From the NCBI GenBank assembly GCA_010093995.1, contig ML992506.1, positions 124,001 through 167,581 of the forward strand: a stretch of 43,581 nucleotides of DNA, written 5' to 3'. Below, one piece after another: positions 1 through 43,581 of the stretch; the first letter of the stretch is position 1; the number at the start of each line of letters is the position of its first letter. The notes beneath the pieces are model-generated. The model worked only from the letters and a program-made list of their open reading frames with translations. It made no database searches and was not told the origin of the DNA. The translations under genes and the position numbers were made by a program. This DNA is from Elsinoe ampelina (taxonomy: Eukaryota).

Positions 1-482
1 CAAAGTCATATGTTTCGCGCGAGGGAGGGATGATGCCAGGGAGGAGAGGCATGGCTGCGGTGTTCGCGCGATGAGTGGCTGCGGGTGGTGGAAAGAGATG
101 AAAGGTGTAGCAGCGAGAAGCTACAGCGTGTGCAACACGTATTGACCGGAAGGATGCTACGTAGAGCTCGAGGTCGTCTCCGCAACTCGAAAGAGCTCAA
201 GTGCAGGTTTGACAGATCATGTCGTCATGCCAAGGTACGCAGATCTGGTCAAGCTTCTCTTATCCAGATGCCGGCTGCCGATGAACCATCACCACGAACG
301 AGTCAATGCTCAGGGGATGATATAGAATAGAGAGAAGGCACGTCTGTTTCATCCATTCCATTGTCTGTCTACCTTTCATGCATCCAAAACGCCATCTAAA
401 ACCCAGGTATATCTTCCGACATGGTATCATTGACCGACCTTCCCGAGCACCTGTAAATGCTTCACCATCTGCGTCTCTTGAA

Positions 483-2783
483 TTACCCCTGGCTCCTCTG
501 GCTGCTATTACTCTTTGTCCTCTGCAGGCTGGAGAGTCCTGCAACAGTGCTTGCTCGCTCCTCGTACAATTTCGTCAAGTCATCAACGCTCTGCTTTCTC
601 TCGCCCACTTGGCCTCGCTGTCCTGCGCTGTTGTTGGCATTCGCTTCCTTCTCCCAACTCTGCATCCGCTGTAGTAGACCTGGACTTGGTGTCCTAGGCT
701 TCGGTATATGTGCCTGAGCATGTGTTCCGCTGTCCACCCTGTCGCCAATTCGGCTGAGGTCGATTGGCGGAGTAGGTTTTCGCTGCACAGATTTGTTCGA
801 ACTGACACTAGCTTGTCGAGAACTAGCAGCCCACGTAGGCTTGATAAAGACACCGTCGTCACTCCTGTCGCTCTTGGCAGACTCGCCGCTGACTGAACGA
901 AGCATTGTCTGCGCTCCTTGGATCTCGGCGAGTGAAGGTGAAAATAGTGGCGACACTGGATCTTGTCGTGCTGTGCCGGCACCAGCAGTGACTGTGGCAG
1001 CGTGCTTGATGGAGTTATTTGACAGCGGGCGCGTACTTTGTGCCGAGGTTTCAGCTTGTATCGAGTGCGATCGAGCCGATTTCTCTGGCAGGAAACCATT
1101 CTGCTCGTCTTGCATGCGTTGCTTAGTGTCTGAAGGCTGTTCGTTGCCACGAGCGTACGATGGCGGAGCACTGGGATCAGACATCAAGGTCGAGTATCGT
1201 GGAAGAGCAGCGACAGTCGGCGCAGGCTTCCGACGAGGTATAGGCGCAGGTGGGGGCTGTCCATCTCGGCTTCGTGGCAACGAGGATGATCGTGGTGGTA
1301 GAACCGGCGCAATCTCTGGCACCTCGGAATCCCGAAGGGTGATATGTTGCATTCTCTGGTCTAAAGTGGTTGAGTTGTCCCTTGCCACGTCTGGAAGCGG
1401 ATCGTCGTAATCTTCCGGCTTCTCTGATGGTTTGAGCGCGTTGTAGAATTCGCTCCGAGTTGTACGGCACTTTTCCTCCAGGCCATGAGGCCACTCTGAC
1501 ACTGCTTCAGTAAGTATCCGTCGAATCACACTGGTCATTTTCGCATCCTGCAATTGATCTGATCCGCAGATCAGCGCTGGAGAGAAGCACACTGCCAGGT
1601 TTTCTGGAGTCATCTTGTTATCCGGCTCATGCGACGCCACAATAGCCAGGAGCGGTAGTAAATGCCACGTGATGATGAGTCGGCTCGTATGTGGTAGTAT
1701 CGACCCCTTGGAGAAGGGTGAGATCAACTCGACCAGAGCCTCTTGCGTGATCTCCTGATCCGGCGATCCATATGACTGGCGCAGACTCTCATAGCACTTT
1801 TCGGGCACGACGGGAGATTTGAGTTCTCGATACCACGTCTTGATCAGTCCCGCTGCCAGATGTACCCCATACGCATCCGACTCATGTACCTCGCTCAATG
1901 TCTTTGAGCTCATGCCAGGATCGACTTGCGAGACGTGCAATTCCTTCCACACAATGAAGTGCTGCCCTCGGTCGTAAGCCTCTCTAAGGATGCCCAAAAG
2001 TGTGGAGTGAGGAGGGATTCGGAATATGCCTTCGGTCTTCAGGTTTGGTTCGGCCAGTATGAAAGTGGTGGCTTCTCGCAAAGCTCGAGGTAACCTTCTG
2101 TTACCCTCGCCGTCCTTTGGCAGCGGCTCGCTAGCGCCAAATGCACGTCGACCCGTCGCGTAGGGTACGTAAATGTCGGCCACCACCTTGCGATCGTGCA
2201 GGTAGACAGCAGGCGGTATTAGGAGATTCTCCAGAGGTATGTATAGAGCGAGGGCGCTGAGCGAGCTGACGTGGACCACCTTCTTCTTGAACTTGGGCGA
2301 CACTATCGTCCCAAAGACTTCTGTGAGCACCCTGACCCAGCTTCTTTCGTGTACGATGTAGATCTTCTGGAGACGCTTCCTCAATGCTCTGCTCAAGACC
2401 TGATAGACCTGGATGTACCATCCAATGCCCGGCCCACTCTTCTTTTCGCCTGTCGCACTTTCTGGTTGCCCGCCAGCGAAAAAGACCACCTCATACTCTG
2501 CTCCGGCGATAAGGTCGTCCTCTCCTGGCAATCGATCTAGAACATATGGCAGCAGTGCATCGTAATCTACTTCCATGGAATCTGGAAAGGCGGCTGCGTT
2601 GAGTATGTAGACGGGCAGACCGTGCTGAGAAGGGAGAGGTGACTGGTATAATATTGATGCTGCATGTCCAGCATATTCCTCTGAATAGTCTTGTGAAGAA
2701 CGTGACGGTGGGATGGTCTGCAGATTGGCTGCGTTGCTGCTACTGCGCATGCGCGCTGCTCTCTGGACAAAAGCCGACTTCAT
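483..2783 (-). CDS. ECM25: CRAL-TRIO/BCH-domain + RhoGAP protein (Ecm25-like), 766 aa, apparently intronless
   Basis: Long ORF. N-terminal LRKRLQKIYIVH...SPKFKKKVVHVSSL matches BCH/CRAL-TRIO_2. TEGIFRIP (arginine finger), LIKTWYREL and NKMTPENLAVCFSP match RhoGAP. The C-terminal tail is Pro/Ser-rich. Confidence 0.88.
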   Translation of the reverse strand: MKSAFVQRAARMRSSSNAANLQTIPPSRSSQDYSEEYAGHAASILYQSPLPSQHGLPVYILNAAAFPDSMEVDYDALLPYVLDRLPGEDDLIAGAEYEVVFFAGGQPESATGEKKSGPGIGWYIQVYQVLSRALRKRLQKIYIVHERSWVRVLTEVFGTIVSPKFKKKVVHVSSLSALALYIPLENLLIPPAVYLHDRKVVADIYVPYATGRRAFGASEPLPKDGEGNRRLPRALREATTFILAEPNLKTEGIFRIPPHSTLLGILREAYDRGQHFIVWKELHVSQVDPGMSSKTLSEVHESDAYGVHLAAGLIKTWYRELKSPVVPEKCYESLRQSYGSPDQEITQEALVELISPFSKGSILPHTSRLIITWHLLPLLAIVASHEPDNKMTPENLAVCFSPALICGSDQLQDAKMTSVIRRILTEAVSEWPHGLEEKCRTTRSEFYNALKPSEKPEDYDDPLPDVARDNSTTLDQRMQHITLRDSEVPEIAPVLPPRSSSLPRSRDGQPPPAPIPRRKPAPTVAALPRYSTLMSDPSAPPSYARGNEQPSDTKQRMQDEQNGFLPEKSARSHSIQAETSAQSTRPLSNNSIKHAATVTAGAGTARQDPVSPLFSPSLAEIQGAQTMLRSVSGESAKSDRSDDGVFIKPTWAASSRQASVSSNKSVQRKPTPPIDLSRIGDRVDSGTHAQAHIPKPRTPSPGLLQRMQSWEKEANANNSAGQRGQVGERKQSVDDLTKLYEERASTVAGLSSLQRTKSNSSQRSQG

Positions 2784-3284
2784 CGTGATGGCTGTGAAGA
2801 GAGGAAGGTGCTAAGCGGGCCAGACCAGTGAGACGCAAGAAGCAAAGAAAGATGCTAGCTAGGGCGATGCGATCATCTTCTGAGAAGAGCCCTACTTCAG
2901 GCAGAAGTGAGACGAGAGGAAATCCGTATCACACTTTGCGAATTCGTCACGGGTGTCGTGAGGGCATACGATGTCGCCAGGGTCTTGAAGAAGAGGAATT
3001 GGCTTGCCCTGTGATTGTGGACTACCTCCGTAATGTTTTGCTGCAACGGCTCCTGTGACGAGGGGTCAACCACGAAAGTGACCTGCGAAGTTGAACCAAA
3101 CATTGATCGGCGGGCCGGCGCCTCATTCCGCCGCGAAGCGGGGCATTTTCGAAAAAGACAGGGTACGGCGTGCTAAAATTGGTTAAAAGGTTTGCCCATC
3201 TTTCACGAGCTTCTTGCCTCTAGAGGAGTTGCGTGGCCCTCCGGAGTATTTTGCTGCCTGAAAACTTGCATTTAATGTACGAAG

Positions 3285-4059
3285 TTATAGCTTGGCTCCA
3301 TTTTCCTTGTCGGCATCCGTCTCTTCGGCGGCGGCAGCATTCTCTTCTGCTTTGTCCAGCTGCTCTTCACCCTTCTCGTCGGTCCCTCCAAGCTTGTCGA
3401 CAATGGCCTTGACCACATCCACAGTGCCAAGTGGGCTACCGGCCTCGAGCGCAAGCACCTCGCCATCCTTGCTGACCACGAAGATGCCACGCTGGGTACT
3501 CTCACCATTCTTGAAGCCTAGCGCTCCCACCAGAGCTGCCGGCTTGTCGCAGAGTAGCGTGTATGGCAAGTTCTGCTTCGTCTTGAAATTGGTATTGGAC
3601 GTTGTCGAGTCCCTGCTCAAGCCATAGATGTCGAGACCAGTGGAAGTCAATGGCTCATACGAGTCGCGGAATGCCACTGCCTGCTTCGTACCTATTCAAA
3701 CATTAGCTATCGCAAGTACATTTTGGGTATGTTTGCATACATCCTCCAGTGCTCGCCTTTGGGTAGGTGAATATCACGACACCAGACTTGCTCTTCTCGA
3801 CCAATTGCTTGAGACTCGTCTTTTCTCCGTCATTGGTCTCGAATTGACCTCCGAATGATTCGAGATCAATCTTGTCGCCGACTTTTGGCGGACCACTTTT
3901 CTTCGCAGTGGCTGCGGCTGGTGCGGCTTTCTTCACTTCGGTCGCCTTCTCCTTTGCGCCGGCGCCGTTCGCTGCTGGTTCCTCCTTGGGCTTCTTCTCC
4001 TTCTTTGCGGGCTTGGCCGGTGCTGGTGGAGGCGTCTTTCGCTTTCGTAACTCAACCAT
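3285..4059 (-). CDS. DOT5: Peroxiredoxin Q/BCP (Dot5-like). Exons 4059-3741 and 3691-3285; intron 3692-3740
   Basis: Spliced product reads VVIFTYPKASTGGCTKQAVAFRD...YGLSRD...LPYTLLCD...RGIFVV. Basic NLS-like N-terminus. Intron is GTATGC..GCTAAT..TAG. Confidence 0.9.
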
Positions 4060-5027
4060 TGCGTGCGCTCTGAGCTGGTAGGTTGAACGAGGGAAAACAG
4101 AGTAGTACAGAGTAGTAGATGAGAATGCGCGAAAGAGGAAGAGGTCCCCTCGAAATATGCGACGAGAACAGAGTCTGTCCTACCTTCGATGACCAAGCCT
4201 CTTAATCAAAGCAGACATCGGGGATCAGGGCAGGTCATTGGCATTTGATCCAACCGCTGCCCGAGCTCCTTCACGTTTCCCCTCGATTTTGGCACGACAA
4301 TGGCGTCAATGCTGCTGCGGGAGAGCCGATCAGGGAGCTTGGGCCATGGCTTCTCAGGAACACCACTTGCAAGCTTGCCACCCGGCAATATCTCCAACCT
4401 CCTTCACCACAAATTTCAATCAACAAATGTACTGATGACAGTCGACGCTACCAAATTATTCGTGAGCAACACGAATGCACGTTTGATCAAAGCACCGCAG
4501 TCGTTGTCTGGTATCACGACGCTCATCTCCAGTCTTCCCAATTCCCAGACTGCTCGGTGAACGCTGTCATGTTCACTGATAGGAGCTACAACTCACCCAT
4601 CTTTCCAAGTTTCGGGCAGATGTCAAGACAGCCTTGTCACCGGTATGCTGTCTGTGTTGTCGAAGGTTGTTAACGGCATTCTGCGAGCTCAGGCAATGAG
4701 AGAAAAGCAAGCGTCCGAAGCTTTCTGCATCCGCGCATGTGGATGCTATGCTTTGCGCGTGATTCATGCAAATAGTTGGAAAGGTTGCAAAGTACCTACA
4801 ACTGTGCCTTATCTCTGACCTTACAGTTACAAAGTCAATCCGCCCACGATGAATTTCGTCCAAAGCCGTAGGTACCAGTCTCCATTGGTCCTCGACAACA
4901 CAATGTGACAGCACATATGATCTCTCTTGTATCTCTCCTCTTTCCTTTCTACAGGATCATCCACGGCGTTCCTCATCTTGACGTTGCCACTGCTTCCTCA
5001 AGACAGTCACCATATCAGTCTACAAAC

Positions 5028-6554
5028 ATGTATCCCAAGCAGTCTGCCTTGAGAACGGACAGTCAAGATGGAGATATGCAGGCCACCAAAACCTCTCCCG
5101 ATATCTCCCTGCGCTCCTTGGGACCCGACGTCGAGACCGACACCAACCAAGTTCAAGACCCTCCTGCAGTCGAAGCTGATCCTTTTGGAGATGAGAGTGG
5201 CGACGGCGTCCACTACAAGACGCTACGCTGGTGGCAATGCAGCCTCCTCATGATCGCAGAGACCATTTCCCTCGGGATCCTATCACTGCCAGCCGTCATC
5301 TCGAAGATGGGCTTCATCCCCGGTGTGCTCCTCATCGTCGGCTTCGGGGCCATGGCCACCTACTCAGGATACATCACCGGTCAATTCAAAATGGCGCACC
5401 CGAGCGTCCACAGCTTCGCAGACGCAGGCTACATGATCTTCGGCAAATGGGGCGAATACATCATCTCAGTCGCGCAGGCTCTCGTCTTCATCTTCATCAT
5501 GGCCGCCCACATCCTCGCCTTCTCCATCATGATGAACGTCCTCACCGAACACGCCACCTGCTCCCTCATCTTCGCCTCGGCCGGCACCATCCTCTCCTTC
5601 CTCCTCTCCATGCCCCGCACCCTCCGCAGCACCTCCCTCCTCTCCGCATTCTGTAAGTCCTCCCCCCTCCCCCCTCCCCATCCCCCGCAGACTAACCCCC
5701 CCTCCCAGCCTGCATCTCCATCACCCTCTCCGTCCTCATCACCATGATCGGCGTCTCCCTCCTCCACCCCCACGGCTCCCCCAGCACAACCCTCATCACC
5801 CTCCCCACCCCAACCACGACCCAATCCTACGCCATCGGCATCTCCAACATCGTCATCGCCTTCACAGGCCACACGGCCTACTTCAGCTTCATCAGCGAAC
5901 TGCGCCGGCCGCACGACTTCCCCAAAGCCCTCGCGCTCCTCCAGACAATGGCCATCACATTCTACGTCGTCGTCGCCGTGGTGATATACTACTACGCAGG
6001 CGGGGACGTGGCGTCGCCCGCGCTGGGCTCCGCCTCCCCCGTGGTGAGGAAGGTGGCGTACGGCATCGCCGCGCCCACGATCGTCGTCGCGGGCGTGGTC
6101 AACTCGCATGTCTGCGTGAAGAATATCTACGTGCGCGTGTGGCGGGGCACCGAGGTCATGAAGCAGCGCGGCGGGAGGGCGGTGTGGAGTTGGCTTGCGT
6201 TGACGGCGGGGGCGTGGGTGGTGGCGTTTTTGATCGCAGAGTCGATTCCGGTTTTCCATGAACTGCTGGGGATTATGGGGGCGTTGTTTTGTAGTTGGTT
6301 TAGTTTGGGGTTGCCGGCGGGGTTTTGGTTGTGGTTGAATAAGGGCCGACTCTTGAGCGGGTGGAGGAAGAGGTGTTTGACGGGCGTGAACCTGGGGATT
6401 TGTGCGTGTTGTTTGGTTGTGGTGAGTATGATGTTGAGGTTGAAAGGGAGGAGGCTGACTTGGATAGTGTATACTTGGGACCTATGGGTCGATCAAGTCC
6501 ATCATGGCGTCTTCGGCTTTTCAGAAGCCCTTCTCTTGCGCTGACAACTCTTGA
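5028..6554 (+). CDS. Neutral amino-acid permease (Aa_trans, Mtr-like). Introns 5653-5708 and 6422-6467
   Basis: YKTLRWWQCSLLMIAETISLGILSLP, FSFISELRRPHDFPKAL, SPALGSA and the spliced C-terminus KPFSCADNS* are typical of Neurospora Mtr-like permeases. Both introns have canonical GT-AG ends. Confidence 0.9.
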
Positions 6555-6790
6555 TCTGAATTATATGGCTAGCTTTAACGACACGCTTCTACCAGGGTGC
6601 TGCACAGTAGCTGGACTGTGGCATCGGCTTGTACAATCACCAATCACATGGTCATACAAATGGCCGTCTTGAGATACCTCGAACGGGTTGGAAGAAAGTG
6701 AGCAGAGTGACATTCCCAAACCACCGCTATGCATCTACAATATCCAAAAACAAATATGGGTATCTCCCTATGATGCAAAACAGCCCAATC

Positions 6791-8483
6791 CTACAACTTA
6801 CCCCCCACCTCAGTCCCCTTCTTCGCCCAAGCCCTCTCCGAAGCAAACTCATCGCTCTCCCCCACCTTCTTCTGCCTGATCCTCAGCAACCCCTCTGCCT
6901 TCTTCCACTCCGCCTCCTCCATCCTCTTCACCTGCTCCGCGACAGACTCCACCTCCCTCCACTCTCCCCTGCTCCCAGCGTGCATCTCATCCTCGCCAAC
7001 GCGCCAACTCCTCCTCCCTCCGTCTCTCCGACCAGGTGAGCGATCGGAAAGATCCCCTTCACCCCACATACTCAGTCTCTGAACGCGACGGAGTTTTCGG
7101 AGTCCATAGACGCACGCGATGGCGGTGAAGACTGCGCAAGTGAAGCTGACCAGGGGAAAGCCAAAGTCCCATTCCTCAATGAAGGATTTCAGGTTCATGC
7201 CGTAGAGAGCGGCGACAAAGGTGCCTGCGCCGATACCGAGGGTGCCGATGCTGAATTTGAGGTCGAGGAGCATAAGGGAGTTACGGTTGGCGTCGAGGAT
7301 GGCTTTGACGCTTGGGAAACGGGTCAGTCTGGTTCAGGTGAGAATGAGAGTAATAAACTTACATCTCCTCCGTGTTGCGGATGTTGCTGACCAAGTTTCC
7401 GCTTACTTGCACAATCTCGTCGCACACCTTGTCGTAGCTCTCCAGCAGCATCTCAACTTCCGTATGGTCTTCCTCACTTCTCTCTCGTCCTTCCCGCTTC
7501 TCAGTAAGGTACATGCTCGCGAGATCGTCGTCTGCCTCGAGCAGTTCATCAATCGCATCCCTCACCAATCGCGCTCTTTGCTCGAATGTGCCTAGCTTCT
7601 TACTCAATACCAATAGCATCCGCAGTTTATCCCTATCGATGTTCTCCTCCAAATCTCGCAGTACCTTCACAACTGGCCCTCTGACACCCTCGAATTCGCT
7701 CTCCAATGCGCTTGTAACACTGATCAAGACTGCTTCCAAAGCTCGGAACTCGTATGGCAGCGGCGCCTCTCCTTTTCCCTTGCCCTCACGCAGACTCAAC
7801 TTTCCTTCCAGATCGTACATGAACAGACTCTGCGTGTAGCTATCCGTACTCCCGTATGCGTCAAAGACTAATACCCTGTCGGCCTGGATCAGACATCTGA
7901 TATGCAGTAGATTCATGAGGATGCTCTTTTGTCGGACGAGAATGTTGGGAAGAAGCGACGAGTCGATCTTCCGCAGATCTCGTGGTTGTAATCCATATTT
8001 CTGGATTAGCTCCGATTTGCGGAACTCCCCATTCACCACCGTCACATTGCCGTGTTCGTCGAATTCTGTGCAGCGAAGGCGTTGGTCAGGGATCGGCTTG
8101 GACAAGCGACTACCGAGGGAGGCTGAGTCGTCGAGGAGAGACGTGAGTGGGGACGGGGAGGAAGGAGGCTTGAGGCGCCACTTGGAGAAGAGAGATTGAC
8201 GGCTGGCAACCTCCCGTGGTCGTAGGAAAGTCGGGGAGTGATGGAATGGGCGGACAGAGAGTCTACGACCCTCATGTTTCGAGTAAGGTCCAAGGCTGAG
8301 GATCAAAGAATTACTACCGTGCCATGGTGAAGTGTGGTATACCCTCCGCGACTCGAGGATGCGGTAGGTGGGTCGAGTTGATCTGGTCTCGATAGGGAAG
8401 CGGAGGGAGTCAGCCTGGATCTTCAGATATCGGAGCACAGCATTCGATGGTACGGGCGAGCTGCTGAGAGACACGGGTCTCAT
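6791..8483 (-). CDS. LPE10: Mitochondrial CorA-family Mg2+ transporter (Mrs2/Lpe10). Intron 7311-7362; an alternative ATG lies at 8543
   Basis: KYGLQPRDLRKID, LPYEFRALEAVL, EVEMLLESY, ILDANRNSL and the YGMN signature. Arg/Ser-rich presequence. Assignment to Lpe10 rather than Mrs2 is not certain. Confidence 0.9.
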
Positions 8484-8814
8484 CGCTGTGCTCGGAATGA
8501 TCCTGACGAAAGAAGATGGAGCTTGAGAATTTCTGGTTGACATCACAGGTCGCCCGCTTAGTCAGCGCTTTGCATCTCTCGACGAGGACGAGATACTACT
8601 CCGAAATGATCACATCAAGTGTCAATTCCGACACGATCATGAGCGAGACGGTAGGTCAGCATGAGCCTGACAATATTGTGGGGGTGCTTGCTGATTTTGT
8701 CCTAGTGACATTGTTGAACAGCTCAAAGAGCATTGAGGACCTCGCCCATCTGGATCTATAAGAATGTATATTCATGAATCGTCTGTGAGCCAATGCTTCT
8801 TCTCCAATCATGGT

Positions 8815-11800
8815 TCATCTCATCTTCAATTCCATCCGACTAATCTTCTTGACAAACCCAAGTCCTTTCCCACTCTTCTCCTTCCTCAGCACGTTACTAC
8901 TCCTGTCCCTTCCCTCGCTTTCTCGAGGTTTGTGGACGACTGTCTCCCTTTCCTGAGCTTTTTGCCCTTCCTTTGGCTCAATTTCACAGCTCTTATTCCA
9001 CACCCAGCCCATGCCCTCCTTCCTCCCCTCAACTAGGTTTCGAGCCCCTTTCATGCCGGCATCCAACCAATCCCTCAGATCCTCAATGACTCTCAGCTCA
9101 TAGGGTACCTGGAACCTCTCTACAGTCTCCACGATACTGGTAGTCCGCACATACTTGTCAAAGTTGACAACCTCGACTGCCTTGCCTTCGGTCTTCATAC
9201 CTGGCAATGTCCTTGTGCTGGGGTTGCCAGCGTCCACGAACGTCAAGTCTGTGAGGAAAAGACCAATGAAAGGCAAGCAAGGTAGTTCAGCATCTTTGAT
9301 GTGTCGCCTGAGTGTAGAGAAGTTCCTAGTGAACTCGCATATCTCTTTTAACGACTCCAGTATCTCGAGATTCTTGGGAGGGACCAAAGACCAGGTCTGT
9401 CGAAGTCGAGTGATTGCTGACGAGTTGAGGGCACACATGATAGCCATGAGGGTGTCGTAGTTGCGAAGATTGAGACAGCAGGAAGCTACCTTGATCCAAT
9501 GCTTGATGAGCAGGGCTCGATTCTTGGCTTTGGGCGTGAGCACTATCGAAGTGCTAACAAGATGCGTGATATTGGTGGAAAGCGTGGACATGGCACGTAC
9601 ATGAGAAGCGGTCGACTGTGACTTGGTGAGAGCAGCTGACAGGAGCTCCTTTGACTCGATGAGGTTGAAAATTCGTGATGCCATTAGGGTCAATTGGCGT
9701 GCAAGCTCCAGTGGTGTGAAGTCGATCAGATCGACATCACTCGAAGGCGACCTCTGGAGCACACTGAGCTGGTTTTTGCTGATCTCCGAAGGCGGCCCTG
9801 ATTTGCCAAAGTCTTTGATGTTGTCGATATTATGTACTGGTGGTAGCGGCAGCCGGTCGAGGGCAGCTTTCGTTTGGACTTTTCCTATTATGTCCAACAG
9901 TTGATGTCGTGAGGACGGTAACATGTGAACCTGCGGATTAGTAGCGAAATTGTAGAATTTCTCCATAGCTTGGGCGTTTGCCTGCGTATCCCAGTACTCC
10001 CCGAGCCAAGTCTTGATCAGCTCCAGCACTCTTTCCTGTTGCGCGAAGCAGGACTCGACCTTCTTGTCCAGCACCTTGTACTGACTGACGAGAGCACTGG
10101 CAAGATCAGCTGCACCCATGAACTGCCTGAAGGTCAAGAAGAAGGCTTTTGCTGGCTGCGGCTTCTCATCGTTGGTTTGATGTATCAAGTATTCGACGAG
10201 TGACCTTGGAGAGCCTCCCAGAAGTTGTCCATCCGCACCAACCACCAGCTCATGAGCAAAGATCTGGCTGGCGAACTCATTCATGGACCCGCTCTTAGCC
10301 TCGAGCCATGGGATCGATGTGTCAAGGAAAGATGCCCTGTCCGCCGCACTTGCTGGTAAGGGCGTGATAAGATCTGGGGTCGTGGCTCGTGTCGATGGGC
10401 ATGAGACGCTGACGGTCGAGCTCCTCCAGCTTTCCATATCTGAATTGTAACTTGCGGGAGAGGCTTTTATTGCCGACTTGGTGGGATATGGGGTCCGAGA
10501 AGACTTTGTAGGTTTGCCAGTGCAGACGTCTTCGCTGAAGGATACCTTCCGACGCAGGGAGGATGTTTCCGAATCAGTACCACGTCTTGCTGAGACACTC
10601 TGCGTTTCGACGGATAACGAAGTACAAGTGTCAGATTGCATCTGAAGTGTCAGTCGTTGCCGGGCGGTGAATCTCGATAGGTGACTGCTCATAGCTGGTC
10701 GTACCGCAGTGATGTCCCGCTGTGATTTGGCGCTAAGTAGTAAAGCTTTGGCATCTAGGGCATAGTCTCCATGATCCCGTAGGCTCCTCCTGGCTTCAGT
10801 CACACAGTCGGCTGCTGTGCGTATGCAGGTCGTGGCAACCGACATTAGAACATTGGTCGTGAGCGTAGTCTCTAGACCCATCCCGGCCTGCTTCGAGTCT
10901 CTTCGAGGGTCTGGCTGAATGGCGCCAGCGAGAATGGCCAGACTGTTGGCAAATGCTTGGATTGACATGTCAAAGTCATTCGAGGGCCTCATATGGCGAG
11001 CTCTAATATCCTTGATGAGCGCCAGAAGCGTAGACGAGGAGCCAAGAGTTCGCAAGACCATCAGCTTGATCTCATCTGGCGGGCTCGATTGCATGTGTAG
11101 ACCGAGGAAAGATCCCACATTGTCGAAGAATTGTGATTGTGTTATCGTAAGAAGTTCCGAGACTCGACTGGAATTTCTCAGCTCTTCTAATGATGTGGAT
11201 GATCGCGGAACAGCCCTGTAGGTAGGTGCTGCGCTTCTTCTCCTCGCTGCATGAAGAGGTTTTGCTTGACCGGGCGATGGCAACGGCGAGGTGCTGCCCA
11301 AACGACTGCCTGTACTTGCTGGTAGTTCGATCAAAGTCTGTTTGCTGTGACGCCGTAGTCCTAATCTTGATAGACCGCTGAAACGCTGTTTGTGAGACGC
11401 TGTGCTATTTGCCCGGACTGGCTTGATGTCCGGGGCTCTGTCCATAAGATACCGAGAGCTGTTCTGTGAAGGTGGTCGATCATCATCAGGTCTGGCCGTG
11501 ATATTGACATCCGGATCTTGCATGTATTGTGTCCAGACATCCATGAAGCGGACCAAGCGTACCGACACCTTGAATGCTCGTCGTGTGTACTCGTCGACTA
11601 GTCTGGTCCACTCATGGTTGTTAGTGCTTGTTTTAGCTTGTTCAGCGACATGGTTACTGTGCTTGACGAGAGCGGATAGTTCGGCTAGGAGACTGCGTCT
11701 GGTCGTCTGTAAAGGAACGCTGGTCTTAATCAGGCTATCCTCTCGGCGCAGGCAACGGGTTTGATCCTGCAAGCAAGTCAGTTCGAGTCATCTGAACATG

Positions 11801-12205
11801 ATGCTAGACGGCTCTTACCAGCACATGTCTCACGCCTGTTACCAAGACTTGTACTTCCTCCCGTCGGGAGTCACGCCATGCCGCGGCGTGATTGTCTCGA
11901 GCGCCCGCAGTCCAGATCTCGGTAAGACCGTGGAAGAAGGTGCGTACGAATTCGTGGTCGTAGGGTTCGCAGTAATTAGCTGGGATCCAGCCCCGATCAC
12001 CAGAGTTGAGTACAGTCCCGTCTGCCCATCCATTCGAGTTCGTAAGGTGTACCAGGACTACATCGCCCGTCCGTAGTGTTACGGTCTTGGACGTAGGCTT
12101 TCCGGGGTCAGTGGTCGATTGGAGAGGCTCATGATCGTGAAGTGCTCGGATGTACTTTCTGTTCAGAGGCGGAGGTGGGCGATTCCGCTTCGGTGCTCGA
12201 TCCAT
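8815..12205 (-). CDS. SH3-domain Ras GEF (Cdc25/Bud5-like; REM + RasGEF). Intron 11767-11818; 5' end uncertain
   Basis: SH3: YIRALHD...GWADGT...RGWIPANYCE. REM: AFFLTFRQF. RasGEF: ELARQLTL, IKHWIKVA, LRNYDTLMAI, PCLPFIGLFLTDLTFVDAGN, VNFDK. Confidence 0.9.
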
Positions 12206-13599
12206 GTCTTGGGAATGGTGCGTTAAAGATGTCCAGTGCACCGACTACCTTCACGATGCTACCAGTAGGTGCGGACAAGAAATGCGAGGTCTTGCCGCAG
12301 GTGCCATCTCATGCGGAAAAGATGTGGATTGCTGATCGAATATGCCGAGAGTGTCGATCTGAAAAGGCTGTGGCCAGGTCAGGAAAGGCATTGCTGACGT
12401 GAGTCGAGGATGTAAGGAAGGAGCGACGCTATGTACAAAGCACACATGGCCAAGTTGATAACCACATGTCAAGAAGCGCCGGAGCGATGAATGCATACGT
12501 ACATCTTCGAGTATTAATATCCAGTATGCAAATCGAAATTATTCTTGGTAGACCCGAGGCGCCACCAATGCAAGACCAACTTTTCCTAGACGAACGAAAA
12601 AGCCACCGACCAGATAAATGCAAATTGCTTGTGAAGTCGTATAGTCAAACCGAAAGCCTGTGGACAAGCATCAGGAACAAGATATATTCTTGAGGCTGTT
12701 GCCGACGCTCATATATCTCTGACAAGCCGCGGCAGCCAGGTCTCCTGCGGGGATGAATACGACGGTCGATAGTATAGCACTGTATCTGCCTTTAGTAGCC
12801 TCGACAACCTCGGTGTATGGATCTTTCGCCGGTTGTAAGAATAGAAAAGACGTTTCGCCAAAGGAGAGGTGGGTTGCTATACAAAATTCAAGATCAAGGT
12901 CGAGCTGCAGGTCTTCTCTATAATGCTGTCTGCGAATAGCACAGACGGGTGACCTGACAGTGATCGCTGTTTAGCGTCCATGTCGGCGTGGACGTCACCA
13001 AACCTTGAACTTGGTAACGGTCACTGGCTCGCGTGCAAATCCCTAGGCCGCTGGCTAATGGCCTGTCAGAGAGTCGATCAGTGCAAGGGTAGACGGTTCT
13101 ATGAGACTACGGGTGCGAGTCTGACCAGGGCAGCAGTTGGAAGGTGCGCTTTTGGCAATGGTTTGGACCCAGCGGGCACAAGCCAACATGGCTTGAAAGC
13201 TTGAAAGTCTGTCTCGAAAGTGACCAGGGTTAGGCGACCGAGGACGAACCGATTTGATGGGGATTGCCAATGCACATGGTGGTGCGCGGGGAACCTGGGT
13301 GGCCCTCGCAAATGCTACTCCCTCGGAGCGCGGGTCGTTGCATGGCCGTCGTGTCGCATGTCGTCCAAGCGATATGCAGTCGAGTGAGCGGCGTAGCTCT
13401 TGTTCGAGGTCGCAGAGTCTGCCAACTTCCGAGGCTGAAGTCTCCCATATGGTTCGTCGTCTGCCGCAGAGCGATCAGTTCCTATAGGGACGCTCAAGCT
13501 TCACTCGCTGGGCCTACTTCCCCCCTCGCCAGAAGTCAATGGCGCTGTCGACGAAGCTTGATAACATTTAGGCCCTACAGAGGGTAGTCCTTCTCGAAT

Positions 13600-13903
13600 G
13601 GGGATTGCTATTTACCTCTACCATATTTGCTATTTACCCACCCGCCAAGACGCTAAGCTTAAAGACTGAGCTTAATGTTTTATGCCCCTACTTACGGTAT
13701 ATACTAAACACCTGCCTAGCGGCGAGCGACCTAGCTAAGAATATGTCCGGCTCGCACGAGCGAAGCGAGTAAGAGCTATTACTCTTTACTATAGAAAATA
13801 TCTAAGATATATAAGGATATAGAGAGCGTACGGAAGCTCCCGGAGCCTAGCGTCTTGGCGGGTGGGTAAATAGCAAATATGGTAGGGGTAAATAGCAATC
13901 CCC
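13600..13903. mobile_element. 304-bp non-autonomous TIR element (MITE), probably Mutator/MULE-derived
   Basis: TIRs at 13600-13655 and 13848-13903 (56 bp with 1 mismatch; 60 bp with 2). Perfect 9-bp TSD TTCTCGAAT at 13591-13599 and 13904-13912. TpA-rich non-coding interior. Confidence 0.92.
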
Positions 13904-14396
13904 TTCTCGAATGCGACCCTTTTTGCGCGGCGCGGCTGGCTTGACCAACAAACTCGCTTGGACGAGATATTGTGGGTCAAATCGCTAGTGTGCAGGCCAG
14001 CCCTAGAACTGGTGTTGGAACGTCGATTTTACCGCTACTGTAGTCAGTCAAGATTTTCCCCTTCGTAAATCGCATGTGCGAAGCAGTCCGTAGCAAAGAT
14101 AGAACGGCTGATATTTAACCACGTCAGGCTGCCCGTAAAGGACCCGTTGGGCGGCCCGTAAATTGCATATTCTGGTCGTCGCTGAGAAGAATGATTGTCA
14201 GGTACCATTTCTGTTATCACCATGTGTCGTCTGGATGGAACGTGGTCAAGGCGGACAGGCCCGCCCAGGGGAAATGCAAGCTCATGCGTGATGTGATCCA
14301 TGTCAAAATGTCTGTGACGGAGCTGCAGGCTTCCCTTTTCGTCATGGGCCGCATCCAGCCTCGACATCCGTCTCACATCTTCGCAGCCTCAGTGCG

Positions 14397-15299
14397 ATGT
14401 CGGTATCACAGATATCTTTCCGAACACTACTGCCAGAACTATTTGCAGCTCTCAAAGCGTTCCAATCATCAAGCGCAAAATTCGGAATCGTGCACTCTGT
14501 TTCAGCACCATTATCCAAAAATAGCAAGCCATCATCTCCAAAGACACTACTCATTCTCGACTCTTCTTTCAACCCGCCCTCAAGGGCTCACTTGACGTTA
14601 GCCAAGTCAGCACTGCACAAGGATATTCTGAGACACTATGAGCCACCATACCGCTTCCTGCTCCTCTTCAGCACGCAAAATGCTGACAAAGCCCCCTCGG
14701 CCGCCTCCTTCGACCAGCGACTTGCCCTCATGACCGTCTTCGCCCAGGATCTGATCAAAGATCTGCAGCAAAGCGACCAGCACGACCCACCCGACGTCGA
14801 CATCGGCCTGACCACCGCCCCTTATTACACCGACAAGTCCACAGCCATATCCACCGAGGGCAAGGACGCATACCCTGACTCACCCCGCCATATCCACATC
14901 ATGGGCTTCGACACAATCACCCGCTTCCTCGCGCCCAAGTACTACAAGGACTTTGACCCTCCCCTCTCCGCACTCAACCCCTACTTCGACGCCGGCCACG
15001 AGTTGCGCGTCACCCTCCGTCCCTCAAACGAGTACGGCTTCGTGGAGGACCAAAAAGCATTCATCTCCAAGCTCGGCCGAGGTGAACTTGAAGCCGAAGG
15101 AGGCAAGCCCCGATGGGCCAAGCAGATCGCCACCGTCGAAGCCAGTGACGGCGTGGGCGTGAGCAGTACACGGGTGCGGAAAGCGGCCAAAGCTCAGCGG
15201 TGGGACGAGGTGTCTGAGCTTTGTACCCAGGGTATTGCTGATGCGGTAAGGGAGAATAGTATCTACGAGGGAGATGACAGGGGGGCGAAGATGGCTTGA
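14397..15299 (+). CDS. POF1: Cytidylyltransferase-like nucleotidyltransferase (Pof1/NMNAT-like), 300 aa
   Basis: LLILDSSFNPPSRAH (HxGH-type motif variant), NADK, GFDTITR, VSSTRVR. Confidence 0.85.
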   Translation: MSVSQISFRTLLPELFAALKAFQSSSAKFGIVHSVSAPLSKNSKPSSPKTLLILDSSFNPPSRAHLTLAKSALHKDILRHYEPPYRFLLLFSTQNADKAPSAASFDQRLALMTVFAQDLIKDLQQSDQHDPPDVDIGLTTAPYYTDKSTAISTEGKDAYPDSPRHIHIMGFDTITRFLAPKYYKDFDPPLSALNPYFDAGHELRVTLRPSNEYGFVEDQKAFISKLGRGELEAEGGKPRWAKQIATVEASDGVGVSSTRVRKAAKAQRWDEVSELCTQGIADAVRENSIYEGDDRGAKMA

Positions 15300-15853
15300 T
15301 GAGGAATGCCGTGGTGGTGTATGATTGTGAACCCTGCTCGAGGGCACACACGGGTAGTGCGGGGTTGAGTGGTGGTCCCAAGGTGCCAAACACGATTGAC
15401 TTGTCTCGAGCACATACCGGGCCTTGACTCGCACGCTGTGCAGAAGTCTCCCAGTGGGAATTTGGGCGGCGCGATGCTGTTCATGGATCAATACATGGAC
15501 GACATGGTTGATACCAGCTACTGCTAGCTTCGAAACCTTGACCAACGTCGGTCTGTGTAGAAGTCTGGAGCCTCACGTGTCCCTCTCACTGGCCGTTGGG
15601 TATAATACCGAGGGCAGACCGAACGCGAGCTCCAAGCATTGTCTGACCTCACGTAGTAACCTCATGTACAGACGTAAAGAAAGTGGTATTGTGCATCAAG
15701 TAGCAAGGAAACGACCGACGCTTATATGCAAGCCTTTTGACCCCAGCGCCCTCTTGTTCAGGCACTAGGCCGCTTCAACGCCTCCACCGCGTCATATACA
15801 TCCTTGAGCTTCTCTGCCACGACTCTTCCCAATCTCTCCCTCTCCAAAGCCTC

Positions 15854-16430
15854 CTAGACCTGAATCCACATCACACTAACCACAACATCCATCCCCTTCG
15901 CCTCCCCCCCCTCCCACTTGAAGCTCCACATGCCATCCTTCTCGTTGTTCCAATATGCTCCGGCAGCACTGTGCATACCCCTTCGTCCCACCTTGCGTGC
16001 CTCGCCCCCGGCTGCCGCGTCTGTGCCTTGTGGTCGAGGATCCTCGAGGTGCTGGATGATGGTGCTGTTGACGGCGAATTTGAAGGGGCAGTTGGCTTCG
16101 GGTGTAGGCTTGGTTTCGGAGATGAGGGAGGATAGGATCTTGTTCTGTACAGAGAGGTCAGTGAGCTGTCCTGAGTGCGGGCAGGAGCGAGTCCAGAAAG
16201 GCGTACGATGATGGCGGCGTTTAGCTCTTCCATGCGTGGGTGCTCGTAGCGTTCGGATTTGTCCAGGGCGGAGGCGCAGGCCTGGAGAAGTCAGAGAAAT
16301 ACCACAGAGCGATATTGCAAGAGACCATACATCAGAGGCAATCTGCTTGAGCCTTGTTTCCGATACCTGGAAAATGGTAAGAAGCTGGGATTTCTGAGCT
16401 GTTGGAGATGTTGCTCACTGGGCTGCTCAT
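15854..16430 (-). CDS. Dynein light chain, Tctex-1 family. Exons 16430-16419, 16366-16331, 16281-16207, 16144-15854
   Basis: Not visible as a single ORF. Manual splicing of three canonical phase-0 introns gives MSSPVSETRLKQIASDAC...FKFAVNSTIIQ...GRRGMHSAAGAYWNNEKDGMWSFKW...DVVVSVMWIQV*. Confidence 0.9.
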
Positions 16431-16891
16431 GTTTGTGGTCTGAGAGTCTGAGGCTTGACGAAGAGGTAAATCGATCTGTACATGCAACCGCAGTATATAA
16501 AGATCTCAATTGGATTTATCAGATGTTGTACGAGTAAAGTGGAAGATGTCACGAACTGTTCACTGCGACTGTTTTGCAGATCAAACGTCTGTTGATGTCT
16601 CCACTTCGGAGCTGTCGCTTGTGCGGGCCGACCGCGGCAATCATGACTTGGAGAGCCGCGCATTGTCCCCCGCGACCGTCCGACCAATGGGAGATCAAAG
16701 TTGTGCTCGTGCTTGGAAGTTTTGAGGTACGAACGCAAGTTGGAAGGTTCCTGCAGAACCACTTTGCGGTCGGCGAGGACTTTTGTAAACTTGACATACA
16801 GTAGGCGACTTACTTACTACCTCCGCTGGTCATAGAAGCACAGCGATCGATCCACCTTTCGACCTCAATCGCTATTCTTCCCTCCAAGATC

Positions 16892-17324
16892 ATGTCCTCC
16901 CAACCCCTCCTCCAGACGGCGCCCGGTATAGCTCTCAATCGAACGCAGCAACGTAGTATGCTGACTCTCACCAGGCAAGCGCATTGCCCTCCCCACACGA
17001 GTTGAGCCCAAGGTCTTCTTCGCCAACGAGCGTACCTTCCTGTCATGGCTGAACTTCACGGTCATCCTGGGTGGACTCGCGGTCGGTCTCCTCAACTTCG
17101 GTGACAGGGTAGGGCAGATATCAGCCGGTCTGTTCACGTTGGTCGCGATGGCCGCTATGGTCTACGCCCTCTTCACATTCCACTGGAGAGCAAAGAGCAT
17201 ACGGATGAGGGGTCAGAGCGGATTCGATGATCGATTCGGACCAACAGTGCTGGCTCTTGCATTATTCGCGGCCGTGGTAGTGAACTTTGTTTTGAGGATC
17301 ACGCAAGGGAGCAAGGAGCAATAA
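16892..17324 (+). CDS. VTC1: Vacuolar transporter chaperone 1 (polyphosphate polymerase complex). Intron 16926-16974
   Basis: Spliced product [37 protein letters not shown]...DDRFGPTVL, with three TM segments. Confidence 0.95.
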
Positions 17325-20047
17325 GATACCATGAGGTGGGACGGGCGGGAAGATGCAGGGAATTCTAGGGACTTCTCGGTGGATTGACCAGCTGAAACAA
17401 TGTTGAGGCTGGTGGTTTGGAACGAGAAGTGCGCTGGCATACCGCTTCGCAAGGACGCAGTACTGAGCAAGGAGGGTCGGCGCCATGGGAAGGAACTGCT
17501 GGACGAGGGCGATGAGGTAATGTGTTGTACAGTATCGCATTTGTCAGGATCGAGGGAAGTCTGTAGATCAGATGCGCTGTGTAGATCAAAAGCGCTGGTG
17601 AGACGGCTTCACACTATCAATTAAAGCCAATTTGCTGGAACAAAGACAGGTGTGCGTCTTCCTCACAATCTTGACCCTAGCTCATGCAGATGACGTGCCT
17701 TTGTGTCCCCAAAATCGGCTTGGTTGACAGACATGATCCGATGCTCGAGCACTTTATGCACGTTTGCGGGTCGGACCAGAGCCACCACGGCTGGTTGGCA
17801 AGCATCGATTGGTATACCACCGTAACGTGCATACCGTGGCGGGAGCCTTGCATGTGGATAAACGGCATTCCCAAATGCTCAAGCAGCCCAAGTAGAGTCA
17901 TATTTACCTCCGGGTCTCTCCCAGCGGAATGGTATTGGCTGAAGGGTGGCCGCACCCACCCACCTGTACGAAATGGCTTGTTGTGTAACACACCATTATG
18001 CGCTCGAGCACACTCGGAGCTCCACAAGTGAGCCAAGCTATCTGCGCAGGTCAGGCAAACTTAGGCAAGGGCAGAAAGGGCATGGGAGAAGAATCAATGG
18101 ACAAATAGTTCGTGAAGCAAAGAGTAACTTATGCTCTGTTTGCTGCCCCTCCTCGAAGGATTGAACGCGCTGCGTTTGCTCATGAAATTGTCTGATTGGC
18201 CGCCTCTCATTCCTCCAATTCATCACTTCAGGCACGCAACCTGTTGCGGCCACAGCGCCTATCGAATGCCTTGCAATAATTCCATTTCCATGGCATTCTG
18301 CGACCATGACCGATTGCCCATTTGAACCAAGCACTGTTATTGATGTCGCGCCTGTGTCTCCAGCGAGAGGCTCGGCCCGATCTAAAAATGGTCAGAGCGA
18401 CTATAACATCTAATTGGTCGTAAAGGGTCGGAACGGGCTGCCTACTTGCTATCAAGTGATCATTTTGCGGCGACTAAAAGGAATAATTGAGCGGTAAGCG
18501 CCGACAGATGATCCCCAATGATAATAGCGCATGGGTGGGTACACTTCAAAATTGATTGCTTGCCCTCCTGAGATCGCGGGTGTCTGGTGGAGCGTTTGAG
18601 CGCTTCAGACTCGAGTTTCGTGCTGCCACAGTCCATGCTCCAGGCAGTCAGGGACAGCATCTCCAAAGCGCGATGCTGGCATGTTTGATGAAGCAGGGAA
18701 TGTAACAGAGAACAGTGTCGCTGGTCGAGCGACGCAAGGACGACCTGCACATCAAGTCGGTACAGAACCGACTACATGGCTAGTCCCCCCTCGACCGTGC
18801 CGTAGCTGGTAGCGATAGTGGCATACCGACGTGAGACTCGTGCAGGCCAAGAAGAGGGGACCTCTGTCGCGACCTTGTGTGGTTAGTCGATCGGCCAGCA
18901 GCATCGTCCATGCGCTTGGTTTTGGTTCACACGCTCACCCGCGACGCCTTGGGTGAAAGGGTGCATGGAGCCGACAGCGCTAGTTGTTTAGCGGCCTCCA
19001 TACCCTGGTCACTTTGCTCTCTAGGTCGCCTGCGCTTCTGCTGCAACAATACTGCCGCCGGGCGAACACCCGATGTGAGGGCACGTGTGTATGCAGCTCA
19101 TTCCGGTGATGACTGCGGTTACTATGATACCAATAACGCCGACAAGGCTGTAGAATGGCATCTATGTTGAGTTGAGGGACGAGAATGTGATTGGTACCAG
19201 ACTATGATCCCGAATAGCACTAGCGCCAGTCCGCTTCATGCATGGAGGTGCATGCGAGCCAGTCAGTGCCCCTTCAAGCTTGTTCGGGCGGCACGTTCGC
19301 CTCTCAAGCTGTCTGCAGCGCCCACCAGCGGTCCTCCTGTTCCCTTCCCTTCCTCGACGCTGAACGCTCGCGCTCGTCCACGCTTGCACAGCCGCTCAAG
19401 TCCAAGTCGGCCTTTAGACTCTTCACAATCATCCTTCTCGACTTCCATCATCGGTTCAATTTTTGTGCTCGGAATAGGACACAGTTCCCAGCGCAAACTG
19501 TATCGTCACTCTGGCAGCCAGGCCCACCTCTGCTCGCGGCAAAGTCGGCTCGCACTCTACCAGAATATCAGGACCCTTGGCGGACTTCGCGTTTGATGCG
19601 GATGCGCATTCTTTGAACGAGCACCAAAGCACCATACTCGCGGATCTGGACACGAAAAGCACAGAATTGTGCGCGGAATAAGCTGCGCATAGCTCTGCAA
19701 CCATTTTCATCTCCCCTCGTTGCGAGTCTCGAAAATCGACCACCTACGAAACGCGGCTGGAGAGAACTCGAGCGTCTAATCGTCCGACATTACCAGGCTG
19801 CGCTGCGACCTCGATTGTCCCCATACGACTGTAAAGGTAGCAGCATAGACTGATTCCACCGCTGTTCAGATTACCTCCTTGCTGCAGTGACGAAGAGATC
19901 TGCACCACCTCGACGCCAAGTCGCAGCGTAGGTGCCTTGATATCAGAATCAGCACCTAGATTTGGTCCAAGGGACTCTGGCACCTACAGGAGCAATCACT
20001 CGTACTACTGTCCGCCTTGTCGGACGCAATCCCAATCACAATCCACA

Positions 20048-22153
20048 ATGAGCGTCTCTGTCCAGGCGTCCCCATCGTCTTCATTTGACCACTTTGGAGG
20101 CCGCCAGATGGACCAGAATCCTTCCAAATTCACCGCCGTGAACGGTGCTAGTCATCGCGATCACCAACATCAATCATTCACCTTCCGCCCGGACTCCACC
20201 GCGACGATGGTCAACGGGTCTAACTCACACGGTCCTGCGGCACCCGAGATCTCACGTGAAACAGCAAACTTTGGCTATGCACGGAACCCCTCTGAAAGGC
20301 ATTCTCCTCAAGGAGACTCGCAAGCTATGCTAGATAATATCAATGTCGGCAAACGAAAACGTTCCCCGGAGGAGGAACACCCCATGAGACGTCCAGACTC
20401 TCATCAATCTCCTGGACCTATGCGTGATGCTCCCATCATCGCGACAGCACTCACTCAGACGCCGAGTACGACAAGCCCTGTTTGGGATGAACCGTCACAG
20501 ACACAGAGCCAGCCAAGATCTCCAGATGAAACCCAATTCGCTGAAACGCTCAGACGCGACATAGCGCGTTACGGGGCTTCAGGAGAGCAACATTTACGCA
20601 CTAGCCTCCAGGACGAAGAAGATGTACATCAAACCCCGACGCAGCAGCAAATAGAGAGCGGAATCTCGCCCTTCCCCAAGAAGCGCGCCTTTGCAAATCG
20701 AACAAAGACTGGATGCCAGTAAGTTGATCCTAAAATTGGTTTCTTGGGTGCTGACCACACAAAGTACGTGTCGACGACGAAAGAAGAAATGCGACGAAGG
20801 GAAACCACATTGCATGAACTGCCTGAAAGGAAGCTTCCACTGCGAAGGGTATGGGGAAAAGAAAATCGTCAGCCCTGCTACACAAAGCAATAGTCGTGGG
20901 CGCGCGAGTACGGGTAGCTCTATTGCACCCTCAAGGGCTTTCCCATCGCAGTAAGTGAGGGTTATATTACTAACGACCAGCTTGCTGACACGCCTCAGAG
21001 CGAATTATCAACCGTACACGTCTGGCTTCCCGGATTTTCGAATTCCACCACCCACGTCAGAGCCCGGCAGGCGGTCGACAGATATATTTCCTGGCGGCAA
21101 TCGCGAGCCTTGGGGGACGAACAAGGCAGGATGGCCGAGCGATATGCAGAACCAGTCTCCGCATTCCCAGCCACCTCCCCATGCGGATCAGGCTCGGCCT
21201 CCAAACATGTTCGATGTCGGACGTGAAGCGGCCGCACGGGACTCTCATTTGGTCAACACAGCCCGTCTTGGTACTGCAATTGCACCTGCGACTACAAACC
21301 AGAGCATTTCCCGACCGCCGCTTAGTGCAGGCTCCACAACGGCTGGATCACAAGGAAGCGGTGACAGGCAGACCGAAAGAAATCGAATGCTGGTCGGACA
21401 GCCGTTCCTACACTATTGCGACCCTCTCCTAGTTGAGGATCGTAGGGAGTGTCGAGCTGCATTGGAGAGGTACAACAATTCGACGCGACCAAGCGTCGGA
21501 ACGAGCGAGGAAGAATGCGGTAGACTGTTCAAGTTCATCATCATGCCTGACCTGAAACCTGGCGCCATCTCTGACGGACGTCCTTCTGGCAGTATTGGTC
21601 GCTGTGTCCTGGTCGAGGCACCCTTCACTTGCGAGTATGGCTACAATATCCACCTCGGAGACGATGTTGTCATTGGGTCAGGATGTACCATGCAGGATGC
21701 TGCTAAGATCAGGATTGGCAGCCGATCAATTGTTGGACCAAACGTTCGCTTTTACACCATGACGCTTCCGACGGATCGACGTGCCCGCGGTGGAGCACGG
21801 AGCCTCGCGATCGCGGCTCCCATCACCATCGAAGAAGATTGCTTCATTGGCGCAGATGTCATCATCCTACCCGGCAGGAAGGTCGGTAAGGGCAGTACTA
21901 TCGGAGCGGGAACTGTTGTCAGCAAGGTAAGGAGATGACAGCGCTTTTGAGCACACTGAGATGAAGACATGATCCTAACACTTTTTAGGATGTACCTGAG
22001 AATTGTGTTGTCGCTGGTAGCCCACCAAAAGTGCTCCGCTTTGGTCTCAATGTCCAAGATGACCCACAAGGACATCACCCTGCTCGCTATCGTGACGAGG
22101 AGCTGTCGGTTTTGATGGTCAAGCCCAGAGGTTACACCCTCACCACCAAGTGA
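20048..22153 (+). CDS. Zn(II)2Cys6 protein fused to a C-terminal maltose/galactoside O-acetyltransferase-like (Mac + hexapeptide LbH) domain. Introns 20719-20764, 20951-20998, 21927-21988
   Basis: Spliced RTKTGCHTCRRRKKKCDEGKPHCMNCLKGSFHC gives the Zn cluster. TERNRMLVG...VEAPFTCEYGYNIHLGDDV...PITIEEDCFIGADVIILPGRKVGKGSTIGAGTVVSKDVPENCVVAGSP gives the LbH domain. Confidence 0.9.
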
Positions 22154-23221
22154 GTGGGCATCGGCAGTATCAGGTTAAATTCCCACCACGTCCCACACGA
22201 TGGGTCAGCAACACAATCCAGTGTTCGATAACGCTGCGTCAAGATGCGGATCATTTCAATATGACACTGCCTTCGCTTTCGATGGCCGTCCGTTGAAATT
22301 CAACCAGCAGCGTTGCAATACTTCGGCGGCAGGCAATTTGTGAAGCTCAGGCATGGCAATATTGCAATTCACAGCTCCGAGTGCTAGCCTGATGAGGAAA
22401 TACACGGGCAGAAGAACGATGCTGTCGACGGGAGACTGCTACTGTATGAGGTGTCTAGACGGGGATCACGGAATCACGCCCATTTCGGTTTTCTCACGCG
22501 CGAGCAGATCATGCTTAATATGTTCCATTAGCGTCGGAGTAAGGCGAGCTCAGGATGTTTTTGAATTGGACGATATCCACGCATAGACCCTTGCCATATG
22601 CTCAAGCAATGCATTTCGATGTTCGACTTATGGATATGCTCAAGATCACAGGGCAATGGCCAAGTTATGAGTTCAAAGCCTCTGAAGGCTTGATTCGAGC
22701 AGAGTGATAGGAGCAACGCGACGTGAGCAAAGAAGAGCATGAATCAAAATTGTATGATAGATTGCAAGGCCTTGACCGGAAACCCTCTTGCATACTGTCG
22801 GGATCATCATATGCATGATTTCTTCGCGGCAAATTTAGCCGCCACATGCGCGTCTTCACTGGACCGTGGATCGCAAACGATCGTCACAAGCTTCGAGCCG
22901 AGTCCGTTTGCAGCTTCATCCACTTTTTTTGAGCTCGTTGCTTCACTGACTGAACCTTCAACTTTCTTTCCACTAACCTTAAGAAAGTTCCACGACCCGA
23001 TCTATTCGTGCGACATTGACGCGACATACGAAAAGCAATTGCCGCTGTTAAACTCTCTCCAATTGCTGACTTGCTCAGCTTGCAGACGTCCGAAAAGCAA
23101 ACAGTCAGTGAGCCGTCAGAGCAAACTCGATCTGTCACTTTCGACTGACTTTCTGTAGCCTACACTGATCATAGAAACCAAGACACACACACCCAAAGAC
23201 CCATACACCGCATCATTCGCA

Positions 23222-24085
23222 ATGGCGGATGATGAGACCAAGCCCGCTGCCGACCCGGCCACTTTCGAGGGAGAGAACGAGGACAATGCTGACGAGGAAG
23301 AGATCGCGGCCATGAAGAAGCGTGTTCAAGAGATGGAAGCAGAAGCTGCTAAGCTACGCGAGATGCAGGCATCCCTGGACAGCAATGAGCCATCCATGCG
23401 CGAGTCTCGCGAGGACATCGACTCTCGCTCCGTCTTCGTCGGCAATGTCGACTACGCTGCCTCCCCTGAGGAGATTCAGTCTCACTTCGGCAGCTGCGGA
23501 GCCATCAACCGTGTCACTATCCTGCTGGACAAGTTCACCGGCAACCCCAAGGGATACGCCTATGTCGAGTTCACTGAGCCAAACTTGGTCGCCAACGCGC
23601 TGGTTCTCAACGAGAGTGTCTTCCGTGGTCGCAATATCAAGGTACTGCTCAATCTCACACCTCATCCTGATGATCATCATTAACGATTCAAGGTCACCCC
23701 GAAGCGCACCAATCTGCCTGGTATGACACGCGGTCGCGGCCGTGGTGGAGGGGGCGGTGGCTTCCGCGGAGGACGTGGCGGCGGCGGCTTCGGATATGGT
23801 GCACCTGCCTATGGCGGAGGGCGCGGAGGAGGGGGTTATCCCCCTCGCGGAGGCGGGTACGACAACACTTTTTCCTACTATATCCCACCGCCCTACTATC
23901 ACTACTACTAGTAGTGGTGGTGGTGATGGTGATGGCGTGTACAAGGATGATCTGGTTTGCAATCTTGCAGACAGGATTTGTCGCACACATATTATGCACT
24001 GATGATCTCACGGGCAAATGCTTACGATCTACGTAGATACAGAGGAGGTTTCAGAGGACGAGGAAGAGGCTATTCGCCATACTAA
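23222..24085 (+). CDS. pab2: Nuclear poly(A)-binding protein 2 (PABPN1/Pab2). Introns 23642-23692 and 23857-24036
   Basis: Coiled coil [28 protein letters not shown] ([24 protein letters not shown]), RGG tail, and C-terminal GRGYSPY*. Confidence 0.93.
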
Positions 24086-24620
24086 CAAAGATGATACCCG
24101 ACTTGCCTCTTTTCCTGACTAGATATCCCCTCAAATCATGGTATGACGCCACGCAAGGCAAACACGGTCACGACGACACAACGGACCGGCTCGAGATGAA
24201 TAAAGTGGAATTGCGAGACACGTGGCGCAACGTATTGGGACACACGGGAGGGCAAAATCAGGAATCAGGCAGAGTGGCAACGTCACCGACTTCTTGGTAG
24301 CAAACATGTGATAGGGGACTCCCCTGGCACATGCCAGATGCTCGCAACTCTCTTTCCTATTCAACAAAGGACGGCTGGTTGGTAATGGGACAAAAGGACT
24401 GGATGGAGAGAGCATGGTCTGAAATATTCAAAAAGAGAAAGAAGCATATTGCGCGTGCAAGACGAAAGATGAAAGATTGAACATGATGATGAAAAGTGAA
24501 GACCTGCTTAAGATTGTCAAGAGTCAAGAGATGCCGTGAATATGAGGTCTCCGACTGTCATGGTCAGATGTCAGTACACCGTCGCCTCCTATCCACCTCA
24601 AGACACGCACACACTGGATA

Positions 24621-24645
24621 GGCAGGCAGGCAGGCAGGCAGGCAG
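24621..24645. repeat. (GGCA)6 microsatellite
   Basis: Sequence ggcaggcaggcaggcaggcaggcag read directly. Confidence 0.9.
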
Positions 24646-25933
24646 ACTCTTCTCGAGTGCGGGCCATCCCCAAGGGACTTGGTCCAAGAGCATCCGTGGC
24701 TCGTGCCCGAGACGCATCACGACACTTTCCACATTTCCATTCCACCGCACACTCGTGCACTAAACTTTCATGGACAAATGGCTGCAGCACCCGTACGGAC
24801 TACAGACCGATGGACCGCCACCTCTCGGCGTCAAACACATTCGATTGTCGACCGAGACCCATCTACAAAGACTTGAACGACGCTGGGGATCCACACAAAT
24901 CTCGCCAGCAATGAGTACGACCGGGCCAGAAGGGCAAAATCCACCGCCTACGCGAAACAGATCGACGCATGTCAAATTGTGGGGTTGACTTTTCTTGAGA
25001 TGGGCATCAAACCTGCTGTGCAAGACTAAGACTGCCTCCCCTCCCTTCCGTCCTTGCAGGCCACGTTGGGCTCTCAGGGACCTGGCAGCCGCTGTCACTG
25101 CCGACGACGACACCTGGGCGCATCGCCAAAGGTCACACTGCTTTTTCTCTCTATGAGAGGTATAAGAAGGGCCTGAGCCTGACACATCTGTTCTTGTACT
25201 TTACCGGCACTGGATGGCGGAGTCGGTCTGCACGTTGCGATGTCTGCTTGCTTGGGCGCCGACCGGGCTAGTGCGGCGCGGTTTGCGGCGCGGTTGGAGT
25301 GGGTATGTGGCACGGTAAGGTGGGTTGGGTGGCGTGGTGGGTGTAGGCGGATTTTTATATTGGGTCTCGTGCAGGCCGTTGTGTCTGGACTGTCGCTGAC
25401 GGTCGGTCGGAGGTAGCACTGGATTATATGGAGGAGGATTTTTGGTTCAGGCATGCTGGCATGTCCAGGTAATGTTCTGAGGTCGTGATGTGGAATGCAG
25501 GGTCTGGATGTGGATCTGCTCTGGGGTTGGGATTGCTAGGTGAAGACTGGCTGTACTGCTGGTACGTTCGTGAAACATCGTTCGATGGAGACAATCTTGT
25601 CGGTCATGGACTCTCACGACCTTGATGATGACGCAGCGTAGTCACTAAACAAGAGCGTGGGTGACACAACGCGAGCAGCAGCAGCAGCATTGGTAGAATA
25701 CAGAGGTAGTCAGCCGTGCATTACATTCGACGGCAAGCATATCTCGTGACGTGACCATGAACGACATCTGCCCTTTCTAAACTCGACAGACAAATACTAG
25801 ACTGATATCGACCAGCATCAACAAATCAAAAAGACACGGAATGTCAAATAAATCAGCAGCAGCAGCAAAAGCAAAAACAATCCCCACACTCGGGGCAGGC
25901 AAGGACAGACGTGCCGTACGCCTTCCTTGCCGC

Positions 25934-26875
25934 CTACTCTGTACCGACACCCCTCTTCTTGTCGGAAGGAGTCCTCTCGACGTCTTCCTTCATCTGGAGT
26001 TCCGACTTGTCGGCCTCGGTCTCATCGTCCCTGTTGTCGGGCTTGTTGTCCTTCTTCGGGGCAGCGACGTCGCCGGGCTTGCCGTCCAGACTGACGTTCT
26101 TCTCGGTGATCAGGCCCTTGAGCCATTGGTTCTCCATCTCGAGTTGGCCGATCCTGGCTTCGAGGATTTGGACCTTTTCTGTCATTTCCTTTGCGGTCTT
26201 TTCGAGGGCTTGCTCGCGTTGCTTCTTCTTGACGCGGAAACGGGCGGAGGCGGCCGTGTTACGGCGGCGTTTGTCTTCCTCGGCGACATAGCGGGCTTGC
26301 TCCTCGAGTTCAACGGGGTTGGGGATTGTGCCAGTGACGCCGGCCTTGCGCTTCTCGCCAGTCTGGGGTGCGCGTTGTTGGACATCAAGTGCGGTGGCAA
26401 AGTGTGCTGGAGAGGGAACAGTGGGTTGGGATTGTTGGAGTTGACCGGCAAAGGGGAGGCCGTTTGGCGGGGACGGTGGCAGTGAGGTGCGACCAGGCAG
26501 TGTCGGGTTCTGAGGGAATTGGGAGAATTGACCCTGGAAGAATTGTGGCTCTACGAAATATTGTCAGTATGACGATGTGTCGCGATTGTGGATGAAGGGA
26601 GACCAACGGCCCACGAAGCCTGCCTGTTCGTTTGCGATACTATGGGCGGGAGAAGACGGCTGCTGGCCGCTGCCAAATCGCATGCCATTCTGAATTTCGG
26701 AGACTGGCGCAATGGAGTCAAAATCGAAGAAATCGGCATTGGTAAAGGCATCGAGGTCGAGTCCGCTGTCAAAGTTGCCAAAGTCGTCCTGCTGGTTCAT
26801 TTCAGGCGTGATGCTGTTGAGACCGGCGATATAGGACGACACATTGGGTCCCCGACGATTATGGTACGAAGCCAT
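25934..26875 (-). CDS. metR: bZIP transcription factor, MetR/Cys-3 type (sulfur regulator). Intron 26551-26607
   Basis: N-terminal YHNRRGPNVSSYIAGLN and DLDAFTNADFFDFD. bZIP EEDKRRRNTAASARFRVKKKQREQALE...LEMENQWLKGLITEK. The GTTGGT donor was chosen because it restores the frame. Confidence 0.88.
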
Positions 26876-28145
26876 ATCGTAGAGGTTGATCGAGAGAGTT
26901 GTGGGAGAGGATCGAGAACAATAGTAGGTGAAAGAGGTTGTTTCGTCACTTGTGATGCGACGAAGGCGGGAGGGTGAAGGCTTTGTCAGCGATTGGGCGG
27001 GTAAAAAGTCTGCCGAGATCGATTTGGCCCTTTATTGTCTCTACGCAGTCGTGCAGTAGCCCCGCAGTCGAGTTCGATCGAGTCGACAATCAAGTCCTCG
27101 GTCGAGTTTTGTTAATAGTAATGGTAGAGGATGAAGTGAGGTTGAGCAGATCAAATCATGCGCGCGTGTGAGAAATGGTATTTGGTGTGGACACGCACAC
27201 GCACACCCAGGGGCCGTCCGTCCAACGGCGAAAGGGCTTGCGCAAGTTCCTTCCCAATAATGTGACACTGTGTGTGCGGGCAGTGGGTGAGGGCGAGGAG
27301 TCGTCGCGAGTCTGCACTCCACTCTCTTGCTCTCGAAAAGGCCCGAAAAAGGCCCAAAGAGGGCACCCGGTACACCCGATCAATCCCACGCACAGGGACA
27401 GTCAGGAAAGTCTCGCCCGTTGATCCCACGCTCGGCGCCGCCCTTTAGCCTCTACAGGGAGCGATCACAGTCATCACAGCGACCTGGGCGACCTGTGGCT
27501 GCATCCTCGCAATATATTACCAGCATAAAACTCAAGACGACGAAGGAACATGTCCCCCGCTCGTAAGGAGGGGTAGCCATCCTTCTGCAACAGGACATTG
27601 CATCGCAGACACAAAGTACATGGCTGTCCTCTTGGTCAATGTAAATTCTGCTTCTCCCGTGAGCCGCAGAAAGACCGGAAAGACTGGCGATTTAGAGTTG
27701 ATGCTGTACCAGATTTGCATCACCGTCCTCATATCCCGAGTTCTTTTGGTGTGTGTTGCCATACTGGCGGTCAACAAGACGAACTCATCGAGGGCAGCAA
27801 CCAGAGATGACTGTCTCACAATCTTCATCCGTCGTTGGCCTTTTCGCATGCGAGATGTTGCATGTCTAGGCGTGTTCCTGCTTCCCTTGGTCGGATATCT
27901 TCGCCCTGGTCGCTCCCGCAGTGGGATGCGATGCAGCGTCCAAGATTGAGGACGGCAAATCAGGGTCCGTCGCAGCGAGTCAAGTCCTGTATTATTGTGG
28001 TCAAGTTTTACCCTGCATACAGTCATAAGATCACAAAGACCTCGAGCACGACGCCATGCAAAAGACGCCATCCGCGCTGCTGCACGTCTTTCGTCTTTGC
28101 GGTGGTCCGGACCTAGCCCTGAAGCATCTGACGATACCCTGCAGA

Positions 28146-28186
28146 TGAAGGGTGAGCCTGAAGGGTGAGCTTGAGGGGTGAGCCTG
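28146..28186. repeat. Three-copy 13-bp tandem repeat TGA(A/G)GGGTGAGC(C/T)
   Basis: TGAAGGGTGAGCC TGAAGGGTGAGCT TGAGGGGTGAGCC TG, read directly. Confidence 0.8.
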
Positions 28187-28718
28187 CCGAGGAATATGCA
28201 TGGAAGCACTCGAGACTGGCTCGTGTCGCTGGTGACCTGCACGGTAGCTATCTACTTCTATTGTGAGGCTCAGCACCACCAGCCGTCATTTCATCAATCT
28301 CACTCTCGAGCATTGATATTTTCTTCATCTGTTGGGCATCTCAGACGGGTCCTTTCAACAACGGAAATAATACAGCGCCCAATGGCAGCGGGAAAAGCGC
28401 TGGGACGAATGACGTGTTTCGATTCGTGGAATTTGACCAGCAGATTTGAGCCGCGCCGGCCAGAGAGGCCCCAAAACCTCCGATGCATGTGAAACAGCCT
28501 TTTTACGACTACGAATCTTCAAAGGTACAGTTCATACCACACTTTCCAGCTTCACCTAACTTTCTGGTTGACTTGTGTCATAAGTGCCATTCTTACTGGG
28601 CACTTGGATCTATTACAATGCCCTCGAGGCTTTCTTAATTCCCCTCTTCTAGCTTTCCCTCAGCTTCCCCAGTTCTCGGCATACCTGGATCGACCGAGCA
28701 ATAAGGTAGTCCAACAAC

Positions 28719-30944
28719 ATGGCCGCGCGGAGAGGATCAAGGCTCCTCAAGGGCCTAGGATACACAGCCGGTGCCGGTGCCGTCACCGCCGGTGTCCTCT
28801 ACATCTCCTACCGACCGCGCAACATTCCCGGATCAGAGAGCGCTGTCGTAGCCCCTCCTACAGTCGGCGAAGGTGGAATCTTCCGGCCTCCCAACTTTCC
28901 CAAAGTCAAGAGCAGAGATGAACAAATAGAGGATCTCAAGGCCTCTGCTGCTGAGAACATCAAGGGTGCTGCGAGCAAGATCAAGTCGGCCCTCGGCGGG
29001 CAGCCTGAGCCAGCAGATGCAGAGGGCGAGGAATACGACCTGTTGATCATCGGAGGTGGAGCTACTGGCACTGGTGTCGCCCTTGATGCCGCCACTCGTG
29101 GACTGAAGGTAGCTCTTGTAGAGCGCGACGATTTCGCATCCGGCACGAGCAGTAAGAGCACAAAGTTGGTCCACGGAGGTGTCAGATATCTGGAAAAGGC
29201 CTTTTGGGAGCTCGACTACAGCCAGTATGCCCTGGTCAAGGAAGCTCTGCGCGAGAGGAGATACTTCCTGGACACTGCGCCTCATCTGTCCTCTTGGCTC
29301 CCAATCATGATTCCGGTCAACAAATGGTGGCAGGCGCCATACTTTTGGGCTGGCACAAAGGCTTACGATTTCCTGGCTGGTTCCGAGAACATCGAATCTT
29401 CCTACTTCCTCACCCGCAGCAAGGCTCTGGATGCATTCCCTATGCTCAAGAAGGACAACCTTGTCGGTGCTCTCGTCTACTACGATGGCGCTCACAACGA
29501 TTCTCGCATGAACATCTCACTCGCCATGACTGCTGCTCTGTATGGCGCAACTGTCGTCAACCATCTCGAAGTTACCGGACTCACAAAGGACGCCAATGGA
29601 CGGCTCAACGGAGCCATAGTCAAGGATCTCGTCCCGGAAAAGAATGGCCAAAAGGCATCTGAATTCAAAATCCGCGCAAAAGGTGTCATCAATGCTACAG
29701 GTCCCTTCTGCGATGCCGTCCGCAAGCTCGACGATCAGTCCGTACCTGAAATTGTTGCCCCCTCTTCCGGCGTCCACATCATCCTCCCTGGCTACTACTC
29801 TCCTTCCAACATGGGTCTGATCGATCCCAAGACATCGGATGGACGTGTCATCTTCTTCCTCCCATGGCAAGGCAACACCATTGCCGGTACCACCGACGCC
29901 CCCTGCAACATCGCTCAAAATCCCATCGCCGGTGAAGAAGAAATCAACTGGATCTTGTCCGAAGTGCAAAACTATCTCCAACCCGACATCACCGTACGCC
30001 GAGGCGACGTCCTCGCCGCCTGGTCCGGCATCCGCCCTCTCGTCCGCGACCCCAAGAAAGCCAAATCCGAAGGTCTCGTCCGCAACCACCTCGTCACCAC
30101 CTCGCCCTCCGGCCTCCTCACCATCTCGGGCGGCAAATGGACCACGTACCGCCAAATGGCCGAAGAAGCCGTCGACGAAGCCCTCGCCGAATTCAACCTC
30201 ACCACACGCCCGCTCACCGCCCCACCCCGGGTCTCCGGCACATCCGTCATCGACGCCGACGCCCCCCTGGACGGCACCTGCCAAACCCACCAGGTCAAAC
30301 TCGTCGGCGCCCACGGCTGGTCCAAAACCCTCTTCATCAACCTCATCCAACACTTTGGCGTCGAGACCGACGTGGCCAAACACCTCTGCGAAGCCTACGG
30401 CGACCGCGCGTGGCAAGTCGCCGCCCTCTGCGCGCCCACGGAATCCCGCTTCCCGGTCCGCGGGAAACGCATCTCGGCCCTCTACCCTTTCGTCGACGGC
30501 GAGGTGCGCTACGCCGTGCGCCACGAGTACGCCCAGTCCGCGACGGATGTGCTGGCGCGGAGGACGAGGTTGGCGTTCCTGAACGCGCAGGCGGCGTTGG
30601 AGGCGTTGCCCGGCGTCATCGATCTGATGGCCGAGGAGTTGAGGTGGAATTCTGCGCGCAAGGAGCACGAGTGGAAGAATGGGGTCGAGTTTTTGGGGAG
30701 TATGGGGTTGCCCAAGGGGAAGCTTGGGTTGAGCAGGAAGGATGTGGAGAGTGGCAAGGTGGGGAAATATGAGGATGAGGAGTTTGGGTTGTATGCTAGG
30801 CATGGTGAGTGGCTCTCTCGAGATGGTTGGGCGAACAAATGCTGATGAGATACAGATAAGCCGCAGGAGACGTTGGAGAGTGATAGCAAGTTCCCCAAGG
30901 GGACGAACCCGACTATTGGGGTTGATTCGCCAGCGAACAAGTAA
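28719..30944 (+). CDS. GUT2: Mitochondrial FAD-dependent glycerol-3-phosphate dehydrogenase. Intron 30805-30855
   Basis: DLLIIGGGATGTGVALDAATRGL, SGTSSKSTKLVHGGVRYL, WSGIRPL, GGKWTTYR, DVLARRTRLAFL. Confidence 0.96.
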
Positions 30945-31205
30945 GCGTTCGTTGGTAGAGCCAGGTGGGTATGCATGTTTGGTACAGTCAGGATGAATAT
31001 GGGATATAGCAACTGGTCATGGAAGGACGGATCAAAAAAACCATCAAGAGCGATCTCGACCTAGGCAACTTGTTGAATATAATTTCTGGATCTCTACTGC
31101 TGTAGCTGTGGCATCATTCCCCTTCCGTGACAATTTATTCTGTCGCTAGTCAATCATTATCACATCCTCCGCTCTCGTCCACGGCTCGGCGATGATGTCC
31201 TTACA

Positions 31206-34200
31206 TCAGACATCTAGACTCTCCCTGAATCTCAACACTGCATTGCCCTCCAACATCCCATCCACAGCCTCCGGTATCCCATGGAAGCTACTCGCTGGTG
31301 CCTTGGGCCTAGCGTCTGTCCCGCTTACGTCCGTGATGAGCACAAGTCCTGCAACCTTGATCGCCTCGCTCAGTGCTGGCACAAGGGCCAACAGTCTTGC
31401 CGAGCAAACTAGTCCCATGAAATTGTTCCCTTGAGCGACCCGCACCGCCTCCTTAACCGACATGGCGGCGCGACCCTCGCTGACGATGTGGGAGAGGTCA
31501 CTGCTGCGTGTGTCAGGCGTCGGAGTGACCCCCAAGTCGTTGCAGAGGAGGACAGGGTCTGGATGACGTCAGTAATTGCATCGTCCAAGACGACGGATAT
31601 GGACTTACAATTTGGCTGTTTCCAGTTGAGCCCAATGCAGACGTCCGGGTTGTAGGATGAGAAGACCACACCTCGCACCAGTCCTTCGTTGGCTTCTCGC
31701 ATCTGAGAAGCATGCTCGAAGATCACTGCGAGGATGCTGTCGATGACTGAGTTCATGTTGCTAGAGGGGCCGAGGTTGGAGGCATCCTCTTGTGTGCGAG
31801 AAGGATAGATGACATGTATGTCGAGGTGGATCTCGGGAGGAAGGAGGTTGACTACTTCTCTGAGAGGTGCACATGATGTGGCCAAAGCGTGTGCTAATGG
31901 TCTCGGATCGTGCGGGTAGGTGGAGATGGCTTGAGCAATCAGTTGAGAGATGGGTGGCTGTCTGGATGCAGCTGTGACTGCACTGAGTTGCTCAAATGTC
32001 AGGCGAGGGATCAGATCGTTGAAGATGCCGAATTGTGAAAGATTCGAGGAGACGGCCCAGCGAGGAAAGAGGACTGGGATGCCGTCTCGAGTGGTCTGTA
32101 CAAACACTCGAATGTAATCACCCGAGAGCGAGGAACCAGTGATCAAGGCGCTAGGCTGTGCACTGATCTGGCTGGTGGCCTTCCAGTATGTAGCGAATTG
32201 CGATACCTCCATTGGCACACCTCTGAAGGGTGTCACCACCTGATATTTGAATGTCATTCGCCCGATCGCCCTTAGCCGTGGGTCGAAGAGCTCCAAATGC
32301 CAGGTTCCGGAGCTGCTGCTTCTACTTGTGAAGACTCGTGATGATGCCGCTGCTCGAGCGATGATGCGACTTCCAAATGTCGGGTAGATGTCGAAATCTA
32401 TCGAGAACGTTTCTAGATTCTCAATCTGGAAGGAGATGTTCTTGTGTTCGTCTTGTATGGGAAGAGCTATGTTGCGAGGAATGAGATCTGATGATTTCGA
32501 GGATATTGTGAGTCTTGCTGCAGGGTATCTGTTGTCGCCATAGAATTCGATCGCGTTCGATCCTTGTGTATCAAAGCTGATGACGATGTACGTCTTGGTT
32601 GTATCGAGGAAGTTGTGGCCATATCGGCGGAGAGGAATGATTGGAGGTGGTAATGAGAGATCTGGTATCGACTCTGGCTCACCCCGGACTGGGAAAGGAG
32701 TCGCCGCTGTGATGGTGGGTGGCTGGACCGCAGCAATCGATGGCGACGTTCGCGAGAGGAGCTTATTTTGTGTTGCGACCTCGAGGAGTTTGAGGCAATC
32801 AAGATGACCCTCCCAGGCTGCGTAATACATGGCTGGAAGGCCTTTCTCGTCCAGCGCATCTGCGTTCGCACCAGACTCAAGCAAAGTCTGGACGCACTGT
32901 AAGTGGCCTTCGCTTGCCGCATGAAACAGTGGTGTCCATTGGTACAGCTTGTCTGGCTGATCAAGATCTGCACCATAATTCTTGAGCATGAGCAAGATCT
33001 TAGGACTTCGTCCTGAACGAGGCACCAGATGTTGGGGATACAGGCCTTCCGCATCTGGTAATATTTTGGGGTTCGACTGCAGCAGCAGGTCCACGATTGA
33101 TGCTGATCCATGCTGACATGCTAGATTCAACGGTATGTGGTCGGTTTCGCTGATTGGATCTATACGCGCGCCGAGCGAGAGTAGTGCTCGTACGACTTCA
33201 AAATGTGATTGCACGATACCATGTATCACAGGTGTAAAATTGTCCAGGTCCAGATAGTCCACCAAACGCACTTGGGTGAGGGTGTGATTTGATGCATTGT
33301 CACCTGCTTTTGGACCTTGTTGTGACCGATCAGCTGCGATCAGTGCTTCAATAGTGGCGACATGGCCTCGCATGCACGCGTAATGAAGTGGAATTCGACC
33401 ATAGACATCAATCGTTCTGATGTCCGCGCCACTCTGCAATGCTAGCGGCAGAGTGTCCTGACGACCAGATATTGCTAGCTCGTGCAGGCATGTTCGTTCA
33501 TTAATGTCATCCGCAAAGTGAATGTCCACGGTGCCGCTGCTGAGTAAAGCTTGCTGAGCTGGAACGGGTGCCTGGTTGATTGTGTTAAGGAAGAGTCGGC
33601 TGATACGCACTCGACCATGGTGATTCGCGGAAATCCTGTTGACCCAATCAATGACCAAGGAGACGTTGTTGGCGATGAAGGCTGTTTGTATCTGACTGTC
33701 AATATCACTCTCATCTTGGTCGCCTGGTCGTAGTTGTGGCGTCTGCTCGGCACTGGTCGTTCGAAACTCAAGATTCTCCCCTTCTGCCCATGCAGCGAGC
33801 TCAAGAAGACTCGTTGTGGCTTGATCGGAAAGGTCGCTTATGACATCCCTGTTGAAGCAGGGCTGGACTTCGACAGCTCTGGATAGATACAGTTCTTTCG
33901 TGCGAGACTTTCGAAATCAGGTTATGCGCAAGATTAGCACAGTCCTACATACCTTTGACGTCTTGTCCCACTGGTTCCTATTAGCACGGCAGACCTCAGC
34001 CTGATAGACGAGCATGGCTTACCTTCTTCAAGATCTTCGAAAACGCTGTTTGGTTAACTTCGACAAATTGCTGCGAAATATTAAAGTCATGCTACTAAGA
34101 TCGATGCGGACGCCTACTTGAAGCTTATCAAGATCGCTATTGAAGAGTCGGAAGCCTTCGTCCAGGGTGCGATAGACCGAGGAAAGCTTGGAAGCGGACG

Positions 34201-34752
34201 GGGCTCTTTGCTGTAAGGCTCGTTTCCGATCGAGTAGCGTGCGTAGTCGCAATTTCAGCTTTGGAGTATGAGCAGTGGAAATTTGCGTGAAAAGACATAT
34301 CGACGGACCTCTGCTTCCTTCTGCAAATAGAAGGTGTTGACCTTTTCGAGCTCTCGTTCCTGCGTTGATCAGTACTGTGCGATTTCTGGCGAGGGCCAAC
34401 ACATACCAATCTGAAGAAGAAGGTCGCCTTGTTCGCCTGTAGCGAGGCTTTTGAGTCAAGAGGCTCATCGCCTCCGAGGCTTCCAGGAGCCTGCGCATGG
34501 ATTATAGGAGTGGCGCTAAGCTTTTTGATGAGCTGGAAAGTGTCAGTATGAGGTCGATCGTTTGGTCAGAGTTGACGTGACCTTCTTGAGAGCCTTGTAA
34601 TCGACGAAACTGGCGGCATATTCTGGTATGTCCAGCTGTCGCTTCTGGATGTGCTTGCCGAACTTCCTGCGGGAAGAAGGTGTCAGGACAAGTGCAGAGA
34701 CGGTCGCTGACACTCGATGCGAGTGACCGGAGCATAGCAGTAACACTCACAT
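31206..34752 (-). CDS. PHO81: SPX + ankyrin + degenerate GDPD CDK inhibitor (Pho81/NUC-2). Introns 34667-34750, 34533-34581, 34360-34406, 34259-34308, 34071-34117, 33971-34022, 33908-33952, 31559-31608
   Basis: SPX: MKFGKHIQKRQL...VDYKALKKLIK, ERELEKVN, AFSKILKKWDKTSKS. Ankyrin repeats GRIPLHYA and WTPLFHAA. Also LPPPIIPLRRYGHNFLD, LNWKQPNYPV and AIKVAGLVLI. Confidence 0.93.
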
Positions 34753-35423
34753 GACTGCGAAGGCCGGAAACGGATGTCAGAGACCGTTACTACCAGTAAA
34801 TATGTCGAGGAGGGGCAATGGCGTGTTCAATCAACATTCGCTGTCTCTTCAGGTTGAAGGATCGGGATCGTCCATGGTCCTTGATTAATCTTGCATCAGA
34901 GGAGCTTCATTCCCAGCCGATCTCTTCTGCGAATCCAGGGGCAGCTGTATGAAGCTTTGTCGATGGCGAACAGAGAACGAAGTTGCAAAGACTGTCGAGT
35001 CGTGAAACATAGACTATCGATAAGCCCCGCTATGAGCTCAGGCGTCCGCGAAGAAAGCTTCCCACGCTGCAAGTAATCAACTTCGCGTCGATGCAGGCGC
35101 AATACGACTTCTTCTTGAGTCTTGAAGAGCAATGCTTCTCCGATAGCCAATCAAGTCAGCACGTTCTCTGCGATCCCGTGACGGCTCGGCTGCTGCCGAC
35201 ATGACTTGCATCACGGCTCTGTCATCCCACTCTCGAGTCATGCTCGAATCCTCGCGGAATTATGGCCGCCACATGTCGTGATGTCCAATCCAGCCCTTTC
35301 GACTTCAACCCCAAAACCGTTCATGGATGACAAAGCTGCGGTGCAGTATTTCAAGTGTCTTTTCGAGGCTTTTTCCGAGTAAGTCTACCAACAGGTAATC
35401 ATCTGTAATAACTTGCTGGCTTC

Positions 35424-36522
35424 ATGCCCCATCTGCGCATTTCCTACACACTTGTACTTCCTATCCTGGCTGCAATCATTCTCGCTGCAGTGTCTCCATC
35501 TTTCCGCTCTACCATCATAGTCTGGGCTGGTAGGAATATCTCAACTACGAGGCAAACAAGTAGGCCCTCGCGCCCGTCGTTCTCGAATATGGCACGTACT
35601 CCTGTCTACTTCCTTAGCCATGGCGGACCGAACATCATGTACGACACCGAGCATCCTGCGTATAAAAAGCTTCAAGAAATCGGCAAAGAGATCACGGAAA
35701 AGGTCCGACCAAAAGCCATCGTAGTCTTCTCGGCGCATTGGCAAGCAGAGCCAAACACAGTGGAGGTCAACACCGCTGAGATGAATCCTTTGATCTACGA
35801 GTGAGTGGACATGGGCAGACCCGTATAATTGCAAACTACTCACGTGTTATTCAGCTACTATGGCTTCCCCTCTCACTACTACGAGCACAAATTCCCAAAC
35901 GTGGGAAACAAAGCTTTGGCTGAGACGGTACTCCAGCGTCTTCGCAATGCAGGGATCAATGCACAAGGCGTCAAGCGCGGTCTTGACCACGGTGTCTTTG
36001 CACCCTTCACAGTGGCCTTCAATCCTCAAACAAACCCTCTGAGCATTCCGATCGTGCAAGCAAGTCTCTTCGATAGTGATGATCCAGATCAGCATTACAA
36101 GCTCGGCCAAGCAGTTGAGAGTCTGCGAGATGAGGGCGTCCAGATCATCGCCAGTGGAATGGCTGTCCATAATTTGCGAGACATGTTCGCGGCGATGAAC
36201 AGACCAACACCAATGCCGTACACTTTGTCGTTCGACAAAGCCTTGAAAGAAGCCGTTGAGCAAAAGGTAACGATGCCCTGCACGAAAGACGTGAGCATGG
36301 ACGCTAATAATAAAAACACAGCCTGAGGATCGACAAACAGCTCTCGCAGAACTCTTAAAGAGGTCGGATGCAAGACGAGCTCATCCATCATTCGAGCATT
36401 TATTGCCTATTCACATTGCCGCCGGTGCTGCAGGAAAAGATCCAGGCAAGCAATTCTGGACTTTGCCGCAGGGAAGCATGAGCTGGGCACAGTATCGTTT
36501 CGGTGAGATCCAAGCCGCTTAG
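35424..36522 (+). CDS. LigB-type extradiol ring-cleavage dioxygenase (DOPA 4,5-dioxygenase-like). Introns 35801-35854 and 36267-36321; second in-frame ATG at 35589
   Basis: FLSHGGP, FSAHW, LIYDYYGFP, RGLDHG, SGMAVHNLR, AHPSFEHLLP. Confidence 0.9.
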
Positions 36523-36631
36523 TCGTTCGTGGGAATCATCGGTTCTCGCATCAATGCATTTGTCGTCGGGTATCTGTACATAGCGAGTCCTTTTTAGTCT
36601 CTTTTACATGTTTGTTCTTGCGTCCCTCCAA

Positions 36632-37018
36632 CTAGCTTTGTGATGTCGCCAATGCTGTGACCTTGCTTTCGATCGCCTTGTCGTCCAATCCTGCTAAGCT
36701 CTCCACCCGCTCCTTGCCAAACTCTGCGGTCTTGTCAGATCTGTGTGGTGCTCCTCGGGCCAGGTGCCTCACCATATCGTGCCCACACCTTGGGCTCAAT
36801 CCCTTGTGCTTCTCGAATCAAAATCGGTGTCGAAGGGTTGTGTTTCTTCATCGTAGGATATGCGCGAACAAGGAATGACCTATGCATTTGTTACTCCAGC
36901 CCCTTCCAGCTCGTTCCCTTAAGACCAACCTGACAGCTTGACTCTGCTGTGACGTCTGACAATGATGGAACCGCAGTTCCTTGAGCGCCTTTGCAAAGGC
37001 GTACTTTCCCGACGACAT
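36632..37018 (-). CDS. NDUFA2: NADH:ubiquinone oxidoreductase B8/10.5-kDa subunit. Introns 36880-36929 and 36724-36772
   Basis: Spliced MSSGKYAFAKALKELRFHHCQTS..VRSFLVRAYPTMKKHNPSTPILIREAQGIEPKVWARYEFGKE (L51_S25_CI-B8 family). Confidence 0.92.
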
Positions 37019-37267
37019 TGCTGCCTTTCGATTCGTGTTTGAATTAGTAAATGTGTGTATTCCAAAGACATGAAGTCCTCCAAACGCCCACCCAACTTCA
37101 CTCTTGGCACCCACCGGAATCCCCGTCCGGACATAGCTTCTTCTCCGCACACGAGAGAACAACTTCAACCTCAACTCACCTCACCTCACCTTCCAATCCC
37201 CAACACCACCCCCCTCTCCACTCCCGGATCAATTCCTCCCCCACCCCCAATCCACAGAGCATCAACA

Positions 37268-37950
37268 ATGTCTCAACGCCTCGGCCTCCGCGCCGTCCAG
37301 GCTTTCCGCCAGACCACCGCCCCAGCTGCCCTCCGCCGGCAACCTTTCGCCGCGAGGACGACGCGGTACTACAGCGATGCGCCCGCGGCGCCGACGCAGA
37401 GTCGCTTCCAGCAGATCTGGAACAGTGAGGTGGGGCCGAAGACGGTGCATTTCTGGGCGCCGATCATGAAGGTCAGTTCATACATGTATGAATTCAGAGC
37501 AGATTCAGGATGGATGAGCTGGGATGGGTTGAGGAGTGAGGAGCTGTCGCTGCAAGACGGAGTATGGTGGCGGGTAGTCGGAGCTAGCAGACGGGTTGGG
37601 CTAGGCATTGAGCACATACTGACATTTCCCAGTGGGGTGTCGTCCTCGCCGGCGCAGCGGATTTCCTTCGCCCGGCGTCGTCGCTGTCGATCTCTCAGAA
37701 TGCAGCTCTCATGGCTACAGGCTCTATCTGGACACGTTGGTGCTTCATCATCAAGCCGCGGAACCTGTTCCTCGCTTCGGTCAACTTTATGCTTTTCCTG
37801 GTCGGCGCGACGCAGGTGACGAGGGTGTTGCTGTACAGGGCGAGTTTGAAGGGTGATACTGTTGGGGAGGAGGCTAAGAGTGCGGCCAAGGAGGAGGGCA
37901 AGAATCTTGAGCAGGCAGTGGAGAAGGCGGAGATCAAGGTCAAATCTTAA
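37268..37950 (+). CDS. MPC2: Mitochondrial pyruvate carrier subunit (MPC2-type). Intron 37472-37632
   Basis: GPKTVHFWAPIMK|WGVVLAG...RP...ATGSIWTRWCFIIKPRNLFLASVNF. Confidence 0.93.
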
Positions 37951-38094
37951 GTGGTGTTGATGAGGGAGAAGGGTTGGGGGCTAGAGGGAATAATCATGTA
38001 AATCGCCGTCCCTTTACCAGCCGATCTAACTGAACGCCGGCCGTTGATCTGCTTGAGAGCAATGCTACGTCGTGAGCCTATGCTATCTGATGCT

Positions 38095-39185
38095 TTACCT
38101 AGCCAAATTCTCTGGTGCTGCGGTAGGTGGCCCCTCGGGTGTAACATACGCCTTGGTCATGCCACCGTCAACCACAAAGTCTGCGCCGTTGACGAAGCTG
38201 GCCTCGTCGCTGGCAAGGAACAGAACTGCCTGAGCCTGCTCAATAGCTTCACCGAAACGACCTGTGGGGAAGTGGATCTCCCTGCGCTGACGCTTGGCCT
38301 TGTCGTCTCCTAGCCAGTCCTGAAGGAGGGGAGTGCTGGGGCAGTCAGTCTAGGAGGTCGTTGTCAGTCGAGCAGGAAGCTTACTTGAGAGGTGCCGGAC
38401 AGAGAGAGTTGAACCTGAATCCTTCTCTAGCATGCACGATAGCTAGTTCTCTGGTCATGGCCAGGACAGCACCCTTGCTTGCAGTGTACGCCAATTGAGG
38501 AGTGGCGGCTCCGACAAGTGCAACTACTGATGCGGTGTTGATGATGGAGCCCTTTGTCTTCTTGTGCTTGCGTAGAGAGATGACAGCATGCTTGCTGCCA
38601 AACCATACACCCTTGACATTGATGTTGTGCGTGAGATCCCAGATTTTCTCGGGGGTGTCAATGGCATCTGCACTTCTTAGCATAACTTTCAAAAGCCTCC
38701 TTTCGGACAGCTTACCAGCATCATCAGCATGCATGATTCCAGCGTTGTTGAAGATCACATCAAGGCCGCCCCATGAATCAAGATGCTCGACCATGGCCGC
38801 CACATCCGATTCCTTGCTGACATCGCAGGTCTTGACTTCGACTTTACCGCTAGCGTTAGGAACAACCTCTTTCAGCTTAGCAAGGCCCTTGTCGAGTGCT
38901 GGAGCAGAAATGTCGGCCATGAGCACGTTGGCGCCTTCCCTTGCAAAGAGGATACATGTCTCTAGACCGATACCCCTTTGCAAAGTTAGCACTCTGATCA
39001 AAGACGGAGAATTGAATAAGTCGACTGAACATTGAGAAACCCAGTGATCAGATAGACTCTGCGTGCTTTTTGGTACGCATGGATCGAGACGGTCAAGTAT
39101 GGGTGGCATTATTGGAAGAGCTCACTTACCCTGCAGCACCCGTGACGATAGCGTTCTTGCCAGCGAGGCGACCACCGGAACTCAT
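38095..39185 (-). CDS. Classical NAD(H)-type short-chain dehydrogenase/reductase resembling glnA4-locus SDRs. Introns 38976-39129, 38668-38715, 38336-38384
   Basis: TGAAGGIG, NNAG, SIINTASVVALVGAATPQLAYTASKG (YxxxK), LCPAPLNTPLL, VDGG. An Asp follows beta2 (MADI). Confidence 0.9.
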
Positions 39186-39781
39186 TTTGTGGCCTGGTGT
39201 ATAATATTAATTGCTGCCGGTGATGTTATGATGGAGACTAGAGACGAGGGCTAATTCGAAGACGAAGCGGTATAGCAAGGCTTGTCGAGGCTGTGTGACA
39301 CCTTGTCAAATATGACTTTATTGTAGTCCTAGGGCTATCTCCGCCGGATACGATTGCTATATCCAGCCTTCCGATAACGGGCTGAAATTGCTATCTTGGT
39401 TCTGTCATTTTGTGGTATTCCCGGGACAGACAGAACCGCTGTACTGCCCGAGATGACGACCCCAAAAACTGCTATAAGCCAACATACCTTCTCAACCGTG
39501 TTCAAAGACAGATGCGGCCTGAACCATGTTAATTAGGTGACTATGTGTTGCTCCGTCAATTTGGGCTCGGTTCCTTCCGAATCTGCAGGTGACGTCGATC
39601 CGCGTGCTTGACTCGCGCCATGCAGTGAGCTTTCCCCAGGATTTCCAGCCCTGAGCTGTCGCTGTCGCATGCATCCTGATCGTTATCTCTGTCCCGCTGG
39701 ACCTTGACCCGCTTGTCTTTGAGCAGTTTACTCCCACACCATTGCACGCCATTCCACAAGCAAGTCAAGCATTCAGTAATC
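39186..39781. promoter_or_regulatory. Putative bidirectional promoter of the SDR and GS-like genes, with HGATAR sites and a TCGG-N6-CCGA site
   Basis: HGATAR at 39335-39340(-), 39372-39377(+), 39391-39396(-), 39683-39688(-). TCGGTTCCTTCCGA at 39567-39580. Function is inferred only. Confidence 0.45.
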
Positions 39782-41356
39782 ATGACCATCACCGACGACC
39801 CAAAGACGCTCGAGGTCAAGGACCTCGCCGACCTCCTCATGAGAGATACCAGCGTCAAGGTTGCTGGGTGCGACATTGACGGCGTACTACGAGGCAAGCT
39901 TATGTCAAAGAAGAAGTTTCTCTCTGTTGCAGAAGATGGATTCGGCTTCTGCTCCGTCATATTCGGCTGGGACATGCATGATCAGACCTACTTCCGAGAG
40001 CTCAAGATATCGAATGCGGACAATGGGTACAGGGATATCATTGCGAGAATCGACCTTAGCAGCTACCGGCGGATACCCTGGGAGGACAATGTACCGTTCT
40101 TCTTGGTCAGCTTTGACGATCCAGATGGGGGTAGCCTGAGTGCATGCCCGAGAAGTGTACTTGGGAGAGCAGCTGCGAAACTCGACGAAGCCGGAATCTC
40201 AGCGCTGGCAGGAGGTAGATATCAGTCAGCGCCTACGAGAACCCAACCTTCGTTGACCACTTGCAGCTGAATACGAATTCTACCAATTCCGAGCACCAGC
40301 CAATCCTGATGTGCCAACGACGGAACGAAATTCATCTTCAACAGCAGCCTACCTTCGAGACAATCAACCCCACACCCTGCCATCGCTGACCGAAGGTATG
40401 TTCGGATACAGCTTGACTAGACCGATGCATAACCAAGACTACTACTACGGTATCTTTGATGCTTGTCAAAAGTTCGGATGCGGAATTGAGGGCTGGCATA
40501 CCGAATCGGGTCCAGGTGTCTTCGAGGCTGCTCTAGAGTACGGCGAGATAAGATCCATGGCAGACAAGGCCGCACTTTTCAAACTCACCGTCAAATCGAT
40601 CGCCAGCAAATACGGTATCACACCGTGTTTCATGGCAAAGCCACGGCAGGGCCTGCCAGGCAATTCGGGGCACATGCATGTCTCGCTTGTGAGCAAGGAC
40701 GGCAAGAATCTCTTCGCACGAGAGTCGCCCGATGAGTCGGCACAATATCCTGATCTGAAGCACTTGTCAGACACTGGACGACACTTCCTCGCAGGACTTC
40801 TTGAGGGTCTCCCGGACGTGATGCCAATTGTGGCTCCTACGATCAACAGCTACAAGCGTCTCGTGGAGAACTTTTGGGCACCGGTGACGGTGAGTTGGGG
40901 ACTCGAGCATCGTGCAGCCAGTATTCGCTTGATAGCGCCTCCCACGGCTTCTCCAAAAGCCACGAGATTCGAGATCCGCGTTGCAGGAGCTGATGCAAAC
41001 CCGTTCCTGGTTCTGGCGACCATTCTTGGGCTCGGATGGCGAGGTGTAGAGAAGAAGCTGGAAATCAAACTGCCGCCTCTGGGTAAAGGTGAGGATGTCG
41101 GCGGCTCATCGGATAAGGGTGCGAGGTTAGCAAAGAGTCTGAAAGAAGCCACCGAGCGCTTCTCGAGGAAAGAGAGCGTAGCGAGGGAGGTGTTTGGCGA
41201 CGACTTTGTAGATCACTATGCTGGGACGAGGGAGCATGAAATCAGGCTATGGGATGAAGCAGTGACGGACTGGTACGCTCCATGTTGGCTGTCTATGCAG
41301 GACTGAACCACTGACGTCTTTCCAGGGAAGTCAAGAGATATATCGAGACGGTCTGA
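39782..41356 (+). CDS. Bacterial-type GSI-like gamma-glutamyl-amine ligase (GlnA4/PuuA-like). Introns 40215-40266 and 41273-41325
   Basis: DIDGVLRGK, AEYEF, HTESGPGVFE, FMAKP..GNSGHMHVSL, YKRLVENFWAP, RAASIR, RFEIRVAGADANP, VTDWE..RY. Confidence 0.9.
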
Positions 41357-41739
41357 TTGTTTGCGAGTAGAGCATAGTGTTTCGGCTATCGGCACTGGAA
41401 CATTGGGAACTGCTCTATTATGCATGTGGCACGCCTCGGCAAAGCTTGATATCGAATGAATAGCGCAGAGTCATTCGCGTGGGATCTGCTTGATCGCTGC
41501 GCTTCATCGATCAATTTTTGAGCCTGATCGAGCATGGTGTAAGCCAGTAATCAAGGTGAAGGAGGTTTGGATCTTCATCTGCCCCTCATCTTGCAGATCG
41601 GAGCTTTTTCTGTTGTAATGGAAGGCTGGTACAGCTTCTCTGGTACTGAAGAACTGGCACTGATGAGTCAGCGCACGCACAGTAGATAAATCGGTTATTG
41701 TAACTCTCTGAATAAAATACATATCTCTCGATCCGATTT

Positions 41740-43581
41740 GCTAGTAATAACAGGTTATAAGCCCGGCGCTTCTATAAAAGCACTTAAAGCTATAGCAAAT
41801 TAAGCGTGTTATTATTAAAAGGATTACTAAGCTGCCTATACTAAATTCTAGACTAGCTATATTAAGACAAACACTTATAGTAGCCTATATTAACCCTTTA
41901 ATTAAATAGCTTAAATGGCTTAAATAAGCTAATTATATTAATTAAATTAATAGGCCTTTAGCTAATTACTATTATTATATCTAGATTAGTAAAAATGCTT
42001 AAGACTTAGATTCTTAAGAGAAGAAGTAACTATAATACTTAGAGATTAACCCTTAAGGTAGCTCTCCTTAAAAAGGATATACTTAGATATATAATTTATA
42101 ATATTAACTAGATACTAGTAGTTATAAAGCNNNNNNNNNNNNNNNNNNNNNNNNNNNNNNNNNNNNNNNNNNNNNNNNNNNNNNNNNNNNNNNNNNNNNN
42201 NNNNNNNNNNNNNNNNNNNNNNNNNNNNNNNNNNNNNNNNNNNNNNNNNNNNNNNNNNNNNNNNNNNNNNNNNNNNNNNNNNNNNNNNNNNNNNNNNNNN
42301 NNNNNNNNNNNNNNNNNNNNNNNNNNNNNNNNNNNNNNNNNNNNNNNNNNNNNNNNNNNNNNNNNNNNNNNNNNNNNNNNNNNNNNNNNNNNNNNNNNNN
42401 NNNNNNNNNNNNNNNNNNNNNNNNNNNNNNNNNNNNNNNNNNNNNNNNNNNNNNNNNNNNNNNNNNNNNNNNNNNNNNNNNNNNNNNNNNNNNNNNNNNN
42501 NNNNNNNNNNNNNNNNNNNNNNNNNNNNNNNNNNNNNNNNNNNNNNNNNNNNNNNAGTAGCTAGTTATATTAAGGATTAATATACTTAGTATACTTATTA
42601 TATCGACTCTAATATAGATTACTTTAAGTAGTACTCTAAGAAAGTACTAAAGAGTTAAAGTAAAAGAAATAATAAAGATAAGTTAAATAATAAAGGTATA
42701 AAAGTGTTACGAACTATCTAAACATAGCCTACGCTAGTAGTCTAAGCTAAGCTAGGAACGAGGTAGTTCTACTTCTATAGTAGTATAGCACTAAGGTAAG
42801 AGTTAGAGAAGGTATATCTTATAGATAATAAAGTATAATTAGATAGTATTATAAAGGCTAGCCTTAGTAATACTAGTGTTCGCTATCTAGATAAGGTTAA
42901 CTATAGTACTTATATAAGGTAAGGACTATTCCTATATATATATGTTCTTTATTATGTTCTCTATATACTTTATATACTCTGTAGCGAGAGTTAAGAGCAA
43001 TATAAAGTATATATCCGCTAGTAACCTATATACTTTATAGTTTTAGAAGTAGAGCTACTAGAGAAGATAGAGAACTAGGTAAATATTAGACTAGGTTACG
43101 TAATAATCTTAGTAGCTTAATTAGTCCTAACATCTCTATATTCTAGCTATTCTACTAGTTTGTAATATTACTTTTCTTCTTTAATCGAGTTGTTCTAACG
43201 AGTAAGTATTCTTCCTTGTCCTTATATGCTATATACTAAATATGCCTCTTAGTTATCGAAGGCATAGTAAATCTAGTATATCTACACGAAAGAATCTCTT
43301 AGAGTTTATTAAACTATTTAGAACTAATATACTATAGGCTTATTCTCGTTACAAATCGAAGAGGCTAGACTATAAGGTCTATATTTAGTTAGGTATCTAT
43401 AGCTAGTATATTATAAGTAACTACTCGAGTTATAATATTTAAGTAATAAAATCGAAATAGTAGTGTCTTTAGTCTAAGTATATTCGTTTACGAAAGGAAT
43501 TAGTTATAGCTAAGGCTACTAGAAGAGAAGCTAAAGAAGCTTATAAAAAGGCAAAAGAGGCTTATTAAAGAGCTATAGGTA
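41740..43581. mobile_element. AT-rich, RIP-degraded repeat or transposon relic of unknown family, running off the window; left boundary approximate
   Basis: Abrupt shift to AT-rich DNA with very frequent TpA and scarce CpA/TpG, and no ORFs in the track. This is the classic repeat-induced point mutation footprint. Confidence 0.8.
42131..42555. other. Assembly gap (425 N)
   Basis: Run of N inside the repeat block. Confidence 1.

Follow-up and report, generated by a model that had tools for sequence, protein, structure and literature searches.

A divergent ligase–SDR gene pair in fungi that may catalyse the first two steps of a gamma-glutamylation route for ethanolamine

GlnA4 of Streptomyces coelicolor is described in PMC6529630 as a gamma-glutamylethanolamide synthetase that is needed for growth on ethanolamine, and its locus also encodes an SDR, an aldehyde dehydrogenase and an amidotransferase-type hydrolase. 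According to PMC13740247, Mycobacterium tuberculosis GS4 shows only minor in vitro activity with ethanolamine or ammonium, and GS3 prefers ethanolamine. GlnA4-type operons have therefore not all been assigned the same substrate. As far as we have found, the gamma-glutamylation route for ethanolamine has so far been described only in bacteria, and ethanolamine breakdown in filamentous fungi has not been worked out as far as literature searches show. These searches found no fungal report of such a route, enzyme assay or mutant, the papers found on gamma-glutamylethanolamide being bacterial only, in agreement with an earlier note on the DNA described here, which knew of no characterisation in fungi.

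The window analysed is a stretch of 43,581 nucleotides from the fungus Elsinoe ampelina (contig ML992506.1, positions 124,001 to 167,581). Genes for a GS-like ligase of 489 amino acids on the + strand and an SDR of 279 amino acids on the − strand are arranged head-to-head with 596 bp between them, exactly as the earlier note had described, and the spacer between both start codons (39186–39781) is presumed to be a bidirectional promoter. The ligase coding sequence runs from 39782 to 41356 in three exons. Exon 1 (39782–40214; start codon 39782–39784) encodes the N-terminal domain, residues 1–144 plus one base of codon 145. Exon 2 (40267–41272) encodes the catalytic domain with the EYEF and GHMH motifs and the NSYKRLVENFWAP flap containing Trp348, as assigned by Pfam Gln-synt_C and by alignment with Bacillus subtilis GS. 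Exon 3 (41326–41356, stop codon included) encodes the C-terminus ...TDWEVKRYIETV. Intron 1 (40215–40266, 52 nt, GT..AG; joint 40212 to 40265, cut +2) and intron 2 (41273–41325, 53 nt, GT..AG; joint 41271 to 41325, cut +1) are each seen in contigs of four runs. The SDR coding sequence runs on the − strand from 39185 down to 38095 in four exons. Exon 1 (39130–39185; start codon 39185–39183) contains the first part of the TGAAGGIG dinucleotide-binding motif, and exon 2 (38716–38975) is supported by Pfam adh_short and adh_short_C2 and by contig junctions. Exon 3 (38385–38667), which ends with ...CPAPL, carries SIINTAS and YTASK with the catalytic Ser, Tyr and Lys, as aligned with 4wec. Exon 4 (38095–38335, stop codon included; Pfam, contigs) encodes the C-terminal lid, and the NTPLLQ motif lies across its junction. 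Intron 1 of the SDR gene (38976–39129, 154 nt) has a joint from 38974 to 39129 (cut +1; CT..AC on the + strand; four runs), intron 2 (38668–38715, 48 nt) is in frame and stop-free, so that the raw ORF reads through it whereas the contigs skip it, and intron 3 (38336–38384, 49 nt) is given by contig evidence.

The hand-built exon models are identical to the deposited proteins P0001 (ligase, 489 aa) and P0121 (SDR, 279 aa). All five predicted introns are spliced out exactly in contigs from four public runs of three studies, with GT..AG for the ligase and CT..AC for the SDR; none of these runs is recorded as RNA, and the spliced contigs themselves are the transcript evidence. Both genes are transcribed and spliced, and the earlier description of them as intron-containing is borne out. 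The transcript-type contigs of the SDR extend to 39490 and those of the ligase start at 39707–39720, positions by which contigs cannot fix the true transcript ends, and no transcript-type contig of the four runs bridges the two genes.

The ligase matches Pfam Gln-synt_C (PF00120) with 257.5 bits, and TIGR00653 for bacterial type I GS is among its best named models (221.4 bits against a cut-off of 429.15), in agreement with the proposal that it is of the bacterial GSI type. The other GS-like models also score below their cut-offs, and the NCBIfam matches include the gamma-glutamylputrescine synthetase model at 175.1 bits, far under its cut-off of 650. In a 16-sequence alignment, the invariant residues include E146, E148, E224, E231, H280, H282, R342, R360, R365, E380 and R382, which we take to correspond to the residues that bind metal, ATP and glutamate in GS, and so the motifs that the ligase was said to keep are indeed present. 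Source annotations label the protein ‘glutamine synthetase’. Its best solved-structure matches are 5dm3 and 11zs (155 and 160 bits), and a PDB search found no structure of the fungal or Bacteroidota-type ligase branch.

The flap of the ligase differs from that of true GS. NSYKRLVENFWAP aligns with NSYKRLVPGYEAP of B. subtilis GS (4lnf), and Trp348 in ENFWAP replaces the Glu of PGYEAP. The N-terminal domain aligns unreliably with true GS around Asp50, the second ammonium-handling residue, which comes from the neighbouring subunit. A table in PMC6478659 lists the same Glu-to-Trp replacement for PA5508 and FluG, both gamma-glutamyl ligases. The earlier note had considered this replacement to be typical of gamma-glutamyl-amine ligases including GlnA4; this stands for the fungal ligase, PA5508 and FluG but not for the GlnA4-type ligases, which have Phe instead. 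A simple pattern for their flap motif, NSYKRF..GSFAP, matches 14 of 20 GlnA4-operon ligases and leaves six unmatched, the corresponding fungal motif being that given above. An FGWDxxD motif in the N-terminal domain is common to the fungi and a permease-linked bacterial clade and is absent from the GlnA4 clade.

In the ligase trees, the fungal ligases of Pezizomycotina, Saccharomycotina, Glomeromycota, chytrids and Kickxellomycotina form a single clade with support of 100, nested in a bacterial ligase clade (45 rows, support 99), whose sister group is formed by the GlnA4-operon ligases, with true GS branching outside. In a more careful tree, the Bacteroidota-type ligase clade is paraphyletic around the fungi. 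A tree constrained to unite the fungi with the GlnA4-operon ligases is rejected with a p-AU of 0.005 for a group chosen once the quick tree had been seen. The fungal ligase is 28–32% identical to the GlnA4-operon ligases in 20 loci whose SDR exceeds the NF004713 cut-off and 27–31% identical in loci below it, whereas the ligases of the best 80 bacterial genome loci are 39–47% identical to it. Therefore, ‘GlnA4-like’ in the sense of an orthologue, as the ligase had been called, has to give way to membership of a sister clade. Downstream of the bacterial ligase, 50 of the best 80 loci have an Fe-ADH, 45 an aldehyde dehydrogenase and 41 a C26 peptidase. The three occur together in 41 of the 80, and in 34 of the 55 that extend for 5 kb or more to both sides of the ligase; locus contents were cross-checked by Pfam in 12 of the best 80. 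A permease lies upstream of the ligase in 39 of the 80, and all three permeases tested exceed the cut-off of the TIGR00908 ethanolamine permease model (451, 420 and 431 bits against 381.75). No SDR like that of E. ampelina occurs in these 80 loci, and a generic SDR is present in one only, with 29% identity. The exact combination of the fungal pair is matched by no bacterial model. An apparent ligase–Fe-ADH fusion in one bacterial locus (a 763-aa ORF) was rejected, the long ORF being in the Fe-ADH frame and not in the ligase frame.

The SDR has TGAAGGIG, NTAS and YTASK, corresponding to the classical SDR TGxxxGxG motif and the catalytic Ser, Tyr and Lys. Its best NCBIfam model among 187 families is NF004713 (PRK06057) with 268.6 bits, below the curated cut-off of 404 bits, and the next family scores 211.7. 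Its best PDB match is 4wec (208.7 bits; next 146.9), which is itself a member of the GlnA4-operon SDR family, scoring 442.9 bits against an operon SDR. The motifs by which the earlier note had linked the SDR to that of the GlnA4 locus match almost letter for letter in the alignment with 4wec. The fungal SDR and the GlnA4-operon SDRs form a 32-row clade with support of 100/99, in which they are sisters, apart from an outside set of 33 nearest paralogues from six bacterial genomes, a set of bacterial paralogues only; thus the predicted grouping with glnA4-linked SDRs is found. The fungal SDR is 44–54% identical to GlnA4-locus SDRs. Among 100–150 candidates in three actinobacterial genomes, none comes closer to the fungal SDR than the operon SDR (200–226 bits, others at most 131). 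In 20 Actinomycetota loci drawn from 30 with an over-cut-off NF004713 SDR, this SDR lies within 9 kb of a GS-like ligase in 20/20, with an aldehyde dehydrogenase in 18/20 and a C26 peptidase in 19/20, consistent with the gene content attributed to glnA4 loci in the earlier note and in PMC6529630. A GS-like ligase is also present in 14 of 16 loci with a sub-cut-off SDR, the remaining two stretches ending at a contig end.

Since the ligase belongs to the Bacteroidota-type clade and the SDR is sister to the GlnA4-operon SDRs, the fungal pair is a mixture of two bacterial operon variants and no straight copy of the glnA4 operon. The earlier idea of a eukaryotic counterpart of that operon thus holds for the SDR and, as proposed, for the pathway logic but not for the ancestry of the ligase, and its substrate and pathway are what we infer below.

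The linkage of the two genes is conserved in fungi. The SDR is upstream of the ligase in 36 of the 43 metagenome contigs that extend 2 kb or more in that direction, the contigs being called fungal-type by 60–81% identity to the fungal ligase. After near-identical contigs are merged, the linkage is found in 29 of 34 groups, and five have no SDR upstream. Over all 80 fungal-type contigs, the SDR is head-to-head in 38 and upstream on the same strand in four. The locus tags of the pair are adjacent in Sarea resinae, Pycnora praestabilis and Paraphaeosphaeria sporulosa and far apart in two named fungi (ANO11243 and LTR50). The linkage exceeds chance. Two findings that, for the earlier note, would have spoken against its reading, an SDR apart from the glnA4-linked SDRs and an unconserved linkage, are thus not observed. 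Both proteins are 75–83% identical across fungal classes, and the ligase is present as far back as chytrids and Glomeromycota. In the survey for further pathway genes that the note had suggested, an aldehyde dehydrogenase is near the pair in only 5 of 80 fungal-type contigs, and a C26 hydrolase, an Fe-ADH and a permease in 0/80 each. The five aldehyde dehydrogenases are of one orthologous type, 65–95% identical to one another, in varying arrangements, and two sources name this protein ‘Meiotic Sister-Chromatid recombination aldehyde dehydrogenase’. In the window, neither Pfam searches of 39 of the 111 listed ORFs of at least 110 aa nor a tblastn search that ran bacterial operon proteins against its full length revealed an aldehyde dehydrogenase, a C26 peptidase, an Fe-ADH or a permease of the ethanolamine type, in agreement with the note, which had seen neither the dehydrogenase nor the hydrolase there. 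A search for a third neighbour by ORF clusters in 44 long metagenome loci and the window gave a maximum recurrence of 8/45. A dienelactone hydrolase, a LigB dioxygenase, a mitochondrial pyruvate carrier, a DUF3237 protein and a phospholipase/carboxylesterase-type hydrolase were rejected as pathway members, none occurring in more than 8 of the 45 loci.

The 596-bp spacer contains four HGATAR sites compared with about 1.9 in shuffles. The shared spacers, 39.2 kb in total, contain 212 such sites compared with 118 ± 10.8 in shuffles, and none of 300 shuffles reaches 212. GATA ranks top among 12 core permutations in these spacers, the null being defined by mononucleotide shuffles and core permutations and not by other fungal promoters. 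Divergent transcription from a short spacer rich in GATA sites would fit nitrogen-regulated co-expression.

These observations lead to the hypothesis, to which we assign a probability of roughly 60%, that the enzymes of the pair catalyse the two opening steps of a fungal route that processes a small amino alcohol, ethanolamine being the most likely, by gamma-glutamylation. The ligase would use ATP to join the gamma-carboxyl group of L-glutamate to the amine. Its product would be gamma-glutamyl-ethanolamide and not glutamine, since Trp takes the place of the flap Glu that handles ammonium. The SDR would then oxidise the free alcohol of this product to gamma-glutamyl-aminoacetaldehyde. The SDR has an Asp after beta-strand 2, a feature associated with NAD preference in SDRs, and may therefore prefer NAD. 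By analogy with the bacterial operons, an unlinked aldehyde dehydrogenase may convert the aldehyde to gamma-glutamyl-glycine, and a hydrolase may free glutamate and glycine. A broader proposal, which we put forward tentatively and hold to be somewhat doubtful as a whole, is an ancient, kingdom-wide fungal route from phosphatidylethanolamine-headgroup ethanolamine to glycine and glutamate via gamma-glutamyl intermediates, controlled by GATA factors, with the divergent chimeric pair of Bacteroidota-type ligase and GlnA4-type dehydrogenase as its core genes. If so, it would be the first pathway of gamma-glutamyl amine catabolism in a eukaryote, would give a function to a protein that annotations throughout the fungi list as a second glutamine synthetase, and would connect the turnover of phospholipids with the nitrogen and one-carbon (glycine) metabolism of fungi including plant pathogens and lichen fungi. 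A correct function would also allow the re-annotation of the many genes that fungal records currently name ‘glutamine synthetase’ or ‘hypothetical protein’, because both proteins are so well conserved across classes and the ligase extends back to chytrids and Glomeromycota.

Such close identity across fungal classes is unusual for an enzyme of peripheral catabolism, and the substrate could be a more central one. There is a rival explanation, which we consider unlikely, in which the same chemistry acts on a different amine such as an aminopropanol, serinol or a fungus-specific metabolite, possibly in signalling or biosynthesis, as proposed for FluG, and not in nitrogen scavenging. This conservation and the lack of a linked permease or hydrolase would both fit a non-scavenging role, and the identity of the substrate is drawn from homologues at 39–54% identity. 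With FluG, fungi are known to employ a GS-like ligase whose gamma-glutamylated product is unidentified (PMC6478659), and several amines are substrates of the GS isoforms of M. tuberculosis (PMC13740247). However, the permease adjoining the nearest bacterial ligases is of the ethanolamine type in all three cases tested, FGWDxxD unites the fungi with that permease-linked clade and not with the GlnA4 clade, and the sister of the fungal SDR is, specifically, the SDR from the operon for which ethanolamine has been proposed, all of which favour ethanolamine as the substrate.

It is also conceivable, with a decidedly low probability, that the two genes share a promoter merely by descent and act in unrelated pathways, the ligase on polyamines or aromatic amines like PuuA, PauA or GlnA3 and the SDR as a general dehydrogenase. 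SDRs are numerous and promiscuous, regulation alone can preserve divergent gene pairs, and the ligase does match the gamma-glutamylputrescine synthetase model, far below its cut-off. However, the nearest bacterial relatives of each partner sit in the same kind of operon, containing a ligase, an alcohol dehydrogenase, an aldehyde dehydrogenase and a C26 hydrolase, and the pair stays together in 29 of the 34 non-redundant fungal-type groups. Moreover, the polyamine route uses an oxidase, not an alcohol dehydrogenase. That the ligase is a second true GS assimilating ammonium, as the source annotations, the catalytic domain and the core residues would allow, is very improbable in view of the flap Trp, the low TIGR00653 score, the position of genuine GS outside the ligase clade and the findings of PMC8229676, in which Magnaporthe oryzae shows a glutamine-related growth defect only upon deletion of MoGLN2, deletion of MoGLN1 or MoGLN3, the candidate orthologues, leaving glutamine undiminished.

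With ethanolamine glutamylation as the preferred reading, the pair can be compared with four known systems. Aspergillus nidulans FluG likewise contains a fungal GSI-like ligase with a flap Trp, as judged from the residue table in PMC6478659, which reports no GS activity. FluG is, however, a fusion of an amidohydrolase and a GS-like ligase with a developmental role and no SDR partner, whereas the ligase described here is a stand-alone protein of 489 aa. The ligases of 5dm3, presumably Csal_0679 of Chromohalobacter salexigens, and 11zs score 381 and 390 bits against an operon ligase and fall in the GlnA4-operon clade. They differ from the fungal ligase in having the flap GTFAP, and their identity to it is roughly one third as judged by eye from the alignment. 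An ethanolamine glutamylation pathway has been predicted for C. salexigens, as cited in PMC6529630.

The actinobacterial GlnA4 locus (SCO1610–1615 in S. coelicolor) resembles the fungal pair in that an SDR stands beside a GS-like ligase in both, the fungal SDR being sister to its SDR at 44–54% identity, and the proposed pathway logic is common to both (PMC6529630). It differs in that the fungal ligase lies in the sister clade (27–32% identity), the GlnA4-type flap is GSFAP and the fungal SDR scores under the NF004713 cut-off. The operon found in Bacteroidota, Bdellovibrionota, Myxococcota and Burkholderiales consists of an ethanolamine permease, a GS-like ligase of an uncharacterised branch, an Fe-ADH, a C26 hydrolase and an aldehyde dehydrogenase. 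The fungal ligases are nested in this branch at 39–47% identity and share with it the flap Trp (G.WAP compared with ENFWAP), FGWDxxD and the same predicted first reaction. The genes of this operon, those for the permease, the hydrolase and the aldehyde dehydrogenase included, all point in one direction, whereas the fungal pair is divergent and intron-containing and lacks these partners nearby. Since the alcohol dehydrogenase is an Fe-ADH in the bacterial operon and an SDR in fungi, the mixed ancestry of the pair would represent a clear non-orthologous replacement of one step within a conserved pathway.

The gene pair encoding the glutamine synthetase (GS)-like predicted γ-glutamyl ligase (P0001) and the short-chain dehydrogenase (SDR; P0121) spans positions 38095–41356 of the window, and the two genes are divergently transcribed from start codons 596 bp apart. 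In hand-built models, the ligase gene on the plus strand consists of exons at 39782–40214, 40267–41272 and 41326–41356, and the SDR gene on the minus strand consists of exons at 39185–39130, 38975–38716, 38667–38385 and 38335–38095; their translations are identical to the deposited proteins of 489 and 279 amino acids, respectively. The five predicted introns are skipped exactly in contigs from four public runs belonging to three studies, with GT..AG intron ends for the ligase and CT..AC ends on the plus strand for the SDR. The records identify these runs as RNA only by guess, and the spliced form of the contigs is the evidence for RNA. The ligase and the SDR are found on separate contigs in every one of the four runs. 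Since all five introns are skipped, both genes are transcribed and spliced as modelled. The earlier note, a reading from the sequence alone, had described intron-containing, head-to-head genes with this spacing, and the models, the deposited proteins and the spliced contigs bear this out. Beyond the pair, at about 41700–43581, the GC content, initially about 0.53, drops to 0.44 and further to 0.16, and unknown bases appear as runs of X in open reading frames at about 42128–42560. The ligase thus borders on an AT-rich stretch that contains an assembly gap, so that its downstream neighbours are unreadable in the window.

The ligase matches the Pfam family Gln-synt_C with 257.5 bits. Its best curated models are all bacterial and all far under cut-off, with 221.4 bits for type I GS (cut-off 429), 196.2 bits for type III GS (cut-off 470) and 175.1 bits for γ-glutamylputrescine synthetase (cut-off 650). 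The residues that we take to be the metal, ATP and glutamate ligands of GS are invariant in the alignment. The ligase stretch NSYKRLVENFWAP lies opposite NSYKRLVPGYEAP in the alignment with solved GS structures, indicating that Trp348 sits at the position of the ammonium-handling flap Glu of true GS, a replacement that the earlier note had correctly recognized. According to a study of FluG (PMC6478659), the flap position corresponds to E304 of Bacillus subtilis GS, W296 of the Pseudomonas γ-glutamyl ligase PA5508 and W726 of FluG, and the acidic ammonium-handling residues are not retained in PA5508/FluG-like ligases; Trp at the flap position is therefore common to PA5508, FluG and the fungal ligase. 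The second ammonium-handling residue of GS, Asp50 of the neighbouring subunit, falls in the N-terminal domain, where the alignment with true GS was unreliable.

Searching metagenome contigs with the ligase as query gave 80 loci of 60–81% identity, which are designated fungal-type by that identity alone. A P0121-like SDR (63–88% identity) is located upstream of the ligase in 36 of the 43 informative loci, namely those in which the contig extends 2 kb or more upstream of the match to the ligase, and the linkage is seen in 29 of 34 groups once loci with at least 97% identical ligase DNA are merged. The upstream SDR is on the opposite strand in 38 of the 80 loci, with 506–2636 bp separating the matches, and on the same strand in four (L174, L175, L189 and L214); none was found upstream in seven informative loci (L150, L157, L202, L204, L205, L207 and L208). 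Among named genomes with sequential locus tags in both top-120 lists, the ligase and SDR tags are adjacent in Sarea resinae (004114/004115), Pycnora praestabilis (001047/001048) and Paraphaeosphaeria sporulosa (003508/003507) and far apart in ANO11243 and LTR50. Conservation of the linkage, which the earlier note had suggested surveying, is thus seen across fungi.

No other neighbour of the pair is shared by more than 8 of the 45 long loci, and a C26 peptidase was found near the pair neither in the 80 metagenome contigs nor in the window. An LigB-type extradiol dioxygenase gene (35412–36326, plus strand) and a mitochondrial pyruvate carrier gene (37043–37950, plus strand) lie beside the SDR gene in the window; each is near the pair in 7 of the 45 long loci, the window counted, which suggests synteny within a lineage and not a role in the pathway. 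Domain matches also place a mitochondrial-type glycerol-3-phosphate dehydrogenase gene (DAO and DAO_C; 28710–30845, plus strand) and a GDE1-like gene (ankyrin repeats and the GDE1 C2 domain; 31409–33916, minus strand) 4–10 kb off the pair. Gde1 frees the headgroup alcohol of glycerophosphodiesters, and an activity of this type would supply ethanolamine. Since both genes are absent from the neighbour clusters common to the metagenome loci, their proximity may be a coincidence.

The ligase is 76–83% identical among the listed Pezizomycotina, which presumably represent Dothideomycetes, Lecanoromycetes, Leotiomycetes, Sordariomycetes and Eurotiomycetes among others. Homologues with 46–55% identity are present in Funneliformis (Glomeromycota), in the chytrids Podochytrium and Phlyctochytrium, in Ramicandelaber (Kickxellomycotina) and in the Saccharomycotina Wickerhamiella and Trichomonascus. 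The fungal ligases form a single clade with full support in both ligase trees; the gene is an old one in fungi and did not enter a single lineage by recent transfer. The SDR is 73–92% identical among the listed matches, powdery mildews included. That the two fungal proteins are so tightly conserved may reflect a more central role than scavenging.

A search of bacterial and archaeal contigs, one genome per species, gave a best 80 ligase loci with 39–47% identity to the fungal ligase, mostly from Bacteroidota and also from Bdellovibrionota, Myxococcota, Burkholderiales, Spirochaetota and others. An Fe-containing alcohol dehydrogenase (Fe-ADH) follows the ligase in 50 of these 80 loci; 41 loci encode a C26 peptidase and 45 an aldehyde dehydrogenase. 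The complete set of three occurs in 41 of the 80 and in 34 of the 55 that have at least 5 kb on each side. The family names were confirmed with Pfam on 12 loci. An amino-acid-type permease lies upstream of the ligase in 39 of the 80, and all three permeases tested passed the curated cut-off of the ethanolamine permease model TIGR00908. A fungal-like SDR was found in none of the best 80 loci, one of which has a generic SDR at 29% identity. In L003, L004 and similar Bacteroidota loci (about 11400–13700), the ligase occurs without Fe-ADH, C26 peptidase and aldehyde dehydrogenase; in two inspected loci of this type, the genes after it instead encode a protein of about 345 residues that matches no Pfam family and a HAD-type hydrolase. 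This neighbourhood is a different context for the same ligase clade.

The SDR leads instead to the GlnA4-type operons of actinobacteria. Among curated families it scores highest with NF004713 (PRK06057; 268.6 bits, cut-off 404; next family 211.7), and among solved structures with 4wec (208.7 bits; next 146.9). 4wec itself belongs with the operon SDRs, one of which it matches at 442.9 bits. NF004713 is over cut-off in 30 of 201 sampled Actinomycetota genomes and matches with E ≤ 1e-90 in 49, three of which (unpublished) were left out of later steps. Twenty of the 30 over-cut-off loci were examined, and every one has a GS-like ligase within 9 kb of the SDR, together with an aldehyde dehydrogenase (18/20), a C26 peptidase (19/20) and a permease (13/20); identity to the fungal proteins is 44–50% for the SDR and 28–32% for the ligase. 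The same kind of ligase lies within 9 kb of 14 of 16 sub-cut-off matches, the other two of which end at a contig end. This layout is that of the published Streptomyces glnA4 cluster, which comprises a membrane protein, a short-chain dehydrogenase, an aldehyde dehydrogenase, glnA4, a regulator, a transporter and a glutamine amidotransferase (PMC6529630). In three actinobacterial genomes with 100–150 SDR candidates, the operon SDR is the top match of the fungal SDR (200–226 bits, 47–50% identity; next candidate at most 131 bits). A tree of 65 SDRs unites the 12 fungal and 20 operon sequences in one clade (support 100/99) and places outside it the 33 closest paralogues, all of them bacterial and drawn from six genomes. 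The resemblance to the glnA4-locus SDR that the earlier note had pointed out is thereby supported.

The ligases of the GlnA4-type operons form their own clade, with the solved structures 11zs and 5dm3 among its members and with Phe at the flap position (GSFAP or GTFAP), whereas the fungal ligase has Trp. In both ligase trees, built with LG+G4, without a mixture model and without eukaryotic GSII, the sister group of this clade comprises the fungal and Bacteroidota-type GS-like ligases, with true GS and the other paralogues branching outside both. Forcing the fungal ligases together with the GlnA4-operon ligases changes the log-likelihood by −37.2 units (p-AU 0.005), the constrained group having been defined only after the quick tree was known. 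The description of the enzyme as a GlnA4-like ligase therefore holds for a GS-like ligase with a changed flap and fails for GlnA4 orthology. Another study groups mycobacterial GS4 with the eukaryotic (mammalian) enzymes and classes it as type II (PMC13740247). With the ligase in the Bacteroidota-type clade and the SDR in the GlnA4-type clade, the fungal pair mixes two operon variants, its ligase being of one kind and its alcohol dehydrogenase of the other. Because the two variants follow one and the same four-step logic, ligase and SDR each indicate the same chemistry.

In the proposed pathway, the ligase would convert glutamate, ATP and ethanolamine to γ-glutamyl-ethanolamide, the SDR would oxidize the alcohol of this product to the aldehyde, an aldehyde dehydrogenase would convert the aldehyde to γ-glutamyl-glycine, and a hydrolase would release glutamate and glycine; for fungi, we infer all four steps. 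The same route is proposed for Streptomyces coelicolor (PMC6529630) and annotated in Phaeobacter (PMC10132767). One orthologous aldehyde dehydrogenase, 65–95% identical among its five copies, is a neighbour of the pair in five metagenome contigs (L163, 11996–13437; L167, 5932–7375; L170, 5730–7126; L173, 34–975; L194, 3950–4879), downstream of the ligase in two and beyond the SDR in three. It is labelled Msc7-like by two sources, and NF006916 is the top model for both this enzyme and the aldehyde dehydrogenase of the Bacteroidota operons, all scores being far under cut-off. The third step may be catalysed by this Msc7-like enzyme.

The nitrogen regulators AreA and NIT2 bind HGATAR-type sites. 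In 32 non-redundant head-to-head metagenome loci, the spacers shared by the two genes together contain 212 HGATAR sites against 118 ± 10.8 in shuffled spacers (about 1.8-fold; none of 300 shuffles as high), and GATA is the commonest of 12 core permutations (runner-up 165). At least three sites are present in 31 of the 32 spacers, and the window spacer (39186–39781) has four. Since shuffles and core permutations make a weak control, the enrichment is treated as a lead towards possible nitrogen regulation of the pair via GATA sites.

In one study (PMC13740247), Mycobacterium tuberculosis GS4, a GlnA4 homologue, shows only minor activity with any amine, whereas GS3 preferred ethanolamine, and so operon context is no guarantee of substrate. 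Deletion of Magnaporthe oryzae MoGLN1 or MoGLN3, either of which may be the orthologue of the fungal ligase, left growth and virulence unimpaired on the media tested, and ethanolamine was not found among the conditions reported in the available text (PMC8229676). In the literature searched, the pathway was found described neither for fungi nor for other eukaryotes: publications naming glutamylethanolamide were exclusively bacterial studies, and nothing on the pair was found under the fungal protein name, the use of ethanolamine by fungi as a source of nitrogen, or fungal GS-like ligases. The chemistry and both enzyme families are already known from bacteria. What we rate as new is a putatively kingdom-wide, intron-containing and divergent two-gene core, without a linked permease or hydrolase and of mixed ancestry.
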